Shown: positions 1 through 64,000 of the stretch, piece by piece
Position numbering within the stretch: the stretch's first letter is position 1
Layout of the letters: the number at the start of each line of letters is the position of its first letter
Sequence record: MT446423.1
Origin: Escherichia virus TH58
Strand: one strand, 5' to 3'
Length of the DNA stretch: 64,000 bases
The notes under the pieces: model-generated
The model's input: only the letters and a program-made list of their open reading frames with translations
The model's database searches: none
What the model was told of the DNA's origin: nothing
Made by a program: the position numbers and the translations under genes

Positions 1-2
1 AT

Positions 3-389
3 GTACACGTATCAGATGCTTCTCGCTCTAAAGTTGTCGGGAAGTTGGTCGAAGTTCTTTCTGTGAGTGATCCGGTTTTTGGACGTAACGAAGTTAAAGT
101 TCGTGACGCTGATGGTAACATTGGTTACGTTAAAAGCCAATTCATTGAACCAGAAGAAAAAGCGTTCAAATGGAAACTGTGCAGATCGGTTTTAGTTGTA
201 AAAGACCATGAATTTACTATTGCTGCTGCAACTGACGGGTCTCCATGGAAAACTAAGCAAATAGCCGGATTTATTAGCGACCGTTGGGTAGAAGATGGTG
301 TTAAGCTTTATAACATCGTTTTCGCTGGGCAGTTCATGGTAGTTCCTGAGTTCCAAATCAAAAAATATTGTCCAGCATCTTTTGCATAA
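3..389 (+). CDS. hypothetical protein, 5'-partial (reading frame open to window edge)
   Basis: Frame of track ORF 45-389 has no stop back to position 3; codon at 45 is TTG, so the true start is probably upstream of the window. Confidence 0.35.
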   Translation, partial: VHVSDASRSKVVGKLVEVLSVSDPVFGRNEVKVRDADGNIGYVKSQFIEPEEKAFKWKLCRSVLVVKDHEFTIAAATDGSPWKTKQIAGFISDRWVEDGVKLYNIVFAGQFMVVPEFQIKKYCPASFA

Positions 390-393
390 AGTT

Positions 394-422
394 GTTTACT
401 TCTCCTCTAGATGTGTTACTAT
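394..422 (+). promoter_or_regulatory. T4 early-type promoter (GTTTAC-N17-TACTAT with upstream TGt)
   Basis: GTTTAC 394-399, TACTAT 417-422, followed by GAGGAG RBS and ATG 451. Confidence 0.5.
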
Positions 423-450
423 AGACCTATCAAAACAAGAGGAGAATATT

Positions 451-678
451 ATGAAACGTCAAATCATTAAAAATGTAACTACTGATTCAAACATCGATGA
501 GTTTGAAGATGTTCTGTTTAATCCTGATTTAGTTGTTGTACAGAAAAACTGGACCGAATTTTTATGCTACACCGAAGTGGTTTACGTTTACGAAAAACTC
601 GGTGATGAAATGCCTATCTACGGTATCTTCCGTGAAATCACTGAAAACGGTACAACTTATTGGAAGGAAACTTACTAA
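451..678 (+). CDS. hypothetical small early protein (75 aa)
   Basis: Track ORF 382-678 trimmed to first ATG with RBS (aagaGGAGaatatt-ATG). Confidence 0.5.
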
Positions 679-1088
679 TGGCTAATAAATTCCGCGTTAA
701 CTCATGGTACCAATTTATAGATAAACGTGCCCAAGAAGAGTTTATTAAAGACCACACTGATAATGGGATTTATGCACGACGTCTTGGCATGGAACCATTT
801 AAAGTATTAGATGTTGACCATCTTGGTCGTCCTACTAAAATTGTGACATCTACTGGCATGGTTGGATATGCAACAGGCGGTGATATCCTTGATGAAAACT
901 TTATCTGGCTCTCCACGAATGAAGCAGAGTTCTTTGAAGAAGTTGGAAATCCATATCAAGCGTCTGAAGAGCAAGATTCTGGTGAACTTGACGAATTGTC
1001 TGAATTTCCTGTGATGACGATTACTATCGAAAATAATGACCAGGCATGGTCTTTGTATCAAATGTTGAAAGCACATTTTAAGGAATAA
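678..1088 (+). CDS. hypothetical protein (136 aa)
   Basis: Track ORF 660-1088 trimmed to ATG 678, which overlaps upstream stop (TAATG). Confidence 0.5.
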
Positions 1089-1090
1089 TA

Positions 1091-1270
1091 ATGCCGTTAT
1101 ACGACTATAAATGCCAATCTGAAGATTGTGGTCATGAATATGAAAAAATTAAAAGGATTTCTGAACGAGAAAACGATGTTTGCCCTGAATGTCATCGTCT
1201 GTCTACTCGTCGGGTTTCTGCTCCTAAACATGTGAACGGTGGTTTTTACGACTTACTTAAGAAGGGTTAA
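1091..1270 (+). CDS. small zinc-ribbon protein, 59 aa (CxxxxC ... CxxC)
   Basis: Not in ORF track (<60 aa). Own translation MPLYDYKCQSEDCGHEYEKIKRISERENDVCPECHRLSTRRVSAPKHVNGGFYDLLKKG; starts 3 nt after upstream stop. Confidence 0.45.
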   Translation: MPLYDYKCQSEDCGHEYEKIKRISERENDVCPECHRLSTRRVSAPKHVNGGFYDLLKKG

Positions 1271-1272
1271 TT

Positions 1273-1698
1273 ATGGCTTTTAAAGGTTTTGAAGTTGGTA
1301 AGAAATATCGTATTATCAAAGGACAGGAAGATAATTTCTTGAGACTTCTTAATACGACTGGTAAACGTCTTAATACTAATCTGCATACTACTTTATTGTC
1401 CAAAGATTTTATTGTGGAAAAGATGATTGGTTACGGTGTTTCTGTGATTGCTGTAGAAGCCGTAGGCGATTATGGCCGAACTATTCATAGTATGCAAGGT
1501 GATATTCTGCTTTATGGTGCAGAATTTAAATTCTTTGAAGAAGTTCCGGAACCAGATACAGCTGTCGATTTCAAAAAAGGCTCTGTAGAATTTGTTGATG
1601 GTTCGGTGATCGTATCAGGTGATGTGGTCATTACAGTTAAAAGTGAACAAGGGCGTTTGGCTGCAATTGATGCACTTCAGAAAATTAAATTTAAATAA
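1273..1698 (+). CDS. hypothetical protein (141 aa)
   Basis: ORF track; followed immediately by terminator hairpin. Confidence 0.55.
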   Translation: MAFKGFEVGKKYRIIKGQEDNFLRLLNTTGKRLNTNLHTTLLSKDFIVEKMIGYGVSVIAVEAVGDYGRTIHSMQGDILLYGAEFKFFEEVPEPDTAVDFKKGSVEFVDGSVIVSGDVVITVKSEQGRLAAIDALQKIKFK

Positions 1699-1716
1699 GG
1701 GCTTCGGCCCTTTTTG
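1698..1716 (+). terminator. rho-independent terminator (GGGCTTCGGCCC + T-run)
   Basis: GC stem with UUCG loop followed by TTTTT. Confidence 0.65.
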
Positions 1717-1761
1717 CTTTAGATTTCGGATGATAGAATACCTTCATAACGAGGAGACAAC

Positions 1762-3582
1762 ATGATTAAAAATGAAATTAAGGTATTGTCAGACGTAGAA
1801 CATATTAAGAAACGTAGTGGCATGTATATTGGTTCTTCGGCCAAAGAAGCCCACGAGCGTTTTTTGTTTGGTAAATATCAACAAGTTGAATATGTTCCTG
1901 GTCTGGTTAAATTAATCGATGAGATTATTGACAACTCGGTTGATGAAGCTATTCGTACATCATTTAAGTTTGCAAATAAAATTGATGTGCAAATTAAAAA
2001 TAATCAAGTTTCTGTTGAAGATAACGGACGTGGTATTCCTCAAGGTTTAGTTACCGACCAAACAGGTGAACAAATTCCTGGGCCTGTAGCAGCCTGGACT
2101 ATTCCAAAGGCTGGCGGTAACTTTGGTGATGACTCTGAACGTAAGACTGGTGGTATGAATGGCGTCGGTAGTAGTTTAACTAATATCTTCTCTACGTTGT
2201 TTACAGGCATCACGTCAGATGGTGAAAATGAAATCACTGTTAACTGTTCAAATGGAATGGAAAACAAATCATGGACTTCTAAGAAATCTAAAGGTAAAGG
2301 CACTAAAGTAATCTTCACTCCTGATTTCTCTTCATTCGAAGAGCATAATTTATCTCAAATTTATTTAGATATTACTTTAGACCGACTTCAAACATTGGCA
2401 GTCGTTTATCCTGATATCAAGTTCACATTTAATGGTAAAAAGGTTGATGGTAATTTTAAACGATTTGCTAAACAATTTGGCGAAGATAACATCATTCAAG
2501 AAAATGATAAAGTCTCTATAGCATTCACAACATCACCAGACGGCTTCCGTCATTTAACTTATGTGAATAACATCCATACCAAAAATGGCGGTCATCATGT
2601 TGAATGTGTAATGGATGATATCTGCGAACATCTTTTGCCGGGTATTAAAAAGAAATATAAGGGTATTGAAGTCACTAAAGCTCGTGTTAAAGAATGTCTC
2701 ACAATGTTGATGTTTATTAGAGACATGAGCAACATGCGTTTTGATTCTCAGACTAAAGAACGTTTAACGTCAACGTATGGTGATATTCGTAATCATATCC
2801 AATTGGATGCTAAGAAAATTGCTCAGGCACTTCTTAAAAACGAAGCCTTGATTATGCCTATTGTTGAAGCAGCATTAGCTCGTAAATTGGCAGCAGAAAA
2901 GGCTGCAGAAACTAAAGCAGCTAAAAAGGCAACTAAAGCTAAGGTTCATAAGCATATTAAAGCTAACCAATGTGGTAAAGATGCAGATACGACATTGTTT
3001 TTAACAGAAGGTGATTCGGCAATTGGTTATCTCATTGATGTTCGTGACCGTGAACTACACGGCGGATTCCCATTACGTGGTAAGGTGATGAATAGCTGGG
3101 GTATGTCATATGCTGATATGATGAAGAACAAAGAGCTCTTTGATATCTGTGCTATCACAGGTCTTATTCTTGGTGAAAAGGCAGAGAATACAAACTATCG
3201 TAATATTGCAATTATGACCGATGCCGATCATGACGGTCTTGGAAGTATTTACCCGGCTTTGCTTGCTTTCTTTAGTAATTGGCCTGAATTGTTTGAACAA
3301 GGACGTATTCGCTTTGTTAAAACACCTGTAATTATTGCACAAATTGGCAAAACTCAAAAATGGTTTTATACTGTAGCTGAGTATGAAGAAGCCAAAGATA
3401 CACTGCCTAAGCATAGTATTCGATACATCAAGGGATTGGGCTCACTTCAGCGGGATGAATATAAAGAAATGATTCAAAACCCTGTGTACGATGTAGTTAA
3501 ACTTCCTGAAAATTGGAAAGAACTATTTGAAATGCTCATGGGTAACGACCCTGAACTCCGTAAAGACTGGATGCTTGGTTAA
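1762..3582 (+). CDS. 39: DNA topoisomerase II large subunit, uninterrupted gp39 + gp60-equivalent (606 aa)
   Basis: GyrB-like GHKL ATPase motifs (MYIGSS, NSVDEA, EDNGRGIP) and Toprim-like C-terminal part; length fits the fused T2-type gene rather than split T4 39/60. Confidence 0.93.
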   Translation: MIKNEIKVLSDVEHIKKRSGMYIGSSAKEAHERFLFGKYQQVEYVPGLVKLIDEIIDNSVDEAIRTSFKFANKIDVQIKNNQVSVEDNGRGIPQGLVTDQTGEQIPGPVAAWTIPKAGGNFGDDSERKTGGMNGVGSSLTNIFSTLFTGITSDGENEITVNCSNGMENKSWTSKKSKGKGTKVIFTPDFSSFEEHNLSQIYLDITLDRLQTLAVVYPDIKFTFNGKKVDGNFKRFAKQFGEDNIIQENDKVSIAFTTSPDGFRHLTYVNNIHTKNGGHHVECVMDDICEHLLPGIKKKYKGIEVTKARVKECLTMLMFIRDMSNMRFDSQTKERLTSTYGDIRNHIQLDAKKIAQALLKNEALIMPIVEAALARKLAAEKAAETKAAKKATKAKVHKHIKANQCGKDADTTLFLTEGDSAIGYLIDVRDRELHGGFPLRGKVMNSWGMSYADMMKNKELFDICAITGLILGEKAENTNYRNIAIMTDADHDGLGSIYPALLAFFSNWPELFEQGRIRFVKTPVIIAQIGKTQKWFYTVAEYEEAKDTLPKHSIRYIKGLGSLQRDEYKEMIQNPVYDVVKLPENWKELFEMLMGNDPELRKDWMLG

Positions 3583-3596
3583 TTGATAGATGTCCT

Positions 3597-3625
3597 AAGC
3601 TCCTGAAGGAGCTTCATTTTAATTT
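3597..3625 (+). terminator. terminator-like hairpin AAGCTCC-tgaa-GGAGCTT + U-rich tract
   Basis: 7-bp stem, 4-nt loop, followed by cATTTTaATTTTT. Confidence 0.5.
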
Positions 3626-3641
3626 TTAATAAGGCTTAATT

Positions 3642-4742
3642 ATGAAAGTTATGTTTATCCCATCTCGTGCGGTCCCATTTAATCCTGACCGTGTACAAGG
3701 TGGCCTTGAAGCAGTACATTTAAATGTGTTGAAATATTTAGTTTCTATTGGTGCTGATATTGATTATATCGGTTTTGATAATGACACGTTTGGTGACTGG
3801 AAAGTTACACACCATCCTGTTGGTCATCTGACTAAATTCAGTCTAGGTATGAGTTATACTATGGCTCGTAAGATTGTTGAACTAGCCGGCATCCATGAAT
3901 ACGATTTTGTTGTTACTATGGAACCGACTAAACTAACCGTTCAGGCAATTAAAGACGCAGGTCTCTCTAAAGTTCATAAGAATTTTATGGCAACACCATT
4001 TGAACCGGTATCTCGTGGCATTGTTCAAATTTGGGACCAGACTATTCAAATTCATAAGAATGGTGGTAAGAGTTATGCTCCTACTAAAGCCTTCCGTGAA
4101 TTTGAACGTAAATATTGTTATATGACTTCAGGTCTGACTGACAAAATTGATTATGATTATTGGCGAGCAAATCCGTTGTTTGAAGCCGAAGATTATCCGG
4201 TTATTTGTTTGAATGAGAAACCTGAAGTTCTTCCGGCGACTGATTTGATTATTAGTGCACAACGTTATGACACTAAAATGCGTCGTACTGATGTTGCTCT
4301 TGAAGCGATTAAAGCACTAGGCGAAAATGGTGTAGGATATTGTCCAAGCAAATGGGCACCACCAGCTAAATATCCTGTTATTATTGATGCTCAACATAGT
4401 GAAATCATGGAACGTCTTAAAACAGCTAAAGCACTTATTAATACGTGTCCTGACACAGGTACGGTAGAGAATAGTTCTATTGAAGCCATCTCTAAAGGTG
4501 TCCCTGTAATCCAGTTAGTTTTTAAGGATTATCCTCATGCGACATTCGAATACGACCCAGATACTGTGCGTGTAGAAATTGATTCCTCTACTCCTAAGAA
4601 AGAAGTAGTTGCGCTTTACACAAAAGCTGTATTAGAATTCACTGACACATACGAAGCTCGAGTTAAACGTGCTGAAGCAGTATGGAAGAAGTATAATCGA
4701 GATGCAGTTGTTGCGATGTGGGATAAAATCTTCACAGCGTAA
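3642..4742 (+). CDS. putative GT-B fold glycosyltransferase (accessory gene, substrate unknown)
   Basis: 366 aa; N-terminal MKVMFIPSRAV...GGLEAV and C-terminal GTVENSSIEAISKGVPVI resemble GT-B/GT4 signatures; no similarity to T4 alpha-gt or beta-gt as recalled. Confidence 0.4.
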   Translation: MKVMFIPSRAVPFNPDRVQGGLEAVHLNVLKYLVSIGADIDYIGFDNDTFGDWKVTHHPVGHLTKFSLGMSYTMARKIVELAGIHEYDFVVTMEPTKLTVQAIKDAGLSKVHKNFMATPFEPVSRGIVQIWDQTIQIHKNGGKSYAPTKAFREFERKYCYMTSGLTDKIDYDYWRANPLFEAEDYPVICLNEKPEVLPATDLIISAQRYDTKMRRTDVALEAIKALGENGVGYCPSKWAPPAKYPVIIDAQHSEIMERLKTAKALINTCPDTGTVENSSIEAISKGVPVIQLVFKDYPHATFEYDPDTVRVEIDSSTPKKEVVALYTKAVLEFTDTYEARVKRAEAVWKKYNRDAVVAMWDKIFTA

Positions 4743-4758
4743 ATCCTGAATAGCCTGA

Positions 4759-4809
4759 GGCACTATTACACATAAGATGATAAATTATATGGTCTTTAGT
4801 AATAGTGCC
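4759..4809 (+). repeat. 11-bp inverted repeat GGCACTATTAC / GTAATAGTGCC bracketing a 29-nt AT-rich loop
   Basis: Exact reverse complement read directly from sequence; lies between glycosyltransferase-like gene and rIIA.1-position ORF. Confidence 0.6.
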
Positions 4810-4834
4810 CTAGCAATCTACTGAAGAGAATATT

Positions 4835-5035
4835 ATGAGAACGTATAACGTAGACTTGGAACTTTTTGATAAAGCAGTGCTCCGGGAATTCCGGCTTATC
4901 CAAAGATTTTTTGATATCGAATCAGCTGAAGCCTTTAAAGAACGCTTTAAGGAAATTCGATATAAAATACAAAACGATACAGCTACTAAAGAAGAACTTC
5001 TTGAAGTAGCAGAAATTTTTAAACGTAACTTGTGA
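4835..5035 (+). CDS. small protein at the rIIA.1 position (66 aa)
   Basis: ORF track; RBS GAAGAGAA upstream; position directly upstream of rIIA. Confidence 0.5.
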   Translation: MRTYNVDLELFDKAVLREFRLIQRFFDIESAEAFKERFKEIRYKIQNDTATKEELLEVAEIFKRNL

Positions 5036-5047
5036 TGAGAGAAAAAT

Positions 5048-7261
5048 ATGATTATTGAAACGGCTAAAGAAACGATTATTGGTTCAGGCGGTAAGAGCAC
5101 AGCATTTACTATTCAAGGCAATAGCAAAGTTTATAAGATTTTGTCTAATGACCTTTATACAAACAAAGAATTGGCTTGTGTACGTGAATTAATCACAAAC
5201 TGTATCGATGGACAAATTCTTAACGGTTGCACTGATAAGTTTATTGTTCAGGCTCCAGGTCGTTTAGACCCGCGTTTTGTAGTTCGAGACTTTGGTCCTG
5301 GTATGAGTGATTTCACCATTCGAGGTAATGACGAAGAGCCAGGAATCTATAACTCATATTTTGCTTCAACTAAAACATCGAGTAACGATTTCATTGGTGG
5401 ATTCGGACTCGGCTCTAAAGCTCCACTAGCATATACCGATACGTTTAACCTTACGTCTTATCACAACGGTGAAGTTCGTGGTTATGTAATTTATCAAGAT
5501 GACAGTGGTCCACAAATTAAGCCAACCTTTGTAGATAAGATGGGCCCTGATGACCGGACTGGCGTTGAAGTAGTTGTGCCTGTTAACCCAGAAGATTTTG
5601 AAAAGTTCGCATCTGAAATTGCATATGTTATGCGTCCTCTAGGTGATATTGCAGAAGTTCGTGGTGTTAAAGATATCAAATACTTCCCTGAATTTGACGA
5701 TGTATATTTGGCCAAGGAAGCTCCATGGGGTGAACGCGGTAATATCATGGCTGTTTATGGCGGTATTGTATATCCAATCGGAAGTGTTATTAAAGAACAA
5801 ACGTGGATGATGACGCGATGCACTACAGCTTATATTAAATTCCCTATGGGTGAACTAGATGTAGCTCCGTCTCGTGAAGCATTGTCATTTGATAAACGTA
5901 CAGTAGCAAATATCCATAAACGTGTTGCAGAAATCGATGCTAAATTGTTCGCTGAAGATTCTAAGAAATGGATTGATTGTAAATACCCACGTCATGTGTT
6001 CCGTGAAATTGATTCTCTTGGCTATACCGCTCGTAAATACATGGAAAAGGCCGGGTCTAATATTGAATCACTGAAATACTCTAAAGAACAACTAACTTAT
6101 TCTGAGTTGTACAAACGTTTTAAAATGGGGCCTGAGTGGTGTAATCTTGGTGTCGTATACGATATCGTTGAATCCCCTCGTCTTCGTCGTATTCGTGAAA
6201 GCGGTAGCTCAACGGCAACCATTTCAATTAACAGTCTGATTGGCATTAACATTAAAAATGTTGAAATTGTTATTGACGACGTTAAGGGACGCGTTCCATT
6301 AATGCGAGCTCTTAATTCAATTGAAATGTCTAAAGACGAGGTTAAATTAACCGGTAAAGTTCCACGCGGTTTTGGTAAAAGCGTACTATTCGTTGACCCT
6401 ACAGACGAAGATGCAATGAAACTTCTGGAACGCCTTAAAGTTATCTTTGATGGCGACAACATTAACATGTACAAGACTTCAGAGCTTTTACAAATCGTTA
6501 AGCCATGGATTGAAGTCAGGAAACGGACTAATGAGCCTCGTCCTAAATCGCCAAGTGCTCATCGATTCTTTAAGAATGAAAACGATGTTTGGGTATCAGA
6601 AGACCTCTTTATTCCGGCAAGTGAAGCAGATGAAATCCAAGGTTATGCTATAGTTCGTAATCGTTCTAATGCTGAATGTCTTGACGCAGATAAAGGTTGG
6701 TTGAACTATGACTCCAATTTCTTAACCCGTATTGCTGATTTGTCAGGTATTAAAGAGTTCACTGTAGTTCGTCCACAGATTGCTAAGAAAGTTCGTAAAC
6801 TTGGTGAAGTAGAATGCTTGTTCGAAAAATCAATTAATGACTATATTACGCTAATCGATAAAGTGGATTATGATGAGTATGTATCACCAAGTCGTAGAGC
6901 ACAGCCTTATTTGAATCATATTACTCGTAATGAAGAGCTTAACTTCCTTAGTAAGTATTTTAGCTCTAAGAACAAAGAAATCAGTAAAGACTTTGCAAAG
7001 CTCTCAACAGTAAATAATCGTTGGGGATGGAATCGATTCGCAGGTGCTACTAATACAGACCTGAATAAGAAGTTAGAATTGTGTGCTAAAATTTTCGATA
7101 AGCTTAAAGATAATGCTTACGATAATGATGATAAAATGGTTATTGAATTTGAAACCAATTATCATATTGTGTCAGAATACATGGGACGACGTGGTACTCT
7201 TTCTAAAGAACAGGTCGCTCAAATCGTTAAATTCATGAAGGCCGTGGAAGCGGCCAAATAA
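5048..7261 (+). CDS. rIIA: rIIA protein (membrane-associated, GHKL ATPase-like N-terminus)
   Basis: 737 aa, length and position match T4 rIIA (about 725 aa); directly followed by rIIB. Confidence 0.9.
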   Translation: MIIETAKETIIGSGGKSTAFTIQGNSKVYKILSNDLYTNKELACVRELITNCIDGQILNGCTDKFIVQAPGRLDPRFVVRDFGPGMSDFTIRGNDEEPGIYNSYFASTKTSSNDFIGGFGLGSKAPLAYTDTFNLTSYHNGEVRGYVIYQDDSGPQIKPTFVDKMGPDDRTGVEVVVPVNPEDFEKFASEIAYVMRPLGDIAEVRGVKDIKYFPEFDDVYLAKEAPWGERGNIMAVYGGIVYPIGSVIKEQTWMMTRCTTAYIKFPMGELDVAPSREALSFDKRTVANIHKRVAEIDAKLFAEDSKKWIDCKYPRHVFREIDSLGYTARKYMEKAGSNIESLKYSKEQLTYSELYKRFKMGPEWCNLGVVYDIVESPRLRRIRESGSSTATISINSLIGINIKNVEIVIDDVKGRVPLMRALNSIEMSKDEVKLTGKVPRGFGKSVLFVDPTDEDAMKLLERLKVIFDGDNINMYKTSELLQIVKPWIEVRKRTNEPRPKSPSAHRFFKNENDVWVSEDLFIPASEADEIQGYAIVRNRSNAECLDADKGWLNYDSNFLTRIADLSGIKEFTVVRPQIAKKVRKLGEVECLFEKSINDYITLIDKVDYDEYVSPSRRAQPYLNHITRNEELNFLSKYFSSKNKEISKDFAKLSTVNNRWGWNRFAGATNTDLNKKLELCAKIFDKLKDNAYDNDDKMVIEFETNYHIVSEYMGRRGTLSKEQVAQIVKFMKAVEAAK

Positions 7262-7270
7262 GGAAACATT

Positions 7271-8218
7271 ATGTACAATATCAAATGCTTGTCCCAAGAA
7301 GAACAGTTAGAAGCTTACGGCCTGGTTGAATCAGGCAAATGGACTCGTAAAGAAATTGCTGATTACTTCGACATTTCAACAGATACTCTTCGTAAGATTG
7401 TTAAGAATTTTAAAGCTGAAGGCGTTGTCCCTGAAGCAAACGATGCCTCTTATGTAATCGAAGAAGTTCCAGAAAATAATGAACCTATTATTACAGGTCA
7501 CCGTCCAGAAATAGTATGGAACGCGTCATCTAAATTTATTTCAATCATTGAAGGACGCGTAGCATACAATGCGACCCCATCAAGTCATGCAAATTTTGAA
7601 GAAATTAAAGCTAATTTGGTCGCAGGAAACCTTAGTAAAGCTGTCGAACTTATTAACATCAAGAAAGCTATTAGTAAGTTTGTTGACGGTAATGTTGTTA
7701 TTGAAGGTGGTAGTTTATTTTATCAAGGTATAGAGATTCGTTCTGGTCTGGTTAATCGTATTATTGATTCTATGGAAAAAGGCGAAGACTTTAAATTCTA
7801 TCTACCGTTCCTTGAAAACCTGTTAGAAAACCCAAGCGAAAAAGCTGTACAACGTTTATTCGACTTCTTGGTTGCAAATGATATTGAAATCACTGAAGAT
7901 GGGCATTTCTACGCGTGGAAAGTAGTTCGTAAAGATTATTTAGATTGCTATAGCGGTACATTTGATAACTCACCAGGTAAAGTTGTTTCAATGCCTCGTA
8001 CTCGTGTTAACGATGATGATACACAAACCTGCTCCCGTGGTCTACATGTTTGCGCTAAATCGTATATTCGTTACTTTGGTTCTAGCTCAGATAAAGTTGT
8101 TAAGGTTAAAGTTCATCCACGTGATGTTGTGTCCATCCCAGTTGACTATGGCGATGCTAAGATGCGTACTTGTCGTTATGAAGTAATTTCAGACGTTACT
8201 GAATTATTTGCAGAATAA
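7271..8218 (+). CDS. rIIB: rIIB protein
   Basis: 315 aa; length and position match T4 rIIB (312 aa). Confidence 0.9.
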   Translation: MYNIKCLSQEEQLEAYGLVESGKWTRKEIADYFDISTDTLRKIVKNFKAEGVVPEANDASYVIEEVPENNEPIITGHRPEIVWNASSKFISIIEGRVAYNATPSSHANFEEIKANLVAGNLSKAVELINIKKAISKFVDGNVVIEGGSLFYQGIEIRSGLVNRIIDSMEKGEDFKFYLPFLENLLENPSEKAVQRLFDFLVANDIEITEDGHFYAWKVVRKDYLDCYSGTFDNSPGKVVSMPRTRVNDDDTQTCSRGLHVCAKSYIRYFGSSSDKVVKVKVHPRDVVSIPVDYGDAKMRTCRYEVISDVTELFAE

Positions 8219-8223
8219 TAATT

Positions 8224-8246
8224 GGGGACTTCGGTCCCCTTTTTTT
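8224..8246 (+). terminator. rho-independent terminator (GGGGACTTCGGTCCCC + T7)
   Basis: Perfect 6-bp GC stem with UUCG loop and TTTTTTT. Confidence 0.75.
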
Positions 8247-8260
8247 CTTTAGGGGTAATT

Positions 8261-8548
8261 ATGATTCATCCATTTGACGTATCAGAATCCAAAATTGCTA
8301 ATCTTCGTGGTCATCATAAGTGTAAATCAGTTTATTGTGCTAAATTGGTAAAACATCCTGGCGATGCACACTACGGTTGGTTAGAATGCGACGAAGTTGT
8401 TATTGAAATCCCACCGGTAGATGCAGAATATCTTGAAGAAGGTGACCGCATTTATTTTGGCGAACTACACATCAGAGGTATCTATGGTAAAGACGAACTT
8501 GGGACTGTTGAGACTGAAGAATCTTCCGACATTTATCCTGTCGAATGA
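8261..8548 (+). CDS. hypothetical protein (95 aa)
   Basis: Track ORF 8222-8548 begins inside the terminator hairpin; trimmed to ATG 8261 with AGGGG RBS. Confidence 0.5.
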   Translation: MIHPFDVSESKIANLRGHHKCKSVYCAKLVKHPGDAHYGWLECDEVVIEIPPVDAEYLEEGDRIYFGELHIRGIYGKDELGTVETEESSDIYPVE

Positions 8549-8564
8549 GTTTTTGACTAGTGAA

Positions 8565-9041
8565 ATGAAGGTGAAGATTGCTGACACTGCTCGGTATTCC
8601 CTGAGCCAAAATCCTGACCAAAACAAAGAAGATGTAGTTCGACGTTGTAAGGTTGCGGTCTTTGCAGAGTATGTAGTAGCAAATTGGCTAGACGGATATG
8701 TTAATAAAGGTATTGAAGATGTAGAAGACCCGTACACGTATGCATGGGACGTGTTAGCCCATCCCAAATATTGTGGAATTCGTGTAGAAGTCAAGACACA
8801 CCAGATAGATTCTAAATGGATTTCTGTTACCACAGGATACAGTGGTGATTATCCGGGTGGCAACGGAATCAATATAGGGCCCTTCTTGAACCATCGAGTC
8901 GCAGATTGCATTATTATATTAGATGTCAAAGAAACCTCACCTGACGTCTTCTCTTATTCTATAAAGTTCGTGGGAGACCATGAAGACCTAAAGAAAATCG
9001 TCCGCAAGAGCAACTACAATGGGTGGTATCTTCAACTTTAA
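8565..9041 (+). CDS. hypothetical protein (158 aa), occupies the denB position but identity not established
   Basis: Track ORF 8421-9041 overlaps upstream gene; trimmed to ATG 8565. Confidence 0.5.
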   Translation: MKVKIADTARYSLSQNPDQNKEDVVRRCKVAVFAEYVVANWLDGYVNKGIEDVEDPYTYAWDVLAHPKYCGIRVEVKTHQIDSKWISVTTGYSGDYPGGNGINIGPFLNHRVADCIIILDVKETSPDVFSYSIKFVGDHEDLKKIVRKSNYNGWYLQL

Positions 9042-9053
9042 TTTCATAAAAGT

Positions 9054-9090
9054 GTTTACAACTAAGTAGGACTATGATATAGTAGTCCTA
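9054..9090 (+). promoter_or_regulatory. early-type promoter with -10 inside an inverted repeat
   Basis: GTTTAC 9054-9059, TGa-TATAGT 9075-9083, inverted repeat TAGGACTA 9067-9074 / TAGTCCTA 9083-9090. Confidence 0.5.
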
Positions 9091-9109
9091 TCTAAAAGAG
9101 GATAACATC

Positions 9110-9373
9110 ATGAAATTTAAATTTTTCTACGCAAAACATAAAGTAACAGGCGAATTTGTTTCAATGTACAACACTGCAGATGACGAAGGGATGATTTATA
9201 CCCATTTGGGACTATCTCATTGGGACTCAGACGTGCCTTATATGTCATCTGAAGCCGAAATAACTCGTCTGGTTAATGGACATATGAACGACCATTTTAG
9301 TGTTATTCTTTCTAAAGACCTTAAAGAGGTTATCAACAAAGGATATATGGAACTCGCGGAAGTTGAGATATGA
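9110..9373 (+). CDS. hypothetical protein (87 aa)
   Basis: ORF track; RBS AAGAGGA upstream. Confidence 0.55.
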   Translation: MKFKFFYAKHKVTGEFVSMYNTADDEGMIYTHLGLSHWDSDVPYMSSEAEITRLVNGHMNDHFSVILSKDLKEVINKGYMELAEVEI

Positions 9374-9456
9374 GCTCTAAAATGTGGATCGGAATATGGT
9401 TGCTTAGTATCCCTATGATTTGTATAATATTTTCAATTGCATTGAGGTACTTATGA
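9370..9456 (+). CDS. hydrophobic micro-ORF, 28 aa (MSSKMWIGIWLLSIPMICIIFSIALRYL)
   Basis: Not in ORF track; start overlaps upstream stop (ATGA); predicted single transmembrane helix. Confidence 0.3.
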   Translation: MSSKMWIGIWLLSIPMICIIFSIALRYL

Positions 9457-9563
9457 AAAATGCACTTCTTATTGTACTAAGAACAATTTGCGATACAGGT
9501 TTTTACATCGCATGTTCGTTCACCGGAACATGGTTGGCTTTAACATATTTTAATGTAATTTAA
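9453..9563 (+). CDS. hydrophobic micro-ORF, 36 aa (MKNALLIVLRTICDTGFYIACSFTGTWLALTYFNVI)
   Basis: Not in ORF track; start overlaps previous micro-ORF stop (ATGA). Confidence 0.3.
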   Translation: MKNALLIVLRTICDTGFYIACSFTGTWLALTYFNVI

Positions 9564-9565
9564 TT

Positions 9566-9603
9566 GTTTACATCAAGGTAGGATTATGGTATAGTAGTCC
9601 TAC
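9566..9603 (+). promoter_or_regulatory. early-type promoter with -10 inside an inverted repeat
   Basis: GTTTAC 9566-9571, TGg-TATAGT 9587-9595, inverted repeat GTAGGATTA 9578-9586 / TAGTCCTAC 9595-9603 (one G-T position). Confidence 0.5.
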
Positions 9604-9623
9604 TGAAACATGAGGAACACAAA

Positions 9624-9824
9624 ATGGCTAAGCTTTTTAAAGATGTTGAAATTGGTGAAAAATTTGTTCTGAATAATGGTCAGCAGCTTATTCGTGTAGC
9701 TTCTATCGCCGGACAAACTCATAACTGTATCGCCCCAACGTGTTGGACTCGATTCTTTATTGAAGATGATACTGAATGTTTAACTGTTGAAGAGCTTTTT
9801 GAACGTTCTGATATGGCCGAATAA
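9624..9824 (+). CDS. hypothetical protein (66 aa)
   Basis: ORF track; RBS GAGGAA upstream. Confidence 0.55.
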   Translation: MAKLFKDVEIGEKFVLNNGQQLIRVASIAGQTHNCIAPTCWTRFFIEDDTECLTVEELFERSDMAE

Positions 9825-9827
9825 AAT

Positions 9828-9862
9828 TGTACAAACTCTTGAGAGCAGAGTATAATGCTCTC
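9828..9862 (+). promoter_or_regulatory. sigma70/early-type promoter with TATAAT inside inverted repeat GAGAGCA / TGCTCTC
   Basis: TTGTAC 9828-9833, TATAAT 9851-9856, 7-bp inverted repeat 9841-9847 / 9856-9862. Confidence 0.45.
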
Positions 9863-9900
9863 ATGGATTACAAAAACATTAATCAATTGAGGAAATTAGC

Positions 9901-10347
9901 ATGTCCAAATATTTAACTCGTAAAGACCTTCTGGCAGTTGGCGGTGAAGTTGTTGCAGTAGTTCGTAATGGCGAATACGGTTCTGAAGTTTCTAAAGAGT
10001 TTCGTTCTCGTGAAGGTTTTTACTTCTTTGTTAAAGGTTCATCTGATTGGCGTCAAGTAGCAGCACGATTCTTTGTAGGACGTCAACGTTCTAAACAAGG
10101 GTTGGATGCAATTCTTTCTCACATTCGTCAAGGCCGTTCGCAACTAGCCCGTACCATGGGCACTAACAATATTGAATATGATGTAATCTTTGTTGCAGCT
10201 AAGAACATGAAACCACTGACTACTGGTTATGGTAAAGGACAATTGGCTCTAGCATTCACTCGCAATCATACATCAGAATATCAAACACTCACTGAAATGA
10301 ACCGTCTTCTGGCAGATAATTTCAAATTCATTCTGCAGAGTTACTAA
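9901..10347 (+). CDS. ndd: nucleoid disruption protein Ndd
   Basis: 148 aa; strong match to recalled T4 Ndd ([40 protein letters not shown]). Confidence 0.92.
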
Positions 10348-10354
10348 TTTATAC

Positions 10355-10386
10355 GGGCCTATTAAGTTGGCCCTTTAATTTATTTT
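10355..10386 (+). terminator. terminator-like hairpin GGGCC-N9-GGCCC + T-rich tract
   Basis: Follows ndd stop; TTTAATTTATTTTTT downstream. Confidence 0.55.
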
Positions 10387-10400
10387 TTGAGGTAATTAAA

Positions 10401-10547
10401 ATGGTAACATGGATTATTGCATTGCTGTGTTGGACGTTTTTATTCGTTAACACTTTAGTTACAGGCGAAACAACAGTATTTCAACAGGCGGTGTCACAAG
10501 GTACTTTAGCGGTCTTAGCTCTTTTTAACGTATTAAAAGGCGAGTAA
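10401..10547 (+). CDS. small membrane protein, 48 aa (ac-like position)
   Basis: Not in ORF track; own translation MVTWIIALLCWTFLFVNTLVTGETTVFQQAVSQGTLAVLALFNVLKGE; RBS GAGG upstream. Confidence 0.4.
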   Translation: MVTWIIALLCWTFLFVNTLVTGETTVFQQAVSQGTLAVLALFNVLKGE

Positions 10548-10687
10548 TGATTAAGAAAATCTTAGCAGGAGCCTTCGGGCTCTTGTTGTTGCTTATGGTT
10601 CTGTACTATGGTGTGATGTTTGGACTAATCCAAGTAGTGCTTTTCATTTCAGATGTTATAATGACTATTCGTTCATTAATATGGTGA
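10547..10687 (+). CDS. small membrane protein, 46 aa
   Basis: Not in ORF track; MIKKILAGAFGLLLLLMVLYYGVMFGLIQVVLFISDVIMTIRSLIW; start overlaps previous stop (TAATG). Confidence 0.35.
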   Translation: MIKKILAGAFGLLLLLMVLYYGVMFGLIQVVLFISDVIMTIRSLIW

Positions 10688-10691
10688 AAAT

Positions 10692-12017
10692 ATGCAATTG
10701 AATTCTCGTAATCTAAAAAGTATTATTGATAACGAAGCCTTAGCATATGCTATGTACACCGTTGAAAACCGTGCAATCCCAAACATGATTGATGGATTTA
10801 AGCCGGTTCAACGTTTTGTAGTTCATCGTGCATTAGATTTGGCTCGTGGTAATAAAGAAAAATTTCATAAACTTGCGTCAATTGCAGGTGGTGTAGCAGA
10901 CCTTGGATATCATCATGGTGAAATCTCTGCGCAAGACGCAGGTGCTTTGATGGCTAATACTTGGAATAATAACTTTCCTCTGTTAGATGGTCAAGGAAAC
11001 TTTGGTTCTAGAACAGTCCAAAAAGCTGCAGCATCTCGTTATATTTTTGCTCGTGTAAGTAAAAATTTCTATAACGTATATAAAGATACTGAATATGCTC
11101 CAGCTCATGAAGATAAAGAACACGTTCCACCAAAATTCTATCTTCCTATTATTCCGACAGTTCTTTTGAATGGTGTCTCCGGTATTGCAACCGGTTATGC
11201 AACAAATATTCTGCCTCATAGTTTTAAATCGGTCAAAAAGGCGGTATTACAAGCTCTTCAAGGTAAAAATGTCACTAAGCCAAAAGTTGAATTCCCAGAA
11301 TTCCGTGGTGAAGTGCATGAAGTTGATGGGCGTTATGAGATTCACGGAACATACAAGTTCACATCTCGTACTCAAATGCAGATAACTGAAATCCCATATA
11401 AATTCGACCGTGAAACGTATGTGAGTAAGGTTCTTGACCCGTTGGAAGACAAAGGTCTAATCTCATGGGAAGATGATTGTGGTGAACACGGCTTTGGGTT
11501 TAAGGTGAAGTTCCGTAAAGAGTACTCGCTTCCTGATGATGAAGAGCTACGTCATGAAAAAATCATGAAAGATTTTAGTCTCATCGAACGTCGCTCACAA
11601 AACATCACAGTGATTAATGAAAAGGGTAAATTAGCGGTCTACGATAACGTAGTGGACTTAATCAAAGATTTTGTTGAAGTCCGTAAGACTTACGTTCAGA
11701 AACGTATTGACAACAAAATCCTTGAATCTGAAAAAGCATTTAAACTGGCTTTTGCTAAGGCACACTTCATCAAAAAAGTTATCAGTGGCGAAATTGTGAT
11801 TCAAGGCAAGACCCGTAAAGCTTTGACTGAAGAGCTAGCACAAATCGAAATGTACAAAGAACATGTCGATAAACTGGTGGGTCTTAACATCTTCCATATC
11901 ACTTCTGACGAAGCACGTAAACTGGCAGAAGAAGCTAAAGCTAAGAAAGAAGAAAATGAGTATTGGAAGTCTACTGATGTTGTGACAGAGTACACTAAAG
12001 ACTTGGAGGCGCTTTGA
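10692..12017 (+). CDS. 52: DNA topoisomerase II medium subunit (GyrA-like)
   Basis: 441 aa, same as T4 gp52; GyrA-type N-terminus (AMYTVENRAIP, GFKPVQR, HHGE). Confidence 0.93.
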   Translation: MQLNSRNLKSIIDNEALAYAMYTVENRAIPNMIDGFKPVQRFVVHRALDLARGNKEKFHKLASIAGGVADLGYHHGEISAQDAGALMANTWNNNFPLLDGQGNFGSRTVQKAAASRYIFARVSKNFYNVYKDTEYAPAHEDKEHVPPKFYLPIIPTVLLNGVSGIATGYATNILPHSFKSVKKAVLQALQGKNVTKPKVEFPEFRGEVHEVDGRYEIHGTYKFTSRTQMQITEIPYKFDRETYVSKVLDPLEDKGLISWEDDCGEHGFGFKVKFRKEYSLPDDEELRHEKIMKDFSLIERRSQNITVINEKGKLAVYDNVVDLIKDFVEVRKTYVQKRIDNKILESEKAFKLAFAKAHFIKKVISGEIVIQGKTRKALTEELAQIEMYKEHVDKLVGLNIFHITSDEARKLAEEAKAKKEENEYWKSTDVVTEYTKDLEAL

Positions 12018-12093
12018 GTGCCCTAGCCTTAGGATTTCTCGGTGCAATAGCTGCACTAGTGATTTGGCTGTATTGGTTAGACAAACATGATTA

Positions 12094-12120
12094 GGGAGCT
12101 TCGGCTCCCTTTTGTGCATT
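12094..12120 (+). terminator. rho-independent terminator (GGGAGCTTCGGCTCCC + T-rich)
   Basis: Perfect stem with UUCG loop, TTTTgTgcaTTTTTTT. Confidence 0.65.
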
Positions 12121-12136
12121 TTTTTCTCACAAAACA

Positions 12137-12165
12137 GTTTACATGTGCTTCAAACATGATATTAT
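12137..12165 (+). promoter_or_regulatory. T4 early-type promoter upstream of motA
   Basis: GTTTAC 12137-12142, TATTAT 12160-12165, spacer 17. Confidence 0.5.
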
Positions 12166-12204
12166 AGACCTATCAAAACAAAACAACCAAATTGGAGAAA
12201 TAAA

Positions 12205-12837
12205 ATGTCTAAAGTTACTTACATCATCAAAGCTTCTGAAAACGCTCTGAATGAAAAAACTGCTGCAATAATGGTTTATATCATTAAGAACAACTTCACC
12301 ACTGCTGCCAATGTCCGTGAAGCTCTGGAAGCAGAATACAATGCATCAGTTGTTAACTCTAACATTGGTGTATTGATTAAGAAAGGTTTAGTCGAAAAAT
12401 CAGGTGATGGACTTGTAGCAACAGGCGAAGCAATGGATATTATCCAAAAAGCCGCAGACCTCTTTGCCCAAGAAAATGCTCCAGAACTTCTTCAGAAACG
12501 TAACACCAGAAAAGCACGTGGAGTTACTCCTGAAATGCATGAATTAGCAAACTTTGTTTTTGAAAATATTAAAGATAAAGTTGAAGTTAAAGAAATTGGC
12601 GAAAACCGTAGTAACTTAGAAGTTCGATTTGCAAAACGAGTTCTAGGTATTCGCCAGATCGAAATTCGTCGAGATGGTTCTCTTAGAATCTTTGCGTACA
12701 ACATGTCAGAAACTGAATCAAAGCTGTTTACTTCTCTTGAAAATGATGTTAAGATTAAAATCGGTGGTAAATATACTTACATTGACTTCCCTAATGTGTC
12801 CAAAGAAATCATTACCCTTGTAACTAACGTACTGTGA
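12205..12837 (+). CDS. motA: middle-transcription activator MotA
   Basis: 210 aa; N-terminus MSKVTYIIKAS and NSNIGVLIKKGLVEKSGDGL match recalled T4 MotA. Confidence 0.93.
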   Translation: MSKVTYIIKASENALNEKTAAIMVYIIKNNFTTAANVREALEAEYNASVVNSNIGVLIKKGLVEKSGDGLVATGEAMDIIQKAADLFAQENAPELLQKRNTRKARGVTPEMHELANFVFENIKDKVEVKEIGENRSNLEVRFAKRVLGIRQIEIRRDGSLRIFAYNMSETESKLFTSLENDVKIKIGGKYTYIDFPNVSKEIITLVTNVL

Positions 12838-12847
12838 GGAATACATA

Positions 12848-13177
12848 ATGAATAAGCTGAATATTATTAACGAACTTCGTAAATGCGCAGAACCTACTCA
12901 GGAAGGATGGGATATTTGGTACCACGGAGCTTATCTTGGAACTATTGTAAAGATTAAGACTGGTAAATACATGATTATTCGTGAATGTAAAGATGCTCCA
13001 GTAGGTATTCGCAATAATTTCATGGCAGCGATAAGTTCCTTTACAGATTCAGCTTACGAAATTTACCTTGCTGATTATAAAGAATTCCAGGAATCTCAAC
13101 CAGTTATTCGCTCAATTGGTGTTAACAAAGCTCAACAGAAAACTTTGTGGCAACGTATTAAAGGATGGTTTAAATGA
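12848..13177 (+). CDS. hypothetical early protein (109 aa)
   Basis: ORF track; part of tightly packed small-ORF array. Confidence 0.55.
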   Translation: MNKLNIINELRKCAEPTQEGWDIWYHGAYLGTIVKIKTGKYMIIRECKDAPVGIRNNFMAAISSFTDSAYEIYLADYKEFQESQPVIRSIGVNKAQQKTLWQRIKGWFK

Positions 13178-13467
13178 ATATAAAGACAATCGAAGAGCAG
13201 TATAAAGATTACTCTAAGTTGGTTCATTCAGTAAAAACAATCAGCATTATTAATCTTCAGGTTAATAATTTAACTCTTAATTTTGGTAATGAACTGGCTA
13301 AATATTGTTGTATTATTAATACAAATCTAACACCAGTTGATATGTATGGTTCACGCCAAACTGCTGATATCAAGATTTCAGGTGAATCACTGAATGATGT
13401 ATTAGATACCGCCGCCAAGATTCGAGCTTTCTGTGCAGTTAACAATTATGAGGCCTTAATCAAATGA
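13174..13467 (+). CDS. hypothetical early protein (97 aa)
   Basis: ORF track; start overlaps upstream stop (ATGA). Confidence 0.55.
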
Positions 13468-13925
13468 AAACTTTTAAAGAGCGCCTTGAACTTTTAGACC
13501 AGGCTTTATCGCGTGAGACTCCTGAAAGCCTAGCAGCTAAATTACAGTCCTATGGTTATAATTATTCTGCTGATGATGTAATGAATGAAGTTCCTGAAAT
13601 CTGTTGGCAAACGTGCTATTGGAATAATGACCAAAAAGTTCAACGTGTTATAGTATGTGCAGCTAATAGGTTTAAATTGAAGAGTGGTGGAACTCTGGTT
13701 ATTCCTGGAGTTCGTCATTACTCTAAAGATATGGCTGAAGTACTTGATATAGTTGGTCCTCAATTAGTCTCGCAACAAGTTTGTGGTGACGACCAAGGCT
13801 TTATCGATCAATACTCTAATTACTGGACTCGTGAAGAAGCAATGATTATTGCAACGTATGCTGGACAGGTACGTATTGAACGTGGCGGAAGTGAGAAAGA
13901 ACTTTATTCAGAGGACCTTTATTAA
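13464..13925 (+). CDS. hypothetical early protein (153 aa)
   Basis: ORF track; start overlaps upstream stop (ATGA). Confidence 0.55.
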
Positions 13926-14206
13926 TGAATATTAAACAACTGCAGAAAGATGCTATTGAATCACGTATCCAAGATATCAAACGTCTTAATCATATGATGG
14001 AAGAAAACTATGGTATGTATGCTAATCAGCCTGGTTGGGATGCTTTAGACCATCCTTATTTGGTTAATTTATGTAAAGGTGATACGTTAGCAATTATTCG
14101 TGATGGGTTAAAACCTTTCTTGCGTGACATGTATATTAAAATGAACGAAGAAATTATTAGCTCGTTGCAATATCAATTAAGGAAATTAGATGATGAGAAT
14201 AATTGA
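13925..14206 (+). CDS. hypothetical early protein (93 aa)
   Basis: ORF track; TAATG overlap with upstream gene. Confidence 0.55.
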   Translation: MNIKQLQKDAIESRIQDIKRLNHMMEENYGMYANQPGWDALDHPYLVNLCKGDTLAIIRDGLKPFLRDMYIKMNEEIISSLQYQLRKLDDENN

Positions 14207-14408
14207 TTCTAAAGCAGATTATTTTAATTCTGTTAATGATAAGAATAAAGCTTTAATTCGTCACTTTATTACTGAGATGGGATATACCGACTCTAAAGAT
14301 TTGAAAGAGCACATTGTCGAATGTTCTGTGGCTAAAAAGTTTTCTTTCACAGACAAATGTTTAAACGAGGTTATAAATCATTATGAACAATCTTGTAGCA
14401 AAACATGA
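14190..14408 (+). CDS. hypothetical early protein (72 aa)
   Basis: ORF track. Confidence 0.5.
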   Translation: MMRIIDSKADYFNSVNDKNKALIRHFITEMGYTDSKDLKEHIVECSVAKKFSFTDKCLNEVINHYEQSCSKT

Positions 14409-14791
14409 TTTCAATAAGGCTTCCGTCCATAAGGACAAGAAGAAATCAGAACTTCAATCTAAACGTAAACAAAAACATAAGGGTAAAGACTATGCTTACT
14501 AAAATCAAAGAAAATCCTGCCACTGAACTTGTTATTCGATGTGAAGAACTTGCAGAGCTTTATCAGGTTAACCGAGAAGTGTATCGTAGTGTTGTTGCAG
14601 ATATGGCAGACGAAGTATGTTCTCGTATTCCTTTTAGTGTCGATTTCAATCACATGAAGCCTGGTGAAATCACTATCGTCTTTGGTTCTGACTATACTGA
14701 AGAACGGGCTCTTAATGCCCTAGAATATGAAATGTCATTCTTTGACATACAGGACTATATTGATAGTTATAAGGAACGATATGAGTCATAA
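14405..14791 (+). CDS. hypothetical acidic protein (start uncertain: 14405 or internal ATG 14492)
   Basis: ORF track; acidic composition after residue 30; lies near asiA where T4 carries arn, but identity not established. Confidence 0.45.
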   Translation: MISIRLPSIRTRRNQNFNLNVNKNIRVKTMLTKIKENPATELVIRCEELAELYQVNREVYRSVVADMADEVCSRIPFSVDFNHMKPGEITIVFGSDYTEERALNALEYEMSFFDIQDYIDSYKERYES

Positions 14792-14945
14792 TCTTCAGAA
14801 CGTAGTAGAGGCCGAACGTGAGCGTGAGGCTTTAGTCTATAATGAACTATTAGTTCCGTTCTTGGCCTTACACTCGTACGAACAAGAAGACTACATTGAT
14901 TACGTTAAAAGCGTAGAAAAAGCCGTTTACAATCAACACCGATAA
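14781..14945 (+). CDS. hypothetical small protein (54 aa)
   Basis: Track ORF 14727-14945 trimmed to ATG 14781 with AAGGAA RBS. Confidence 0.4.
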   Translation: MSHNLQNVVEAEREREALVYNELLVPFLALHSYEQEDYIDYVKSVEKAVYNQHR

Positions 14946-14988
14946 TGGTACTATATCCATATCAACTAAGTGGAATGAATAAAACGTT

Positions 14989-15261
14989 ATGAATAAAGAT
15001 ATTGAAATCGTGCGTGAAATTATTACTATTGCTTCTATTTTGATTAAATTCTCTAGGGAAGATATTGTTGAAGACCGAGCAAGTTTCATCGGATTCTTGA
15101 ATGAGATTGGAATTAAAAAAGATGGTCGGCAGCTAAATCAGAATTCGTTCAGAAAACTAATTACAAATTTAACTGCCGAAGAAAAGAAAACACTGATTAG
15201 TGAATTCAATGAAGGTTTTGAAAATATTTATCGTCATTTAGCGATGTATTCTAACAACTAA
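14989..15261 (+). CDS. asiA: anti-sigma70 factor AsiA
   Basis: 90 aa; near-identical to recalled T4 AsiA (VREIITIASILIKFSREDIVE, LNEIG, NQNSFRK). Confidence 0.93.
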   Translation: MNKDIEIVREIITIASILIKFSREDIVEDRASFIGFLNEIGIKKDGRQLNQNSFRKLITNLTAEEKKTLISEFNEGFENIYRHLAMYSNN

Positions 15262-15921
15262 TTATTTAGCCCTTCCTAGTATTCGGACCGCTTGGTTGCA
15301 TATAGCCGCTAAGCGATCCTCCTCAAGTATATTACTCCCCTTATACCAATACATCGTCACAGTTCCAGCATAGATGTTATCCAAATTAAAGTATGGGCAA
15401 CTATACATATAAGAAAGTTCGGCAGTCTTAGATTTTGTAGGCAAAAATGCAAATTCTGATTTAGATGAGAAATGACGGCCACTTAAATGAATTATATATT
15501 CATTAGCCGTTTTATCCACCGGGAATCCGCCAAGGGACTTTTCAGAAATTGTGCTAGGTAGTTTGCCTTCATAAGCTATAAGGTCGACGAAATAATTTAA
15601 GTTTTTAGGTCTGAAAGAATACACAGCACTAAAATCTGCACCAGATGAGATATGAACTATTTGCAGTTGTTCTAGAGCCGCAGATTCAAAACGTAAAGCT
15701 CGTTCTTTTTGGATTACTTCAGTATAAGTATCATACTTAGCTCTTACATAATAATCCAGCAAAATACTTCCTTTGTACCATATTAGTGCCATTAGGAACA
15801 AAAGAATAATTACCGCTACTCGGGATATTAAGACTTTCCCAGTAGCGTTATCTTTGAAAATACGATCTAGCAACCCAAATAGAATATCACTAGGCGAAAA
15901 TGATACTTTTGGTGTTGCCAT
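15262..15921 (-). CDS. t: holin T (lysis inhibition-sensitive)
   Basis: 219 aa; matches recalled T4 T (SFSPSDILFG, FKDNATGKVL, SAVYSFRPKNLNYFVD). Confidence 0.93.
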   Translation of the reverse strand: MATPKVSFSPSDILFGLLDRIFKDNATGKVLISRVAVIILLFLMALIWYKGSILLDYYVRAKYDTYTEVIQKERALRFESAALEQLQIVHISSGADFSAVYSFRPKNLNYFVDLIAYEGKLPSTISEKSLGGFPVDKTANEYIIHLSGRHFSSKSEFAFLPTKSKTAELSYMYSCPYFNLDNIYAGTVTMYWYKGSNILEEDRLAAICNQAVRILGRAK

Positions 15922-15930
15922 AATACCTCC

Positions 15931-16482
15931 TCACTTAAAGATATTTATAATCGCTTTAATAATAGATTTGTTTTCAAGGTCAGGGAATTTAGGGAACTCG
16001 CCGCCAAGATGCTTGTGTTTTTCTAAAAGGGCAAAGAATTTTTTGAGCTCTTTAAATTTTTGTTTTTCTTCTCTATTAGCAACCTCAGCATCAATAAGAG
16101 AACTTAAAACACTGAATAATTTATAGAGTTCACGAATTTTCTTATCGCGTTGAACTGTGCGCTTATACACTTCATCTTCCTTCCATCCGTTGCCTGTCCA
16201 AAGGTCAAATTCACCCGGTTCTTCTGTGGTGACATTTTGAAGAGGGCCCAGAGTGTCAATAACAATTTTTTGCTTATCATAAGTCCATACTGTTTTTCCA
16301 CGATGGTCTTCGATGTATTCCCAGTCCTTTTCACGTTCATTAAAAATAACAGCGTATCCATCTTTAGGTTCTAAAGGTGGTATTTCCGAGGAGTGTGCCG
16401 GTAATCCTAATCCCGGGATTACCGTATGGTCGGTTTCTTTATAAAATTCAAATGTGTCATAATAATAGTGATAAATTTTCAT
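15931..16482 (-). CDS. 38: long tail fiber assembly protein gp38 (T4-type)
   Basis: 183 aa; MKIYHYY N-terminus and GLGLPAHS, DHRGK, FFALLEKH..HLGGEFP motifs as in T4 gp38. Confidence 0.92.
   Translation of the reverse strand: MKIYHYYYDTFEFYKETDHTVIPGLGLPAHSSEIPPLEPKDGYAVIFNEREKDWEYIEDHRGKTVWTYDKQKIVIDTLGPLQNVTTEEPGEFDLWTGNGWKEDEVYKRTVQRDKKIRELYKLFSVLSSLIDAEVANREEKQKFKELKKFFALLEKHKHLGGEFPKFPDLENKSIIKAIINIFK
15943..15950 (-). promoter_or_regulatory. late promoter TATAAATA for t, inside 3' end of gene 38
   Basis: Reverse complement of TATTTATA at 15943-15950, about 22 nt upstream of t start. Confidence 0.5.
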
Positions 16483-16508
16483 AATTAAAGGGGCTAACGC
16501 CCCTCTCC

Positions 16509-19500
16509 TTAGGCTAAGCGAACGATATAGTTAAAAGCAATGTTTTTAACAGTGTTTTCGGTGTTACCGGTGCTGTTAACAGTAATTGTATGGCCATGAG
16601 CAGCAATAGAAAACGTGTGAGTATGTGAACCTATAGCCACTGTATGGTTATGTGTACCGATATCAGTATAGTGACTATGTTCTGGAGCGACTGATGTAGT
16701 ACCTGACCACGTGTGTGAGTGTAGACCATCCTCGTTAGTCCATGTCGTTGCTGTCTGACCGGAACTGGATGCTGCAAATCTACCGGACTGAACGTTAGCG
16801 TTGTTACCAAGTGAAGCAGTGTGTGCGTGCCTACCGTCAGTACTCGTTGTACCGGATACTGTATGAGTATGTGCACCAGCGGTGTTAGTATGTTTACGGC
16901 CTAGATCTGTTGTACTAACAGTTTTAGTCCCTAAATCAGTAGCGCTTGTAGTACCAGACAAAGCAGTAGTGGATGCAGAAGCAATATGGGTATGGGACTT
17001 AATACCATCAGCTTCAGCACTCAACACTGCGCGACCGCTCGGTTTACCCTTAATAGTCTGCCCTCGCATATCAGGAATTACGCCACTAGGATACGCAACA
17101 GCTAGCTTTGGATATGCAGACTTATCAAAGGTCTGGCCTTCCATTAAAGCAAATCCGGCTGGAACTGAATCACTCGGCCATGGAATCGGAGCACCGACCG
17201 GATAAGGTATCTGGGCATCAGAATACATCATATACACTTGTCCGAGTATATGGCCTGCAGGTAATTCTTCTACTGGTGTTTGGGCGCCGCTGTTAATCCC
17301 AACAACTGACACGGTGGAGTTGGCTGAGCACTCATATTCAACCACCAACGAGTTTGCATAGGCCCCAACATATACATAAACATCATACACATCACCGGAG
17401 GTATTCATGGTAGCAATATTAGTGAAACCCTTATCGGTACGAGACCATAAAGTAGCGTTAATGGCTTTAGGATTATTATTGCCTGTACGAAGAACAATTT
17501 CTGTAATAGTAGCTTGTTCCGGAGAATTGGCATTAAATCCACTACCACCCATTACTTTAAAGCTTGCAGTCCCTACAGATTGTGGAATATTTACTGTAGC
17601 AAATTTATACCATCCAGCGCTTGCGCCTGCGGCACTCCAACCACCCGTATTAACCTTACGGTCTAAAGTGGTGTTCAAGTTAGAAAAGTTACCAGTACCG
17701 CCAGTAATATTACCATCAGTTCCTAATTTAGTATTTCCTATTTTAAGAGGCTTAGTAATATCGACAGTATCAGAGTTTAATGCAATACCATGGGCGTAGG
17801 TGTAATTATGCATACGAACAATGTTTCCACCATCACCAATACCTACATACCATTTTGTAACATCTGCTTTGCGTCCTTGGATGAAGTTAGAAGACTCTTG
17901 TGTTGGAGCATTTATTCTAATAGCATCGGCGGCAGTATTAACTGTTATACGCTGAGATGCTGTAGTACCTGATGTATCTACTTTAAACTTGCCCGCACCA
18001 ATATCAACAACGTGATTCATAGAAACTGCGCCGGTGCCTAACTCAATACTAAACGGGCGAAGGTTGTTTATTTCACCATTTTCCCCTTCATTTTCGTTAG
18101 TTGGGATAATATGTAATGATGTTTCTGAGCGTCGGAAAATGGCACCATAACGAGAGTTCCAAATTCTTAATGCATTGATGATGCCACCGATTTTAACTGG
18201 TCCATTTGCAGTTAAATTGTTGGTAAGTAAATTACCAAATGTCACAGTTTGACCTTCACCGACGCCAAGGTTATTACGGGCAGCAGCTACAGAAGTCGCT
18301 CCAGTACCACCTAAATTAATCGGTTGAACACCAGATACAACTTCCTGCCATGCAGTCCACGATCCGCCTTGTCCGTAGCGAACATATACGCCTAAAGCAT
18401 TACCGCTCTTTGTAGTAAAGGTCTGCTTACATGACCAGTCGCTATCGGAAACTTTACGCAAAGACAGAACTTCGAGAACAAAGTTTCCATCAGAGGTAGG
18501 TTTGTTCAATATATTAGAACCACCACCAGAAGATGTACATTTATACAGCTTACGAGTACCTAAATCTGAACGTCTAATAATCAGGCTATTAAGGTCAATA
18601 GTCTGGTCAGTAATATCAACTGCTTCTTCAACACCACGGTAAGTTTGCTTAAAAACTAAATCACCTTCTACTTCAAGACCGTTAGGTTTAATTAGAATAT
18701 ACTTACTAGGAGATGGAGTAACAACTGTAGGTTGATAACCAAATTGCACGTGTCCTTCAGGAGTAATTTTAAGCATTGCTACACCAGCGCCATCTCCAAT
18801 TTTACGAGCAAGAGTTAATCTGCTATACTTATCAGATTCCTCTGAACCTAAATCAACAAACGTTCCGTTGGTGTTTTCGACTTTTAAGTTAGCGTTAATA
18901 GTCAAGTTACCGGTCATGGTATCGCCGGTTTTACTTACTTTCTTATTATCACCAGCAACAATGTCATTTTTAATAGAAGTCAAATAGTTGTTAAGGTTAC
19001 CACCAAACAATGAACCTGACGTAATGTTACCGTCTTTGGTTAGCATCGCAGCCCCGCCGATTTTAACTGCTACAGGAACCTCAAATTGGCCATCAGAGCG
19101 GAAACTGTACTCGCCGGCAGAAACACCACCTGTGGTTTTTGCCCGAATACGTACAGTGCCTAGGTCTGAGGTGTTTGGAGTAGCCCAAATCACACCACGT
19201 TCTATACCATTGTTATTTTCAAACCAAACATGTGTATTCGCATCGACATCTGGAGCACGAGCATAATAAGAACCAGACCGAGCATAATAAGTTGTTGCAA
19301 TTATAGCGGCTCCAGAATTAATACCGCCCGTGGTATTAATACCAGCTAGAGTCTGAACATACGCACCATTTAATGTTAATTTACCGTTGATAGTCACATC
19401 ACCATCGACTTGCCCACCTTTAGCGAAGCCAAGGTCGATAATTTGACCTGCATCATCTTTAGTAAAAATTGTTCTATCTTTTAAGTTTATAGCCAATTCA

Positions 19501-19580
19501 CCTTCGGCTAATACTGAAGCAGCAGGACGTGCACCTGCGGTTTTGCTTCTTTTAAATTGTATTTGTTTTAAAGTAGCCAT
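16509..19580 (-). CDS. 37: long tail fiber distal subunit gp37
   Basis: 1023 aa; [17 protein letters not shown]-terminus; His-rich HxH repeats near C-terminus as in T4 gp37. Confidence 0.93.
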
Positions 19581-19588
19581 AAGTCCTC

Positions 19589-20254
19589 TTAATAATAGCC
19601 GAAATCTTGAACAGAATCCTTAATTACGATTTGGTCAAATCGTGGAACATGCGAAGGTTGAGATGCAGGATTCTGTGAGAAAAAGTTTGGCGCTGTTAAG
19701 TTACCTGTCATGGTATCACCTGACCGTAGCACCCTGGAATTTGCGTTATCTGTAACAATATTTATTCGTCCATCAACGTAATCTTTTCTTGTGAGATCAT
19801 TCGCTGCTATAGGAGCAGTCGCATCACTTCTTACTTGACCAGCTGCCGACACAACACCTTTTGTATTAATATCACCATTACGTGCATTAATTACAACAGT
19901 TCGGGCTGCTGAACCCTGTGATGATTTAAAACCAATGCCATTCCACGAAACAATATCGATATTTGCTACAGCAAAAGTAGCATTATCACCGTTACCTGGA
20001 TAAATACCACATGGGTTTGTATTGTTTACAGCATATGGTACTTGAACACCAGCATTAAATGTTACCTTTGATGCATAAGTACCGCCATTAGCTTTAGAAA
20101 CGAAATCGTTATCAGCAGCTTGTGGTTTATTATATTCTGAATAAAGTTTAAACGTTTTATACAGGACGTCATCACCTGCCGGCATTAAAGGGAAATTACC
20201 TTGATGCCATATAACGGCACCACCAGCTGTACTACCAGCTTTTAAATCGGCCAT
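19589..20254 (-). CDS. 36: long tail fiber distal connector gp36
   Basis: 221 aa, same length as T4 gp36; [23 protein letters not shown]. Confidence 0.9.
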
Positions 20255-20278
20255 AGTTGTCTCCTTATATGTATACCA

Positions 20279-20286
20279 TATTTATA
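20279..20286 (-). promoter_or_regulatory. late promoter TATAAATA upstream of gene 36
   Basis: Reverse complement of TATTTATA 20279-20286. Confidence 0.5.
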
Positions 20287-20293
20287 CAAAAAT

Positions 20294-20311
20294 GGGAGAC
20301 CGAAGTCTCCC
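20294..20311 (-). terminator. terminator hairpin GGGAGACTTCGGTCTCCC after gene 35
   Basis: On minus strand followed by AUUUUUGU. Confidence 0.5.
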
Positions 20312-20316
20312 TAAAT

Positions 20317-21444
20317 TTATTCTGATGCTTCTTTAAATTCTTGTCCAAATACCTTACCAGTATCAGTTGAAGATTGAGTAGGTAATGTCATTATGTCTGG
20401 GGCACTTAAAGATTCTGAAACATAATTTACACGAATACCATTTATACCAAACTCAGCAGGTTTTGAAACGCTTCCATTACCTGATACTTCAGTGAATATA
20501 ATGTTTCTTAATCCGCCTTGTCCTATTGGAGCTGTACGATAACAATAAATCGTGAACCCGTCAGCACCAGCAGGAATTTCTATGTAGTCTTCATATATCT
20601 TCCATTCACCTGCGGCCCCATCAAAGTTTATATCCTTAAATGAAATAGGTGAAGTAGAAGGAGATTTAAAGAAACGAATAGAAAGACGTGTCGTTCCTTG
20701 TGCTAACAAATCAGCATCTGCCGTTAGTTGGAATTTCGTATAAAGGAAATTTCCGGGCTTCAATTTGTACCCAGCGAGAGGTGTAATAAGGGATGTTGTA
20801 GGCATCCTTTTAATTTCGTTATTAGTACCTCCAACAGCAGATAAAAATGTGTCTATCGATTCATACATACGTCTAGGGAAGCCAGTAGCACCAATATCAT
20901 CAATCGTGTCATACACAACGTCAAGTGGTGTACTATAGTCAGTTGAAGTTTTCTTATTACTGTACTTAATATGTTCTAATGCTATAGCATTCTTACCGGA
21001 AATATAAAATGCTGAATAAGAAATGTCCACTATATTTAAAACTTGTTGTGCTAATGGAATAACAGAACTCCCGACTTTAGTAAACCATGCAAGAACTTCA
21101 GGAGGAAAGTTTGTTTTAGCATTAGTAACAAGGGCAAATATAAAATTAGAAGCATATGTGTCCATGTAAGTAACGAATGCACTCGACGTGGCGTCATTTA
21201 CAGTAGAGAAATTATATGACTTAGATTCAACTACCGCACCTGTTGTAGGATTTATTACACGAACGTTTAATCCAACAGAAAAAACCTGAGACCCAAGTGG
21301 ATTATCTTGGAACTTAATATAAGCAGGAGATGTTGATAGCGGGCAAGAGCCCGCTATGCTTAATTTAAATCGCACCGAATTGCTTTCCGATAAAAATGGC
21401 GTTTGGACATATCCTTGTCCAAACTTAGCCATAAATTTTTCCAT
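20317..21444 (-). CDS. 35: long tail fiber hinge protein gp35
   Basis: 375 aa; position and length as T4 gp35. Confidence 0.9.
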   Translation of the reverse strand: MEKFMAKFGQGYVQTPFLSESNSVRFKLSIAGSCPLSTSPAYIKFQDNPLGSQVFSVGLNVRVINPTTGAVVESKSYNFSTVNDATSSAFVTYMDTYASNFIFALVTNAKTNFPPEVLAWFTKVGSSVIPLAQQVLNIVDISYSAFYISGKNAIALEHIKYSNKKTSTDYSTPLDVVYDTIDDIGATGFPRRMYESIDTFLSAVGGTNNEIKRMPTTSLITPLAGYKLKPGNFLYTKFQLTADADLLAQGTTRLSIRFFKSPSTSPISFKDINFDGAAGEWKIYEDYIEIPAGADGFTIYCYRTAPIGQGGLRNIIFTEVSGNGSVSKPAEFGINGIRVNYVSESLSAPDIMTLPTQSSTDTGKVFGQEFKEASE

Positions 21445-21452
21445 AATACCTC

Positions 21453-24400
21453 TTATTCAATCCACTCGAATTTAACAGATTTATTCACAGGGTCTGGAAT
21501 AATGCGGACATTACCAATTCGTAAGAAATCACGAATAGTAAGATTCCCCATTGTAGCATTATCAGACGGTAAAGCACCGATATCAGATGGTTGAGGAGGG
21601 TTACCTCCATCAAATACCTGAACAAAACTTGACCAAGAGTTTTTGGTTTTCTGCCATGTACGTGTCCAGCGAGTGGTACGCGCTTCTGGAGTTGTTGGAT
21701 AAGTAATCCAATCTTGGTAAAGAGAATCAAGCGTATTACCAAACTGAGTCAAAGTACCAGGAGATTTAACTTCTTCGCCACGTTCTAAGTACGGAAGTCC
21801 AGTCACTTCATTAGTTTTTTCAACCATTTTAAAATAACCTGGGAACTGGTTATAAGTGGCCGAATCATTAATGTCAATTGACCAGAATCCTACAGTATCA
21901 GATGTTGGCGCACGAGTATATAAATCAGATGTTTTAGTACCCTGAGAACGAATTCTCGAGTTAACAGTCAAACCACCTGAATTTATAGTAGCACCTTTGG
22001 CAATGATTAAGCTTTCACCAATCGTAACCTGACCGGATTGATTATTAATTGATAATGGACGTAATCCATTAAATCCACCGCTCTGATCACCTGCTGCAGT
22101 GAGCATAAAATAGGTGTCATTACCAGCATTACGAATAAAGAATCCGTAATTTCCGTTTATTGCTCTAAAAGCATTTGACGATTTACTGATAATTTCGCCG
22201 GTTGCAGTAACTGAACTACCGAATGTTGCAACGCCATTCGCATTCAATGAACCCGAAGCATTTACATTTATCGGCATTACAGTACCATTGATATTAAACA
22301 TTATATTTCCGGCTGTATTGCGCTGAGAATAAAAGTGATGAGATGTTTCATCACCAACTTCAAATACAGTAGAACGCGTTGTATCTGGTCTGTCACTAAA
22401 CTGATTTCCCCAAACTTTGATATCCATCGTCTGTGCTGGGTTAGTTCCAGTTTGAGGTCCTTTCTCAAAAATCAAACGAGATGCTGTTCCAGTTTTAGAA
22501 ATAGTTAATGTATTTACCGTAACTGCCCCACCAAACGTAGCAGTACTAGATGATACAAGAGGGGCACTCAGATTCGTTTGTTGGGTTAAGGTTAGTGAAC
22601 CATTAACCGTCTGTGCAATGTCCCTACGAATGAACTGAGATGAATCTAGGCCATCTAATAAATTTGCGTCAGCAGCTTTTGCTTTTAATGGCAAATAATT
22701 TGCTAATACACGGTTTAATTCATATGGTGATACCGCATAGCTATTTTTCTCATATGATTCTAAAGGTTGTGTTGAACCAACTGTATCATCACCAACGAAT
22801 GTAATAGAACCGGATGAAGTTTTAACGAATCCACGAATTGCCGTAGTAGCAGCCCATGTTGGTTCAGACTGGACAATCCATTTTAAATTCTTAGGCGATA
22901 CAGCAGTATTAGCAGAAGTTCCTGTTACAGTTTCAGCCCGAGTAGCAACCTTAATTACGCCTTCAGACGTTTCAGTGGACTTAGTCCCTAAAAGCTTTTT
23001 AGGAGTAATAAGAACATCATCTAAAGTTCCTGCATTAGATTCTGCCTGAGTCGCTACGCGAAGTGTACCGCGTTGTGTTTCATTTGCTTTAGAAATATCA
23101 AGAGTATAATGGTTCCACAAGGTTCCTTCTTCAATAAGTCCGGAATCAGAATTAACACTGGTACGGTCAGAAGAATCAAAATAAGTTTTAATTTTCAGTG
23201 GAGTCGAGATACGAGTATCATCAGTTCCAGTATCAAATTCAACTTGCGTAGCAATTTCGGCTATGCCGGATAATCCTTCCGTAGCTTTCCTACCATTTAA
23301 TGTCTTAGGCGTTACTGCACGTGTATAATCAGTCCCAGCATTAGTTTCTGTTTGCGTAGCAATTTCAATTAAACCAATACGTCCATCAGTAGAAGTTTTC
23401 TTATGTAGTGTTTCAGGAGTTACTACAGCGTGAGAATAACCTGCTTGTGATTGTCCAGCAATAACTTCACTATCAACAGCTAAAATTACTGCACCTTGTT
23501 GAGCATAAGTTGCTTTATATTGGTCAAGGGCTTTAGGAGAAATAGTTAAATTATTTACTGTTTTATTATAAACGTTAGTGCCTGCAGCCCCACGAGTTTC
23601 AGCAGGAGTAGCAGAAGTAGTCGATACATATTTAACTATACCCGATAGTGTTTCGGAACCCTGACGTGCCTGTAATTTCTTAGGCGTAATAATCGTTGTG
23701 TCATCAATACCAGCATCAGTTTCAGCCTGAGTAGCAATTTCAGCAAGACCACGACGAGTTTCAGTTGCTGTACGCTCATTTAGTTTTTTAGGCGTAACAA
23801 TAGTATCGTCCACAAATGATGCTATGGAATTCTGGTTAACTTGCGCTGTTGTAGCAATTTTGGCGATACCACGTCGAGCTTCAGTTGCTGTACGATTTGC
23901 CAACGTTTCAGGAGTAATAGCCACTTCTTTAGCTGGAGTATTCTCTAAATCAACATTTGCTTGCGCTTGAGTAGCAAGAGCAATAACACCTAAACGAGCT
24001 CGTGTAGCATCAGATCCAGCATCAACGCGTTCTACCGTAGGGACATTCTGTTGCACAACCCAATAACGTGTACCAGCAACGGTGTCTTCGATATACGATA
24101 ATTCTAATACAGGAACATATGAAGTAGTGCCATTGAATTCTAGTTCAGTAACAGAGACCCATTGAGCATCAGGTGGATATTCAGAACGTTTAGGGAACTG
24201 AAGCAACGCAACAGAAGAAGCAATTGTATCACCTTCGGCAGCTTTAATTTTTACTGTTTGGCCTTTACGCATGTAGTTCATTGAAATTTTAACGGTGTCA
24301 CCACTCAAAATTCCGGTAGGCAGCGTAAGATTAATAGTTCCGGTTGCATCGTTATTTGTGCCAAAAATAAGAACTTCTTCATTTGGACGAATATTTGAAT

Positions 24401-25325
24401 CCGCACGGATAATACGAAGACGCGATTTCTGGTCGCCTTCCCATATACGCCATAAACTATTTGCAGCATCAAAAACAAAAAACGCGTCGGAGTCATTTCT
24501 GCCTTCGGCAATATGAGTCCCGACTTCACCAATAGACGTTGTATCATCAAATGTTTTAACAATTGTATGATACAGTGGGTTTAATTTATCTAAATCGACT
24601 AGGCTGATTATATCGCCATTGTTAGCATTACGTGGAAGTGTAATGTTGATTGGTGCTGCACTAGTAAAACGACGAACGATAAAATCATTTGCTTGCGCTT
24701 GATATGGTGCTGCAGGTGTAACAGTGATTGATTCTTTACCATAATCAATGATATACATCTGCCACAAACGATTACTAAACACAAACACTAGTTGTGAACG
24801 TGGTCGCGTCATTAAAACTGAACGAACTTGTTCACCTCTAAAGTTTAAAATACTCTGAACAGACGCGTTAATCTGTACTTTAACTGTCCCGGTTCTTCCA
24901 CCAATATCAGCCAAAACAACAGTATCACCATCAACCGGTGTATTTGGCAATGTGAAAACCATATCATTGCCGGCACCAGTGTTAACCGAAATCGAATCAC
25001 CTGAAGAAAGTTGATAAGTCCCAGAAGCGACAGTTATCCATTGTGCATCGGTACGAACTGCACGCCATTGTAAAAGGTTAAATGCCCCGGAAGGAGACAC
25101 GATATCATTTATTGCTTGATATAAACGGTTGTCATAAAGAACAACAAATCCTTTGTTATATCCACGCGTAGAATCATATACTTGAACGGTGTTTTCTTGT
25201 ACCAGGAAGTCAACGTTTACGCCATCAGTACCTACTGTACGGTCGGCTAATGCTACGTTAACAATCTTGTCGCCACCGGCGTCCAGACCGTCTTCGGCTC
25301 TGAACTTACGTTTGATGTCGGCCAT
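21453..25325 (-). CDS. 34: long tail fiber proximal subunit gp34
   Basis: 1290 aa; near-identical to recalled T4 gp34 over long stretches (MADIKRKFRAEDGLDAGGDKI, PYLERGEEVKSPGTLTQFGNTLDSLYQDWITYP). Confidence 0.95.
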   Translation of the reverse strand: MADIKRKFRAEDGLDAGGDKIVNVALADRTVGTDGVNVDFLVQENTVQVYDSTRGYNKGFVVLYDNRLYQAINDIVSPSGAFNLLQWRAVRTDAQWITVASGTYQLSSGDSISVNTGAGNDMVFTLPNTPVDGDTVVLADIGGRTGTVKVQINASVQSILNFRGEQVRSVLMTRPRSQLVFVFSNRLWQMYIIDYGKESITVTPAAPYQAQANDFIVRRFTSAAPINITLPRNANNGDIISLVDLDKLNPLYHTIVKTFDDTTSIGEVGTHIAEGRNDSDAFFVFDAANSLWRIWEGDQKSRLRIIRADSNIRPNEEVLIFGTNNDATGTINLTLPTGILSGDTVKISMNYMRKGQTVKIKAAEGDTIASSVALLQFPKRSEYPPDAQWVSVTELEFNGTTSYVPVLELSYIEDTVAGTRYWVVQQNVPTVERVDAGSDATRARLGVIALATQAQANVDLENTPAKEVAITPETLANRTATEARRGIAKIATTAQVNQNSIASFVDDTIVTPKKLNERTATETRRGLAEIATQAETDAGIDDTTIITPKKLQARQGSETLSGIVKYVSTTSATPAETRGAAGTNVYNKTVNNLTISPKALDQYKATYAQQGAVILAVDSEVIAGQSQAGYSHAVVTPETLHKKTSTDGRIGLIEIATQTETNAGTDYTRAVTPKTLNGRKATEGLSGIAEIATQVEFDTGTDDTRISTPLKIKTYFDSSDRTSVNSDSGLIEEGTLWNHYTLDISKANETQRGTLRVATQAESNAGTLDDVLITPKKLLGTKSTETSEGVIKVATRAETVTGTSANTAVSPKNLKWIVQSEPTWAATTAIRGFVKTSSGSITFVGDDTVGSTQPLESYEKNSYAVSPYELNRVLANYLPLKAKAADANLLDGLDSSQFIRRDIAQTVNGSLTLTQQTNLSAPLVSSSTATFGGAVTVNTLTISKTGTASRLIFEKGPQTGTNPAQTMDIKVWGNQFSDRPDTTRSTVFEVGDETSHHFYSQRNTAGNIMFNINGTVMPINVNASGSLNANGVATFGSSVTATGEIISKSSNAFRAINGNYGFFIRNAGNDTYFMLTAAGDQSGGFNGLRPLSINNQSGQVTIGESLIIAKGATINSGGLTVNSRIRSQGTKTSDLYTRAPTSDTVGFWSIDINDSATYNQFPGYFKMVEKTNEVTGLPYLERGEEVKSPGTLTQFGNTLDSLYQDWITYPTTPEARTTRWTRTWQKTKNSWSSFVQVFDGGNPPQPSDIGALPSDNATMGNLTIRDFLRIGNVRIIPDPVNKSVKFEWIE

Positions 25326-25355
25326 TCGTTTTTCCTTTATTGTTTCAATAATACT

Positions 25356-25363
25356 TATTTATA
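25356..25363 (-). promoter_or_regulatory. late promoter TATAAATA for gene 34
   Basis: Reverse complement of TATTTATA 25356-25363, 31 nt upstream of gene 34 start. Confidence 0.55.
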
Positions 25364-25366
25364 CCA

Positions 25367-25396
25367 GTTTACGCTTTCAAATGAGTATGTTACTAT
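25367..25396 (+). promoter_or_regulatory. early-type promoter upstream of rnh
   Basis: GTTTAC 25367-25372, TGt-TACTAT 25388-25396. Confidence 0.5.
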
Positions 25397-25428
25397 AGTC
25401 AAGTTGACTAACTGAACAAGAGGTTCAT

Positions 25429-26346
25429 ATGGATTTAGAAATGATGTTGGATGAAGATTACAAAGAAGGTATTGCACTTGCTGATTTTAGTAACATTGCA
25501 TTGGCAGCCGCATTAAACAACTTTGAAGACGGCGATAAAATTACTGTTCCGATGGTTCGACATGTAATCTTGAATTCAATTCGTAAAAACGTAGTGATGT
25601 TCCGTAAGCAAGGCTATACAAAATTTGTATTGTGTATGGATAATGCTACTTCAGGTTATTGGCGTCGTGACTTTGCTTACTATTACAAGAAAAATCGTAA
25701 AACCGATCGTGAAGCTTCAAAGTGGGATTGGGAAGGATATTTTACTGCACTCCATCAAGTTGTTGATGAGATTAAGAAATACATGCCATACGTTGTAATG
25801 GATATTGACAAGTATGAAGCGGATGACCATATTGGTGTATTAACTAAATATTTGTCATTAGCTGGACATAAGGTATGTATTGTTGCATCAGACGGTGACT
25901 TTACACAATTACACAAATATCCTAACGTTAAACAGTGGTCACCACCACAGAAAAAATGGGTTAAAATTAAGAACGGTTCTGCTGAAATTGATTGCATGAC
26001 TAAAATTCTTAAAGGCGACCGTAAAGACGGCGTTGCATCTGTTCGAGTTCGTGGCGACTTCTGGTTTACTAGAGTTGATGGTGAACGAACTCCGAGCATG
26101 AAAACAACGATTATTGAAGCAATTGCCAATGACCGTTCTCAAGCTGAAGTATTATTAAGTGCAGAAGAATATAAACGGTATCAAGAAAATTTGGTTCTCA
26201 TTGATTTTGATTATATCCCTGATAATATTGCTTCAACCATTATAGAGTATTATAACTCATATAAACCACAACCTAAAGGCAAGATTTATTCATACTTTGT
26301 AAAATCTGGTCTTTCTAAATTAACAAGTGTAATTAATGAATTCTGA
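25429..26346 (+). CDS. rnh: RNase H (5'-3' exonuclease, FEN-1 family)
   Basis: 305 aa, same as T4 RNase H; DFAYYYKKNR, YEADDHI, SDGDFTQLHKYPNVKQW motifs. Confidence 0.93.
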   Translation: MDLEMMLDEDYKEGIALADFSNIALAAALNNFEDGDKITVPMVRHVILNSIRKNVVMFRKQGYTKFVLCMDNATSGYWRRDFAYYYKKNRKTDREASKWDWEGYFTALHQVVDEIKKYMPYVVMDIDKYEADDHIGVLTKYLSLAGHKVCIVASDGDFTQLHKYPNVKQWSPPQKKWVKIKNGSAEIDCMTKILKGDRKDGVASVRVRGDFWFTRVDGERTPSMKTTIIEAIANDRSQAEVLLSAEEYKRYQENLVLIDFDYIPDNIASTIIEYYNSYKPQPKGKIYSYFVKSGLSKLTSVINEF

Positions 26347-26353
26347 GGTAAAC

Positions 26354-26623
26354 ATGGCTAAGAAAGAAGCAGTTGAATTTAATCAAGATGTGCATGGTGA
26401 AGAACTGGCTAAACTAGTCAAGGAAGCTTCCGATAACAAACTTAAAATTTCTGGTTATAATGAACTGATTAAAGACATTCGTACTCGTGCTAAAGAAGAG
26501 CTTGGCGTCGATGGAAAAATGTTTAACCGTTTGTTGGCTCTTTATCATAAAGACGCTCGTGATCAATTTGAAGCTGAAAACGAAGAGGTAGTCGAGCTTT
26601 ATGACACAGTTTTCACTAAGTGA
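26354..26623 (+). CDS. dsbA: dsDNA-binding late transcription protein DsbA
   Basis: Track ORF 26336-26623 trimmed to ATG 26354 (GAGG RBS); 89 aa matching recalled T4 DsbA. Confidence 0.85.
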   Translation: MAKKEAVEFNQDVHGEELAKLVKEASDNKLKISGYNELIKDIRTRAKEELGVDGKMFNRLLALYHKDARDQFEAENEEVVELYDTVFTK

Positions 26624-26939
26624 TATTAAACCGGTTGATGAGACCGGTTTATCTGAACAAGAATTAGCAGTAAAACACGATAAAGATGATATCGCTAAAT
26701 TGCTTGACCGACAAGAAAATGGATTCATTATCGAATCCATGGTTGAACAATTTGGTATGTCTTATTTAGAAGCAACAACTGCTTTCTTGGAAGAAAATTC
26801 TATTCCAGAAACACAATTTGCTAAATTTATTCCTACAGGAATTGTTGAAAAAATTACAAGCGAAGCAATTGACGAAAATATGCTTCGCCCATCAGTTGCT
26901 CGTGGTGAAAAAACTAATACGTTAGATTTCTTATTATGA
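26601..26939 (+). CDS. 33: late transcription co-activator gp33
   Basis: 112 aa; MTQFSLSDIKPVDETGLSE ... EKTNTLDFLL as in T4 gp33. Confidence 0.9.
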   Translation: MTQFSLSDIKPVDETGLSEQELAVKHDKDDIAKLLDRQENGFIIESMVEQFGMSYLEATTAFLEENSIPETQFAKFIPTGIVEKITSEAIDENMLRPSVARGEKTNTLDFLL

Positions 26940-27589
26940 TTAAAATACGCATGCCTCCTGATGGAGAACGTTATATTAACGGAAAATCGGTATACAAACT
27001 ATACTTGATGTGCAAACAACATTTTAATGGTCGGTATGACGTAATCAAATATAACTGGTGCATGCGTGTTTCGGATAATGCGTATCAAAAACGCCGAGAT
27101 AAATATTTCTTTGAAAAACTAGCAGAGAAATATAAATTGAAGGAACTCACCTTGATATTCATAAGTAACTTAGTTGCTAACCAAGACGCATGGATTGGTG
27201 AGATATCAGACGCTGATGCATTAGTTTTCTATAGGGAATATATTGGACGTCTCAAACAAGCCAAGGAGACGTTTGCTGAAGATGTACGTAACATCTACTA
27301 TTTCGGTAGGAAAGTTGAAGTTAGCGCGCTTCAAGAGATATTTGATTATAATAATAAAGTTCAGTCGAGCTACATATTTAAATTGCTACAAAGCAATATA
27401 ATTTCATTTGAAACCTTCTTGTTGTTAGATTCATTTTTGAATATTATAGATAAGCACGACGAACTCACCGATAACTTAGTCTGGCAAAATTATTCTACCA
27501 AATTAAAGGCATATCGAAAAATACTTCAAATCGATGGAAATGCTGCTAAGAAATTGTTCATAGAAACAATCAAATCATGTAAGTATTAA
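26936..27589 (+). CDS. 59: helicase loader gp59
   Basis: 217 aa; near-identical to recalled T4 gp59 (KYNWCMRVSD, LVANQDAWIG). Confidence 0.92.
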   Translation: MIKIRMPPDGERYINGKSVYKLYLMCKQHFNGRYDVIKYNWCMRVSDNAYQKRRDKYFFEKLAEKYKLKELTLIFISNLVANQDAWIGEISDADALVFYREYIGRLKQAKETFAEDVRNIYYFGRKVEVSALQEIFDYNNKVQSSYIFKLLQSNIISFETFLLLDSFLNIIDKHDELTDNLVWQNYSTKLKAYRKILQIDGNAAKKLFIETIKSCKY

Positions 27590-27618
27590 GCTTTATTTCT
27601 TGTGTGTTAAAATTACTT

Positions 27619-27626
27619 TATAAATA
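27619..27626 (+). promoter_or_regulatory. late promoter TATAAATA upstream of gene 32
   Basis: Exact TATAAATA 27619-27626. Confidence 0.45.
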
Positions 27627-27636
27627 AATCATACCA

Positions 27637-27707
27637 GCTACGAGGTATAAGTGTCGTAGCAACCAACTGTAAATAAATTAAATAATCTAAATAAAAGGTA
27701 ATAATCC
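27637..27707 (+). promoter_or_regulatory. candidate gene 32 translational operator (hairpin + AU-rich leader)
   Basis: 7-bp hairpin GCTACGA-N10-TCGTAGC 27637-27660 then AAATAAATTAAATAATCTAAATAAAAGG before ATG. Confidence 0.4.
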
Positions 27708-28610
27708 ATGTTTAAACGTAAATCTACTGCTGACCTCGCTGCTCAAATGGCTAAACTGAATGGTAACAAAGGTTTCTCTTCAGAAGATAAAGGCGAATGG
27801 AAGCTGAAGCTAGATGCATCCGGTAATGGTCAAGCGGTAATTCGTTTCTTGCCAGCAAAAACTGATGATGCACTACCATTTGCAATTCTTGTTAACCACG
27901 GTTTCAAGAAAAATGGTAAATGGTATATTGAAAATTGCTCTTCTACACATGGTGATTACGACTCTTGTCCTGTATGTCAGTACATTAGTAAAAATGACCT
28001 GTACAATACAAACAAAGCTGAATATTCTCAACTGAAACGTAAAACTTCTTATTGGGCTAATATTCTGGTTGTTAAAGACCCTCAAGCTCCAGATAACGAA
28101 GGTAAAGTATTTAAATATCGTTTCGGTAAAAAGATTTGGGACAAAATCAATGCAATGATTGCAGTTGATACCGAAATGGGTGAAACTCCGGTTGATGTTA
28201 CTTGTCCGTTTGAAGGTGCTAACTTCGTTCTGAAAGCTAAGCAGGTTTCTGGTTTTAGCAACTATGACGAATCTAAATTCTTGGGTCAATCTGAAATTCC
28301 TCGTATTAATGACGAAGCATTCCAGAAAGAACTATATGACCAGATGGTAGACCTTACAACTTTAACGGCTAAAGACCAGTTCAAATCATTTGAAAAATTA
28401 AATGAATCTTTCGCTAAGGTTCTTGGTACTGCCGCTCTTGGTGGTGCAGCAGCCGCAGCAGCTTCTGTTGCAGATAAAGTTGCTTCTGACCTTGACGATT
28501 TTGATAAAGACATGGAAGCCTTTAGTTCTGCAAAAACTGAAGATGACTTCATGAGCTCTACCTCATCCTCTGATGATGGTGACCTCGATGACCTGTTAGC
28601 TGGTCTATAA
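27708..28610 (+). CDS. 32: single-stranded DNA-binding protein gp32
   Basis: 300 aa; near-identical to recalled T4 gp32 (MFKRKSTA, zinc site [14 protein letters not shown], acidic C-terminus). Confidence 0.95.
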
Positions 28611-28616
28611 TAAATC

Positions 28617-28638
28617 GGGAGACTTCGGTCTCCCTTTT
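28617..28638 (+). terminator. rho-independent terminator (GGGAGACTTCGGTCTCCC + TTTT)
   Basis: Perfect stem with UUCG loop. Confidence 0.7.
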
Positions 28639-28665
28639 GAGTATCTGTAAATTGCCGAAAAAGTT

Positions 28666-28694
28666 GTTTACTTCTTCCCTGGATGTGTTAGTAT
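28666..28694 (+). promoter_or_regulatory. T4 early-type promoter
   Basis: GTTTAC 28666-28671, TGt-TAGTAT 28686-28694. Confidence 0.5.
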
Positions 28695-28723
28695 AGTCAT
28701 ATCAACAACATGAGGAAATCAAA

Positions 28724-29128
28724 ATGGAAATCGGAAAATCTTATATCATTAACCCTTTATTTAAAGACGACTTTGTTCAAGAAGCACCACATAATAACGC
28801 TAAGATGTTAAAACTGATTGAACTCCATGGGCCTAGTTTTGTTGTAAACGGAATGGAACCTGATTATGATAGCGATACGTCAAACGTAGTAAGTGTAACT
28901 ATGGAAGATGGTACTGTATGTTCTGCCGGTGGTGAAATTGAAACTTATTTTGAGATTTATCCCGACGAGTTTAAATACTTTATTGAGTACTTTACTGAGG
29001 TAGATTTAGTAAAGCCTCAACCTACTAACGAAGGTATAACTTTAGGTGTAACAAAAATCCATTGTATCGTAGATGAAACCAACGTCGACGAAATCATCAA
29101 ACTTTTGCAAAAAACTTTTAAAAAGTAA
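28724..29128 (+). CDS. hypothetical protein (134 aa), frd.x-region
   Basis: ORF track; RBS GAGGAAA. Confidence 0.6.
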   Translation: MEIGKSYIINPLFKDDFVQEAPHNNAKMLKLIELHGPSFVVNGMEPDYDSDTSNVVSVTMEDGTVCSAGGEIETYFEIYPDEFKYFIEYFTEVDLVKPQPTNEGITLGVTKIHCIVDETNVDEIIKLLQKTFKK

Positions 29129-29139
29129 TATACAATCAG

Positions 29140-29165
29140 ATAGGGTTATGTTATAGTAGCCCTAT
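29140..29165 (+). promoter_or_regulatory. -10-like TGt-TATAGT embedded in inverted repeat ATAGGGTT / AGCCCTAT
   Basis: Same architecture as 9067-9090 and 9578-9603; -35 element weak. Confidence 0.4.
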
Positions 29166-29192
29166 CAAATCAAAAGTGAAGCGGAGAATAAA

Positions 29193-29441
29193 ATGAGATT
29201 GCAACGCCAGAGCATCAAAGATTCTGAAGTTAGAGGTAAATGGTACTTCAACATCGTCGGTAAAGACGCTGAACTCCTTGAACAAGCTGAAGAAGCTTTA
29301 CGCGAAATGGGTTGGAACGAAGAATGTGACAGATGTCCACTCTACGAAGATGGTGAAAGTGCAGGATTCTGGATTTATCATTCTGACGTCGATCAGTTTA
29401 AAGCTGATTGGAAAGTTGTTAAGAAAAATCTGAGGAAATAA
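29193..29441 (+). CDS. hypothetical protein (82 aa)
   Basis: ORF track; RBS GGAGAA. Confidence 0.55.
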   Translation: MRLQRQSIKDSEVRGKWYFNIVGKDAELLEQAEEALREMGWNEECDRCPLYEDGESAGFWIYHSDVDQFKADWKVVKKNLRK

Positions 29442-29443
29442 TT

Positions 29444-29692
29444 ATGAATGTTGTTGTTGAATACTCCCAAGGCGCTGATGTCGGATATGAAGTTTATACT
29501 TCAGTTAATTTAGACCATCCGGATTTGGCTGAATTCATTGGTGACGCATTTGATTTATCCGGGCGATACACAACAAAACCTCGCGTTTGTGTTACAACAT
29601 TTGACCAAACCGATGGTTTGGAAATTCAGACAGAACTAGTTTCGTCTAAATCAAAAATCCAAAAAGTTATTAAAGGACTTAAAAATGCTTAA
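29444..29692 (+). CDS. hypothetical protein (82 aa)
   Basis: ORF track. Confidence 0.55.
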   Translation: MNVVVEYSQGADVGYEVYTSVNLDHPDLAEFIGDAFDLSGRYTTKPRVCVTTFDQTDGLEIQTELVSSKSKIQKVIKGLKNA

Positions 29693-30272
29693 ATTAGTAT
29701 TCGCATGTGCTCCGTCTAAAACAGTTGATGATAAACTGGAATATGCTTTTGGGTTAGGTGATGGGCTGCCGTGGAAGCATATCAAACAAGATATGAGTAA
29801 CTTTGTTGCTCGCACTAAAAACACTTTAATGGTTATGGGTGCTAAGACTTTTGCATCATTACCTCGTCTACTCCCAGATCGTACTCATGTGGTTGTCACT
29901 GATATGGCCAGAAAACTGCCTAGGACTAAAACTGATGAACTTGCACGGTTCTATATCACCCAAGCAGAATTTATTACCCTGGTGACTGGTAGTGAAATTA
30001 ACTTGTTCGGCCCTTCAACAGACGTACCGTTTAAACTTTCTACTGAACATGTTGATGTATCTGTTATCGGCGGTCCTGCTCTATTAAAACAAGCACTGCC
30101 TTATGCCGATGAAATTGTGATGACTAAAATCATTAAGAAATGTCGTGTTAATTCCGATGTTCAACTTGATAAAGATTTCGTCCAAGATATTATGCTTCAA
30201 CGTTCTATGGTAGAATCTCATTACTACAGAATCGATGAACTCACCGAAATTACTGAGAGCGTTTATAAATGA
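29685..30272 (+). CDS. frd: dihydrofolate reductase
   Basis: 195 aa; matches recalled T4 Frd (GLGDGLPW, MGAKTF, VIGGPALL). Confidence 0.92.
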   Translation: MLKLVFACAPSKTVDDKLEYAFGLGDGLPWKHIKQDMSNFVARTKNTLMVMGAKTFASLPRLLPDRTHVVVTDMARKLPRTKTDELARFYITQAEFITLVTGSEINLFGPSTDVPFKLSTEHVDVSVIGGPALLKQALPYADEIVMTKIIKKCRVNSDVQLDKDFVQDIMLQRSMVESHYYRIDELTEITESVYK

Positions 30273-31129
30273 AACAATACCAATACCTAATTAAAGATAT
30301 CTTAGAAAATGGCTACGAAACAGACGACCGTACAGGCACAGGAACAATTGCCCTGTTCGGAACTAAATTACGTTGGGACCTGACTAAAGGATTCCCTGCA
30401 GTAACAACTAAGAAATTAGCATGGAAAGCTTGTATTGCCGAGTTACTGTGGTTCATGTCTGGTTCTACTAATGTTAATGAATTACGTCTTCGTACTCATG
30501 GTAGTCTAATTGAAGGTAAAACTATTTGGGATGATAATTACGAAAATCAGGCAAAAGACCTTGGGTACCATAGCGGTGAACTTGGTCCTATATATGGTAA
30601 GCAATGGCGTGATTTTGGTGGTGTAGACCAATTAGTTGAAACAATCAACCGTATTAAAAAATTACCAACTGACCGTCGTCAAATAGTTTCTGCATGGAAC
30701 CCTGCCGAAATTGACCAAATGGCTCTTCCTCCTTGTCATATGTTCTATCAATTTAATGTGCGTAATGGTCATCTTGATTTACAATGGTACCAGAGAAGTG
30801 TCGATGTTTTCTTGGGTTTGCCGTTCAACATTGCCTCGTACGCTGCCTTGACGCATATTGTAGCGAAGATGTGTAACCTTATCCCAGGTGATTTAGTGTT
30901 CTCAGGCGGCAACACGCATATCTACAGCAATCATGTAGAACAATGCAAAGAAGTTCTTCGTCGTGAGCCTAAAGAACTGTGTGAATTAGTTATTAATGGA
31001 TTACCATACAAATTTAGACATCTATCAACCGAAGAACAAATCGAATATGTATTAAAACTTCGTCCTAAAGACTTTATTCTTAAAAATTACGAATCTCATC
31101 CAACTATCAAAGCTAAAATGGCGGTATAA
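30269..31129 (+). CDS. td: thymidylate synthase, uninterrupted (no intron)
   Basis: 286 aa contiguous; near-identical to recalled T4 TS (MKQYQ, DRTGTGT, ALPPCH, WYQRSVDVFLGLPFNIASYA). Confidence 0.95.
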   Translation: MKQYQYLIKDILENGYETDDRTGTGTIALFGTKLRWDLTKGFPAVTTKKLAWKACIAELLWFMSGSTNVNELRLRTHGSLIEGKTIWDDNYENQAKDLGYHSGELGPIYGKQWRDFGGVDQLVETINRIKKLPTDRRQIVSAWNPAEIDQMALPPCHMFYQFNVRNGHLDLQWYQRSVDVFLGLPFNIASYAALTHIVAKMCNLIPGDLVFSGGNTHIYSNHVEQCKEVLRREPKELCELVINGLPYKFRHLSTEEQIEYVLKLRPKDFILKNYESHPTIKAKMAV

Positions 31130-31384
31130 ATGATTTTACGTTTTATTAATTCATATGGCACAACAATTTTTGAAATGAAAAATCCAAGTGAACTGGATAT
31201 CCCTTCACCAAATAGTGAAATCACAGTTAAAGGTGAACGATTCATTTGCTATTCACACGAACGAATTTATGAATATCGTGAATTTTGTGGTGGATTCGGT
31301 ATAGAAAAAGAACCGTTGGTTTATTTCGATATCACGGTCTTGACACCTAAAGAATACGAAGAAATTATTGCTGAGGATAATTAA
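31130..31384 (+). CDS. hypothetical protein (84 aa)
   Basis: ORF track; between td and nrdA. Confidence 0.5.
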   Translation: MILRFINSYGTTIFEMKNPSELDIPSPNSEITVKGERFICYSHERIYEYREFCGGFGIEKEPLVYFDITVLTPKEYEEIIAEDN

Positions 31385-31399
31385 CGCTTCAGTTTAAAA

Positions 31400-31436
31400 G
31401 TGTATAATAAATTAACGGGATAAATACTATCCCGTT
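31400..31436 (+). promoter_or_regulatory. extended -10 (TGtTATAAT) followed by 9-bp hairpin AACGGGATA / TATCCCGTT
   Basis: TGTATAAT 31400-31407; hairpin 31414-31436 would sit at the 5' end of the nrdA transcript. Confidence 0.4.
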
Positions 31437-31471
31437 TGGAGTAATGTCTATCAACCTATACTGAGGAATAT

Positions 31472-33727
31472 ATGCAAGTAACTAAGAGCAGTGGGGTATC
31501 CCAAAATTTTGATGCACAGAAAATTATTCAAGTCTTAACTTGGCAATGTGAAGGAACACAAATCGACCCATATGAATTGTACGAAGAAATTAAGACCCAT
31601 CTTGTCGATGGGATGAGCACCAAAGATATCCAGAAGATTTGTATTAAAGTTGCAGCTAACTCGATTTCTGTCGAAGAACCTGACTATCAATATGTCGCTG
31701 CCAAAGGGCTGATGTTTGCACTTCGTAAAGATGTATACGGACAGTTTGAACCACCTGCTTTTATCGACCATATTTCTTACTGTGTTAATGAAGGCAAATA
31801 TGACCCTGAGTTGTTGTCTAGATATTCTGCAGAAGAAATCATTTATCTTGATTCTCGGATTAAACATGAGCGAGATTTTGACCTGACTTATGCTGGTGCT
31901 ATGCAGCTTAAAGAAAAATATCTAGTTAAAGATAAAACAACTGGGAAGATTTATGAAACTCCTCAGTTTGCTATCATGGCTATTGGTATGGCCTTACACC
32001 AAGACGAAACCCATGACCGTTTGAAACATATTATTCGTTTTTATGATGCCGTTTCTACTCATCAAGTTTCATTGCCAACCCCAATTATGGCAGGTGCTCG
32101 TACTCCAACTCGCCAGTTCTCTAGTTGTGTAGTTATTGAAGCAGGTGATTCGTTAAAATCTATTAACAAAACTTCAGCGTCAATTATCGAATATATTTCT
32201 AAACGAGCTGGCATTGGTATTAACGTTGGTATGCTTCGTGCAGAAGGTTCTAAGATCGGTATGGGTGAAGTTCGACATACGGGTGTTATTCCATTCTGGA
32301 AACATTTCCAAACTGCAGTAAAATCTTGTTCTCAAGGTGGTATTCGCGGTGGTGCTGCTACAGCGTATTATCCGATGTGGCACTTAGAAGTAGAGAACCT
32401 ATTAGTTCTGAAAAATAACAAAGGCGTGGATGAAAACCGTATTCGACATATGGACTACGGAATTCAGATTAACGACCTCATGATGGAACGCCTTGGCAAA
32501 AATGATTATATTACTTTATTTAGCCCTCACGAAATGTCAGGCGATCTATATTACTCATTCTTTGAAGATCAAGATAAATTCCGTGAGCTTTATGAGAAAG
32601 CTGAAAAAGACCCCACAATCAGAAAGAAAAGAATCAAAGCACTAGAACTCTTTGAATTGTTCATGACTGAACGTTCTGGTACTGCTCGAATTTATCCACA
32701 GTTTGTTGATAACACGAATAACTACACTCCATTTATTCGTGAAAAAGCTCCAATTCGTCAGAGTAACTTATGTTGTGAAATCGCTATTCCAACTAATGAT
32801 GTGAATGGTCCTGACGCTGAAATTGGTTTATGTACGTTATCTGCTTTTGTATTGGATAAATTTGATTGGCAAGACCAAGATAAAATTAATGAACTTGCTG
32901 AAGTACAAGTACGTGCACTTGATAACCTGTTAGACTATCAAGATTATCCGGTTCCAGAAGCTTTAAAAGCCAAAAAGCGTCGAAATCTCGGTGTTGGTGT
33001 GACGAACTATGCTGCATGGTTAGCTTCTAACTTTGCTTCATATGAAGACGCTAACGATTTGACTCATGAATTGTTTGAGAGATTGCAATATGGCCTTATC
33101 AAAGCTTCAATCAAACTCGCCAAAGAAAAAGGACCTTGTGAGTATTATTCAGACACTAAATGGTCTAGAGGCGAATTACCTATCGACTGGTACAATAAAA
33201 AAATTGACCAAATCGCAGCCCCGAACTACGTCTGTGACTGGGAAGAACTTCGAGCTGAACTCAAAGAACATGGAATTCGTAACTCAACGTTGTCTGCACT
33301 CATGCCTTGTGAGTCAAGCAGTCAAGTATCTAACTCTACAAACGGGATTGAGCCACCACGCGGTCCAGTAAGTATTAAAGAATCTAAAGAAGGTAACTTC
33401 CGTCAGGTTGTTCCTAATATAGAACATAACATGGGTCTTTACGACTACGCGTGGAAACTTGCTAAGAAAGGTAATAAACCTTATTTGACCCAAGTTGCTA
33501 TCATGTTGAAATGGGTGTGCCAATCTGCTTCTGCTAATACTTACTATGACCCTGCAGTATTTGAGAAAGGTAAAGTGCCAATGTCAGTAATGCTTGACGA
33601 TCTGCTTTACTTCTGGTACTTTGGCGGAAAAAACCTCTACTATCATAACACTCGTGATGGGTCAGGTACAGATGACTATGAATTAGAAACACCTAAAGCT
33701 GAAGATTGTTCTGCTTGTAAGCTTTAA
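31472..33727 (+). CDS. nrdA: ribonucleotide reductase large subunit (class Ia)
   Basis: 751 aa; ATP-cone N-terminus; catalytic NLCCEI and C-terminal redox Cys pair (CSAC). Confidence 0.95.
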   Translation: MQVTKSSGVSQNFDAQKIIQVLTWQCEGTQIDPYELYEEIKTHLVDGMSTKDIQKICIKVAANSISVEEPDYQYVAAKGLMFALRKDVYGQFEPPAFIDHISYCVNEGKYDPELLSRYSAEEIIYLDSRIKHERDFDLTYAGAMQLKEKYLVKDKTTGKIYETPQFAIMAIGMALHQDETHDRLKHIIRFYDAVSTHQVSLPTPIMAGARTPTRQFSSCVVIEAGDSLKSINKTSASIIEYISKRAGIGINVGMLRAEGSKIGMGEVRHTGVIPFWKHFQTAVKSCSQGGIRGGAATAYYPMWHLEVENLLVLKNNKGVDENRIRHMDYGIQINDLMMERLGKNDYITLFSPHEMSGDLYYSFFEDQDKFRELYEKAEKDPTIRKKRIKALELFELFMTERSGTARIYPQFVDNTNNYTPFIREKAPIRQSNLCCEIAIPTNDVNGPDAEIGLCTLSAFVLDKFDWQDQDKINELAEVQVRALDNLLDYQDYPVPEALKAKKRRNLGVGVTNYAAWLASNFASYEDANDLTHELFERLQYGLIKASIKLAKEKGPCEYYSDTKWSRGELPIDWYNKKIDQIAAPNYVCDWEELRAELKEHGIRNSTLSALMPCESSSQVSNSTNGIEPPRGPVSIKESKEGNFRQVVPNIEHNMGLYDYAWKLAKKGNKPYLTQVAIMLKWVCQSASANTYYDPAVFEKGKVPMSVMLDDLLYFWYFGGKNLYYHNTRDGSGTDDYELETPKAEDCSACKL

Positions 33728-33780
33728 GACTTTTGATTATAATTTACTCATGGATGAGTTAAACTAAGTGAGAAAATATA

Positions 33781-34920
33781 ATGAGTACAGTTTTTAACAC
33801 GCAACAAGTCGATGTTTTGAATGAACCAATGTTCTTTGGTTCTGGTCTTGGCCTCGCACGTTATGATATTCAGCGACATAAAGTTTTTGAAGAACTTATT
33901 GAAAAGCAATTGTCGTTTTTCTGGCGCCCAGAAGAGGTAAACTTGATGTTGGACTCTGCGCAGTTCAATAAGCTTCCTCAGTTCCAACAGGACATCTTTA
34001 CAAACAATCTTAAGTATCAATCATTATTAGATTCTATCCAAGGCAGGGCCCCATCTGCGGTACTTATGGCACTGATTTCCGACCCTTCATTAGATACGTG
34101 GGTTGCAACATGGACATTCAGTGAAACTATTCACTCTCGTTCGTACACTCATATTATGCGAAATCTTTATACCGATCCATCTAAGGTATTTGATGAAATT
34201 GTATTAGACGAAGCAATCATGAAACGAGCTGAATCAATAGGTAAATATTACGATGATGTTCTAGTCAAGACTCGCCTTTACCAGAATGCTTTAGAAGAAT
34301 ATCACGAGTTTAGCGAAGGCGTAAAACAGGCTAAATACGAACTAATGCGTTCTCTTTACCTCTGTCTGCACGTAATCAACGCTCTGGAAGCTATTCGTTT
34401 TTACGTATCATTTGCATGTACTTTCAACTTCCATAAAAATATGGAAATCATGGAAGGTAATGCAAAGATTATGAAGTTCATTGCTCGTGACGAACAACTC
34501 CACCTCAAGGGTACTCAGTACATTATTCGTCAACTTCAATCCGGTATTGACGGCGATGAGTGGGTTAAAATTGCCCAAGAGTGTGAACAAGAAGCAGTTG
34601 ATATTTTCATGGAAGTTAACCGTCAAGAGAAGGAATGGGCTGCACACCTCTTTAAAGATGGTACATGTCCAGGTATCAATACGCAGAGTATGTGTGCTTT
34701 TGTTGATTACTTGACTGTGTCTCGTATGAAACAGTGTGGTTTGCCATGCCCAATCACTGATGCTCCGACCAAGCATCCGTATCCTTGGATTCGTGAATAT
34801 CTGAACTCTGATTTAGTTCAAGCAGCTCCTCAGGAAGTTGAAATCAGTTCTTATCTTGTCGCACAAATTGATAATGATGTAGACCAAAATGTAATCAATT
34901 CATACAAAAAATATTTCTAA
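33781..34920 (+). CDS. nrdB: ribonucleotide reductase small subunit, uninterrupted (no intron)
   Basis: 379 aa contiguous; di-iron/tyrosyl radical motifs (EAIRFYVSFA, ARDEQLH). Confidence 0.93.
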   Translation: MSTVFNTQQVDVLNEPMFFGSGLGLARYDIQRHKVFEELIEKQLSFFWRPEEVNLMLDSAQFNKLPQFQQDIFTNNLKYQSLLDSIQGRAPSAVLMALISDPSLDTWVATWTFSETIHSRSYTHIMRNLYTDPSKVFDEIVLDEAIMKRAESIGKYYDDVLVKTRLYQNALEEYHEFSEGVKQAKYELMRSLYLCLHVINALEAIRFYVSFACTFNFHKNMEIMEGNAKIMKFIARDEQLHLKGTQYIIRQLQSGIDGDEWVKIAQECEQEAVDIFMEVNRQEKEWAAHLFKDGTCPGINTQSMCAFVDYLTVSRMKQCGLPCPITDAPTKHPYPWIREYLNSDLVQAAPQEVEISSYLVAQIDNDVDQNVINSYKKYF

Positions 34921-34924
34921 GGAC

Positions 34925-34945
34925 GGGACTTCGGTCCCACTTTAT
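34925..34945 (+). terminator. terminator-like hairpin GGGACTTCGGTCCC
   Basis: Perfect stem with UUCG loop; weak U-tract (aCTTTATT). Confidence 0.5.
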
Positions 34946-34946
34946 T

Positions 34947-35357
34947 ATGAAAGATATCGCCGCCGAATATTCCTTTATTAAATATACAGAATTGGAGCTA
35001 TTAGAAGATGCAACAATTAAAACAGTTGATGTCCCTAATAAGAAAAATGTCATATACGCTATTGCTATAGATGACGAACTTGTGTATATTGGTAAAACCA
35101 AGAATTTAAAGAAACGCATTAACTATTATCGAACAGCCATAAATCGAAAAGACCAGACTTCAGATTCAAGAAAATCACTTATGATTTTGGATGCCTTAAT
35201 GCAAGGCAAAAAGGTTGAATTCTGGGCCCGCCAATGTTTTGACCTTTCAGTCACCAACGAACTTGGTTCAATGACCATCGCAACAATGGACCTTGAAGAA
35301 CCGCTTTTTATCAAAAAGTTCAACCCGCCTTGGAATATCCAACATAAGAAAAAGTAG
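34947..35357 (+). CDS. denA: endonuclease II (GIY-YIG family)
   Basis: 136 aa; GIY-YIG core VIYAIAIDDELVYIGKTKNLKKRINYY; matches recalled T4 EndoII. Confidence 0.9.
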   Translation: MKDIAAEYSFIKYTELELLEDATIKTVDVPNKKNVIYAIAIDDELVYIGKTKNLKKRINYYRTAINRKDQTSDSRKSLMILDALMQGKKVEFWARQCFDLSVTNELGSMTIATMDLEEPLFIKKFNPPWNIQHKKK

Positions 35358-35386
35358 TTTACACACCACAAGGATTGTGGTACAAT
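35357..35386 (+). promoter_or_regulatory. early-type promoter with CCACAA-gga-TTGTGG inverted repeat in spacer
   Basis: GTTTAC 35357-35362, TACAAT 35381-35386, inverted repeat 35366-35380. Confidence 0.5.
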
Positions 35387-35404
35387 TTAAAAAAAACTAA
35401 CTGA

Positions 35405-36538
<1,134 letters not shown>

Positions 36539-36540
36539 CG

Positions 36541-36570
36541 GTTTACAAACACCAAGGATGGTGATACTAT
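36541..36570 (+). promoter_or_regulatory. early-type promoter with CACCA-agga-TGGTG inverted repeat in spacer
   Basis: GTTTAC 36541-36546, TGa-TACTAT 36562-36570, inverted repeat 36550-36563. Confidence 0.5.
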
Positions 36571-36599
36571 GGCTTTATCAACAACACGAGGAGAAAATT

Positions 36600-37100
36600 A
36601 TGAATATGCAATTGATTACTAACGATATGGTTGTGGCAGCATTTGGTGATTCTACAGATGGAATCCGGGTCTTTAAGAAAGGCCGTGCAGTTGGTTATCT
36701 TACAGACCTTCGTACTACTCTAGCGAAAAATGCTAAAAAGAAATTAAAGCAAAAGGAATATTCCACCCGATACGCTGAAGAGAAACGTGAAGCAATGCCG
36801 GAAGCAGTTAATGCTATGGTAGAATTTCTTCAAAACAATTTGACTAAATACGACGCTAATGTGTTCGTTAATATTAGTCAACCTAACGTACATATCGCGG
36901 GTATAAAATTCTACATCATTTGCGACCCTCTTACCGACAAATTCAACCGTCTCGGAATTTCAAGTCCGTATCATACAGCAGAAGAGTTGTGTGTATTGTT
37001 TGAATCGTACAAAATTCAGTGTGATGGTCCGAAAACCGTTCTTATCAATGGATTATCCCGAGATGAAATCATTGAGATTATTAAAACATGCTTAAAGTAA
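36600..37100 (+). CDS. alc: probable Alc (terminator of transcription on cytosine-containing DNA)
   Basis: Track ORF 36558-37100 trimmed to ATG 36600 with AGGAG RBS; 166 aa, position between rnlA and spanins as in T4. Confidence 0.6.
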   Translation: MNMQLITNDMVVAAFGDSTDGIRVFKKGRAVGYLTDLRTTLAKNAKKKLKQKEYSTRYAEEKREAMPEAVNAMVEFLQNNLTKYDANVFVNISQPNVHIAGIKFYIICDPLTDKFNRLGISSPYHTAEELCVLFESYKIQCDGPKTVLINGLSRDEIIEIIKTCLK

Positions 37101-37444
37101 ATGCATCATATATTGTAGTGGCAGCTTTTGCGGTTGTTGCTACTGTAACAATAGCATTTCTGAACCATAAAGTCGATTCGCTGAATACTGAATTGGCTTC
37201 TGTTAAAGAGACTGCTAAAAACAATGCTAAAGTATTAGACGACTTCAAGATTCAATATCAGTCTATAGAAGAAATGACATATAAGAATCGTGTTTTAGTT
37301 GACCAACTTAAGGCTGAAAATGAAAAGCTCCGTAAGGATTCGAAGAAGAAGAACGTGGTGGCAAGTAAGCCAGGATTGGTCGAAAAACAAATCAACAGGT
37401 CCTTCGATTCCTTTGCAGAAGACCTCAGGAAGCTCTCAGAATGA
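37088..37444 (+). CDS. i-spanin (inner-membrane spanin subunit, pseT.3-like)
   Basis: 118 aa; N-terminal transmembrane helix then coiled-coil-type periplasmic region; next gene is lipoprotein. Confidence 0.65.
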   Translation: MLKVNASYIVVAAFAVVATVTIAFLNHKVDSLNTELASVKETAKNNAKVLDDFKIQYQSIEEMTYKNRVLVDQLKAENEKLRKDSKKKNVVASKPGLVEKQINRSFDSFAEDLRKLSE

Positions 37445-37731
37445 TTAAATTAACTGTGGCTGTATTATCTATTGGTCTCCTAGTTGGATGTACTCAGGAT
37501 GTGCCAGTAAGCCCTAAAGAAACTTTACATCCTTCATGGCCTACGCCTATTTCCGAATACAACCAGAAATGGCAAGTAAAGGTTATTGATGGTAATCCAT
37601 GGGTTGGAATGCCGTTTGAAGACTCTCAAGAATTTCGTATCTGGTTAAACGACGTAAAAAGATATGTACATGACCAGAAGACTATGTTATGTTATTATCG
37701 TAGTGGTTTAAAAGAGGAAAAATGCCAATGA
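37441..37731 (+). CDS. o-spanin (outer-membrane lipoprotein spanin subunit, pseT.2-like)
   Basis: 96 aa; signal peptide with lipobox LLVGC; overlaps i-spanin stop. Confidence 0.7.
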   Translation: MIKLTVAVLSIGLLVGCTQDVPVSPKETLHPSWPTPISEYNQKWQVKVIDGNPWVGMPFEDSQEFRIWLNDVKRYVHDQKTMLCYYRSGLKEEKCQ

Positions 37732-37946
37732 CTAAAGAACAGCATGAATACATTAAAGGGCTTATCTATGAATCTGAAATGGCGGCTATGATTTATGGGC
37801 GACAGATTCAACGATTAGAATCTTTGCCTCCGACTAATGACCGCTTGTTAGTTCAGTCTCGTGCTAATCTGAAAAATGAATATCAGAATAAGTGGGCAGT
37901 AGCTACTAAAGCTCTTCATGAGTATATTGGATCTTTAGTAAAATAG
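37722..37946 (+). CDS. hypothetical protein (74 aa)
   Basis: ORF track. Confidence 0.5.
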   Translation: MPMTKEQHEYIKGLIYESEMAAMIYGRQIQRLESLPPTNDRLLVQSRANLKNEYQNKWAVATKALHEYIGSLVK

Positions 37947-37981
37947 TTTACAAACTCTCGGGAGCGGAGTATAATGCTCCT
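37946..37981 (+). promoter_or_regulatory. early-type promoter with TATAAT inside inverted repeat GGGAGC / GCTCCT
   Basis: GTTTAC 37946-37951, TATAAT 37970-37975; core GAGTATAATGCTC shared with 9848-9860. Confidence 0.45.
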
Positions 37982-38003
37982 ATGGATAATTGAGGAAATC
38001 TAA

Positions 38004-38302
38004 ATGAAAACATTACTAGAGAATTACATCAAACGGTCCGATGAGTATATTGATATCTGCCGTGGAATGTCACTTGCCAATTATGACAAAGATGCAGCAA
38101 AGGCATTAGATGAAGCAGGTAAAGCTCTTCGTAAAGCTGCTAAAGAAAAAGGGGTGGATTTGCAACAACTCAAAAGTCATATGATTAAATTTATTTCTTC
38201 AAACGTTAGAAGTAAGTCAATTAATAAAAACGTTGCTGAAATTAATAAAGACCGTCGCGAGCATAACATTCGTATTCTTGAAACTTTCTTAGGAATAAAA
38301 TA

Positions 38303-38303
<1 letters not shown>
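38004..38303 (+). CDS. hypothetical protein (99 aa)
   Basis: ORF track; RBS GAGGAAA. Confidence 0.55.
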
Positions 38304-39389
<1,086 letters not shown>

Positions 39390-39390
<1 letters not shown>

Positions 39391-39581
39391 TGAAACGATT
39401 ATATGAAGTGATTGAGGCCATCGAACAGCATAAAGAATATTTGTTTGTAGCCTGGCCTTTAGTAAATGGACAATTCGGTATTGATGTGCTGGACTATGAG
39501 CATGAAGAACGTTTGGACGGCGGTATATTTGATAACGTCGACCAGGCAATTGAATGGTTAAATGAAAACTATGTACGATAA
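39390..39581 (+). CDS. hypothetical protein (63 aa)
   Basis: ORF track. Confidence 0.5.
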
Positions 39582-39786
39582 ACATCATGAAATCGAAGAT
39601 GAAGCATACAAAATGCTTCGTAAACTAGTGGGACTTAATATGAGTCCTACATTAATTAACAAACTCGCAGGAATTCGTAATGATCTGAATACTCGTTACA
39701 AAGGCGAATATCATGTAGAGTTTGTTCCTGTAGGTGAACCGACCGAGCGATTTGTTGTTCGAGTTAAAGTAAATACTGTACACTGA
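39562..39786 (+). CDS. hypothetical protein (74 aa)
   Basis: ORF track. Confidence 0.5.
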   Translation: MKTMYDKHHEIEDEAYKMLRKLVGLNMSPTLINKLAGIRNDLNTRYKGEYHVEFVPVGEPTERFVVRVKVNTVH

Positions 39787-39793
39787 GGTAATT

Positions 39794-40069
39794 ATGTTCC
39801 CAACTTATTCTGAAATTGTAAAGGTAGTCTTCAGTCAGATTATTGCTAATAATATGTTTGAAGTGCTTGATAATGCAGCCGAACTCAGAGTTCATTCTCA
39901 ACTAACTCATGTACTCAATGCTTTGCTCCCAGACCAAGTAGATTCTATTGCTATTACTCTTCTCCCTGGGTCTGCACACGCCATAGTGGTATTTGATCTT
40001 GACGGCGATTTAGTTATCCAATGTGATATCAATTTCGGTACACAAAAAATTGAATGCAAAGCAATTTAA
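39794..40069 (+). CDS. hypothetical protein (91 aa)
   Basis: ORF track. Confidence 0.5.
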   Translation: MFPTYSEIVKVVFSQIIANNMFEVLDNAAELRVHSQLTHVLNALLPDQVDSIAITLLPGSAHAIVVFDLDGDLVIQCDINFGTQKIECKAI

Positions 40070-40071
40070 TG

Positions 40072-40101
40072 GTTTACAACATGGTGGAGTTGTGATACTA
40101 T
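40072..40101 (+). promoter_or_regulatory. T4 early-type promoter
   Basis: GTTTAC 40072-40077, TGa-TACTAT 40093-40101. Confidence 0.5.
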
Positions 40102-40129
40102 AACTCTACCAACAAATGAGGAAATAGAA

Positions 40130-40366
40130 ATGCTAAGTGAAAACCCAATTACAGTACACGAATTTCAGATTAAAGTAAAAGAATTTGCTCAAGCACTCAT
40201 CAATAAAGTGTCTGAACGTTTCCAAGATGCAACATTACGAGTTATTCAAGAATCTCCACGTTCTTTTCTCATAATCGTTAATCCTAAAGATGGTGACCAA
40301 ATTACTAATCTTAAATTAGGCAGTGATGGTCTTGTTGAAGCAACTCGAGTATACGGAACACTATAA
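40130..40366 (+). CDS. hypothetical protein (78 aa)
   Basis: ORF track; RBS GAGGAAA. Confidence 0.55.
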   Translation: MLSENPITVHEFQIKVKEFAQALINKVSERFQDATLRVIQESPRSFLIIVNPKDGDQITNLKLGSDGLVEATRVYGTL

Positions 40367-40486
40367 TGAGAGCTATCTCATTACTATCGAGAATGGTCAT
40401 AAATCTGAGCACTACCAACTTAGCCTGTCTAATCCGGTTAAAGGTATTGTTGAATCAGAATCTTTTTATATCTCCTAAGGATTGTT

Positions 40487-41479
40487 ATGTTACCTGTCGT
40501 CAGAAAACTTATTTCTCCAAAAGAACTGGCTGAGATTATTCCTTTGTCGGAAGCTTACGCATCACAAGTGGCTTCTCATCGCGAACAAGTTAATTCGATT
40601 ATGAATGGTGAAGACCCACGCAAACTTATTGTTGTAGGTCCTTGTTCAATTCATGACCCTATTGCTGCTGTTGAATACGGCAAACGACTGGCTGAACTTC
40701 AAACTCGTCTTCCTAATGTTCTGTTAGTGATGCGCGTTTATTTTGAAAAGCCTCGAACTACCGTAGGTTGGAAAGGTCTTGTAAATGATCCATATCTTGA
40801 CGGAAGCTTTGATATGAACCACGGTCTTATAGTTGCACGAACATTGTGTCGTAAACTTCTACGTATGGGACTTCCATTAGCAACTGAAGTATTAGACCCA
40901 TTCACGATTAAGTATCTTTCTGGTATTTTCTCATGGGTTGCTATTGGCGCCCGTACGACTGAAAGTCAGACACATCGTGAAATTGCTTCAGGTCTACCGA
41001 TGTGCGTAGGCTTCAAGAACGCAACTAATGGTTCTATTAAAGTAGCTACAGACGCGATGTATAGTGCCGCCTGGCCTCATCGGTATATGGGTATGGACGT
41101 CGATGGTACTGTAGGCATTGTTGAAGCTGAAGGTAATCAGAATACGCATATCGTATTGCGTGGCGGGACTAACGGCCCGAACTATCATTCTTCTGATATT
41201 CAAGAAGCTTCTAACAAAGCAAGTGCATTAGGTCTGAATCATTATGTAATGGTTGACTGTAGCCATGCAAACGCTGATGGGTATTATAGCAATCAAATTG
41301 GTATTGGTAAAAATTTAGCAGCTAATGATTTGGTCAAAGGAATTATGATAGAATCATTCCTACATGAAGGAAATCAAAAAATTTCTGATAATATGTCCTA
41401 TGGCGTTTCCATTACCGATGCGTGTATCAGTTGGGAACAAACTAAAGAGCTGTTAACTTATATTAATAAGGTTCAATAA
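40487..41479 (+). CDS. 3-deoxy-D-arabino-heptulosonate 7-phosphate (DAHP) synthase, AroG/AroF/AroH-type (class I-alpha)
   Basis: 330 aa; long blocks shared with recalled E. coli AroG: GPCSIHD, RVYFEKPRTTVGWKGL, GARTTESQTHRE, GFKNATNGSIKVA, HIVLRGG, CSHAN, HEGNQ, SITDACI. Confidence 0.85.
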   Translation: MLPVVRKLISPKELAEIIPLSEAYASQVASHREQVNSIMNGEDPRKLIVVGPCSIHDPIAAVEYGKRLAELQTRLPNVLLVMRVYFEKPRTTVGWKGLVNDPYLDGSFDMNHGLIVARTLCRKLLRMGLPLATEVLDPFTIKYLSGIFSWVAIGARTTESQTHREIASGLPMCVGFKNATNGSIKVATDAMYSAAWPHRYMGMDVDGTVGIVEAEGNQNTHIVLRGGTNGPNYHSSDIQEASNKASALGLNHYVMVDCSHANADGYYSNQIGIGKNLAANDLVKGIMIESFLHEGNQKISDNMSYGVSITDACISWEQTKELLTYINKVQ

Positions 41480-42060
41480 TGAAAGCTAGCACATATCTTC
41501 AAATTGCTTATTTGATTTCTCAAGAATCAAAATGTTGTTCATGGAAAGTTGGTGCCGTCATTGAAAAAGATGGACGCATTATCTCTACTGGATATAATGG
41601 TTCACCGGCCGGTGGCGTTAACTGTTGTGAACATGCATCTGAAAATGGTTGGTTGAAGAATAAACCAAGCCCGGTCATCGTTGCTGGCCATAAAGAAGGC
41701 ACTACAGCATTTGGACGGGTAGATAATTTTGTTTTAGCTAAAGAACATCGGGCCGCTCATAGTGCATGGTCTGCTAATAATGAAATCCATGCAGAATTGA
41801 ATGCAATTTTGTTTGCAGCTCGTAAAGGTAATTCTATTGAAGGTGCTACGTTATATACGACGCTTTCCCCATGTCCTGATTGCACTAAAGCTATTACGCA
41901 GTCAGGTATTAAAAAGGTTGTATACGCAGAATTATACGATCGATCTCCTGAAAATTGGGCAGACATTCTAAAACAAGCAGGTATTGAAGTAATTCAGTAC
42001 TCTCGTAATAATCTTCGTTCTCTGAATTGGGAACAAATTCGAAACTTTTGTGGTGAATAA
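41479..42060 (+). CDS. cd: dCMP deaminase
   Basis: 193 aa; near-identical to recalled T4 Cd (SQESKCCSWKVGAVIEK, HAELNAILFAAR, SPCPDC); start overlaps DAHP synthase stop (TAATG). Confidence 0.93.
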   Translation: MKASTYLQIAYLISQESKCCSWKVGAVIEKDGRIISTGYNGSPAGGVNCCEHASENGWLKNKPSPVIVAGHKEGTTAFGRVDNFVLAKEHRAAHSAWSANNEIHAELNAILFAARKGNSIEGATLYTTLSPCPDCTKAITQSGIKKVVYAELYDRSPENWADILKQAGIEVIQYSRNNLRSLNWEQIRNFCGE

Positions 42061-42061
42061 T

Positions 42062-42358
42062 ATGATTTTAACTGAACAAGAAACTATGGTTCTTCGTGAA
42101 CGTATTAAAACTATTCTGTCTGTAGGCGTTCATTGTGTTGTATTTGAAAAGGCTAACGGCGAGGTACGCACCATGTTTGCTTCGCGCGATGAACTTGAAG
42201 TCAAATATGAAAATAACAATCCAGCAACAGAAGTTCGTTATGAACCTCGTGAATCAGTTCGAGCATTCGATACCAAGTTAGGTCAGTGGCGTTCTTTCCG
42301 CCTTGATAAAGTAATTTCGGTTGATGGTACTCCGGTAGAACGTTTGCTTCTTATGTAA
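42062..42358 (+). CDS. hypothetical protein (98 aa)
   Basis: Track ORF 42050-42358 trimmed to ATG 42062. Confidence 0.5.
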   Translation: MILTEQETMVLRERIKTILSVGVHCVVFEKANGEVRTMFASRDELEVKYENNNPATEVRYEPRESVRAFDTKLGQWRSFRLDKVISVDGTPVERLLLM

Positions 42359-42360
42359 TA

Positions 42361-42385
42361 TGCTTTACGAATAGTATGGTATTAT
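42361..42385 (+). promoter_or_regulatory. candidate MotA-dependent middle promoter upstream of gene 31
   Basis: MotA-box-like TGCTTTA 42361-42367, 12-nt spacer, TATTAT 42380-42385. Confidence 0.45.
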
Positions 42386-42415
42386 TAATCTATCGTCAAA
42401 TAACAAGGAAATAAG

Positions 42416-42748
42416 ATGTCTGAAGTACAACTCCCAATTCGTGCTGTTGGTGAATATGTCATTCTGGTTTCTGAACCCGCTCAAGCAGGTGATGAAGAAG
42501 TTACCGAATCAGGACTTGTGATTGGTAAACGTGTTCAAGGTGAAGTTCCTGAACTATGTGTAGTTCATTCTGTAGGTCCTGATGTTCCTGAAGGTTTTGT
42601 TGAAGTCGGTGATTTGACTCCACTGCCAGTTGGACAAATTCGAAATGTTCCACATCCATTTGTGGCTTTGGGACTTAAACAACCTAAAGAAATTAAACAG
42701 AAATTCGTAACATGCCACTATAAAGCTATTCCATGTCTTTATAAGTGA
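42416..42748 (+). CDS. 31: co-chaperonin gp31 (GroES analogue)
   Basis: 110 aa; near-identical to recalled T4 gp31 ([29 protein letters not shown] ... [11 protein letters not shown]). Confidence 0.93.
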
Positions 42749-42756
42749 TATAAATA
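42749..42756 (+). promoter_or_regulatory. late promoter TATAAATA upstream of rIII
   Basis: Exact TATAAATA immediately after gene 31 stop. Confidence 0.45.
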
Positions 42757-42872
42757 ACTATATGAAGAGAACACTCTTCTAAGCGGTAGCCTACAACTGA
42801 GAGACTTGTCGAAAGAAGGTGAAATTCAGACGAACGTGGCTACTAAATATTATCTCGAATTGAGAATTTAAA

Positions 42873-43121
42873 ATGATTAAACAATTACAACACGCTCTCG
42901 AACTGCAACGCAACGCATGGAATAACGGTCATGAAAACTACGGTGCATCTATTGATGTTGAAGCCGAAGCTCTTGAAATCTTACAGTATTTCAAACATCT
43001 GAATCCAGCACAAGCCGATCTTCGCGATATCCTGGTCCAGAAAGATGAATTGAAATATGCTAAGCCTCTGGCTTCTGCAGCACGTAAAGCAGTTCGTCAT
43101 TTTGTTATTACCCTGAAGTAA
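42873..43121 (+). CDS. rIII: lysis-inhibition accessory protein RIII
   Basis: 82 aa, same as T4 RIII; position between 31 and 30.x genes. Confidence 0.8.
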   Translation: MIKQLQHALELQRNAWNNGHENYGASIDVEAEALEILQYFKHLNPAQADLRDILVQKDELKYAKPLASAARKAVRHFVITLK

Positions 43122-43148
43122 GTTAAATCGAGGAGCCGTCGAACTGTT

Positions 43149-43177
43149 TGATTAATGATTTGCGAATCATTATAGTT
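43149..43177 (+). promoter_or_regulatory. sigma70-like promoter TTGATT-N17-TATAGT with palindrome AATGATT-tgcg-AATCATT in spacer
   Basis: Read directly; lies in unusually long 264-bp non-coding stretch. Confidence 0.4.
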
Positions 43178-43385
43178 TTAAGACCTCAACAGTTTTACGG
43201 TGTACCTCTTGAATGTATTTTGTACTATCACGCGTCAGAAAAAGGTTATCTGTCTAAGTCGTGGTCGGTATGATGACGGGTTTATGGTTATCCTGTCGTT
43301 AAATATCCAAAAACCTATGTTCCCCTCGAGGGCTTGCGCAGGCAATGTCAATAAGTCCTGCATTTTCATTTAAAGAGAATTTATA

Positions 43386-43565
43386 ATGGCAAAACAAGCT
43401 AAAGCAAAGAAAGCAGTTGAAAAGAAAGTTGATGGTACCTCTAAACGCGCTGGATACAAGCGTGGGTCGAACTCTCGTATTAATCAAACAGTTGAGAAGA
43501 TCATGCGCAGAGCACGTGCAGTTCTTCGAGATGATGCTTCTCGTTTTGGAAAGGTTGTTGCATAA
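43386..43565 (+). CDS. small basic protein, 59 aa (MAKQAKAKKAVEKKVDGTSKRAGYKRGS...)
   Basis: Not in ORF track; ends 5 nt before a strong terminator; preferred over track ORF 43417-43602, which reads through that terminator. Confidence 0.45.
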   Translation: MAKQAKAKKAVEKKVDGTSKRAGYKRGSNSRINQTVEKIMRRARAVLRDDASRFGKVVA

Positions 43566-43570
43566 TTTTA

Positions 43571-43593
43571 GGGAGACCGAAGTCTCCCTTTTG
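43571..43593 (+). terminator. rho-independent terminator (GGGAGACCGAAGTCTCCC + TTTT)
   Basis: Perfect 7-bp stem and T-run. Confidence 0.7.
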
Positions 43594-43625
43594 TGCGTTT
43601 AGGGCAGAAAAAGTTTAAAAAAGAT

Positions 43626-43654
43626 GTTTACTCTCCTGTAGGATGTGTTACTAT
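43626..43654 (+). promoter_or_regulatory. T4 early-type promoter
   Basis: GTTTAC 43626-43631, TGt-TACTAT 43646-43654. Confidence 0.5.
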
Positions 43655-43695
43655 AGACTTGTACCACCTAATCAATAAAACAATCGGAGAATAAA

Positions 43696-44064
43696 ATGAA
43701 AATCAATCTGAACTCATACATCAAATGTAAAGACCACGATGGTTATAAAGCTATCGAAATTAAAGAATTCCAGTGGATGTTATACAAAGAGCAATTTGAG
43801 TTCGTAGGTTGTATGACACCTGAAGGTCCTTCAGATGATTTCTCTTGGAAAATTGTGTTAGCAAACTTTTTCACAGGTGACACATACGAATTAAAAACTA
43901 TTATTACCGGTAAAATTCGTTCAGAAACATATGTTGACGAAGAAACTGGTTACTCTGAAGATGTTACATGGTATCAAAATGGACGCATTACAGCAGATAA
44001 CCTGATCGAAAAAATGAAAGCCAAAGGTGTTTTAAATTTAGACAATTGGATTAAAGTTGCATAA
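43696..44064 (+). CDS. hypothetical protein (122 aa)
   Basis: ORF track; RBS GGAGAA. Confidence 0.6.
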   Translation: MKINLNSYIKCKDHDGYKAIEIKEFQWMLYKEQFEFVGCMTPEGPSDDFSWKIVLANFFTGDTYELKTIITGKIRSETYVDEETGYSEDVTWYQNGRITADNLIEKMKAKGVLNLDNWIKVA

Positions 44065-44068
44065 AACA

Positions 44069-44108
44069 GTTTACTTTGGTACAGGTTATGTTATTATAGA
44101 CCTGTACC
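44069..44108 (+). promoter_or_regulatory. early-type promoter; -10 region bracketed by 8-bp inverted repeat GGTACAGG / CCTGTACC
   Basis: GTTTAC 44069-44074, TATTAT 44092-44097, inverted repeat 44078-44085 / 44101-44108. Confidence 0.45.
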
Positions 44109-44138
44109 AACAAACAACTTAAACATCTGGAGAATAAA

Positions 44139-44504
44139 ATGAACTACACCAACTTCGAACGTAAATATGTTTCTAACGGTATCGCTGGTTCTATTGATAC
44201 GATTTGTTTATGGAAACATAAAAATGGTTCAGTATGTGAAATTGAGCAGTATATGACTCCTAATTACGTTTATATGCGATTTGAAAATGGCATCACGGTT
44301 TCAGTCACAATGGAAGGTTCCAACTTCAAAATTGCATTAGATGACGATTTCCGTCAACGTGATTTAGGTACTCATCCTTGCTGGAACGGTGTTAATCGTA
44401 AACTTCTGGTTAAAACTTGGATTCGTCATATCCTGAGTAACCGAGCTAAACCTGAACATCTCGAAGCAATCTTTGATGTAGTTCTTAACGAATTCGATAT
44501 CTAA
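44139..44504 (+). CDS. hypothetical protein (121 aa)
   Basis: ORF track; RBS GGAGAA. Confidence 0.6.
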   Translation: MNYTNFERKYVSNGIAGSIDTICLWKHKNGSVCEIEQYMTPNYVYMRFENGITVSVTMEGSNFKIALDDDFRQRDLGTHPCWNGVNRKLLVKTWIRHILSNRAKPEHLEAIFDVVLNEFDI

Positions 44505-44510
44505 TTTAAC

Positions 44511-44528
44511 TGGGAGCCGAAGCTCCCA
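44511..44528 (+). other. RNA hairpin TGGGAGCCGAAGCTCCCA without U-tract
   Basis: Perfect 7-bp stem with 4-nt loop, followed by GAGGAAATT-ATG of next gene rather than a T-run. Confidence 0.4.
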
Positions 44529-44539
44529 GTGAGGAAATT

Positions 44540-45154
44540 ATGTTTAAAGTTAATACTTTTTATAAAATGAATTTTAAAAATGGGGATATTACTCCACGCC
44601 TTAAAAACATGTTCTCATATGACCTTATTGAGCCTTTTGAAGTTTTAGAAGTTACTGATGCCGGCTCGGTTTGTGAAATTAGAACTTCTGAAGGTAAAAT
44701 TTATCAGGCAGGTGTTGGTAAATTTAGTAATTGTTTTACTTTAATATTCTCGACCGATTTAGATGAGCATTTTATTGAATGTCCTAACCCTAAGGTCTAC
44801 GAAGTTCCACATCAAGAAACTAAGAAAAACGGCCCGCACGAATATACGAAGGTTGAAACTCCTCACGGCGTGATGTGGCGTCATAACTCTCCTTTTGGAA
44901 GTAAAGGAACATTTGCTCAACCATCTAAACCGTATGACGATGAAAAATACATCGTCGTCTTTTTATCTGAACAGGGTACTCAAGACCGTGGATGCCAACG
45001 AAGTGGTTTACTAAGTGAACTTGAAGCTCATAACCAAGCACGTGAATTCGTTGAGAAAAATCCTGGTTCTGAAGCTCTAGTCATGAAAGCAATTACTCAA
45101 TATATCACTGCTCAACCTGTTGTTCATCCGGTAGAAATTAATTTCGTTAAGTAG
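44540..45154 (+). CDS. hypothetical protein (204 aa)
   Basis: ORF track. Confidence 0.6.
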   Translation: MFKVNTFYKMNFKNGDITPRLKNMFSYDLIEPFEVLEVTDAGSVCEIRTSEGKIYQAGVGKFSNCFTLIFSTDLDEHFIECPNPKVYEVPHQETKKNGPHEYTKVETPHGVMWRHNSPFGSKGTFAQPSKPYDDEKYIVVFLSEQGTQDRGCQRSGLLSELEAHNQAREFVEKNPGSEALVMKAITQYITAQPVVHPVEINFVK

Positions 45155-45183
45155 TTTACATCCAAGGACGGATTAGAGTATAA
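45153..45183 (+). promoter_or_regulatory. possible early promoter (GTTTAC ... TATAAT, 19-nt spacer)
   Basis: GTTTAC 45153-45158, TATAAT 45178-45183; spacing non-optimal. Confidence 0.3.
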
Positions 45184-45207
45184 TGATTTCTTTAGTAAGT
45201 GGAAAAT

Positions 45208-45405
45208 ATGAAATTTTTAATAGCACAAACAGTCCAATTAAAAGGTGTTGGAATCCCTGGGATGATTTTTAAAGTTCTCCATGAATTTAAAACCGCTGCT
45301 GGAATTATCAATGAAGCGTATGCTGTTCAATGGGTTGATGGGACTTCTGACATACGTATGGGTAAAGAGTTATCTCCTATTAAAGGGTTGAAACATGTTG
45401 AATAA
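45208..45405 (+). CDS. hypothetical protein (65 aa)
   Basis: Track ORF 45199-45405 begins at GTG; trimmed to ATG 45208. Confidence 0.45.
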   Translation: MKFLIAQTVQLKGVGIPGMIFKVLHEFKTAAGIINEAYAVQWVDGTSDIRMGKELSPIKGLKHVE

Positions 45406-45607
45406 ATTAATCCAGAAATTTTTTGGTACGGAAATGATTGAAGTTACGTATCGTGTGACTGATGTAAGCCCGTGGGCCCGAAAAGTTGAACCATATACTA
45501 AAACAATTAAAATGCTGAAATATGACGGTGGATTATCTATCAAAGACCGTCTACCGGCTTATGGACATTGGGCTGATGTTGAAATTATAAGTGTTAAAGA
45601 TGTCTGA
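45395..45607 (+). CDS. hypothetical protein (70 aa)
   Basis: ORF track. Confidence 0.5.
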   Translation: MLNKLIQKFFGTEMIEVTYRVTDVSPWARKVEPYTKTIKMLKYDGGLSIKDRLPAYGHWADVEIISVKDV

Positions 45608-46058
45608 GTTAGAGATTAGAAGCAATTTTAGATGGCCGTCATGTGCATTAAGTAACTTTGCTCAATGGCCTTTTGTTATGGATGGTATTCAATTCGGAGG
45701 TCTTGAAGGATTTCTCCAAGGATGTAAGGTGAAAAATGTTGAACAACAAAAACGTATATTTGGGTTGTCTGGATTGGCTGCACAGCAAGCTGGAAGGTCT
45801 TATGCAAGAGCTCAGGACCGTGGGACTCTCTTCTGGTTAGGAGTTCCATTTTCAAGATACTCCGAAGCGTGGAAAGAATTATACACAAATGCATATTTTG
45901 AAGCCGCGATCCAAAATAAGGGGTTTCGTGATGCCTTACAAGCCTCTAAAGGAAAAATTTTGAAGCACAGCATGGCCAGCCATCTAACAAAAGATGATAC
46001 AATATTAACCGAAGCCGAATTTATTGATGTGTTAAACCTATTAAGAGACTCTTTATGA
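45600..46058 (+). CDS. NADAR / YbiA-like domain protein
   Basis: Track ORF 45591-46058 (GTG) trimmed to ATG 45600; SNFAQWPFVMDGIQF resembles E. coli YbiA core SNFAAWPIKVDGKTW. Confidence 0.55.
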   Translation: MSELEIRSNFRWPSCALSNFAQWPFVMDGIQFGGLEGFLQGCKVKNVEQQKRIFGLSGLAAQQAGRSYARAQDRGTLFWLGVPFSRYSEAWKELYTNAYFEAAIQNKGFRDALQASKGKILKHSMASHLTKDDTILTEAEFIDVLNLLRDSL

Positions 46059-46879
46059 AACCTACTATTTTGACTGATATTGATGGTGTATGTTTAAGCT
46101 GGCAATCTGGACTTCCTTATTTTGCCCAAAAATATAATCTTCCATTAGAACATATTTTAAAAATGATTCAGGACGAAAAATTTATTTCTCCTGGTAAACT
46201 ATTCAATACCGATGATAACCTTGGTAAACAATTAATAGAAAAATATAATAGCTCTGATTTTATTCGTTACTTAGCGCCTTATTCAGATGCTCTTCGAGTT
46301 ATCAATAAACTAAAAGAAGACTATAATTTTGTAGCCGTGACGGCGCTAGGTGATTCAATTGATGCTCGATTGAATAGACAATTTAATTTGAATGCTTTGT
46401 TCCCAGGCGCCTTTTCTGAAGTAATGATGTGTGGACATGATTCTTCAAAGGAACAATTATTCGAACTAGCTAAAACAAAATATAACGTGATTTGTTACGT
46501 TGACGATTTAGCTCATCACTGTGACCATGCAGCAGAAATTCTTAATGTACCGATTTATTGGTTGGCTCGTGGTGAACGTGATGATATTCCTCGCGCTGCA
46601 CAACGTGTACACACGTGGGATGATATTGAATCTCGTTTGGTTCCACCAGAGCATAATTCAGATTCAGATCGTGAAGACCTTTTAAAACGATTGGCGGATT
46701 TGCTTAAAGAATCTGGTGCAACAAGTCCAGGTGCATGGCCTAATCAAATTGGTGGCCCCTCGACAACACGTACTCCATATACCTGGCGAACCCCAGGACC
46801 AACTGATATGCAGCCGTGGTGGACGATTCAAAACTTTCCTTTAGATTCGTCTAAATGGACTTGGTCTATAAATTGTTAA
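46055..46879 (+). CDS. HAD-superfamily hydrolase-like protein with atypical Pro/Trp/Thr-rich C-terminal tail
   Basis: 274 aa; HAD motif I ILTDIDGV at N-terminus; C-terminal 60 aa low-complexity. Confidence 0.5.
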   Translation: MKPTILTDIDGVCLSWQSGLPYFAQKYNLPLEHILKMIQDEKFISPGKLFNTDDNLGKQLIEKYNSSDFIRYLAPYSDALRVINKLKEDYNFVAVTALGDSIDARLNRQFNLNALFPGAFSEVMMCGHDSSKEQLFELAKTKYNVICYVDDLAHHCDHAAEILNVPIYWLARGERDDIPRAAQRVHTWDDIESRLVPPEHNSDSDREDLLKRLADLLKESGATSPGAWPNQIGGPSTTRTPYTWRTPGPTDMQPWWTIQNFPLDSSKWTWSINC

Positions 46880-46888
46880 GGGTTAATT

Positions 46889-47158
46889 ATGTTTGTAGTT
46901 CATGATATTACAGATGGCAAAAACACCACACGTGACTACGGTCACGTTAACATGTTCTTTCGAGACTGGCCATTGTTTCGTTCAGTAAAAGACGCAGAAA
47001 TATTTAAAGAGTGTGTTGAACAAGGGTTCATCTACATTTCAGAATACTATGTTGAAGGACTCGGTAAATGGATTACCACTTATCAGAAAACGCTGAAATC
47101 GCTTCTAGATGAAGTGGCTTATAATAGAACCGTAACCAAAATCGAGGACATCAAATGA
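46889..47158 (+). CDS. hypothetical protein (89 aa)
   Basis: ORF track. Confidence 0.55.
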   Translation: MFVVHDITDGKNTTRDYGHVNMFFRDWPLFRSVKDAEIFKECVEQGFIYISEYYVEGLGKWITTYQKTLKSLLDEVAYNRTVTKIEDIK

Positions 47159-48648
47159 TTTTAGATATTTTAAACCAAATAGCTGCGATCGGTTCTACTA
47201 AAACAAAACAAGAAATCCTTAAGAAAAATAAGGACAACAAATTACTTGAACGTGTGTTTCGTTTAACATATGCACGTGGTATCCAGTATTATATTAAGAA
47301 ATGGCCAGGACCGGGTGAAAGGTCTCAAGCATATGGTCTTCTTGAATTAGATGACATGTTGGATTTTATTGAGTTCACATTAGCCACTCGTAAACTCACT
47401 GGTAATGCTGCAATTAAAGAGCTCATGGGTTATATCGCTGACGGTAAACCTGATGATGTAGAAGTCCTTCGTCGTGTAATGATGCGCGACCTTGAAGTAG
47501 GTGCTTCAGTGTCTATCGCGAATAAGGTGTGGCCTGGACTTATTCAATTGCAACCGCAGATGTTAGCATCTGCATATGATGAGAAATTGATTACTAAAAA
47601 TATTAAATGGCCCGCATTTGCCCAATTAAAAGCAGATGGTGCTCGTTGTTTCGCTGAAGTTCGCGATGATGGCGTTCAATTCTTTTCTCGTGCCGGTAAC
47701 GAATACCATGGTCTTACTCTATTAGCAGATGAACTAATGGAAATGACTAAAGAAGCTCGTGAAAGACACCATAATGGGGTTTTAATCGACGGTGAATTAG
47801 TTTATCATTCATTCGATATTAAAAAGGCTGTGAGCTCAGGAAATGACCTGTCGTTCTTATTTGGTGATAATGAAGAATCCGAAGAAGTACAAGTTGCAGA
47901 CCGTAGCACTTCAAATGGTTTAGCAAATAAATCTCTTCAAGGGACTATTTCTCCTAAAGAAGCGGAAGGTATGGTTCTTCAAGCCTGGGACTATGTTCCT
48001 TTAGATGAAGTCTATTCTGATGGCAAAATTAAAGGTCAGAAATACGATGTTCGTTTTGCTGCTCTTGAAAATATGGCTGAATGCTTTAAGCGAATTGAGC
48101 CAATTGAAAATCAGTTAGTTCGTAATCTTGATGAAGCTAAATTGGTTTATAAGAAATATGTTGACCAAGGTCTTGAAGGTATTATCCTTAAAAACCGTGA
48201 TTCATATTGGGAAAACAAACGCTCTAAGAACCTAATTAAATTTAAAGAAGTTATTGATATCGCTTTAGAAGTTGTAGGATACTATGAACACTCTAAAGAC
48301 CCTAACAAATTAGGTGGTGTCGAACTCGTATCACGTTGTCGTCGTATTACAACCGATTGTGGTTCAGGGTTTAAAGATACAACTCATAAAACAGTTGACG
48401 GTGTAAAGGTTCTTATTCCTTTAGACGAACGTCATGATTTGGACCGTGAACGATTAATGTCCGAAGCTCGTGAAGGTAAATTAATTGGACGTATCGCTGA
48501 TTGTGAATGTAATGGTTGGGTTCATTCTAAAGGCCGTGAAGGTACTGTAGGTATTTTCCTTCCAATTATTAAAGGGTTCCGTTTTGATAAAACAGAAGCG
48601 GATTCATTTGAAGACGTATTTGGACCGTGGTCCCAGACAGGTTTATAA
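47155..48648 (+). CDS. 30: ATP-dependent DNA ligase
   Basis: 497 aa; adenylation motif KADGAR and motifs matching recalled T4 ligase (LATRKLTGNAA, GLEGIILKN). Confidence 0.93.
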   Translation: MILDILNQIAAIGSTKTKQEILKKNKDNKLLERVFRLTYARGIQYYIKKWPGPGERSQAYGLLELDDMLDFIEFTLATRKLTGNAAIKELMGYIADGKPDDVEVLRRVMMRDLEVGASVSIANKVWPGLIQLQPQMLASAYDEKLITKNIKWPAFAQLKADGARCFAEVRDDGVQFFSRAGNEYHGLTLLADELMEMTKEARERHHNGVLIDGELVYHSFDIKKAVSSGNDLSFLFGDNEESEEVQVADRSTSNGLANKSLQGTISPKEAEGMVLQAWDYVPLDEVYSDGKIKGQKYDVRFAALENMAECFKRIEPIENQLVRNLDEAKLVYKKYVDQGLEGIILKNRDSYWENKRSKNLIKFKEVIDIALEVVGYYEHSKDPNKLGGVELVSRCRRITTDCGSGFKDTTHKTVDGVKVLIPLDERHDLDRERLMSEAREGKLIGRIADCECNGWVHSKGREGTVGIFLPIIKGFRFDKTEADSFEDVFGPWSQTGL

Positions 48649-48836
48649 TGAAAGCTTATTTAGAAACAGTTATTGTAGCTAAGAAGGAAGGTGGAGATGT
48701 TTCCACCTCTTGTTCCCAAATTGTATTAGATTTTCCTAATAACGATTCCTATAATATTTTTATGGACAATTTTGATAAGTACGAAAAAGGCCCTAATTTT
48801 GAAGTTTATCGTACTTTGCTCCTGATTGTGGATTAA
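48648..48836 (+). CDS. hypothetical protein (62 aa)
   Basis: Track ORF 48627-48836 trimmed to ATG 48648, which overlaps ligase stop (TAATG). Confidence 0.45.
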   Translation: MKAYLETVIVAKKEGGDVSTSCSQIVLDFPNNDSYNIFMDNFDKYEKGPNFEVYRTLLLIVD

Positions 48837-48856
48837 GAGCCTTCGGGCTCTTTTTG
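48837..48856 (+). terminator. rho-independent terminator (AGAGCCTTCGGGCTCT + T-run)
   Basis: Perfect stem with UUCG loop, TTTTT. Confidence 0.65.
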
Positions 48857-48891
48857 GCATAAATATAAATTATTACTAAAAGGAAAACACT

Positions 48892-50979
48892 ATGTCTGAA
48901 CAATTAAATGAAGTGTTTGAATCTGAAGGCAGTCTTCCTGTCGTCAATTTGAACCCTAAAGCTAAAGTTCCACAAGTCTGGAAAATTGGTGATATCGATA
49001 CAAACATCGTAGTTCGTTTATTCTCTTACCTTTCCGAAGGCGATGCTGTAAAACAAGTTAAACTTGGTGACAAATACGCTCATGTCGTTATTATGAGTCT
49101 TTCTGAAAAGGGTAATCTCGCTGAATTGAAAAATGGCCTTGGTCCTGCTCCTATTGATGCAATCAACACCATTTTCAATACGGTATATGAACAGGTTAAA
49201 GCTCTTCGTATGGATGCAGTTCTGTTCCGATTCCCTACCAAGAAATTGAAAGGACGTGGACAACAACTTCAAACTCTTCTTGCTCGTTTAGTTTCTACTA
49301 AAACCGGTGGTCGTTTTAAAGTATTGTCTGCAATGTATCAATTCACAGGTAAACACACATATGTGATGATGGTTCGTAAAAATGCCGACATTGAAGATAT
49401 TAAAGGCATCCCTAACATTAACACAGAGTTGTACACGAAAGTAGATTCTGATGTTGGTGAAGTTTATGTGAGTAAAAAGACTGGCGAAAAAGTCACCAAA
49501 GAAATGGCTATCGCTGGTTCTATTGCTGCTGTAGAAGAAAAACGTAAAGATAAGCCTGTTATTGCTCGTACTAAAATTTCTCGTCGCGCTATTGCAGCAA
49601 GTCAATCTTTAGAAGCTGACCGCCAAGAAGGTGAGCTATTCCAGAAATACGAAAATTCTGCTAAAGAAGTTAGTGGCCCAGCTACAGCTGAATTACTTCC
49701 TGAAGCATATGAAATCGTACTAGCCCAAGCATCGTCCACAGCAAAAGGCACTTTAGTTGCTGATATCGAAAATAAGATTTATAATCGTATTGATGAATCC
49801 TTTAGATTTGCTGATGAAGTTTCTTATGGCAGTGTTATTAAGCCAACTTTAGAAAAGTTTGCTAAGAAAATTAAAACTGAAAAAACAACATCTGTTAAAG
49901 CATTAGCTGCTTTTGTTGAAGCTGCAAACGAAATTGCAGACTCTATTAAAGACGAATGGTTTGAAGATTTTAGACGAGATAATTTCCAACTGGCTGACGA
50001 CGTTTTAGCTGAAGTATCTGAAAAAACTTGGAAACAACGTAAATCAGCGTTCTTGTCTAATGTGATGTATACTTATGCACGAGAATCGGCTAGAGGCACC
50101 TTTAATATAACAATGAATCGGGACCCTAAACAATACTCTGTTGCTGAAAAACGAGCTATTCGTGAATATGCCTCTTCTGCGTATACCGATATCAATAATA
50201 TGTTGTTAGGCCGTTATAAACCGGATTTTTACGATGTTGCAGATGAAGATGAAGTTAAACGCGCTATCGATGGTCTTGATTCGGCGTTTTTAAATGGAGA
50301 CCGTTTACCTGAAGGACTAACGTTATATAGAGCTCAGTCTATCAGAATGCCTATTTACGAAGCAATGGTTAAAAATAAGGTATTCTACTTCAGAAACTAT
50401 GTTTCCACTTCACTAGCTCCTATTATTTTCGGTGGGTTTAAAGAGAACGTTGCCCTTGGACTTGCTCCTGAAGAAGTTCGCAAAGAGCTTAACATTGACA
50501 ATAATGACGAAGGTGTTACTATTTCTCCTAGTCAAGTAAGAACAGCTATGCATGCACCAGAACAAATCCGTGTTAACGTTGGATGGGCTATTGATGGCGC
50601 CCATAAAGTTAACGTGATTTATCCTGGACAGTTGAGTAATCACCCTAATGAGCAAGAAATTATTTTGCCTAGAGGCATTCTCTTGCAGATAAATAAAATT
50701 ACGGATGCGTCATCTGACACTGGTGCAGGTTTAGAATCCAACCTTAAATTTATTCAAGCTGAAGTCATGTCCTCAGACCAGTTGGACGAAGCTGTCATTT
50801 ACGATGGTGATGTTCTCATGGAAACAGGCGAGGTTGTTGCTATGACTGGTGAAATCGAATCGGATGAGCCGGTATCGTTCTCTTCATTTGTAGAAAAAAC
50901 TAGTGCTCCTAAAGGATTGAAATTGTTAGCATCTTTAATGGATTTAGAATCAGTTCCGTTTAAATTTGTCCAAGGATAG
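48892..50979 (+). CDS. alt: ADP-ribosyltransferase Alt (virion-packaged, modifies host RNA polymerase)
   Basis: 695 aa; ART catalytic triad context R (YTYARESARG), STS (YVSTSL), ExE (EQEIIL); position next to ligase as in T4. Confidence 0.9.
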   Translation: MSEQLNEVFESEGSLPVVNLNPKAKVPQVWKIGDIDTNIVVRLFSYLSEGDAVKQVKLGDKYAHVVIMSLSEKGNLAELKNGLGPAPIDAINTIFNTVYEQVKALRMDAVLFRFPTKKLKGRGQQLQTLLARLVSTKTGGRFKVLSAMYQFTGKHTYVMMVRKNADIEDIKGIPNINTELYTKVDSDVGEVYVSKKTGEKVTKEMAIAGSIAAVEEKRKDKPVIARTKISRRAIAASQSLEADRQEGELFQKYENSAKEVSGPATAELLPEAYEIVLAQASSTAKGTLVADIENKIYNRIDESFRFADEVSYGSVIKPTLEKFAKKIKTEKTTSVKALAAFVEAANEIADSIKDEWFEDFRRDNFQLADDVLAEVSEKTWKQRKSAFLSNVMYTYARESARGTFNITMNRDPKQYSVAEKRAIREYASSAYTDINNMLLGRYKPDFYDVADEDEVKRAIDGLDSAFLNGDRLPEGLTLYRAQSIRMPIYEAMVKNKVFYFRNYVSTSLAPIIFGGFKENVALGLAPEEVRKELNIDNNDEGVTISPSQVRTAMHAPEQIRVNVGWAIDGAHKVNVIYPGQLSNHPNEQEIILPRGILLQINKITDASSDTGAGLESNLKFIQAEVMSSDQLDEAVIYDGDVLMETGEVVAMTGEIESDEPVSFSSFVEKTSAPKGLKLLASLMDLESVPFKFVQG

Positions 50980-51008
50980 TTTACAAACACATGGATGTGT
51001 GATACTAT
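50979..51008 (+). promoter_or_regulatory. T4 early-type promoter
   Basis: GTTTAC 50979-50984, TGa-TACTAT 51000-51008. Confidence 0.45.
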
Positions 51009-51037
51009 CATCCCATCAACAACATGAGGAAAACGTT

Positions 51038-51331
51038 ATGAAATCTATGCTTCGCTTTAATGGTCAAGAACTAGTAGTTGAAGATGCTATCCCAGCGGAT
51101 GATGTTTTTAACGAAGCTGTGATTGACGAATTGAATCGAGTATTCCCAGGTGCATTCCATATTGCTATGGAACCTCTTAAAAACTTTCGTGACCCTGAGC
51201 ACACTGATCAAATTTTTGTCGGTGTAGTGACAGGTCATTTAGAAACAGAGGTACCAATGGTCGTATTAGTTAAATACTCTAAAGATGATACTCCATTCCG
51301 AGCACCAGCATTCCTTTCATTCCGTAAATAA
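51038..51331 (+). CDS. hypothetical protein (97 aa)
   Basis: Track ORF 50966-51331 trimmed to ATG 51038 with GAGGAAA RBS. Confidence 0.5.
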   Translation: MKSMLRFNGQELVVEDAIPADDVFNEAVIDELNRVFPGAFHIAMEPLKNFRDPEHTDQIFVGVVTGHLETEVPMVVLVKYSKDDTPFRAPAFLSFRK

Positions 51332-51340
51332 ACCCCTAAA

Positions 51341-51364
51341 GGGAGACAACGTCTCCCTTTTTTC
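51341..51364 (+). terminator. rho-independent terminator (GGGAGACAACGTCTCCC + T7)
   Basis: Perfect stem, TTTTTTT; sits between convergent genes. Confidence 0.65.
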
Positions 51365-52327
51365 TTATAGACCTAAAACTCTTGATGTAGAATTCACCAT
51401 ACCTGTCATTGTGTTTATATTAGACACACCTCCAGCGGTCCCACCTAATCTAGAAAGTCTTGATACTGCACTTCCTAGCCCAGAATCATTCTGATTATTC
51501 CCAAACATTCCTGAAACACTACTAATAAGTCCTGATTCCAGCCATTCTAAAGCAGCCTGTCTATTTACAGCACCTGATTGCATAACGCGATAAGCAAATG
51601 TTACATCAAAAACTGTTATCTGATTATCACCATCATACGTTAACTCAGGAGAAGAGACACTAACAGGAATACATCCTGTGAACATGACAGCGGTATGTGG
51701 TAAACCATTTCGTGCATGTAAATTAACCTGAATATCTGCTTCGACGTCTTGTGGTAAAGCACGAAGACCTGTTACAGGGTCTTGGACCGAGTTTACCCAG
51801 TCTTGCATTGCTCTAAAGTTAGATGCTTCGGAATCCATTCTAAAGCTTATTACTAACGGGTCCATTTCACGACCGGTAATTCGGATATTCGGGGAGTTAT
51901 AGTTGAAATCCGTTTCATAAGATAATCGGTTCTCAGGCATTTTTACAGAATAAATCATTAAACCCGTATTATTATATGCCATATTGAAGAAGTCTATCAG
52001 ATAAGTTCCTACTGTGAACTCACCTAACAAGCTTTGTACCGTACGTTGACTCATTGCTCCAATCAGATATTTACTTGCACCCGATTTTCGAATTAATTTC
52101 TGTGTTCCTGCTGTAATCAAGGTTGTTACGCCCTGATTGATATCACCTTGAGACAATCCTAGCCAATCTGAATCCAACCCTAAGTTATTATAAGCAAAAC
52201 TACCAATTGACGAAATTAGTGAAGACGATTTGGTTGATGGTGTAGTAGCAAATACACAACTAAACATATTGTTTCGTTGGAAATCTGCATTTATAGCTTG
52301 GTTATTAAATTCTTCTAAAGAGTACAT
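51365..52327 (-). CDS. 54: baseplate tail-tube initiator gp54
   Basis: 320 aa as T4 gp54; N-terminus MYSLEEFNNQAINADFQRNNMF. Confidence 0.9.
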   Translation of the reverse strand: MYSLEEFNNQAINADFQRNNMFSCVFATTPSTKSSSLISSIGSFAYNNLGLDSDWLGLSQGDINQGVTTLITAGTQKLIRKSGASKYLIGAMSQRTVQSLLGEFTVGTYLIDFFNMAYNNTGLMIYSVKMPENRLSYETDFNYNSPNIRITGREMDPLVISFRMDSEASNFRAMQDWVNSVQDPVTGLRALPQDVEADIQVNLHARNGLPHTAVMFTGCIPVSVSSPELTYDGDNQITVFDVTFAYRVMQSGAVNRQAALEWLESGLISSVSGMFGNNQNDSGLGSAVSRLSRLGGTAGGVSNINTMTGMVNSTSRVLGL

Positions 52328-53436
52328 TAGAAAGTCCCCGCATAAAGTGAAGAACGGTTTAATGTAATAATTTCTCGCATTGTTATCTCTAACGTAAATG
52401 TTGACGGTAAGTTAGGAGCAACAGCAAGACCATTAAATTGTCCATTTGGAGTTTTATCAAAACGTACGCTTTGAATTTGGCATGGGCCAAATACGTCAGT
52501 TAATCCATCAAATTTAGACGTATAACCAAAGTTTTTAACCATCCAAATTGTAGGGTTGCTTACAACTAATACGTTTGTTAATGACGCAGTAATCTTTTCA
52601 AACAATGTCTTATTTTTTACTGCATCATCCGGCGTCATAGGCTCAATAAACGTTGAACGGTACCATTCGTCTAAATAACTTTTAATCTCTTGGGCGTACT
52701 GTGATTTACCGGTCTCACCATATGAGAAATAGTTAAAATACTGGTAAATGTTTATAATAGCCATAAGGTCTTCAGTTGAACGTGGAGTTAAATCCCATGT
52801 AAAGACTTTAGTACGGTTCTCAGCACCGCCATACATACTACGAGAAGTCGTATAAATCTGTTCGTTATTATCAGCCATAAGCCCTTGAGTAATAGAATCT
52901 AATGCACCAAAAACTGCAGTAGAAGCAATGTTACTTAAAACACCTGTAGCAGTACCTCCACCTTTAGTAATAAGGCTATCACCGATATCATTAAAACGAT
53001 GTGAAGTTGTATCAACGTCAGATTTGGAACGTGGCAAAAGTATATTAGCAACAGGAGTTTTATTTATAGTAGGTTTATTAGCTCCGGCAGGAAGCAACCC
53101 ATTAGAGAATTTAGTCACTGCATCTTTCACATTATCAGTTAAATCTGATATGATACCGTTAGATGAAGTGCCGGCATATGCAGGACGTAAATTCCTGAGG
53201 GATCCTGAATCGCGTGCAGACATATTGTACGCGGTAAATAATAATCCGTTCTTATAAAGGTCTGTTACCTGGAAGTCTCCTGTGGAGTCATTTCCGGCCG
53301 CTCTTCCTGTAGGAAATTGAGCAACATAAGTTTTAGTAGTTGTTTCGGTTTTAGTGCTTTGCCCGGCACTTTCTGAGACTGGGATTGCTTTATTTAAATC
53401 CTTTGCATCTACTACTATTTCTTTTACACTAATCAT
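52327..53436 (-). CDS. 48: baseplate tail-tube cap gp48
   Basis: 369 aa; position and length as T4 gp48. Confidence 0.9.
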   Translation of the reverse strand: MISVKEIVVDAKDLNKAIPVSESAGQSTKTETTTKTYVAQFPTGRAAGNDSTGDFQVTDLYKNGLLFTAYNMSARDSGSLRNLRPAYAGTSSNGIISDLTDNVKDAVTKFSNGLLPAGANKPTINKTPVANILLPRSKSDVDTTSHRFNDIGDSLITKGGGTATGVLSNIASTAVFGALDSITQGLMADNNEQIYTTSRSMYGGAENRTKVFTWDLTPRSTEDLMAIINIYQYFNYFSYGETGKSQYAQEIKSYLDEWYRSTFIEPMTPDDAVKNKTLFEKITASLTNVLVVSNPTIWMVKNFGYTSKFDGLTDVFGPCQIQSVRFDKTPNGQFNGLAVAPNLPSTFTLEITMREIITLNRSSLYAGTF

Positions 53437-53444
53437 AATAATCC

Positions 53445-55217
53445 TTAATTAACACCGGTGGCATGGAAAATTCCAGGAGCCGTTGTACTTGTTACAGGGG
53501 TCATATTCTGGACTACGGTATTCTTTTTGACGACATTATTTGTGTTACTAATCGCCGCTACCGGTTGCTGTTGTTTAGATTCAGAAGCACGTCCTTTCTC
53601 TATTGACTGAACTTGTTTTGCTTCAGGAGATTTAGTCGAAGATTCAGGCTTAACTGTTGTCTGAGCCTTTTTGGCTTCAGCCATTTTATTATTTAGCTTT
53701 TCAAATCTAGCATCTAATTCCTTTTTAACAACAGGAGTTTTATTAAGTTCAGGGTCTTTAATAAGTTTACTTAAATCAGCATAAGACTTCTCGACGTTTT
53801 TAGCATTTTCCGGATTAGTCATATCGATTTTATCGATATAATCCTCAAATCTAACTAGTGCAGCACGAGTTTCATTAGCTTTTATATACGCCTCTTTACG
53901 TTCCTCTTCAGGTAACTCTTTTAATTTTGCTGATTCCGCAGCACGCTCATCGCTTGTACTAAACTCTTCTTTATTGTCATTACCACGAACCCAGTTAGTA
54001 ACGAATGTTTTGCCGCGTTGTAACATATCAAGACCTTTAGAAACGGTTCCTAATTCCCCATCATCACGCTTCATTTGATATTTAGCGACTTTCTCTTGGT
54101 CTTCTTTCTTTAATGTGTTCCCAGTAGTTTCTTGGAATCCTTCCAAAGCACGTCCTTCTATTTCGTCCGCGGTATCACCAAAACCTATAGCACGCAATAT
54201 AGACGCAGAGAGTTTAGCCATTCCTAATTGAATTAGTTCACCTAAGTTCATTAATGCTGTTCCTACACCTTTGACAATAGCAACGGTTAAACCACCCCAG
54301 TCTCCAGCTTCCCACAATTGTTTTATAGAGTCAATAGAAGTGAATATATCACTTAAGAATTTACCCCACTCTTTAGCTTCATCAGAGAATTTAGTAAAGT
54401 TTTCATCAAATAAATCCCAGGCAGAAGTGAACTTGTCTGTCCAATATTTGAAATGGACTATCAATAAATCAATACCGATAACAATACCAAGAATAAGTGC
54501 GGCCATTTTTGCTGCTTCAATAGCAGCCGTTATAGTGTATTTGAAAAGCATTCCAGCAATTCTGTCTGAAATTGATATTGATTTATTAAACCCGGTTTGA
54601 ACTGTTTTGGTGAGCATTGCAATTTTATCGCTCAATTTAAAGCTAATTCCGCCTTTAGAATCGGAAGTAGAATTAGCACTTTCTTGAACCGGGACCGGGA
54701 AGAAATCTTCGTCTGGCTTATTATCAATCTTTTCAGGTGTAGGTAATGCTTTAAACAACTCATCAGAAGTTTCGTTCTCAACCACTTTAACAGGTATCGC
54801 GTTCTCAATTACTTCAAGAGAGGTGCCTCCTGTATTTTGAATAGCGGTAGATGTTTGTAATTTTTGCTCTAATAATGTAGCTAATCGGTCTAACTTGGAG
54901 CTTATTGCACTAGAAACTTCGTTTATACTTTTAGTGACTTCAGTTTGTTTTTCAATAACTTCTGCGATAAGCTCTGTGCCTTCAGCAGTATTATCTGTCG
55001 AATTCTTTAAGTCTCCAATTGATTCAATAATTCCATTGCCTTTATCTTCTACACTTTGTGATGTGAGTTCAGACGCGGCTTGGACATCGTCTAGTTTTGA
55101 TGAAATGTCATTCAATGCTTCTAATGAATCAGTAGCTGCTGTTGCAGCTACTTTTTGTGGTTTATTATCGGCAATGACCTTATTTCTACGCATGGATTTC
55201 ATTTCTTCAGGTTTCAT
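53445..55217 (-). CDS. 29: baseplate hub subunit / tail length determinator gp29
   Basis: 590 aa as T4 gp29. Confidence 0.9.
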   Translation of the reverse strand: MKPEEMKSMRRNKVIADNKPQKVAATAATDSLEALNDISSKLDDVQAASELTSQSVEDKGNGIIESIGDLKNSTDNTAEGTELIAEVIEKQTEVTKSINEVSSAISSKLDRLATLLEQKLQTSTAIQNTGGTSLEVIENAIPVKVVENETSDELFKALPTPEKIDNKPDEDFFPVPVQESANSTSDSKGGISFKLSDKIAMLTKTVQTGFNKSISISDRIAGMLFKYTITAAIEAAKMAALILGIVIGIDLLIVHFKYWTDKFTSAWDLFDENFTKFSDEAKEWGKFLSDIFTSIDSIKQLWEAGDWGGLTVAIVKGVGTALMNLGELIQLGMAKLSASILRAIGFGDTADEIEGRALEGFQETTGNTLKKEDQEKVAKYQMKRDDGELGTVSKGLDMLQRGKTFVTNWVRGNDNKEEFSTSDERAAESAKLKELPEEERKEAYIKANETRAALVRFEDYIDKIDMTNPENAKNVEKSYADLSKLIKDPELNKTPVVKKELDARFEKLNNKMAEAKKAQTTVKPESSTKSPEAKQVQSIEKGRASESKQQQPVAAISNTNNVVKKNTVVQNMTPVTSTTAPGIFHATGVN

Positions 55218-55747
55218 TCAAGCAATCCAATAATTTCTGCTATACCCTTAATAGGGCCATTAGGGCCTGGAATAGCAATAGTTGTCGAAAGGTCTTCTGC
55301 CCATTTGATTACAAAAGCAGGCATCTCAAGGAAAGAAATTTCTTTCTCTTCGTCATTAACTTTTATTAAGCAATTTGATAACATTTCACTGATTGTAGCG
55401 AATTGTTCAAATTTGCCTGGAGGTCTAAAATAAAAAGTATTGCCTTGGAATTGGAATTCTGTTCGTTGGCATACATAGACGTCATCTAGTTTATATGTGA
55501 ATCCGTCTTTTTCAACTTCAGACTTAAGTTTGTTATTAAATTCCAATATATGTAGACATGCAAAATCAAAATCTGCGGGACTCATATTTTTACAAATAGA
55601 ATCAGCTAAGATTTTCATGTTTTCATCAGGACCTTTAACGTCCTTTAAAAGATTATAATGTTTGAGCCCTAATTTGGGAATCATTACCTTTTTATTAGAC
55701 TGTGGTAGAATTATTTTCTTTAGAGGTAGAATCAGATTTAAGTTCAT
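55214..55747 (-). CDS. 28: baseplate hub distal subunit gp28
   Basis: 177 aa as T4 gp28; start lies inside 3' end of gene 27. Confidence 0.85.
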
Positions 55748-56867
55748 TTTTAACCTTAACTGGGTTAACAGGTTCTAACACCATTGAGTTGGTAAACATG
55801 TACAGATGAGTTTGTGAGTTGTTATTTGATAACTCATGAATAACTTCATCGACGTAAAATTCGGATTTGAATTGGTTCTTTTGGTCAACAAATATAATTT
55901 TAGTAGCAGGCGTTATGTTAAAATTACCTGTAGTAGTGCATTTAGCATATCCATCATATTGAGCCATTGTCTGAAGACGACTTGCTTCTTCAAATCCATT
56001 ACGATAAGTCATTTCGGAATATCCACCGGATCTTGACACAAGAATAGCATTATCACCATCGCCTGTAACAATAACCGGAATAGATGTATCTAAAAATGAA
56101 TGAGCGAATATCGTGGCGTTTTTAATAGGGTCTCTTGTAAATTGGTTAGCTTTAGTCATCCAGGTGAAATCCCATACTAATGGATACTCAAGCTCTTGAA
56201 TATACTGACCTACAGTATTTGGCTCGCCTACAATCATCTTAATGCCTTCCTGACCAATAAGAGTATCATAGTCAATCATGTTTACGCCTAAAATATCTTG
56301 CCATACGAATACGAACTTATCACTCGCTGTAGCAAGTCCTAATTCTCTGACATATGCCAAATAATCATCAAATGTGCTTGTCCAAGGGATATCAGGAACA
56401 TAAGCATTAATAGTGTTTATTGGCGGAGTAATTAACGTACGGTCTTTATATATGACACCTAACATTTCACGTATAGATTCTCCTGCGTCTGAGAAGAATG
56501 GTCGCCCAAATTTAAGGTTCTCTATAGAATGTATTGTTCCAAGCTCAATTGCAATAATATTGTCACCTTTTGAGTCCACAGACACAGAATAATGTCTACA
56601 TCCATAAATTCGAGTTCTAACTTGGAGAGGTGTGTTTGAATTTGAAACAGAGATTTGGACTATCTGTCTACCATCCATTTTAGTGTGGATGTTTTTAGTG
56701 TCATAAAATTGAAGAATCCCTTCATTTCTTCCATATAGCGAATCTCGCATGGTTAAAGTTGTTATTGTTGCTGCGAGTTCAACGTATCTATTTTCTTGCC
56801 AAGCCGAATAATCTTGATATAATTTAACGCTTAAGTTAGGATATCCTGGACGTTGGAATACTGTCAT
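55695..56867 (-). CDS. 27: baseplate hub subunit gp27
   Basis: 390 aa, near T4 gp27 (391 aa). Confidence 0.9.
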
Positions 56868-57616
56868 TTTTTATGGTCCTTTTCTACTAATGTTAAAGCA
56901 ATACCACGTTCAACAGGAATCATTTGCATAATAGAATCCAATGTGTATTGACTCTTTACTAGTGAATGGTTTATCTGATAGAATGTAAAAATCTCATCAG
57001 GGTTAACTAACAATTTAAAAACCTCTAAGATATCAGTATATGTTTTAACATGGCGTTCACAACAACCTAATCTAAGGGTCAAATTAATAGGGTTCATAGA
57101 AGCAATAACCTTTTCGAGTGAGTCAATGTCTATTGCTTCTATTACTTGGATTTGGTTCTCTTCAGTCAAATCATTCCATGGGTACCATTCATCATTATAA
57201 TATATTTCTTTTATGTTTTCACTTATCATTAATGCTTTATTGTCATAAAACTTTTCAGGGAAAGAAAAACGTATTTTTATACCAGCAACATCAAGTTCAG
57301 GTTCGACTAGTTCTTTTTGATATATCTCAAATGGTGCAGTTTTTTCTTTAGAGCATTTAGGGCAAGTGAAAATAACGGGAACTTTTGTTTTGCCTATAGA
57401 GCCTGCAAAAACTTGCAGGAATATAAATGGTTGCCATGTTTTAGGGTACTCACCAAAATAATCATCAATCAGATCGGCAATTATTTCTTTTTGTTCTTGC
57501 GGCGAACGATGTTCGATATCATTTCTAACTAGTAAAAAGTCTCTATAATCCGCCACAGTGAACGGCTTAAAACGATGAACACCATCCGGTAATTTACAAC
57601 GAATTATATTAGCCAT
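56864..57616 (-). CDS. 51: baseplate hub assembly catalyst gp51
   Basis: 250 aa, near T4 gp51 (249 aa); Cys-rich (CPKC ... CCERH). Confidence 0.88.
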
Positions 57617-57633
57617 AATTACTCCTTTTCTAT

Positions 57634-57645
57634 TATTTATAAATA
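57634..57645. promoter_or_regulatory. divergent late promoters sharing palindrome TATTTATAAATA (gene 51 on minus, gene 26 on plus)
   Basis: 12-mer is its own reverse complement; each strand reads TATAAATA at the expected distance from an RBS. Confidence 0.5.
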
Positions 57646-57663
57646 CACAATAAAGGAGTTAAC

Positions 57664-58290
57664 ATGTACAAATATACGTTTACCGTACGTTTAGGCGATA
57701 AAGAAGTGAATTGTAGAGCCTTTACTTTAAAAGAATATTTAGGACTCATTGGTGCGCGGGCTACCGGTACTATTGAATCAGCAGTGAACGATATTATCAC
57801 TAATTGTTCTAACGCTAAAAACTTGACTAAACAAGAAGCCGAGTTATTGTTGGTAAATCTGTGGGCACATTCATTAGGTGAAGTGAATCAAGAACACACC
57901 TGGAATTGTTCCTGTGGGCATTCATTTCAAGTCTATATGAATTTATTGCACACTCAATTAGATGAACAGGCCGATCCCTGGTATTCGTTCAGCGGTATTA
58001 AAATTAAGTTCCGTCAACCTAAATTATTTGACGATAAAAATATCGCATTAATGATTGCTTCATGTATTGAGGCCGTTTTTGTCAATGGAGAGTCCATCCC
58101 TGTTGAAGATTTAACTGAAGCAGAAATAAACGACCTTTACGGCCTTATAACAGAAGATGACATGATCAATATTAAAAATCTTTTAGTATCGCCATCAATT
58201 TATCTGGCAACCCCTATTAAATGTCCCAAATGTGGGGCGTCACACGTTCACACAATACGAGGCCTCAAAGAATTCTTTGAGTTACTATAA
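57664..58290 (+). CDS. 26: baseplate hub subunit gp26
   Basis: 208 aa as T4 gp26. Confidence 0.9.
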   Translation: MYKYTFTVRLGDKEVNCRAFTLKEYLGLIGARATGTIESAVNDIITNCSNAKNLTKQEAELLLVNLWAHSLGEVNQEHTWNCSCGHSFQVYMNLLHTQLDEQADPWYSFSGIKIKFRQPKLFDDKNIALMIASCIEAVFVNGESIPVEDLTEAEINDLYGLITEDDMINIKNLLVSPSIYLATPIKCPKCGASHVHTIRGLKEFFELL

Positions 58291-58688
58291 TGTCTAATAT
58301 CAATAAACTTTATTCAGATATCGACCCAGAAATGCGTATAGATTGGAACAAGGACGTTGCTCGTTCTGTAGGACTTCGTTCTATTAAAAATAGTCTTCTT
58401 GGCATAGTGACAACTAGAAAAGGCTCGCGCCCCTTCGACCCTGAATTTGGATGCGATTTGGTAGACGAACTTTTCGAGAACATGACACCACTTACAGCCG
58501 ATACGATTGAGCGTAATATCCAGGCAGCTGTTCGTAACTATGAGCCACGCATCGACAAACTTTCTGTAAGTGTAACGCCAGTATATGATGACTATACGGT
58601 TATAGTAGAGATTAGATTTTCGGTCGTAGACAACCCTGACGATATTGAACAAATTAAACTTCAGTTGGCGTCAAGCAATAGAGTGTAA
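58290..58688 (+). CDS. 25: baseplate wedge subunit gp25
   Basis: 132 aa as T4 gp25; start overlaps gene 26 stop. Confidence 0.9.
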   Translation: MSNINKLYSDIDPEMRIDWNKDVARSVGLRSIKNSLLGIVTTRKGSRPFDPEFGCDLVDELFENMTPLTADTIERNIQAAVRNYEPRIDKLSVSVTPVYDDYTVIVEIRFSVVDNPDDIEQIKLQLASSNRV

Positions 58689-58713
58689 TGCTTCAAGGCA
58701 ACCTGTGTATAAT
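58689..58713 (+). promoter_or_regulatory. MotA-dependent middle promoter upstream of uvsY
   Basis: MotA box TGCTTCA 58689-58695, 12-nt spacer, TATAAT 58708-58713. Confidence 0.55.
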
Positions 58714-58768
58714 GGTTTTAGGTCCTTCCGATACAGCCGGGAGATTATTAGTTAAAAGAGAGAACATT

Positions 58769-59182
58769 ATGAAGCTGGAAGATTTACAGGAAGAGTTAGA
58801 CGCAGACTTAGCTATTGATATGACAAAGTTGCAATATGAGACGGCGAATAATGTTAAGTTATACAGCAAATGGCTACGTAAGCACTCGTTTATTCGTAAA
58901 GAAATGTTGCGTATAGAGACTCAGAAGAAAACTGCTCTAAAAGCAAGATTAGACTACTACTCGGGACGAGGTGACGGTGATGAATTCAGTATGGATCGAT
59001 ATGAGAAATCTGAAATGAAAACTGTCCTGGCCGCAGATAAAGATGTGCTTAAAATAGAGACTACTTTACAATACTGGGGAATTTTACTTGAGTTCTGTAG
59101 TGGTGCACTTGATGCAGTCAAGTCTCGTAGTTTTGCACTTAAACATATTCAAGATATGCGAGAATTTGAAGCGGGGCAATAA
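58769..59182 (+). CDS. uvsY: recombination mediator UvsY
   Basis: Track ORF 58688-59182 trimmed to ATG 58769; 137 aa near-identical to recalled T4 UvsY (LEDLQEEL, ARLDYYSGRGDGDEFSMDRYEKSEMKTVL). Confidence 0.92.
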   Translation: MKLEDLQEELDADLAIDMTKLQYETANNVKLYSKWLRKHSFIRKEMLRIETQKKTALKARLDYYSGRGDGDEFSMDRYEKSEMKTVLAADKDVLKIETTLQYWGILLEFCSGALDAVKSRSFALKHIQDMREFEAGQ

Positions 59183-59409
59183 TGCGTTATTCAATTGAAG
59201 ATGTCTTTAATAATGATGAAGAATTTGAAACTGAAATTAAATTCTTAATGGAAAAGTATCGTCTACGACGTCAGGATATTCGTATCCTGGCAGACCACCC
59301 CTGTGGTGAAGACGTCCTTTATATTAAAGGGAAGTTTGCTGGGTATATCGACGAGTATTTTTATACAAAAGATATGGGCATTGATATGCATATGAGAGAT
59401 ATTGGGTAA
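59182..59409 (+). CDS. hypothetical protein (75 aa)
   Basis: ORF track. Confidence 0.5.
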   Translation: MRYSIEDVFNNDEEFETEIKFLMEKYRLRRQDIRILADHPCGEDVLYIKGKFAGYIDEYFYTKDMGIDMHMRDIG

Positions 59410-59411
59410 AT

Positions 59412-59504
59412 ATGACAGATTATAAAGAAGTATTTCAACTATTAGCAGAGATGGAAGCTTGCTTAATCCGTGTACAAGAAATGCGGATTAAAATGGGTTT
59501 ATAA
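59412..59504 (+). CDS. possible micro-ORF, 30 aa (MTDYKEVFQLLAEMEACLIRVQEMRIKMGL)
   Basis: Not in ORF track; starts 3 nt after upstream stop; weak support. Confidence 0.25.
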   Translation: MTDYKEVFQLLAEMEACLIRVQEMRIKMGL

Positions 59505-59507
59505 ATA
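59500..59507 (+). promoter_or_regulatory. late promoter TATAAATA
   Basis: Exact TATAAATA about 26 nt upstream of ATG 59534. Confidence 0.4.
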
Positions 59508-59533
59508 TTACTATATTCAAAAAGGAGACAATC

Positions 59534-59701
59534 ATGTCAGATAAGATTTGCGTTGTCTGTAAAACTCCAATCGATGCTGCATTGGTTGTTGAAACAGACA
59601 AAGGTCCAGCACATCCTGGTCCTTGTTATAATTATGTCCAACAAATGCCGGTTTCAGAAAGTTCAGAAGAGCAATTGAACGAAACCCAACTTTTACTATA
59701 G
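59534..59701 (+). CDS. small Cys-containing late protein, 55 aa (MSDKICVVCKTPIDAALVVETDKGPAHPGPCYNY...)
   Basis: Not in ORF track; strong RBS AAAGGAGA, late promoter upstream, terminator downstream. Confidence 0.4.
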   Translation: MSDKICVVCKTPIDAALVVETDKGPAHPGPCYNYVQQMPVSESSEEQLNETQLLL

Positions 59702-59727
59702 TGTTACCTTTTTTGCCTATGGTTTTT

Positions 59728-59757
59728 GGCCCTTCCAAAAAGGTCGGGCCTTTTTTT
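59728..59757 (+). terminator. terminator hairpin GGCCC-N13-GGGCC + T7
   Basis: Stem followed by TTTTTTT; between convergent genes. Confidence 0.5.
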
Positions 59758-59759
59758 AA

Positions 59760-59993
59760 TTAGAAGTCTTCTTCCACATCCTCATCATCGTCGCCTTCAA
59801 GTTCGGCACGCTTACCTGCTAAGGCATCCCTGACAGAAATATCATCTGTATCTTTTAATTCCGTTTCTTTTATACGTTTCTTATAATAAGCTTCCAATTC
59901 TTCAAGCCCTTCTAAGGTATGACAACTAGCAATTTTACCCATGAATTCGTCAATAGATGCTTCGTATAAAAATTGTTTAAATTCAAGTACCAT
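59760..59993 (-). CDS. uvsW.1: UvsW.1
   Basis: 77 aa; acidic C-terminus; located directly downstream of uvsW on the same strand as in T4. Confidence 0.8.
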   Translation of the reverse strand: MVLEFKQFLYEASIDEFMGKIASCHTLEGLEELEAYYKKRIKETELKDTDDISVRDALAGKRAELEGDDDEDVEEDF

Positions 59994-60018
59994 TTTTATC
60001 TCCTAAGGGCCGAAGCCC

Positions 60019-61533
60019 TTATAAATTAATTGTTTTCATTACATAGTTAAATTTCTCATCAGCGTAACGTTGGATACGATCAATACCGTGTTTTAACAAG
60101 TAATTAAGATGAGTATACTTCTTTTTAGTATTTAATGATTTAGGTTTTACACCTGCGTCATCTATGAGATCCCAAACTGTAGCAACAGCTTTAGAACCAT
60201 GCTTACGAAGCACACGACCTACGGTTTGAAGTACGATAATTTTTGATTTAACACCATGGGCGAAAATAACATGATGAAGATTCTTGACTGAAATACCAGT
60301 AGAGAATACTCCATATGATGCGACAATAATAATGCCTTTACCATTTTCTGCCATGACTTTAAGCGCGTTACGTGTTTCAGTATCAACTTCACCTGATACG
60401 TAATAAACTTTTTCGTATCCAAGCTCTTTAATAGCTTCAAATATTTCTTTACCGTGTGTAACGTGTTTAAACATTACAAAGGCGTTCTCGTCTTTCTTAG
60501 CCAATTTGACTGAAAGTTGAGCAATCCACTTTGTACGTCGTTTTAGTCCGGTAATAATTTTAACTTCTTCTTGGTATGTTTTACCTTTTAATTTAACGGC
60601 GAATTCGTCCGGATAACGAAGGAAAATACTATTAATCTTAAGCTCAGTTACCTGTCCGTCTTCCATTAATTTAGACGTGCTAACAGGACGGAAGATTTCG
60701 CCGAACATACCTACGTACTGCATTACATTAGCTTTTCCGTCTCTTAATGAGCCAGATAAACCGAATTTAAACATGCAATTATTTAATCCTGAGATGATTG
60801 AAGAAATACTTTTGCCTGTGGCTAAGTGGCATTCATCGTTCATCATCATACCGAACTGAGAGAACCATTCTTTAGGCTGCTTAACTACTGTTTGCCATGT
60901 ACCAACAATAATTGGAGCGTCGTTTTTAGATTTGTCTGCTTTATCAGCACCACCGCCAATTTTCTTAATCATCGAATGACTAAACAAACGATAATCAACA
61001 AAATCATTAGCCATCTGGGTTGTCAATGCTGTTGTAGGGACGATAATGAGAATTTTACCTTCATAGTTCTCTAGATAATATCGAGCTAAAAGTGCTTGTA
61101 TTAGTGATTTACCTGCTGATGTCGGAAGGTTTAAAATTCGACGACGATTAACTAGTCCTTCGTATACTGCATCTTTTTGATACCAATGTGGTTCGATTTT
61201 GGCGTTGCCCGAATAAATTTCATGTTTAGAAAGCCATGCGTCAAAATCTTCCCTGGTAAGGTCTTCGGTCTCAAAGATTTTAGGGTCAATCCATACAGAA
61301 TAACTCATATTGTTACAGAACTTTTTTATTTGTCCTACAAGTCCATATGGTAACAAACGGTTATAATCTAAAAGTCGAATTCTACCATCCCATTGCCCAT
61401 AGCGATATTTTGGGTTAAATTTATACCCGTCAGCTTCAAAGCTAAAAAAGTCACGAAGTTCGTAAAACGTACTTTCGTCGCATTCAATGCGCACGTGACT
61501 AAAATCATAAAAATGTACTTTAATGTCAGTCAT
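60019..61533 (-). CDS. uvsW: DNA/RNA helicase UvsW (SF2)
   Basis: 504 aa; Walker A PTSAGKS, DEAD-box-like NDECH, helicase C-terminal motifs. Confidence 0.93.
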   Translation of the reverse strand: MTDIKVHFYDFSHVRIECDESTFYELRDFFSFEADGYKFNPKYRYGQWDGRIRLLDYNRLLPYGLVGQIKKFCNNMSYSVWIDPKIFETEDLTREDFDAWLSKHEIYSGNAKIEPHWYQKDAVYEGLVNRRRILNLPTSAGKSLIQALLARYYLENYEGKILIIVPTTALTTQMANDFVDYRLFSHSMIKKIGGGADKADKSKNDAPIIVGTWQTVVKQPKEWFSQFGMMMNDECHLATGKSISSIISGLNNCMFKFGLSGSLRDGKANVMQYVGMFGEIFRPVSTSKLMEDGQVTELKINSIFLRYPDEFAVKLKGKTYQEEVKIITGLKRRTKWIAQLSVKLAKKDENAFVMFKHVTHGKEIFEAIKELGYEKVYYVSGEVDTETRNALKVMAENGKGIIIVASYGVFSTGISVKNLHHVIFAHGVKSKIIVLQTVGRVLRKHGSKAVATVWDLIDDAGVKPKSLNTKKKYTHLNYLLKHGIDRIQRYADEKFNYVMKTINL

Positions 61534-61562
61534 GTCAAATTACCATGTAATAAATATAGTTA

Positions 61563-61570
61563 TATTTATA
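61563..61570 (-). promoter_or_regulatory. late promoter TATAAATA upstream of uvsW
   Basis: Reverse complement of TATTTATA 61563-61570, 30 nt upstream of uvsW start. Confidence 0.45.
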
Positions 61571-61583
61571 ATGAGGAAATACC

Positions 61584-62252
61584 ATGATCGATAAAGACTA
61601 TATTGAAGAGTTACGTGCTCTTTCTGATAAAAAGGAAGCCAAAGCTAAACTGTTTGAATATGCGGAACAATTTGGTATTAGTGTTAAGAAAACAAAATCA
61701 TTCGATAATATTGTTATTGATATCGAAGAAGCTCTTAACGCACTGGCTGATGAACCATTACCTGAAACTGATGGATTATCTATCACCGATTTAATTACTG
61801 CCGCAGATGATGTAGACGGTGTTAATTTCACCAACGAAGAAGTTAAAGAAGAAGCTATTCTGTTGTTTGATTCTCCAACAGAACAAGTTGAAGTATTAGA
61901 AGTTGTCGAACAAGAAAAAGAATTCGACCATGATAAATTCGAAGAAGCAATTACTCAGGTTGTTGAATCTGAAAAAGAACCTGAGGCAGAGGTAAATAAA
62001 GAAGTAAAATTTGTTCTGCCTGAAAATTTTAGTCCTACACTCATTAAATTAGGCAAAGCCCCAGGATATGTTACTGTTCCTTGGTGGATTTATCAATGGA
62101 TAGCCGAAACCCCAGATTGGAAATCTCGCCCAACTAGTTTTGTGCATGCTTCTGCTCACCAAACATTATTTAGCTTAATTTATTATATTAATCGCGATGG
62201 ATCAGTTCTAATTCGTGAATCTCGTAATTCTTCTTTCGTAACATTAAAATAA
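61584..62252 (+). CDS. inh: probable Inh (inhibitor of prohead protease)
   Basis: 222 aa acidic protein immediately upstream of hoc, as T4 inh; call is positional. Confidence 0.5.
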   Translation: MIDKDYIEELRALSDKKEAKAKLFEYAEQFGISVKKTKSFDNIVIDIEEALNALADEPLPETDGLSITDLITAADDVDGVNFTNEEVKEEAILLFDSPTEQVEVLEVVEQEKEFDHDKFEEAITQVVESEKEPEAEVNKEVKFVLPENFSPTLIKLGKAPGYVTVPWWIYQWIAETPDWKSRPTSFVHASAHQTLFSLIYYINRDGSVLIRESRNSSFVTLK

Positions 62253-62261
62253 GGATAACTT

Positions 62262-63392
62262 ATGGCTTTTACAGTTGATATAACTCCTAAAACACCTACT
62301 GGAGTTATAGATGAGACTAAGCAGTTTACTGCTACTCCCAGCGGTGAAACTGGAGGTGGAACTATTACCTATGCATGGAGTGTAGACGGTGCTCCTCAAG
62401 TAGGATCGGCAGAAACTTTTGATTATGTGTTAAAAGGACCTGCTGGAATAAAAACAATTAAAGTTGTTGCAACAAATACTATTCCTGATACCGACGCTGA
62501 AACAGCAGAAATTACTACGACTATCACAGTTAAAAATAAAACTCAGACAACTACGTTGGCAGTAACTCCTAATAGTCCTTCAGCTGGAGTAATTGGAACC
62601 CCGGTTAAATTTACTGCTGCCTTAGCTTCTCAACCGGCTGGAGCGTCTGCTACGTATCAATGGTATGTTGATGATTCTCAAGTTGGCGGAGAAACTAACT
62701 CCACATTTAGCTATACTCCAACTACAAGTGGTGTAAAAAGAATTAAATGTGTAGCCCAAGTAACCGCAACAGATTATGATGCAAAGGAAGTTACTTCGAA
62801 TGAAGTATCATTAACGGTTAATAAGAAGACAATGAATCCACAGGTTACATTGACTCCTCCTTCTATTAATGTTCAACAAGATGCTTCGGCTACATTTACT
62901 GCTAATGTAATTGATGCTCCTGAAGAAGCGCAAATTGCGTATTCATGGAAGAAAGATTCTTCTCCTGTAGAAGGGACAACTAACGTATATACCGTTAATA
63001 CTTCATCTGTTGGAAGTCAAACTATTGAAGTTACTGCAACTATTACTGCAACTGATTACGATAGCAAAACTATTACAGCAGAAGGTCAAGTTCAGGTAAC
63101 TGATAAAGTTGCTCCAGAACCAGAAGGTGAACTACCTTATGTTCATCCTCTTCCACATCGTACTTCAGCTTACATCTGGTGCGGATGGTGGGTTATGGAT
63201 GAAATCCAAAAAATGACCGAAGAAGGTAAAGATTGGAAAACTGAAGATCCAGATAGTAAATATTACTTGCATCGTTACACTCTTCAGAAGATGATGCAAG
63301 ATTATCCAGAAGTTGATGTTCAAGAATCACGTAATGGATACATCATTCATAAAACTGCTTTAGAAACTGGTATCATCTATACATATCCATAA
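62262..63392 (+). CDS. hoc: highly immunogenic outer capsid protein Hoc
   Basis: 376 aa; near-identical to recalled T4 Hoc, including C-terminal capsid-binding region (YVHPLPHR, YIWCGWWVMDEIQKMTEEGKDWK). Confidence 0.95.
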   Translation: MAFTVDITPKTPTGVIDETKQFTATPSGETGGGTITYAWSVDGAPQVGSAETFDYVLKGPAGIKTIKVVATNTIPDTDAETAEITTTITVKNKTQTTTLAVTPNSPSAGVIGTPVKFTAALASQPAGASATYQWYVDDSQVGGETNSTFSYTPTTSGVKRIKCVAQVTATDYDAKEVTSNEVSLTVNKKTMNPQVTLTPPSINVQQDASATFTANVIDAPEEAQIAYSWKKDSSPVEGTTNVYTVNTSSVGSQTIEVTATITATDYDSKTITAEGQVQVTDKVAPEPEGELPYVHPLPHRTSAYIWCGWWVMDEIQKMTEEGKDWKTEDPDSKYYLHRYTLQKMMQDYPEVDVQESRNGYIIHKTALETGIIYTYP

Positions 63393-63397
63393 TCGTA

Positions 63398-63418
63398 AGG
63401 GGCTTCGGCCCCTTTCTT
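63398..63418 (+). terminator. rho-independent terminator (AGGGGCTTCGGCCCCT + T-rich)
   Basis: Perfect stem with UUCG loop followed by TTCTTCGTTTTT. Confidence 0.7.
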
Positions 63419-63493
63419 CGTTTTTAAAGCATACAAAACACAACTTGAGATTGATGTGTATAATGGCACAAACCAAATAATATGGGATTGATT

Positions 63494-63688
63494 ATGAGAG
63501 CTGAAGTTGAAGTTTATACATTACACGAGGCGGGATTTTCATTCGTAGAAATTGCTCAAAAAATCGGTTTACAACCTAAAGAAGTTGGATTACTATGGAC
63601 TAAAGCCGAGACAGCTCGGTCAAAATTTAAAGCAAAAGAAAAAGTTGTATACCGTAAACGTTTGATTAATAAAAAGGTGAAGAAATGA
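63494..63688 (+). CDS. hypothetical protein (64 aa)
   Basis: Track ORF 63482-63688; internal ATG 63494 preferred. Confidence 0.45.
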   Translation: MRAEVEVYTLHEAGFSFVEIAQKIGLQPKEVGLLWTKAETARSKFKAKEKVVYRKRLINKKVKK

Positions 63689-63936
63689 GTTTTGCACAGG
63701 AATTAAGAGAAAGGGCTCTAGCCACTAAAGCTAATTTGTTGAGTGATTTTATTACTAACTTCTCTGTGATGGCAGAGAAAGCCGCTGACAAAGGTCAGAC
63801 ACAATTCACGTACTATCCATCAAAGAATGATTTAACTATAACTGAACAGGTCGGGCAATGGCTTCGTGATAACGGCTTTCAGTACAAAATTAATCACGAC
63901 CAACGTGATGGGCATTGGATAGAAATCAAGTTCTAA
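63685..63936 (+). CDS. hypothetical protein (83 aa)
   Basis: ORF track; ATGA overlap with upstream ORF. Confidence 0.5.
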   Translation: MSFAQELRERALATKANLLSDFITNFSVMAEKAADKGQTQFTYYPSKNDLTITEQVGQWLRDNGFQYKINHDQRDGHWIEIKF

Positions 63937-63938
63937 TA

Positions 63939-63964
63939 TGCTTTACATTTTTTGATGGTATAAT
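63939..63964 (+). promoter_or_regulatory. candidate MotA-dependent middle promoter
   Basis: TGCTTTA 63939-63945, 13-nt spacer, TATAAT 63959-63964; downstream gene lies beyond window. Confidence 0.4.
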
Positions 63965-64000
63965 GAATCTAGGTTCTATCCATTCAAATTAAACATCCGG

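Follow-up and report, generated by a model that had tools for sequence, protein, structure and literature searches.

The inverted repeats that enclose -10 hexamers in the window, the whole 64,000-nucleotide stretch of Escherichia virus TH58 (MT446423.1) analysed here, are copies of the promoter-early stem-loop (PeSL) cassette, an ordinary and already described composite signal of T4-like phages (Arbiol 2010, PMC2839356; Comeau 2014, PMC4122927). Taken as a whole, they are best explained, with fair probability, as T-even-type PeSLs in which an early promoter is overlaid by a stem-loop of the read-through RNA. The window derives from an RB69/JS09-like T-even phage (Mosigvirus), sequence comparison showing Mosigvirus phages to be 98-99% identical to it over positions 8500-10500. 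All genes around the modules lie on the + strand, and the genes upstream of them (denB, ndd.5-like and ndd.1-like) share the strand of the modules with no intervening terminator, so that read-through RNA would contain both arms of each repeat. The modules and the gene cassettes that they flank are as follows.

9034-9109, + strand: module 1, denB/orf87 intergenic, predicted early promoter with a -10-spanning hairpin; A-rich upstream region, -35 GTTTAC 9054-9059, TGn 9075-9077, -10 TATAGT 9078-9083; arms GTAGGACTAT 9066-9075 and GTAGTCCTAT 9082-9091, loop 9076-9081; predicted start about 9090, SD 9096-9102, ATG 9110
9110-9563, + strand: gene cassette between modules 1 and 2, orf87 and two small ORFs
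9110-9373, + strand: orf87, first gene in this cassette
about 9373-9457 and 9454-9563, + strand: two small ndd.6/ndd.5-like membrane-peptide ORFs, after orf87
9546-9623, + strand: module 2, ndd.5-like/ndd.1-like intergenic, predicted early promoter with a -10-spanning hairpin; A-rich upstream region, -35 9566-9571, TGn 9587-9589, -10 TATAGT 9590-9595; arms GGTAGGATTAT 9577-9587 and GTAGTCCTACT 9594-9604 with an internal U·G pair; SD 9612-9617, ATG 9624
9624-9824, + strand: gene cassette between module 2 and the module at 9827, one ndd.1-like ORF of 66 aa
9827-9900, + strand: module at 9827, ndd.1-like/ndd intergenic; -35-like TTGTAC/TGTACA 9827-9833, -10 TATAAT 9851-9856; hairpin 9840-9863 with perfect 8-bp arms TGAGAGCA 9840-9847 and TGCTCTCA 9856-9863
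29128-29192, + strand: module 3, positional counterpart of the T4 promoter before frd.2; degenerate -35 ATATAC 29128-29133, TGn, -10 TATAGT 29152-29157; arms 29139-29149 and 29156-29166; SD GGAG 29183-29186, ATG 29193
37946-37981, + strand: module at 37946; -35 GTTTAC 37946-37951, -10 TATAAT 37970-37975; hairpin 37960-37981 with arms GGGAGCG 37960-37966 and TGCTCCT 37975-37981
40072-40111, + strand: module at 40072, counterpart of T4 Pe133295 between cd.2 and cd.3; -35 40072-40077, -10 TACTAT 40096-40101; hairpin 40082-40111, region fold -16.9 kcal/mol, internal G·U pair
44069-44110, + strand: module at 44069, counterpart of the T4 promoter before 30.7; -35 44069-44074, -10 TATTAT 44092-44097; hairpin 44075-44110 with 11-12 bp arms 44075-44086 and 44098-44109

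Modules 1 and 2 share the arrangement GTTTAC-N18-TATAGT with TGn. The stems of modules 1-3 are 10-11 bp long and the -10 box occupies the loop and right arm of the hairpin, the inner three stem pairs (TAT/GTA) being derived from the extended -10 region. The distance from the -10 box to the SD/ATG is 19-27 nt in modules 1 and 2 and 36 nt in module 3. Three modules fall within a span of 810 bp in the denB-ndd region, and the one at 9827 has paralogues in the module at 37946 and the T4 motB promoter.

A sequence-only reading of this DNA had described repeated early-promoter modules, three in number, whose -10 sits inside an inverted repeat. This description is borne out, with UP, -35 GTTTAC, TGn and -10 in each (the -35 of module 3 being degenerate), and all three copies were confirmed by position; the family is nevertheless larger than the three real copies listed, which did not include the module at 9827, with at least four more members in the window (-10 boxes of equal architecture at 9851, 37970, 40096 and 44092). 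Two instances of the motif GTTTAC-N15-19-TATAGT are present in the window, where 0.07 would be expected, and the RNA folds of modules 1, 2 and 3 reach -13.2, -13.6 and -16.3 kcal/mol, respectively (z -3.5 to -6.3 versus shuffles). A window-wide census of + strand hairpins carrying a -10-like hexamer (at most one mismatch to TATAAT) in the loop or right arm returned six, all intergenic and upstream of an RBS. Five of these fold at or below -11.8 kcal/mol as compared with none in 60 dinucleotide shuffles, an enrichment far above the chance frequency of palindromes that the earlier reading had allowed for. The mismatch criterion of the census misses TACTAT promoters, such as that at 40072 and several in T4, and a wider survey therefore folded all GTTTAC promoters of the window and of T4, TACTAT types included. 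The T4 RefSeq/GenBank records being devoid of promoter features, T4 early promoters were inferred by pattern, and the survey covered T4 outside the late-gene stretch 78-113 kb. Across the window plus T4, the consensus is common to 46-48 similar sites, and 30 of 46 promoter regions fold at -8 kcal/mol or below with a pair spanning the -10 (mean z -1.8, p=8e-8). The inverted repeat had been considered no obvious part of the canonical T4 early promoter; this view did not hold, as the same design is found at several strong T4 early-promoter-like sites and has been published as the PeSL. Strong promoters at 12137 and 45154 have no convincing hairpin, which implies that the hairpin is dispensable for promoter function and not present at every gene boundary. 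Its placement also varies, being confined to the spacer at 35357, 36541 and 50979, upstream of the -35 at 12093, and spanning the SD elsewhere. A search of positions 8800-10100 with the Rfam 15 covariance models returned nothing at E <= 1.

The arms differ in sequence among copies (TAGGACTA, CAAGACTA, GGGAGC, TGAGAGCA and TGGTACAGGT), and two-sided changes preserve their pairing. In an alignment of seven modules from four phages, ten core pairs are paired in 7/7 sequences and both sides have changed in 9 of 15 pairs, values that were reached in none of 500 shuffles, while slid controls collapse; within the core, every one-sided change yields G·U and no cell is unpaired. A second family, B, shows swaps from G-C to C-G and from A-T to G-C. 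Hairpins are also retained, with different sequences, at promoters that occupy equivalent positions in T4 and Mosigvirus (29140 versus T4 146143; 40072 versus T4 133331). Symmetric scoring of mismatches gave 22 G·T against 8 A·C, a moderate asymmetry in which some of the counted stems are marginal, and the mean fold of the sense strand is stronger than that of the antisense strand (-11.8 versus -9.3 kcal/mol, p=1.4e-4). Folded as DNA, the hairpins attain only -3 to -5.5 kcal/mol, and those of the - strand in modules 2 and 3 shrink to stems of 6-7 bp with 14-nt loops. Together, the compensatory changes, the sense-strand G·U bias and the weakness of the DNA hairpins indicate selection of the stem-loop as a putative RNA structure.

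These observations bear on two other explanations of the symmetry. The earlier reading had assigned it to the DNA level, as a dimeric protein site or cruciform, and had pointed out that a transcript initiated at the module lacks the left arm. The latter point is correct; the former is left unsupported by the compensated variation of the arms, the G·U bias, the weak DNA hairpins and the presence of both arms in read-through RNA. It is thus highly improbable that the repeat controls the early promoter, for example in its shut-off, as an operator bound by a protein dimer or as a cruciform or hairpin recognised by a structure-specific protein. Such a site would be well placed, since a protein bound to the repeat would cover the -10 and so block RNA polymerase; TAGGRYTA arms are common to three copies, T4 early-promoter shut-off is described as 'not completely understood' (PMC3014915; PMC2988021), and a DNA-binding protein at the RB49 stem-loops was speculated upon by Arbiol et al. 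(PMC2839356). However, the half-site sequence is not conserved across copies and varies while two-sided changes keep the pairing, a poor fit to a sequence-specific dimer site, and neither the far greater frequency of G·T over A·C mismatches on the sense strand nor the variable position of the hairpin relative to the promoter favours a DNA-level site. The right arm (TATAGTAGTCYTA; TATAGTAGTCTTA) is conserved even in T4 promoters without a short hairpin, so that arm similarity is explained by promoter constraint. A dimeric-protein operator, for which conserved half-sites at a fixed promoter position were sought, was rejected as the arms differ and the position varies. Hardly credible at all is the version in which the repeats would adopt a DNA hairpin, by extrusion or capture, and a phage or host protein recognising structure and not sequence would bind them and turn off a subset of the early promoters a few minutes after infection; if true, structure-specific hairpin binding would form part of the still unexplained T-even early-promoter shut-off. 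It is also very unlikely that the hairpin is functionless, a by-product of the promoter consensus (TATAGT being the reverse complement of ACTATA) and of ancestral module duplication. Descent or conversion clearly links modules 1, 2 and 3, and the extended -10 region does supply the inner three pairs, but this explanation is at odds with the enrichment of hairpins over shuffles, the nine double-sided pairs and fully paired core of the seven-module alignment, the unrelated stem sequences at other promoters and the retention of hairpins of different sequence at equivalent T4 and Mosigvirus promoters.

Under the favoured explanation, for which we infer both promoter activity of the modules and a role of the hairpin in RNA, each element would be a compact intergenic cassette of 60-76 nt with two overlaid signals. 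One would be a very strong sigma-70 early promoter (A-rich UP, -35 GTTTAC, TGn, -10 and a conserved CTAYC start region) that fires the small early gene downstream; the other would be the stem-loop, its left arm placed in the spacer and its right arm extending from the -10 box as far as the approximate start site. A polymerase starting at the module would produce RNA without the hairpin, whereas one arriving from the co-oriented upstream gene would transcribe both arms, so that the hairpin would form in read-through RNA only. Its most likely role in that RNA is to mark or insulate the point at which the upstream transcription unit ends, possibly by attenuating transcription or making it pause, by forming a 3'-end or processing barrier, or by both means. 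Hairpin and promoter would overlap because the intergenic gap is too small for separate signals. With the right arm constrained by promoter function, the left arm would evolve to match it, which would explain why unrelated copies look alike (TAGGA...TCCTA). Since many near-identical modules of 45-85 bp are dispersed in one orientation, they would also act as homology patches, recombination between which may convert modules and insert, delete or swap the small gene cassettes that they flank.

Like intrinsic terminators, the modules would place a stem-loop in the nascent RNA at a gene end; they differ from them in the absence of a U-tract and in the modest G-C content of the stems. The tails that follow the stems of the three modules (CTAAAAGA, GAAACATG and AAATCAAA) are A-rich, no U-tract was found 3' of any -10-spanning hairpin, and a terminator scan of the + strand calls none of them. 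An intrinsic (Rho-independent) terminator, that is, a G+C-rich stem-loop followed by a U run, was therefore rejected as an identity for the elements; the missing U-tract makes efficient intrinsic termination unlikely, and canonical termination by the module stem-loops is doubtful on the sequence features. Canonical terminators of the window have a UUCG tetraloop and a T-run, and the module hairpins look different from these. One canonical terminator lies, for example, at 12093-12110, with a T-rich tail after it. Published maps of T4 transcript 3' ends or TSSs were sought, and the literature searched yielded none that could be used.

The hairpin might instead discriminate between transcripts by origin, altering the translation or decay of the downstream cistron in read-through RNA while locally started RNA stays hairpin-free, a role regarded here as unlikely. 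The left arm always lies upstream of the predicted start, which by itself sets the two RNA species apart. Of 48 early-promoter regions of T4 and the window, 16 have an SD that folding predicts to be paired in read-through RNA (<0.3 unpaired) and open in the promoter's own RNA (>0.6); swapping the upstream halves gives an expectation of 6.3 strongly sequestered cases, and 15 were observed. There is also a precedent in T4 genes e, soc, 49 and I-TevI, where hairpins with an internal promoter sequester the RBS (PMC3014915). These resemble the modules in having a promoter within the hairpin region and a structure that is present in the long read-through RNA and absent from the local RNA. However, their internal promoter is late or middle and their right arm covers the SD/AUG, whereas the hairpin of modules 1-3 ends 5-17 nt before the SD, the predicted accessibility of which changes little (0.30 versus 0.52, 0.44 versus 0.73 and 0.61 versus 0.59). 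Anti-SD pairing was rejected as a general explanation, being inapplicable to modules 1-3 and not significant in the overall swap control (0.33 versus 0.38, p=0.22). Somewhat less unlikely, though still held with little conviction, is a hairpin that serves mainly in DNA recombination, by template switching or crossing-over between modules as in PeSL mini-circles, any effect in RNA being secondary. Gene-conversion and cassette insertion/deletion junctions do fall inside modules, and the module is dispersed over genera and loci. Against this, less than 50 bp of homology suffices for homologous recombination in T4-type phages (cited in PMC2839356), so that no hairpin is required, and a recombination role would yield neither the sense-strand G·U bias nor the compensated pairing in positionally equivalent T4 and window promoters of differing sequence.

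Exchange at the modules can be followed among relatives. In OLB35, the core of module 2 has been replaced by module-1 sequence, a gene conversion. In ST0, two direct copies of the motA promoter module (about 75-85 bp) enclose an ORF cassette of about 320 bp, the window having a single copy at this place, and the homology between the window and ST0 breaks, at the module at 394, at the -10 box; only 2 of about 5 indel junctions between these two genomes lie in promoter modules. Downstream of the corresponding promoter, T4 has ndd.4 to ndd.2 and the window ndd.1, and JS10 (Dhakavirus) carries module 2 at the cd.3 locus. Module matches were found at 1009 places in 590 phage records. Among the matches listed in a scan of IMG/VR for GTTTAC-N17-19-TATAGTAG, most were unrelated viral contigs resembling chance matches, and only L053, with two matches 512 bp apart, resembled a close relative.

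The early host-takeover genes owe their transcription-unit structure to PeSL cassettes, and the exchange of small accessory genes among T4-like phages appears to take place at these joints; mapping the cassettes aids annotation and the understanding of phage genome plasticity. The basic picture of the PeSL is unchanged and holds no surprise for the T4 specialist. Hairpin promoters of a different kind occur in phage N4 (early promoters) and in plasmids (Frpo type), where the promoter is recognised only as a DNA hairpin and its elements are created by the fold. This type was discarded for the modules, in which -35, TGn and -10 stand in ordinary duplex arrangement with canonical spacing and the single-strand DNA hairpins are weak.

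The T4 early promoters, described in Hinton 2010 (PMC2988021) as 'UP/-35/TGn/-10' with extra conserved regions, resemble the modules, as do the RB69 predictions of Nolan et al. 2006 (PMC1524935), in their UP, -35 GTTTAC, TGn, -10 and further conserved positions and in their situation 5' of small early ORFs; the passages of both papers returned by term searches do not mention an inverted repeat around the -10. The PeSLs of RB49 and phi1 correspond to the modules in their order, an intergenic AT-rich region with -35, -10 and a stem-loop at or near the -10, then SD and start codon, as well as in G-T pairs within the stem, many scattered copies beside small non-essential ORFs and inter-copy recombination. 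Their stem-loop lies 'most commonly between -35 and -10 or overlapping the -10 box' (PMC2839356). They differ in having near-perfect TTGACA/TATAAT promoters, as opposed to the -35 GTTTAC here, and G(n)...C(n)-rich stems, as opposed to AT-richer stems with 3-5 G-C pairs. Reporter assays revealed promoter and terminator activity of RB49/phi1 PeSLs, with terminator-like activity demonstrated for one stem-loop with lacZ as the reporter, and the same study detected mini-circles (PMC2839356). The same authors regarded the T-even elements as analogues, not homologues, of the RB49/phi1 PeSLs, and cite weaker AT-rich stem-loops on T4-type early promoters at IP loci (Repoila et al. 1994, as cited in PMC2839356).

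The modules are also close to the PeSLs of T4 and PST (PMC4122927), which have the promoter consensus TTTACW-N17-TAYWAT and stems of the type AG(n)A-loop-TC(n)T, TAGGA...TCCTA included, and which are implicated at ndd.4/.5, an exchange in the same denB-ndd hyperplastic region. The modules share with published PeSLs an intergenic early promoter with an AT-rich upstream region and 17-18 nt spacing in the orientation of the ORFs (with the degenerate -35 of module 3), a stable stem-loop in or near the promoter (-13.2 to -16.3 kcal/mol), an SD and start codon at the 3' end of the cassette, many dispersed copies in hyperplastic regions, and indels or replacements between close relatives with junctions at the modules. 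According to the legend of the PST figure, the stem-loops lie 'just upstream of the promoter' (PMC4122927), whereas here they wrap the -10. Both PeSL papers take the stem-loop as a terminator (PMC2839356, PMC4122927); here, the absent U-tract speaks against canonical termination and puts that assumed role of T-even PeSL stem-loops in question. Neither paper mentions RB69, and RB69/JS09-like phages were not analysed there. T4 itself carries close paralogues of the window modules, and an addition to the PeSL literature is that RB69/JS09-like phages carry predicted PeSLs of the T-even type, with direct evidence of module conversion and of cassette gain or loss.

Three copies of an early promoter combined with an inverted repeat (modules 1, 2 and 3) had been placed at 9054-9090, 9566-9603 and 29140-29165 by the sequence-only reading, and all were found there. 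GTTTAC-N15-19-TATAGT occurs twice in the window against 0.07 expected, and RNA folds of the hairpins in modules 1, 2 and 3 reach -13.2, -13.6 and -16.3 kcal/mol, respectively (z -3.5 to -6.3). A census of every -10-like hexamer within the loop or right arm of a hairpin in the window returned six hairpins on the + strand, all intergenic and upstream of an RBS. Five of the six fold at -11.8 kcal/mol or below, and these five strong hairpins were matched in 0 of 60 dinucleotide shuffles, so that inverted repeats around the -10 box are far from random. The repeated promoter-hairpin observation is thus confirmed and non-random, although the family is larger than three, with additional -10-spanning hairpins in the window.

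Promoter-hairpin modules and further -10-spanning hairpins in the window
Module 1, + strand: -35 GTTTAC 9054-9059; TGn 9075-9077; -10 TATAGT 9078-9083; ATG 9110; left arm GTAGGACTAT 9066-9075; right arm GTAGTCCTAT 9082-9091
Module 2, + strand: -35 9566-9571; TGn 9587-9589; -10 9590-9595; ATG 9624; left arm 9577-9587; right arm 9594-9604
Module 3, + strand: degenerate -35 ATATAC 29128-29133; TGn present; -10 29152-29157; ATG 29193; left arm 29139-29149; right arm 29156-29166
9840-9863, + strand: further hairpin, before ndd
37960-37981: further hairpin
40082-40111: further hairpin
44075-44110: further hairpin

Modules 1 and 2 lie in the hyperplastic denB-ndd region of T-even genomes, an interval that here holds three -10-spanning hairpin modules inside 810 bp. 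Window 8500-10500 shares 98-99% identity with RB69/JS09-like T-even phages (Mosigvirus: PNJ-6, ST0, JS09, HX01), and the local gene order was taken from the ST0 annotation.

Genes around modules 1 and 2
rIIA, rIIB, + strand: preceding denB
8565-9041, + strand: denB
9110-9373, + strand: 87-codon ORF
Between the 87-codon and ndd.1-like ORFs, + strand: two tiny ndd.6/ndd.5-like ORFs
9624-9824, + strand: ndd.1-like ORF
9901-10347, + strand: ndd
After ndd, + strand: gene 52, motA

Of the 87-codon ORF, T4 keeps only some 8 codons (ATGAAAATCGCTGAGATTGAACTATGA; T4 piece L003, about 4020-3994, - strand); homology to the window ORF is recognisable at both the start and the end of this remnant, so that an internal deletion in T4 seems likely. 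The Tequatrovirus phages G8 and Kha5h match across most of this ORF. Elsewhere, the gene 37 region (distal tail fibre; 16650-19415, - strand) is only about 73% similar to ST0 or not similar at all, in line with the role of this part of the long tail fibre in determining host range.

The view that the palindrome is foreign to T4 early promoters was contradicted by a scan of 134 kb of T4, in which strong GTTTAC promoters carry hairpins embracing the -10 box.

T4 hairpins embracing the -10 box
Before dmd: 15-bp stem, -20.7 kcal/mol; core ACTATGGTATAGTAGT same as in the window modules
Before mobD.2: -19.1 kcal/mol
Before motB: -13.2 kcal/mol; paralogue of the window modules at 9851 and 37970
Before ipII: -19.6 kcal/mol
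cd.2/cd.3: -14.8 kcal/mol
Before 30.7: -11.6 kcal/mol

The window and T4 together supplied 46 GTTTAC promoter regions, whose mean fold z was -1.8 (p=8e-8); 30 of the 46 fold at -8 kcal/mol or below with a pair spanning the -10 box. According to the T4 record, a 14-bp stretch (L007, a T4 piece, 20201-20214; T4 133300-133313) was previously reported as its inverted complement, with the remark that the present version 'corrects the early promoter Pe133295'. This stretch belongs to the cd.2/cd.3 promoter hairpin, where it occupies part of the loop and inner stem; an artefact of sequencing or a genuine inversion between the inverted repeats may account for the earlier difference.

The pairing is conserved although the sequence varies. 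Seven related modules from four phages (three from the window, two from T4, and one each from JS10 and OLB35) were aligned: the ten core pairs are paired in all seven, two-sided changes occur at 9 of 15 pairs, and the observed covariation was reached by none of 500 shuffles; sliding the partner by 1-3 columns cut the paired fraction to 28-59%, from 87%. In a second family (9851, 37970 and T4 motB), A-T is exchanged for G-C and G-C for C-G, and positional equivalents keep a hairpin with different sequence (29140 vs T4 146143, 40072 vs T4 133331, and 44069 vs T4 129918). The right half TATAGTAGTCTTA is also present in two T4 promoters lacking the short hairpin, and a CTAYC start-region motif is common to all these GTTTAC-type promoters, which points to the right arm being promoter sequence. 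The likeness of arms between copies would then reflect a left arm selected to pair with it; the pattern is not as expected of a protein half-site.

The proposal that the symmetry acts at the DNA level, as a dimeric protein site or cruciform, was not supported, as four results favour a sense-strand RNA hairpin. Upstream genes are co-oriented with the modules and no terminator intervenes, so both arms are present in read-through RNA arriving from these genes. One-sided changes in the core pairs of the seven-module alignment are all G·U, with no unpaired cells, and interior G·T outnumber A·C by 22 to 8 under a scoring that treats both alike. The mean fold is -11.8 kcal/mol for the sense and -9.3 kcal/mol for the antisense strand (Wilcoxon p=1.4e-4). 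The hairpins are weak as DNA, at -3 to -5.5 kcal/mol, and the stems of modules 2 and 3 are reduced on the - strand to 6-7 bp with loops of 14 nt. The hairpin lies variously in the spacer only, upstream of the -35 box, around the -10 box, or reaching the SD, and this variable position is easier to reconcile with a signal read in RNA from upstream than with a promoter component. A structure-specific DNA-level switch linked to the unexplained early-promoter shut-off is very improbable in view of the covariation pattern of the arms, the G·U bias, and the weakness of the DNA hairpins.

As an RNA hairpin, the stem-loop does not read as a canonical terminator: the tails 3' of the stems are A-rich (CTAAAAGA, GAAACATG, AAATCAAA), and a terminator scan of the window did not call the module stem-loops on the + strand, whereas true terminators there, such as 12093-12110, combine UUCG loops with T-runs. 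It would rather be a boundary element for read-through RNA, which may pause or attenuate transcription, protect 3' ends or block processing; its overlap with the promoter probably follows from intergenic gaps of only 60-76 nt. Canonical-looking terminators lie at 12093-12110, 3597-3614, 20294-20311, 28617-28634, 43570-43589 and 44509-44530, with G+C-rich 7-9 bp stems and UUCG tetraloops (or CGAA for the opposite strand); inspection of 12093 and 3597 showed a T-rich tail, and the terminator-like stem-loop at 12093 abuts the motA promoter, placing it just upstream of the -35 box.

A second class of promoter-embedded hairpin was also observed, in which a spacer pyrimidine stretch (TTCCTC/CTCCTC) right after the -35 box pairs with the SD of the downstream gene, so that the loop contains the -10 box and start site (window 394-455; T4 NC_000866 62797, upstream of regB, 8218, 53943, 166807, 130310 and 65413). 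The predicted unpaired SD fraction is 0.33 in read-through RNA vs 0.66 in the promoter's own RNA, which starts at the module, and in 16 of 48 promoters it rises from <0.3 to >0.6. In a swap control, strongly sequestered SDs numbered 15 against 6.3 expected; the overall difference in SD accessibility was not significant. No description of such SD-pairing hairpins of early promoters was found in the literature; with them, downstream genes would be translatable only from their own early promoter. Two nearly identical T4 modules about 13 kb apart (L007 9940-9994 and 23183-23237, - strand), one before alt.-3 and one in the alc-rnlA gap, have the right half TATAGTAGTCTTAC in common with the window modules, its partner being a long-range stem to the SD (CCTCGTGTTGTGTT...AACATAACATGAGG, -17.5 kcal/mol).

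Recombination has left traces at several modules. In OLB35 (Mosigvirus utam; L129 873-968, compared with window 9020-9115 and 9532-9627), the module-2 promoter-hairpin core is overwritten by module-1 sequence between flanks that are still module-2-like, with one right-arm C-to-T change turning a G-C pair into G·U. In ST0 the motA promoter module (about 75-85 bp) is present as two direct copies (ST0 DNA L002 12125-12210 and 12446-12530, each including the first codons ATGTCTAAA) that flank an ORF cassette of about 320 bp; the extra ORF (L002 12202-12417) has its own stem-loop GGGCTTTTGAAAAAGAGCCC. Window 12125-12213 holds a single motA module and no extra ORF, a textbook case of a cassette gained or lost where promoter modules are repeated. 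The window module at 394 loses its homology to ST0 at the -10 box, and the ST0 counterpart has a different left half forming its own -10 hairpin. JS10 (Dhakavirus) has module 2 at another locus, after cd.3, and the 81-bp module has 1009 matching places in 590 phage records. Module 2 leads directly to ndd.1 in the window; in T4, ndd.4 to ndd.2 intervene. Only 2 of about 5 window-ST0 indels lie at modules. Window 13179-13461 and 43122-43224 are absent from ST0 with no obvious promoter module at their bounds, the first junction being at an overlapping stop/start TAAATGA.

Promoter-early stem-loops (PeSLs), early promoters with a stem-loop that most often lies in the spacer or overlaps the -10 box and may include G-T pairs, were defined in RB49/phi1, where promoter activity, circular excision products and, for one stem-loop, terminator-like activity in a lacZ reporter were demonstrated (Arbiol et al. 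2010, PMC2839356). The same study described analogous T-even elements, in which a T4 early promoter is combined with a weaker, AT-rich stem. RB69-type phages are mentioned neither there nor in Comeau et al. 2014 (PMC4122927); for RB69, 57 early promoters were predicted by Nolan et al. 2006, and a term search of that paper found no mention of the repeats. Comeau et al. extended the PeSL concept to T4/PST, with a TTTACW-N17-TAYWAT promoter and AG(n)A-loop-TC(n)T stems, i.e. of TAGGA...TCCTA type, and implicated the ndd.4/.5 locus (PMC4122927). The window modules are T-even-type PeSLs, an already known kind of element.

Follow-up and report, generated by a model that had tools for sequence, protein, structure and literature searches.

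The closest described systems to this locus are the T4 genes ndd.6 (T4p275, UniProt P39248) and ndd.5 (T4p274, UniProt P39247), whose products are of 28 aa (MSSLWWCFVWLISIPVICLTFTFVMRLL) and 32 aa, respectively. The transcripts of both genes have been classed as early and time-resolved proteomics failed to pick up either protein (PMC9697503 Table S2), a non-detection which is uninformative because these are peptides of about 30 hydrophobic residues. Knock-down of ndd.5 and ndd.6 by dCas13d targeted to the ribosome-binding sites resulted in gene fitness values of −0.25 and −0.23, both classed as 'Not Fit' (PMC11879866 supplement). The T4 deletion sa-delta-9, extending from 52.1 through denB, is viable with approximately 50% of the wild-type yield, and it abolishes the stimulation of phospholipid (phosphatidylglycerol) synthesis that follows infection (PMC6071114). 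The T4 counterparts are dispensable in laboratory hosts (PMC6071114; PMC11879866 supplement).

A second described system is that of the promoter-early stem-loop (PeSL) elements of the hyperplastic regions of T4-like phages (Arbiol et al., 2010, PMC2839356; Comeau et al., 2014, PMC4122927). A third is formed by Ac, gp52.1, Ndd.2–Ndd.4, Imm and Sp, which like the two micro-ORFs described here (ORF1 and ORF2) are small, hydrophobic, early and non-essential and belong to the same region. Among these, Imm and Sp have demonstrated roles in superinfection exclusion. There is, however, no sequence relationship between any of these proteins and the micro-ORFs, which matched only phrog_8851 and phrog_18561; scans of the micro-ORFs against PHROG, Pfam and NCBIfam gave no relationship to an Imm or Sp family.

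Gene order and control elements between denB and ndd

The window (the whole stretch of DNA that was analysed, 64,000 nt in length) was identified as belonging to the genus Mosigvirus, that is, to an RB69-like T-even phage. A query of 901 nt around the micro-ORFs matched 160 phage records with 90–99% identity, while the 194-nt micro-ORF stretch itself was found with at least 90% identity in 152 records, all of the Mosigvirus type. The genes of this early region are closely packed except for a single gap, which the micro-ORFs occupy on the coding strand; the opposite strand of 9370–9563 carries no ORF that reaches 20 aa. The features of the region are as follows:

7271–8218, + strand: rIIB
between rIIB and denB, + strand: ORF272c-like gene
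ending at 9041, + strand: denB
9055–9093, + strand: early promoter with hairpin (PeSL-like); −35 TTTACA at 9055, 17-nt spacer, TG-extended −10 TATAGT ending at 9083
9110–9373, + strand: ORF270c-like first cistron, 87 aa, soluble; phrog_2390, E = 1e-42
9370–9456, + strand: ORF1, 28 codons, MSSKMWIGIWLLSIPMICIIFSIALRYL; ATG 9370–9372, stop 9454–9456
9444–9447, + strand: Shine-Dalgarno GAGG of ORF2, within the final codons of ORF1 and 5 nt before ATG 9453
9453–9563, + strand: ORF2, 36 codons, MKNALLIVLRTICDTGFYIACSFTGTWLALTYFNVI; ATG 9453–9455, stop 9561–9563
9567–9604, + strand: early promoter with 11-bp hairpin (PeSL-like); TTTACA, 17 nt and TATAGT at 9567–9595, hairpin at 9577–9604
9624–9824, + strand: ndd.1, after the PeSL-like element at 9567–9604
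9828–9867: third PeSL-like element, preceding ndd; fold z = −2.2
9901–10347, + strand: ndd
10401–10687, + strand: ac and 52.1, followed by gene 52

The preliminary description of two ATGA-coupled micro-ORFs of 28 and 36 aa proved to be exact. The 87-aa ORF ends in GAG ATA TGA and its stop codon is overlapped, as ATGA, by ATG 9370 of ORF1; in the same manner ATG 9453 of ORF2 overlaps the TGA of ORF1. Both overlaps are invariant in 21/21 aligned Mosigvirus sequences (the window and 20 relatives). The 87-aa ORF belongs to the family of RB69 ORF270c and Yersinia phage PST ORF268, is annotated in RB69 and its relatives, and has a pN/pS of 0.06. A PDB sequence search with this protein returned no meaningful match, and a scan of IMG/VR yielded three loci with the ORF270c query and 17 with the Ndd.6 alignment.

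The element at 9055–9093, with which the operon opens, contains a hairpin at 9065–9093 with a core stem of 9067–9074/9083–9090 (fold z = −2.8) and can be aligned with the two elements downstream. That at 9567–9604 (fold z = −4.0) closes the three-gene unit and serves ndd.1 as its promoter. All three elements are near-identical (G/TTTACA, 17 nt, TATAGT or TATAAT; 10/12 promoter-scan matches) with hairpins of 8–11 bp, and correspond to the PeSL elements of T4-like hyperplastic regions. The ORF270c-like gene, ORF1 and ORF2 are a single three-gene unit between two of these PeSL-like elements. As in the described PeSL cassettes, early promoters embedded in hairpins bracket the unit and the gene content differs between genera; the stem sequences, on the other hand, are unlike those published for RB49/phi1, PST and nt-1.

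The ribosome-binding sites of the three cistrons differ in predicted strength. The Shine-Dalgarno sequence of the ORF270c-like gene is strong (−5.8 kcal/mol) and that of ORF1 is weak (−3.6 kcal/mol, a value which about 30% of the ATGs in the window equal or better), as would be expected for a coupled start. For ORF2 the duplex reaches −6.9 kcal/mol, which is within the top ~9% of the 1383 ATGs of the window and equal to that of the ac gene. Judged by these predicted duplexes, ORF1 bears the signature of termination-reinitiation, and ORF2 that of coupling combined with direct ribosome loading. A longer, 47-aa version of ORF2 starting with TTG at 9420 was rejected, having no Shine-Dalgarno sequence (+0.6 kcal/mol) and overlapping ORF1.

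Relationship of ORF1 to T4 ndd.6

On the evidence of alignment, profile and position, ORF1 is the RB69-group orthologue of T4 ndd.6. The two 28-aa peptides align without gaps with 14/28 residues identical, and the BLOSUM score of this alignment, 84, was reached by none of 5000 shuffles (mean 16, sd 8). ORF1 matches the phrog_8851 profile over residues 1–28 of its 28 positions (E = 1.9e-10), the same profile being matched by T4 Ndd.6 at 1.6e-17. A tblastn search with ORF1 located it at the syntenic position of 757 phage records. These included approximately 600 Tequatrovirus records in which full-length gapless matches of about 50% identity fall under features annotated as ndd.6. Homologues of 29 aa, mostly unannotated, are present in Dhakavirus and Gelderlandvirus, so that four genera of the Tevenvirinae are represented altogether. 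Eleven positions are invariant over the four genera (M1, S2, S3, W6, W10, I14, P15, I17, C18, F21, and L28). An 'Imm' label lying under the tblastn match in ESCO10 was found to belong to a mislabelled ORF270c homologue.

The likeness to T4 Ndd.6 extends from the peptide (28 aa, with the MSS / W6 / W10 / IPxIC / F21 pattern) to its setting. ORF1 follows the ORF270c/PST-ORF268 homologue in the interval from denB to ndd. Like ndd.6 in T4, it is part of an early transcription unit and is found at the side of the ndd cluster that faces denB. The start of each of the two genes forms an ATGA overlap with an upstream ORF, and the final codons of each contain the Shine-Dalgarno sequence and ATG of the next cistron. 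They differ in that the sequence has diverged by 50% and in that the upstream partner in T4 has shrunk to 8 codons. Within Mosigvirus, ORF1 has a pN/pS of 0.16. Its Kyte-Doolittle maximum of 2.49 (19-residue window) is the highest among 201 small ORFs, these being the ATG ORFs of 25–45 aa in all six frames of the 64-kb window. Taking these observations together, we consider it very likely that ORF1 is a genuine functional gene.

Other searches added little. No family was matched in Pfam or NCBIfam. A tblastn search with the Gelderlandvirus Ndd.6 peptide gave zero matches, presumably owing to low-complexity masking, which makes this negative uninformative, and a protein search with ORF1 and ORF2 concatenated recovered three 36-aa ORF2 clusters and no ORF1, the 28-aa products probably being uncalled in the proteins searched.

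ORF2 and the slot downstream of ndd.6

The distribution of ORF2 is far narrower. A tblastn search found it in no records other than the 152 of Mosigvirus mentioned above, and a search of 1.84 billion representative proteins returned its own cluster alone. It matches phrog_18561 over positions 1–36 of 36 (E = 1.4e-29); this existing family, like the ndd.6 orthology of ORF1, had been missed in the preliminary description. AlphaFold2, run on the single ORF2 sequence, predicted one continuous helix over residues 2–35 with a mean pLDDT of 88.

From its position, ORF2 is an analogue of T4 Ndd.5. Both genes occupy the slot after ndd.6, with ATGA coupling and a GAGG 5 nt upstream of the start; both products are hydrophobic and of similar size (32 aa in T4 and 36 aa here), and an early promoter/stem-loop directly follows each gene. 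Mosigvirus and Tequatrovirus have 81% identity over the junction, TGAGGTnnTTATGAAA, which is conserved with the ndd.6/ndd.5 junction of T4. The two peptides differ in that they fall into different PHROG families (phrog_5011 for Ndd.5) and have no significant similarity. Neither is found outside its own genus, Ndd.5 occurring in 491 Tequatrovirus records as against 152 Mosigvirus records for ORF2, and ORF2 is less hydrophobic than Ndd.5, carrying R10 and D14. There is no gene in this slot in Dhakavirus and Gelderlandvirus, where ndd.6 ends without the ATG.

ORF2 is probably a functional gene, a view which we hold with only modest confidence. The frame is open in 149/152 Mosigvirus records. An identical peptide is encoded in 62/152 records, whereas the DNA is at least 99% identical in only 2/152. 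Pairwise pN/pS is 0.26 in frame against 1.1–1.3 in the other two frames. The substitutions are conservative (L/I, I/V, R/K, I/F, T/S, F/L), and one common indel is an in-frame deletion of 3 nt. These patterns weakly suggest purifying selection on the peptide.

They also speak against the alternative that ORF2 is not functional and that its frame is open by chance behind a ribosome-binding site and ATG which lie within the conserved 3′ end of ndd.6, so that the peptide would be effectively neutral, translated or not, while ORF1 would still be a real gene. A Shine-Dalgarno sequence that equals the nearby ac gene's in strength and the presence of an analogous coupled peptide gene in the same slot of T4 and its relatives likewise count against neutrality. 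In its favour, a count of substitution events in a sample deliberately enriched for protein variants gave 10–11 non-synonymous to 7 synonymous with 74% non-synonymous expected, which is not significant (P = 0.13–0.16). The frame is broken in 3/152 records: KAW3E185 and PECP20 have a common 1-nt deletion at the hypervariable site 9497 and differ in haplotype background, and F2 has an extra A within an A run. In OLB35 the 3′ end of ORF2 has been replaced, and codons 15–16 are hypervariable (TG, TV, AW). The lack of any relative beyond the genus and the vacant slot in two genera also fit a neutral ORF2, as does hydropathy: the Kyte-Doolittle maximum is 1.56, the peptide carries R10 and D14, and 37/201 small ORFs reach 1.6 or more, making the value ordinary for random small ORFs when compared within this AT-rich window. 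On balance we regard a neutral ORF2 as possible though unlikely.

With regard to what had been claimed before, the single transmembrane helix proposed for each peptide is solid for ORF1, which heads the 201 small ORFs, and only plausible for ORF2 with its lower maximum and two charged residues. The suggestion that the two ORFs are candidates rather than noise was borne out, by conservation over four genera for ORF1 and by the open frame in nearly all Mosigvirus records for ORF2, while the parts in host takeover or superinfection exclusion that were suggested alongside it are hypothetical. Conservation of the reading frames in related phages therefore holds for ORF1 across genera and for ORF2 inside Mosigvirus, outside of which ORF2 is absent.

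ORF2 could share its origin with T4 ndd.5, the two being not unrelated cassettes but one ancestral gene that diverged past recognition, partly through frameshifts. Both peptides begin with M-K at the same position behind the same junction and ATGA coupling. A gap of 6 nt brings their N-termini into an in-frame alignment (MK--NALLIV and MKILNSVLIA), and the frameshifted alleles described above exist in nature. The collinear DNA is also slightly more similar than dinucleotide shuffles (global p = 0.012, local p = 0.05), which is marginal, the local score of 12 barely exceeding the 8–11 obtained with unrelated small T4 genes. Against common ancestry, a protein shuffle test was not significant (p ~0.1), the PHROG families are separate, and tblastn in both directions gave no cross-genus match between ORF2 and Ndd.5 at E ≤ 10. 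Downstream of the junction the two genera share 53% of their nucleotides in an alignment with 28 gap columns, which is also the level of the flanking intergenic DNA; the ORF270c gene and ndd.6 align without gaps at 71% and 65% identity, respectively. A common ancestor for ORF2 and ndd.5 is possible, though we consider it the less likely case.

Less likely again, but of interest, is that the 3′ end of ndd.6 (TGAGGTnnTTATGAAA, with its built-in Shine-Dalgarno sequence and ATG) acts as a permanent launch pad for ribosomes, which would translate any DNA lying downstream. If this were true, ORF2 and ndd.5 would have arisen there independently, or by frameshifts of one ancestor, and the site would be a natural cradle of micro-protein birth. 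The 'exchange of ndd.4/.5' reported for PST was considered as evidence that a cassette had been replaced at the position of ORF2 and was rejected, since PST has intact, unannotated ndd.6 and ndd.5.

It is very improbable that 9457–9563 acts as a structured RNA (such as a small RNA or an element for processing or termination) and not as coding sequence. ORF2 does contain two short hairpin-like inverted repeats (9489–9512 and 9511–9532), and two polymorphisms in the first stem preserve G-U pairing. One polymorphism, however, breaks the second stem; the fold of 9440–9610 is no better than that of shuffles (z = −1.36), most of its energy coming from the downstream promoter hairpin; there is no match in Rfam, and the pattern of variation suits a reading frame better. 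With both Rfam and folding at background, this reading was rejected.

Persistence of coupling, proposed role and annotation

Coupling into ndd.6 is found well beyond the window. In Tequatrovirus, Mosigvirus and Dhakavirus the start of Ndd.6 overlaps the TGA of the ORF270c homologue, as ATGA in the first two genera and as ATGA or TTGA in Dhakavirus. In the latter the start codon varies between ATG and TTG from genome to genome with the overlap always retained, and TTG is the sole plausible start in those genomes which have ACG at the internal Met5 codon. Compared with other tequatroviruses, T4 itself has lost the upstream gene through an in-frame deletion between two AAATGAAA microhomologies. 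What remains is the native Shine-Dalgarno sequence, the ATG and an 8-codon ORF (MKIAEIEL*) ending in the ATGA overlap with ndd.6. The coupling is therefore unusually persistent, having survived the near-complete deletion of its upstream gene. Gelderlandvirus is the exception, as its ndd.6 is the only gene between two early promoters and carries an AAGAGG of its own. Fusion of ORF270c and ORF1 into one membrane-anchored protein by programmed frameshifting, for which the overlap of the frames at ATGA could be cited, is hardly credible and was rejected, since the junction has no slippery heptamer and ORF1 homologues stand alone both in Gelderlandvirus, with their own Shine-Dalgarno sequence, and in T4, behind only 8 codons.

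The micro-ORFs are probably cistrons 2 and 3 of an immediate-early operon lying between PeSL-like elements in the dispensable, highly variable denB–ndd region. Their products are most likely short, helical peptides of the inner membrane which are made by way of translational coupling and play an accessory part. The operon would be transcribed by host RNA polymerase right after infection from the sigma-70-type early promoter. Ribosomes ending the 87-aa cistron would re-initiate at ORF1, and ORF2 would be started either by ribosomes leaving ORF1 or by freshly loaded ones, giving roughly stoichiometric amounts of small peptides within the first minutes of infection. ORF1 is predicted to insert in the host inner membrane as a single-pass helix and ORF2 to form a long helix, either embedded in the membrane or associated with it. 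The peptides may then act on a component of the host envelope, in an accessory manner that depends on host or conditions and is not essential. The invariant mid-helix I-P-x-I-C and two Trp residues of ORF1 suggest a specific helix–helix contact in preference to generic perturbation of the membrane.

Neither micro-ORF is new, and what is described here is an annotation gap and not a discovery. Both are annotated as hypothetical in AlbertHofmann/Bas47 (MZ501047) as bas47_0098 and bas47_0097, the latter being ORF2. The RefSeq record of HX01 (NC_018855) also annotates both, with ORF2 as D299_gp200 and ORF1 as an 'outer membrane protein'. Most other records annotate ORF2 alone (39 of the 55 annotated records in the sampled list), and the RB69 reference (AY303349) annotates neither. 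The ndd.6 orthologue is omitted in many records of Mosigvirus, Dhakavirus and Gelderlandvirus and in some of Tequatrovirus (e.g., PST), probably because its 87 nt are below the common minimum length of gene callers. The 'outer membrane protein' label was inherited from the T4 annotation and goes back to an old localisation prediction. Lipoproteins carry a lipobox with the consensus [LVI][ASTVI][GAS]C at the end of the signal peptide. Inspection of the sequences showed no canonical lipobox in either peptide, the motifs around cysteine being I-P-M-I-C in ORF1 (I at −1) and R-T-I-C and I-A-C-S in ORF2, and the label is left without support from sequence.

The value of these observations is mainly for annotation, and current understanding of the region is unchanged. 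Ndd.6 is nevertheless one of the few micro-genes between denB and ndd to have been kept in four genera. This conservation, along with its persistent coupling, makes it a reasonable first candidate for the phenotypes of T4 deletions in the region such as sa-delta-9, although a link between Ndd.6 and the lipid phenotype of that deletion is only a lead. The most interesting aspect is an evolutionary one, namely a coupling that persists into ndd.6 and, at its 3′ end, a site of ribosome launch followed by micro-ORFs that look unrelated from one genus to another.

Early promoter elements and gene starts in the window

Three PeSL-like elements (the promoter-early stem-loop of T4-like phages) were identified in the window, each with an early promoter inside the hairpin and each standing 5' of one gene:

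9055-9093, PeSL-like element 5' of ORF270c
9567-9604, PeSL-like element 5' of ndd.1
9828-9867, PeSL-like element 5' of ndd

The elements of ORF270c and ndd.1 differ very little in sequence (GTAGGAnTATGnTATAGTAGTCCTA). Two genes of this region overlap in the ORF listing of the window when the longest ORFs are taken:

8222-8548, ORF272c-like gene, longest ORF, 108 aa
8421-9041, denB, longest ORF, 206 aa

As both genes are annotated in relatives as shorter and without overlap (288 nt and 477 nt, respectively), their true starts probably lie downstream of those of the longest ORFs.

Variation of ORF2 and Ndd.6 among related phages

Codons 15-16 of the Mosigvirus-only ORF2 (window 9495-9500) are hypervariable, encoding TG, TV or AW depending on the phage. 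A 1-nt deletion at 9497 is common to KAW3E185 and PECP20, and its occurrence on differing flanking haplotypes suggests that it arose repeatedly, was moved by recombination or is an artefact of sequencing. In OLB35 (L015), divergent sequence has taken the place of the last part of ORF2 and the first part of the promoter element that comes next (equivalent of window 9546-9580), giving an ORF2 of 35 aa with the C-terminus ...LALTSLIP*. Within the IMG/VR copy of phage vB_EcoM_G8 (L037, about 1270-1285), ndd.6 is expanded by 2 nt (GG) at its end, so that it lacks its stop codon and the ATGA junction and runs on, out of frame, into a read-through of 83 aa; the expansion is either genuine or an error of assembly. 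The record of phage F2 (L009, MN864145) is Tequatrovirus by classification, yet of Mosigvirus type in the ndd region, and its ndd (1233-1595) is evidently mis-annotated as "naphthalene 1,2-dioxygenase".

Homologs of Ndd.6 were also identified in Dhakavirus loci, and are annotated in none of the records inspected:

Position 1201 of L027, L028, L030, L033 and L038-L040, Ndd.6 homolog, 29 aa
Position 901 of L019 and L021-L023, Ndd.6 homolog, 29 aa

Their start codon is ATG or TTG, depending on the genome, and in every case overlaps the TGA of an upstream 88-aa ORF. The corresponding upstream ORF of ESCO10 is wrongly named "Imm immunity to superinfection membrane protein".

The ndd region of T4 and PST

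The ORF270c/PST-ORF268 homolog is present as a full 87-aa gene in other tequatroviruses (L032, L034-L036 and PST), with 8 codons left in T4:

3497-3525 of L004 (T4, NC_000866), minus strand, remnant ORF MKIAEIEL*, equivalent to window 9110-9373

The loss in T4 is an in-frame deletion with two AAATGAAA microhomologies at its ends; it left the gene's native Shine-Dalgarno site and its ATG in place, and the remnant still overlaps ndd.6 at ATGA. An "exchange" of T4 ndd.4/.5 for ORF268/269 has been published for Yersinia phage PST (PMC4122927, Fig. 6A). The PST genome does, however, carry both small genes, intact but unannotated:

1735-1916 of L041 (PST, KF208315), minus strand, ndd.6 and ndd.5 ORFs

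The reported exchange of ndd.4/.5 is therefore, at least in part, the combination of an annotation gap in PST and the deletion in T4.

Follow-up and report, generated by a model that had tools for sequence, protein, structure and literature searches.

The short regions upstream of ndd (site A) and of an open reading frame near pseT (ORF 38004-38303; site B) are likely to be two copies of one subfamily of PeSL cassette, in which the hairpin acts in read-through RNA. The sites are members of the PeSL class, as a subfamily of it, and not a new regulatory system, and their promoters had already been predicted in RB69. What is new is a third copy of the subfamily and its placement before at least eight different genes, the covariation of the stem, the bias of its wobble pairs to the sense strand, and the promoter-less hairpins found upstream of ndd. 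Throughout, "the window" is the whole stretch of DNA analysed, 64,000 nucleotides long.

Layout of the two promoter cassettes

The window belongs to a Mosigvirus, an RB69-like coliphage of the T4 type. The gene order around site A is T4-early-like, with small ORFs, ndd, ac and gene 52 all on the + strand. More than 150 RB69-like Mosigvirus coliphages (e.g. PNJ-6) match the ndd region at 96-98% identity, and the match to T2 and to Klebsiella phages is confined to the neighbouring topoisomerase gene. On the pseT side the order, again on the + strand, is rnlA, alc, pseT.3, pseT.2, pseT.1, ORF 38004, ORF 38303 and pseT. The elements of the two sites are as follows.

Site A, upstream of ndd:
9828-9833, + strand: -35 hexamer TGTACA, identical to RB69 Pe:165022
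9840-9863, + strand: hairpin, with 5' arm TGAGAGCA (9840-9847), loop GAGTATAA and 3' arm TGCTCTCA (9856-9863)
9851-9856, + strand: -10 hexamer TATAAT, 17-nt spacer from the -35
9865-9875, + strand: candidate RegB/S1-like box GGATTACAAAA, 2 nt past the hairpin; about +3 to +13 when counted from the predicted start
9887-9903, + strand: Shine-Dalgarno region TTGAGGAAATT and ndd ATG, the Shine-Dalgarno itself from 9889
9901-10347, + strand: ndd coding sequence, the gene downstream of site A
10356-10390, + strand: terminator-like hairpin GGGCC-N9-GGCCC with a T-rich run, just 3' of ndd

Site B, upstream of ORF 38004-38303:
37947-37952, + strand: -35 hexamer TTTACA, 11/12 consensus match, corresponding to RB69 Pe:136687
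37960-37982, + strand: hairpin, with GGGAGCG (37960-37966), loop GAGTATAA and TGCTCCT (37975-37981)
37970-37975, + strand: -10 hexamer TATAAT, 17-nt spacer from the -35
37984-38006, + strand: box GGATAATTGAG, then Shine-Dalgarno GAGGAAAT (from 37992) and the ATG of ORF 38004-38303

Each cassette takes up all of the space that separates the stop codon of one gene from the ATG of the next. At site A the upstream ORF (9624-9824) ends in a TAA at 9822-9824 and the -35 starts 3 nt later, and at site B the TAG of the pseT.1 homologue (37722-37946; stop at 37944-37946) abuts the -35 directly, with 0 nt between them. Downstream of ORF 38004-38303, which is the homologue of RB69ORF231c, lie ORF 38303-38494 and then pseT (38491-39390). 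Both sites are the top sigma-70-type matches of their regions, point at the downstream gene and have the T4-early form of the -35, (G)TTTAC. Nolan et al. (2006, PMC1524935) predicted 58 early-promoter sites in RB69, including Pe:165022 (ndd) and Pe:136687 (RB69ORF231c); site A is identical to the first and site B is one base off the second. Their paper describes promoters only and nowhere mentions an inverted repeat, a stem-loop or a hairpin. As judged by their hexamers and spacing, sites A and B are near-consensus promoters of the host sigma-70/T4-early kind and belong to one predicted class, and therefore both genes should turn on immediately after infection. The terminator-like hairpin after ndd has an RB69 counterpart (TransTerm 'ac<--ndd', 164462-164479), and with site A in front and this hairpin behind, ndd forms a self-contained predicted unit of promoter, gene and terminator.

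The core arms of the hairpin are GAGAGC (9841-9846) and GCTCTC (9857-9862) at site A, where the perfect repeat extends to 8 bp with an 8-nt loop, and GGGAGC (37960-37965) and GCTCCT (37976-37981) at site B, where the stem has five Watson-Crick pairs, or seven pairs with the two G.T pairs (G.U in RNA) of the + strand. At site A the -10 is in the hairpin loop and reaches one base into the 3' arm, which fills the discriminator and ends on the base predicted as +1 (9863); the predicted +1 of site B is 37982. Folded as RNA, site A gives -14.6 kcal/mol (z = -3.5), a value equalled by 1 of 200 shuffles. Site B gives -11.3 kcal/mol (z = -1.5), with 15 of 200 shuffles as good, and so is not significantly structured when taken alone.

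The 13-mer GAGTATAATGCTC has exact matches in the window at sites A and B only, and the 38-nt pattern ACAAACTCT-N11-TATAAT-N6-ATGGAT is matched by both sites and by 0 of 100 shuffles. The preliminary description had reported an inverted repeat bracketing the -10 at both sites, which is real and reaches 8 bp at A; it had placed the two repeats upstream of ndd (9901-10347) and of ORF 38004-38303 near pseT, which is the context we find; and it had described a shared 13-base core, which is exact, although the identity between the sites is longer and spans about 40 nt, from the -35 to about +6, ending at ATGGAT. ATGGAT puts an AUG at the predicted +1, and leaderless translation starting there was considered and rejected: the short frame at A has 17 codons and that at B has 3, and in relatives the place of ATGGAT is taken by ACGGAT, GTGGAG or ACTGGAG.

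Selection on the stem and its strand asymmetry

The family was collected by scanning IMG/VR with the 20-base pattern ACAAACTCTT-N6-AGAGTATAAT, in which the content of neither arm is fixed and the 3' arm is unconstrained; a 15-base pattern, ACAAACTCT-N11-TATAAT, was too unspecific, with mostly unrelated contigs among the matches listed. The flanks AACTCTT and AGAG are preset by the search pattern and were excluded from the assessment of conservation. An alternative small helix in the spacer, ACTCT/AGAGT, can also be drawn, and both of its halves are preset by the same pattern. The scan gave T4-like contigs of 155-172 kb with 17 distinct family members, whose arms include GAGAGC/GCTCTC, GGGAGC/GCTCCC, GGGAGC/GCTCCT, GGGGTC/GACCCC, GGGACC/GGTCCT, GGGACC/GGTCCC, GGGGCC/GGTCCC, GGGAGC/GTTCCC and GGGATC/GGTCCT. 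The arms of the lone chance match, in a giant-virus MAG, are non-complementary.

Among the 17 members, 98.5% of the cells of the 8-bp helix are paired, compared with 35-54% when the 3' partner is slid, with the reservation that the sequences are related and cell counts therefore overstate the number of independent events. Three stem pairs have changed on both sides (G-C/A-U; A-U/G-C; G-C/C-G/U-A). The covariation score and the percentage paired were each reached by 0 of 500 shuffles, and RNAalifold independently predicted the same helix. The covariation of the family alignment therefore removes the doubt over the structure of site B. A scan of the whole 64-kb window against Rfam gave no match at the gathering threshold. 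The preliminary description had proposed to look for the inverted repeat at homologous positions of related phages, and it is indeed kept there, with compensatory changes.

The same covariation bears on the possibility that the palindrome over the -10 is an operator, through which a dimeric DNA-binding regulator would control ndd together with ORF 38004, for instance in early shut-off. A palindrome in this position is the classical layout of a repressor operator, 13 exact bases are common to A and B, and the shut-off of T4 early promoters is "not completely understood" (PMC3014915). A sequence-specific dimer, however, would require the opposite of what the arms do: they drift and yet stay complementary (compare GAGAGC/GCTCTC, GGGGTC/GACCCC and GGGACC/GGTCCT), so that the half-site is not conserved and arm positions 2, 4 and 5 vary together with compensating changes in their partners. 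On this ground we reject an operator. Moreover, the G.T mismatches fall on one strand only, which is meaningless for recognition of a duplex, other early-promoter families of the same phage have quite different arms, and orthologous sites that lack the promoter keep a hairpin of unrelated sequence (see below). Control by an operator is accordingly very improbable.

The stem is also asymmetric between the strands. Its 136 cells comprise 118 Watson-Crick pairs, 16 G.T pairs on the sense strand and 2 C.A. At the sites in the window, too, the antisense fold is weaker than the sense fold, at site B for example by about -7.2 to -7.6 versus -11.3 kcal/mol. PNJ-6, a close relative, was assembled as a complete genome and scanned for T4-early-type promoters, and a promoter was counted as a hairpin promoter when a fold of -9 kcal/mol or better lay across the -10. 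Such a hairpin was found at 16 of the 66 promoter-like matches on the early strand and at 0 of 31 on the other strand (Fisher p = 0.002), a contrast which indicates that hairpins over the -10 are a general property of the early promoters of this phage. The sense fold was better than the antisense fold at 15 of these 16 promoters (mean difference -4.1 kcal/mol, Wilcoxon p = 0.0006). The asymmetry argues for a single-stranded form of the sense strand, most obviously RNA, as the form that folds; a cruciform of both strands or a protein site in duplex DNA would be unlikely.

A structure in DNA might nevertheless matter, either as a hairpin of the non-template strand or a cruciform that modulates the open complex, or as a recombination hot spot for the exchange of cassettes and the formation of PeSL mini-circles. 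In several unrelated-looking families hairpin and -10 stand in a fixed register, site B resembles an inserted cassette, and crossover points in RB49 and phi1 have been mapped in or beside PeSL stem-loops (PMC2839356). Against this, a cruciform needs both strands, and the antisense arm has C.A mismatches and a fold that is weaker by about 4 kcal/mol; the open complex melts the 3' arm only; and homologous recombination between cassettes requires sequence identity and not a hairpin. We regard an explanation at the level of DNA as quite unlikely. The fixed register hints at a link to promoter function for which the RNA-boundary explanation given below does not account. G.T pairs are possible in single-stranded DNA too, so a DNA hairpin of the non-template strand is compatible with the pairs observed.

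Beyond the Mosigviruses, we compared the region upstream of ndd in eight other genera. Seven of the eight have a stable hairpin (-11.5 to -16.6 kcal/mol) at the same position, directly upstream of a conserved box, tGGAG/GGAT-ATAAAAC...TTGAGGAAATT-ATG. The stems are unrelated in sequence, for example GGCCG/CGGCC in the T4-like RB59, GGGCC-uucg-GGCCC in Karamvirus and GGGAGC-cua-GCUCCC in Marfavirus, among others. Dhakavirus is the sole other genus in which a promoter, TTTACA-17-TATAAT, is threaded through the ndd hairpin (CGAGAAUC/GGUUCUCG, with one U.G pair); six of the eight genera have the hairpin without a promoter, and an Acinetobacter phage has an ndd promoter with no hairpin. The retention of the hairpin without the promoter in six of eight genera means that the role of the hairpin is separable from control of the promoter, and indicates that regulating the promoter is not what the hairpin is for.

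The inverted repeat could instead be functionless, a by-product of the copying of cassettes or of consensus preferences for a G-rich spacer and for C at positions -3 to -1. RB69 early promoters do prefer C at -3 to -1 (Nolan et al., PMC1524935), site B alone is not significantly structured, and an early-promoter family with no hairpin, CCAAGGAYGG...GGAGTATAAT (at 45155 in the window), has a conserved spacer, showing that paralogy by itself can produce such conservation. The double compensatory changes at three stem positions, with pairing at 98.5% versus 35-54% for slid partners, are not what a by-product would give, nor are the strong strand asymmetry and the retention of unrelated-sequence hairpins at promoter-less orthologous sites, and we consider this explanation highly implausible. 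A PeSL-type cassette with a sense-strand hairpin under selection is, in our judgement, very likely.

Cassette families and their relation to known systems

The A/B family has three copies in PNJ-6: those at 59200 and 30766 correspond to sites A and B, and the one at 135751 is outside the window. The genome contains at least 13 further hairpin promoters, with other families including TAGGA (nine copies) and AGACCT. By their sequences, the promoter "families" of the phage appear to be paralogous cassettes, most, although not all, with a hairpin. In T-even relatives the A/B cassette precedes at least eight different genes, as judged by their N-terminal sequences. In the Tequatroviruses RB3 and ime09 the homologue of ORF 38004 has its ATG directly next to, or overlapping, the stop codon of pseT.1, suggesting that the cassette at site B (about 57 bp) is an insertion in the Mosigvirus lineage. 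The pattern fits the idea of PeSLs as regulatory cassettes that disperse and recombine. Given the third copy and the at least eight different downstream genes, the likeness of A and B is best explained by paralogy of cassettes; their near-identity would reflect common descent or recombination between cassettes and not a dedicated regulator. The common regulation that had been proposed for the two genes thus survives in part: there is one design and one early class, but no evidence for a dedicated regulator.

PeSLs were defined in RB49 and phi1, where the stem-loops lie mostly between the -35 and -10 or overlap the -10 box, and where G.T pairs were highlighted (Arbiol et al. 2010, PMC2839356); they were later extended to T4/PST, with stems of the form AGNA-loop-TCNT, and to KVP40/nt-1 (Comeau et al. 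2014, PMC4122927). The cassettes studied here share with them a strong early promoter of the sigma-70 type, AT-rich sequence upstream and a stem-loop over the -10 with G.T pairs; they too occur in many copies per genome and before varied small genes, and possibly beside indels. Sites A and B each have the promoter, the stable stem-loop, the AT-rich intergenic placement from stop codon to Shine-Dalgarno and ATG, and repetition in the genome, and the insert of about 57 bp at site B relative to RB3 and ime09, together with the eight or more downstream genes, may point to a PeSL-type association with indels. The TAGGA family of the window (9055, 9567 and 29129) fits the description of the T4/PST PeSLs, and the A/B family is a second subfamily. 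It differs from the published PeSLs in that the stem is not polyG/polyC and has no U-tract after it. The literature that we found reports PeSLs for RB49/phi1, T4/PST and KVP40/nt-1, and none for RB69-like Mosigviruses or for the ACAAACTCTT-stem-AGAGTATAAT-stem' subfamily. Covariation, sense-strand bias and promoter-less orthologous hairpins, all of which we find here, are absent from the published PeSL description.

The stem-loops of PeSLs have been proposed to terminate or attenuate upstream transcription and to act as recombination linkers in the shuffling of small genes (PMC2839356). If the first function applied to sites A and B, the hairpin would be an intrinsic terminator or attenuator that stops upstream transcription exactly at the next promoter. 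It is sense-strand and intergenic, one RB49 PeSL stem-loop cut lacZ expression as strongly as rrnB T1 (PMC2839356), and several RB43 TransTerm terminators lie inside predicted early promoters (e.g. Pe:4005, with a terminator at 3977-3995). None of the 17 family members, however, has a U-tract: there are 1-4 T in the 10 nt after the stem, and tails such as ATGGATTACA and ATGGATAATT do not give a GC-rich hairpin followed by a U-tract. The stems are just 6-8 bp, with 8-nt loops and folds of -11 to -14 kcal/mol, our terminator scan of the window calls neither site, and neither is among the 31 RB69 TransTerm terminators, which do include a canonical one right after ndd. On the absence of a U-tract and of a terminator call, a canonical intrinsic terminator is rejected for the A/B subfamily, and termination or attenuation of this kind as the function of the hairpin is unlikely.

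Two other arrangements are similar in part. The T4 genes e, soc, 49 and I-TevI have hairpins at internal promoters that sequester the ribosome-binding site in read-through transcripts, with a 3' arm that includes the Shine-Dalgarno or the AUG. As in those genes, the promoter here is inside an inverted repeat and the hairpin can fold only in RNA initiated upstream; unlike in them, the 3' arm at A and B ends at about +1 (9863 and 37981), with the Shine-Dalgarno 25 nt (A) or 10 nt (B) beyond it. Promoters with the layout that sequesters the ribosome-binding site do occur in PNJ-6, as tctcctctggtt...aaccagaggaga at 69192 and 81978. In coliphage N4, the promoters of the virion RNA polymerase, a phage-encoded single-subunit enzyme, are the hairpin itself (a 5-7 bp stem with a 3-nt loop). 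The promoters at A and B are likewise tied to a short DNA hairpin, but they have the full sigma-70 pair of -35 and -10, and early genes of the T4 type use the host polymerase.

A possible role at transcript boundaries

In the reading that we prefer, of a PeSL-type cassette acting through read-through RNA, the parts would be the promoter, an 8-bp hairpin with the -10 in its loop and a 3' arm ending at +1, a GGA(G/U) A-rich box and the Shine-Dalgarno. The embedded host sigma-70 promoter (T[T/G]TACA, 17 nt, TATAAT) would initiate early transcription afresh near 9863 or 37982. Since the 3' arm ends at the predicted +1, the transcript from this promoter would lack the hairpin, and only RNA reading through from upstream would have it. 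Because the hairpin lies upstream of its own start and its wobble pairs form on the sense strand only, we infer that it acts in read-through RNA. At site A this RNA could come from the window promoters at 9055 and 9567, and the terminator scan found no terminator between them and the site A hairpin.

The hairpin may then mark the 3' boundary of the upstream message. This could happen by attenuation of the incoming polymerase, or, once the neighbouring GGA(G/U) has been cleaved, by a block to 3'-to-5' exonucleases, and the two routes may combine; the downstream gene would be re-expressed from the embedded promoter. As there is no U-tract past the stem, a barrier to exonucleases or processing is somewhat likelier than true termination. 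We would put the chances evenly for and against the hairpin being such an RNA boundary element. The start sites, the read-through and the 3' ends at A and B are ones that we infer from the DNA, and a search of the literature for genome-wide maps of 5' and 3' ends (TSS, Term-seq) gave no usable T4 or RB69-like set.

Every family member, and most of the promoter-less orthologues, has GGA(G/U) and an A-rich run 2-4 nt past the stem; examples from relatives are GGAGAAUAAAC, GGAGUAUAAAA and GGAUUAUAAAA, as well as GGAGAATAAAC and GGAGTATAAAA. The target of RegB/S1 in T4 early mRNAs is an 11-nt sequence, GGAGRAYARAA, with GGA(G/U) variants (PMC1702504, PMC3014915). The box of site A, GGAUUACAAAA (9865-9875), agrees with GGA(G/U)RAYARAA at 10 of 11 positions, being of the GGAU form with C at position 7, and that of site B, GGATAATTGAG, agrees at 9 of 11, also in the GGAU form. 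There are only five RegB-like boxes on the + strand of the window, all of them intergenic. The boxes at the two sites resemble RegB/S1 targets in being intergenic, in early transcripts and single-stranded in RNA that starts at the promoter. They differ from the T4 targets in that both are of the GGAU form, which in T4 is rarely cleaved (at just 2 of 30 sites; Durand et al. 2006, PMC1702504), and in that the site A box has C at position 7, which was never found in cleaved T4 RNAs (PMC1702504). We therefore offer RegB cleavage at the window boxes as a hypothesis drawn from this resemblance.

A more elaborate version would join these parts into a three-part module. In read-through RNA the hairpin, lengthened by a UCU:GGA extension, would cap the upstream message and mask the RegB/S1 site, whereas RNA started at the promoter, having no 5' arm, would expose the site at +3 to +13, so that RegB could cut off the triphosphate end of this RNA and set the timing of its decay. 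We consider this decidedly unlikely. If it were true, one short element would give the mRNA of a gene different fates according to where its transcription began.

For the two sites themselves, the result mainly tidies the annotation, by placing early promoters predicted in RB69 within a published class, the PeSLs. For that class, the covariation, the sense-only wobble pairs and the persistence of the hairpin without a promoter argue that the PeSL stem-loop acts at the level of RNA and is more than a linker for recombination or a canonical terminator, and the constant association of the RegB-like box with the stem-loop links a candidate processing site to it. Compact parts that combine a promoter with an insulator could serve in phage engineering. 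For the phages, the analysis offers a hypothesis on how those of the T4 type may insulate their closely packed units of early transcription from one another and control when each is active.

The GGA(G/U) box and the terminator-like hairpin after ndd

Two hairpin-bearing early promoters of the window, site A (upstream of ndd) and site B (upstream of ORF 38004-38303), are followed by a short box in the early transcript, and ndd is in addition followed by a terminator-like hairpin.
9865-9875: GGA(G/U) and A-rich box, 3' of the site A hairpin
37984-37994: GGA(G/U) and A-rich box, 3' of the site B hairpin
10356-10390: terminator-like hairpin GGGCC-N9-GGCCC with a T-run, directly 3' of ndd

The GGA(G/U) box and the A-rich run behind it always lie 2-4 nt 3' of the hairpin, at sites A and B, in relatives with the same type of cassette (L071, L132, L141, L154, L158) and at the loci from the ndd-upstream comparison of other genera (L001, L005-L007). 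The box reads GGAU in the window phage and GGAG in several relatives and in promoter-less orthologues. It lies far upstream of the true Shine-Dalgarno sequence and, as judged from its agreement with the cleavage consensus GGAGRAYARAA, is a candidate RegB/S1 site. Extension of the helix by UCU:GGA pairing would mask the box in read-through RNA only, that is, in transcripts started at an upstream promoter.

The hairpin after ndd was not called by our terminator scan of the window because its loop of 9 nt exceeds the limit of 8 nt; its RB69 counterpart is the TransTerm terminator 'ac<--ndd' (PMC1524935 supplement). Between site A and this hairpin, ndd forms a monocistronic unit. For the gene behind site B, the RB69 annotation compared with ORF 38004-38303 is RB69ORF231c (136316-136552 of the RB69 record, L166), which at 78 aa probably lacks its 5' end.

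Other early promoters in the window

Hairpins are found at further early promoters, in more than one position, and one family has none across the -10 element.
9055-9090, 9567-9602, 29129-29165: TAGGA family, hairpin of 8-11 bp spanning the -10
44070-44105: TTTACT-16-TATTAT inside a hairpin (TTGGTACAGGTT...AGACCTGTACCAA; stem of at least 12 bp, -17.7 kcal/mol)
35358-35386: TTTACA-17-TACAAT upstream of rnlA, inverted repeat CCACAA-gga-TTGTGG
45155-45184: CCAAGGAYGG(T)TKGAG-TATAAT, conserved spacer

The TAGGA-family arms pair as TAGGACTA/TAGTCCTA, as TAGGATTA/TAGTCCTA with a U.G pair, and as TAGGGTTA/TAGCCCTA with a compensatory change and a U.G pair; the antisense folds are 3-7 kcal/mol less stable than the sense folds, and the stems match the AGNA-loop-TCNT stems of the promoter-early stem-loops (PeSLs) of T4 and PST. 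At 44129, 3' of the hairpin promoter at 44070-44105, stands a perfect RegB-type Shine-Dalgarno sequence, GGAGAATAAAATG. The rnlA repeat lies entirely within the spacer, with none of it across the -10, and this layout is another positional subclass of PeSL. The CCAAGGAYGG(T)TKGAG-TATAAT family, which recurs in the close relative PNJ-6 (L014-L016) at 23553, 70181, 70738, 113499 and 114519, has no hairpin across the -10; thus, cassette paralogy alone can yield spacer conservation.

Hairpins over promoters outside the window

PNJ-6 (L015, L016) carries early promoters with a 7-12 bp inverted repeat around the -10 and the start site.
69192, 81978, 121047 (PNJ-6 record): 3' arm of the repeat is the Shine-Dalgarno sequence (tctcctctggtt...aaccagaggaga)

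The ribosome-binding site would here be hidden in read-through RNA only, a layout known from T4 e, soc and I-TevI.

In RB43, several TransTerm terminators lie inside predicted early promoters (PMC1524935 supplements), among them the following.
Pe:4005 with 3977-3995
Pe:11463 with 11434-11454
Pe:12201 with 12170-12191
Pe:26374 with 26343-26364

Nolan et al. 2006 (PMC1524935) did not comment on this overlap. RB69, in contrast, has canonical terminators just upstream of its promoters in about eight cases, instead of inside them.

In IMG/VR, environmental phage contigs that form a separate, unrelated group share the sequence cccgcTTTACAaactctgcc(g/a)cCTATGcTATAAT..aaCATAGGAGaa, at no fewer than 12 loci among the matches listed (L025, L029, L041, L068, L078, L082, L086, L098, L104, L113, L131, L135). 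Here an inverted repeat, CCTATG/CATAGG, extends across the -10 and, with its 3' arm, overlaps the Shine-Dalgarno sequence. The design of a hairpin over a promoter therefore recurs beyond the T4 group.

Follow-up and report, generated by a model that had tools for sequence, protein, structure and literature searches.

A 26-codon hydrophobic open reading frame overlapping the gene 52 stop codon, a probable accessory gene of RB69-like phages

Small hydrophobic products around gene 52 in T4-like phages

In phage T4, the position between gene 52 and motA is taken by motA.1 (AAD42608.1, UniProt P39512, phrog_3487), which encodes a hydrophobic protein of 49 aa described as a 'hypothetical predicted periplasmic protein'. 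Its ATG forms a 4-nt overlap with the TGA of gene 52 (ATGA), it belongs to an early transcript, and a terminator hairpin comes next. Our search of the literature on motA.1 returned no functional study, and the gene was met only in a table of terminators, in a knock-down screen and in an omics table: in the supplement of the screen, knock-down of motA.1 is without fitness effect in the main analysis (PMC11879866), and the supplementary data of a time-resolved proteome place the gene in the early RNA class and give it no protein class (PMC9697503). Homologues of MotA.1 are often mislabelled as 'flagellar motor protein MotA' or 'transcriptional regulator'. On the upstream side of gene 52, the same cluster encodes Ac and gp52.1, which are likewise tiny hydrophobic early products predicted to be membrane proteins. 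A genetic phenotype, acridine sensitivity, is associated with T4 Ac. In Dhakavirus and in Mosigvirus phages of the JS09 type, the place of motA.1 is occupied by an annotated ORF of 34 aa (phrog_16377; e.g., UAW07025.1).

We surveyed 38 IMG/VR loci encoding gp52 relatives, together with reference phages, for ORFs beginning at the end of gene 52. In most lineages there is a small hydrophobic ORF, starting at the stop or 7 nt before it, with lengths of 49, 34, 26, 45-46, 23 or 77 aa and GRAVY values of 1.2-2.7. Besides the 49-aa T4 type, we distinguish a type represented by loci L014-L016 and L043 (49 aa, 41% identical to the T4 type, and followed by a second hydrophobic ORF of 25-26 aa), the 34-aa type, the 26-aa type described here, a 45-46-aa type, which is the one beginning 7 nt ahead of the stop, a 23-aa type found in another lineage, and a 77-aa type. 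Within this panel, the slot ORF is absent from CC31-like phages and from some distant ones. In the PHROGs collection, the T4, 34-aa and 45-aa types correspond to three separate families of unknown function, and there is no family for the 26-aa or 23-aa types.

A 26-codon frame in the motA.1 position

The window, i.e., the whole stretch of 64,000 nt from Escherichia virus TH58 that was analyzed (MT446423.1), represents the early-gene region of a Mosigvirus (RB69-like, T4-type). When 701 nt around the ORF were used as a query, 153 phage records matched over at least 80% of the length, with 97-98.5% identity for the best matches, and every record read was a Mosigvirus. Gene 52, encoding the medium subunit of DNA topoisomerase II (441 aa; annotated as gp52 or DNA topoisomerase II in relatives and in T4), lies at 10692-12017 on the plus strand. 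The downstream boundary of the slot is motA, the activator of middle transcription (12205-12837, plus strand, 210 aa). Counterparts of T4 Ac and gp52.1 are found at 10401-10547 and 10547-10687; unlike the ORF studied here, they precede gene 52, and they have no sequence similarity to it.

The gap of 187 nt between gene 52 and motA contains, on the plus strand at 12014-12094, an ORF of 26 codons that begins with TTG, ends with TAG (12092-12094) and occupies the position of T4 motA.1. The initial annotation had put it forward as a speculative hydrophobic peptide, and the frame is present exactly as described there, with a product of 26 aa (M/LSALALGFLGAIAALVIWLYWLDKHD; SALALGFLGAIAALVIWLYWLDKHD after the initiator residue). 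Its TTG overlaps the stop codon of gene 52 (cTTTGA, with the TGA at 12015-12017), creating a TTGA junction; 4-nt overlaps of this kind recur between other neighbouring ORFs of the window (e.g., 13174/13177 and 13464/13467). The same annotation had seen no clear ribosome binding site, which proved mistaken: a Shine-Dalgarno-like GGAGG is located at 12005-12009 on the plus strand, 4 nt 5' of the TTG and within the gene 52 codons TTG-GAG-GCG. The two features by which translational coupling is recognized, a start near the upstream stop and a Shine-Dalgarno sequence inside the upstream gene, are thus both found here in the form of the UUGA overlap and the GGAGG, and the same GGAGG-N4-start geometry precedes the annotated 34-aa ORF of the Dhakavirus and JS09-type phages. 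GGAGG is also present in locus L023, from a lineage that has no such ORF, because the motif encodes Leu-Glu-Ala of gp52; it is therefore not an independent proof of a gene. At the other end, the TAG falls at the start of the terminator hairpin, as had been noted, its G being the first stem base. With its TTGA overlap, its GGAGG and its stop in the terminator foot, the ORF spans the entire gap up to the terminator.

Folding of the 31 nt around the start predicts an RNA hairpin at 12003-12026 (plus strand, -10.2 kcal/mol), in which the Shine-Dalgarno sequence is paired and the UUG is exposed in a 3-nt loop. Hairpins of the window type have z-scores of -1.5 to -2.2; the Dhaka-type start carries a hairpin of the same design that is far more stable (-17 kcal/mol, z -5.1, 0/200 shuffles), whereas there is no start hairpin in the corresponding fold of T4. 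From the hairpin and the overlap, we propose that the ORF would be carried on the early gene 52 mRNA, and that a ribosome, when it terminates on the UGA of gene 52, would melt the hairpin that would otherwise sequester the GGAGG and the UUG, then re-initiate 1 nt upstream on the UUG, coupling being achieved via the UUGA overlap. Initiation would thus mainly be the work of ribosomes fresh from gene 52 termination.

The encoded peptide consists of one hydrophobic helix (residues 3-22) and a charged DKHD tail. Its apolar run amounts to 22 residues and its 19-residue hydropathy maximum to 2.28, in agreement with the uninterrupted apolar stretch of about 18-22 residues that defines a single membrane span. 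The six frames of the window hold 548 ORFs of 20-40 aa; counting the present one, only two are as transmembrane-like, the criteria being a hydropathy of 2.28 or more over 19 residues and 22 or more apolar residues without interruption. That the frame is open is in itself no surprise, as 18.7% of dinucleotide shuffles of the 75 nt remain open, and an open frame combined with an equally good transmembrane-like stretch is found in 0.055% of the shuffles. The product would present a 20-residue apolar helix rich in small-xxx-small motifs (A3, G7, G10, A14) ahead of the charged tail, and most likely inserts in the host inner membrane as a single-span microprotein, where its target would be either a membrane protein or the physiology of the membrane or envelope; it would be dispensable in the laboratory. 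In its size, its single helix and its small-xxx-small motifs, it resembles bacterial microproteins of the AcrZ, MgtR and KdpF type, whose action is to modulate larger membrane proteins; the resemblance does not extend to homology. A local tblastn search gave a weak match at 54432-54506 on the minus strand, which we discarded as a relative of the ORF, as it corresponds to a transmembrane segment inside a protein of 590 aa.

The ORF has several traits in common with T4 motA.1: the position between gene 52 and motA, the 4-nt overlap with the gene 52 TGA (TTGA at 12014-12017 in the window, ATGA at 755-758 of locus L004 in T4), the hydrophobic product, the terminator hairpin that follows, and the early transcript. 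It differs in being about half as long (26 aa against the ~49 aa of the family), in starting with TTG instead of ATG, and in its unrelated sequence. In Smith-Waterman comparisons, the peptide scores z=-0.29 against T4 MotA.1 and z=0.10 against the L014 protein, and its z-scores against all other slot peptides stay below 1.1, as for shuffled sequences, whereas the T4-versus-L014 control reaches z=10.5. There is no match to phrog_3487 at E<=1. A relationship with the second mini-ORF of L014/L016 (MMTIYGLFVGMIFFLWIIYLVIEYFF) was suggestive by eye, and we dropped it as its score (z=0.44) was no better than that of shuffles. Based on the lack of a PHROG match and on the shuffle-level scores, the ORF is a positional analogue of MotA.1 and not a demonstrable homologue. 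We favor, with moderate confidence, the view that it encodes a translationally coupled and dispensable inner-membrane microprotein that is analogous to MotA.1 in position without being its homologue in sequence.

Conservation and selection in Mosigvirus phages

The 82-nt stretch of the ORF has matches in 149 phage records, from Mosigvirus, each of them at least 90% identical to it. The best 60 of these 149 records contain no length change in the ORF; in a spread sample of 60 records, of which every one with a differing aligned length was read except phiC120, phiEC1 alone has a length change inside the ORF, and the other differences in aligned length lie in the hairpin loop or in the T-run. A metagenome scan with a pattern for the gene 52 end brought up three new window-type sequences (two complete, one running off the contig end) and one of the Dhaka type, the rest being unrelated; nothing new came from a scan of IMG/VR. 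The resulting window-type set comprises 26 independent sequences (23 phage records and three metagenome or IMG/VR contigs, with the window counted), which represent 20 haplotypes.

The initial annotation had suggested conservation of the frame in relatives as a check, and the frame is kept, intact and without internal stop, in 25 of the 26 independent sequences. Its disruption in close relatives had been named as what would speak against a gene, and this was encountered once, in the UNVERIFIED record of phiEC1 (KY608965, unannotated), where CCC is reduced to CC at 12021-12023 and a stop follows at codon 4. In 16 kb compared between phiEC1 and the window, the remaining indels that are not multiples of three either lie between genes or cancel each other out, so that the long coding ORFs show no net frameshift; the 1-nt deletion may therefore be real. 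It may reflect a dispensable gene as well as a sequencing error.

Within the frame, the window type displays 10 synonymous and 7 non-synonymous changes, for an expected non-synonymous fraction of 0.68 (one-sided p=0.02), and this bias is the best of the six frames; a smaller first sample had given 9:8 (p=0.057). Inside the helix, amino acids are exchanged conservatively (L4I, L9I, G10S, A14V), the remaining non-synonymous changes affect the charged tail, and no nonsense allele exists among the 20 haplotypes. Purifying selection is stronger in three sister cassettes, with 14 synonymous to 3 non-synonymous changes for the 34-aa type (p=4e-5), 6:1 for the T4 type (p=0.003) and 44:20 for the L014 type (p=4e-10), signals that are confined to the annotated frame in each case; the 23-aa type shows no selection signal (3:5). 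Compared with these ratios, the 10:7 of the window type indicates that it is constrained, but weakly. Its TTG is also a weak start codon. Accordingly, the comparative evidence favors the small coding gene that the initial annotation had considered, with a ribosome binding site that it had missed and with selection weaker than in the sister cassettes. On these comparisons of sequences, we regard the ORF as probably a real and translated accessory gene, under weak constraint, of the RB69-like Mosigvirus phages.

The weakness of the constraint also bears on another reading, in which the ORF is a decaying or non-functional remnant of an ancestral motA.1-like cassette, drifting since the loss of its ATG, with a peptide that is negligible or without a role and a frame that is open merely because the lineage is young (95-99% identity). 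Such a decay would agree with the TTG start of 19 of the 20 haplotypes, with a synonymous excess much below that of the sister cassettes, and with a density of variants roughly double that measured at the 3' end of gene 52 (0.24 versus 0.11 per nt, in a sampling that favored records divergent here). It would also fit the frameshift of phiEC1, the chance openness of nearly a fifth of the shuffles, the missing selection signal of the 23-aa type and the dispensability of motA.1 in T4. Yet, the frame of the ORF is the one with the best synonymous bias out of six, the helix has accepted conservative replacements only and no nonsense alleles, and a single indel is found inside the ORF even though the adjoining hairpin loop and T-run vary in many records. 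An ATG allele exists as well, in the LF82-2 group, through the synonymous change CTT>CTA in the last codon of gene 52, and the transmembrane-like character of the product is far above the expectation from composition. We thus hold the remnant to be rather doubtful, while giving it some weight.

The changes in the other frames also concern the idea that gp52 could be extended at its C-terminus by a prfB-like +1 frameshift. The motif GGAGG-CG-CUU-UGA is present at 12005-12017, and the +1 frame behind it is open for 24 codons (ECPSLRISRCNSCTSDLAVLVRQT). However, it is the -1 frame that encodes the hydrophobic peptide, there is no slippery heptamer for a shift into it, and the +1 frame has 3 synonymous against 14 non-synonymous changes, i.e., no coding signature. 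In LF82-2, moreover, the site reads CUA UGA, and the spacer of the motif is 2 nt long as opposed to the 3 nt of the prfB frameshift site. Given that the hydrophobic frame is -1, that the +1 frame scores 3:14 and that one group has CUA, we rejected this extension, which seems extremely improbable.

The terminator and the exchange of the cassette

An intrinsic-terminator-like hairpin with a U-run, aGGGAGC-UUCG-GCUCCCu, follows the ORF at 12093-12113 on the plus strand and carries a terminator annotation in NRG-P0074, PhAPEC2 and MM02. Its arms GGGAGC (12094-12099) and GCTCCC (12104-12109) enclose a TTCG loop and precede TTTT, with A12093-T12110 as a seventh base pair of the stem. A local terminator scan reported the hairpin on the minus strand only, since the T-run is shortened when the stem extends to 7 bp. 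Further downstream, a sigma-70-type early promoter (TTTACA-16-TATTAT, TG extended; 12138-12165, plus strand) provides for the transcription of motA separately from that of gene 52. In the four lineages of E. coli phages that we checked, the last of the small ORFs terminates within the hairpin foot or at a distance of 0-4 nt from it: the stop codon is part of the hairpin base in the window, Dhaka-type and L014/L016 lineages, and lies 4 nt before the hairpin in T4.

The 34-aa ORF shares with the window ORF the slot, the GGAGG-N4-start-TGA geometry, a predicted hairpin that would sequester the Shine-Dalgarno sequence and the start, the single apolar helix with a short charged tail, and the stop in the foot of a cUUCGg hairpin. 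In contrast, its sequence is unrelated (48% DNA identity, i.e., unalignable, between flanks that are 95-97% identical), its start is an ATG, it is under strong purifying selection (14:3), and its start hairpin is much more stable. How the two types replace each other is seen in pEK20, a Mosigvirus of the JS09 type, which we compared segment by segment with the window and with a Dhakavirus (L012). From -400 to -41 of gene 52, pEK20 is 96.9% identical to the window and 74.0% to the Dhakavirus; in the last 40 nt of gene 52 with the stop, the values are 79.1% and 95.3%, in the small ORF 48.2% and 97.1%, and from the end of the hairpin to motA +200 again 95.3% and 78.2%. The hairpin of pEK20 is identical to that of the Dhakavirus. 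This pattern, together with the hairpin, indicates that the small ORF and the terminator move between genera as one module. The motA.1 slot, from the gene 52 stop to the terminator, is thus a place where different T4-like lineages carry unrelated small hydrophobic ORFs, swapped with the terminator as a cassette.

The joint movement of ORF and hairpin, the stop codons set in the hairpin base (or 4 nt before it in T4), and the persistence of this geometry while the ORF sequences are unrelated between lineages could also mean that translation matters in cis and the peptide is incidental. Ribosomes that re-initiate after gene 52 and reach the terminator foot would in that case shield the gene 52 mRNA at its 3' end against Rho or RNases, or keep the hairpin from forming for a time and so tune the read-through into motA in the manner of pyrBI. 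A cis role would leave without a reason both the uniformly strong hydrophobicity of the cassettes (GRAVY 1.2-2.7) and the purifying selection at the amino-acid level in the sister cassettes. Moreover, motA has its own promoter directly 3' of the terminator, no alternative antiterminator pairing appears in the fold, and CC31-like phages manage without the ORF; we therefore consider this role very unlikely. A leader-peptide attenuator of the pyrBI or trp type was likewise set aside, as the stop lies in the hairpin foot but there is no competing structure, and motA has its own promoter. A search against Rfam gave only sub-threshold chance matches (preQ1-II with 25.8 bits for a gathering score of 47, and others).

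Annotation and significance

In NCBI, the RefSeq record of Escherichia phage HX01 contains a protein identical to the 26-aa product (YP_010247053.1, 'hypothetical protein D299_gp206'), annotated at the equivalent position. It is the same gene in the same genus: its 81-nt ORF likewise overlaps the stop of gene 52 and does not differ from that of the window. The GenBank version of HX01 carries no feature under the ORF, and the same holds for most of the other records listed; among the sampled records other than RefSeq HX01, none was confirmed to annotate it. That the ORF is left uncalled is probably due to its shortness and its TTG start. Two pipelines call an antisense ORF of 29 aa at this site, so that some pipelines put spurious antisense ORFs in its place. 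The sampled annotations, with the exception of RefSeq HX01, thus miss a probable gene of much-used phages, including RB69, HX01, PhAPEC2 and many Mosigvirus isolates that are candidates for therapy.

A stronger interpretation would take the slot, a few dozen to 230 nt from the gene 52 stop to the next hairpin, as a dedicated and horizontally exchanged site for unrelated single-helix microproteins that are obligatorily coupled to gp52 and have a specific role. We think this unlikely; if it were true, the 26-aa TTG peptide would be one allele of a diversifying locus and not an orphan ORF, and the peptides might be host-specific envelope, superinfection-exclusion or anti-defence factors. Alternatively, they might serve as membrane tethers for the gp39/52/60 topoisomerase, which is membrane-associated in T4.

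The ORF leaves the current view of T4-type biology unchanged. The interchangeable hydrophobic microproteins encoded after gene 52 offer a small natural set of alleles for studying the roles of phage microproteins.

Other frames at the gene 52 junction

The junction between gene 52, which encodes the medium subunit of DNA topoisomerase II, and the 26-codon, TTG-started small ORF (window 12014-12094, + strand) carries two further open frames. At window 12005-12017 the sequence is GGAGG-CG-CTT-TGA, similar to the +1 frameshift site of E. coli prfB (a Shine-Dalgarno sequence, a short spacer and CUU UGA). The +1 frame past this motif is open for 24 codons, and a search of it for a coding signature revealed none. 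On the minus strand, a 29-aa ORF (window 11995-12084) spans the same junction; the annotations of phages a20 and ST2 include it as a hypothetical protein, with PHANOTATE credited in the record for ST2. Neither of the two minus-strand frames tested over this stretch shows an excess of synonymous variants (4:13 and 2:15, synonymous to non-synonymous), and therefore the antisense ORF is probably a spurious call.

Terminator variation and insertions before motA

The stem of the terminator hairpin that follows the small ORF (GGGAGC/GCTCCC) is invariant across the Mosigvirus isolates compared. The loop (window 12100-12103, compared with relatives L047-L049, L051, L053, L054 and L060) reads TTCG in some isolates and the reverse complement, CGAA, in others, which looks as if the hairpin had been inverted; loop length is altered in two records (2 nt shorter in L002, 2 nt longer in L059).

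Many relatives, including OLB35, HX01, LF82-2, PhAPEC2 and Mizar, carry an additional 71-aa gene (216 nt; MSKMKLTQNTTTRFGKVKPGMN...) 3' of the terminator and before motA, at a site corresponding to between window positions 12125 and 12204 (e.g., L002 2004-2219, L054 622-837 and L071 from 485). This gene is absent from the window. It is preceded by a promoter/RBS stretch, which in NHEP29 matches the region upstream of motA in the window. Variable insertions also occur between terminator and motA in T4-type and Dhaka-type phages, the gap ranging from 103 to 1356 nt. In NHEP29, the CDS annotated over the inserted gene (L072 369-698, 330 nt) starts at an upstream ATG within the 26-aa ORF, and its frame stays open across terminator and promoter due to a shorter T-run; this CDS is an annotation artefact.

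Small hydrophobic ORFs around gene 52

In one lineage with a 76-78% identical gp52, represented by L014 and L016, another hydrophobic ORF, of 25-26 aa, comes directly after the one for the 49-aa MotA.1 homologue (L014 about 2954-3031; L016 2969-3049; peptide M(M)T(F/I)YGLFVGMIFFLWIIYLVIEYFF). Its start overlaps the stop of the first ORF (ATGA) and it ends within the terminator foot, so that this slot holds two tandem mini-ORFs. Database records variously name the 49-aa MotA.1 proteins 'flagellar motor protein MotA', 'transcriptional regulator' or 'periplasmic protein'; these are name-propagation errors originating from the adjoining motA gene.

Only one other ORF of 20-40 aa in the window equals the small ORF in the quality of its transmembrane-like stretch; it lies at 62423-62527 on the minus strand (MIVVVISAVSASVSGIVFVATTLIVFIPAGPFNT). 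Immediately upstream of gene 52, two small hydrophobic ORFs on the plus strand (10401-10547, 48 aa, and 10547-10687, 46 aa) correspond to ac and 52.1 of T4, and gene 52 is thus flanked on both sides by putative membrane mini-proteins.
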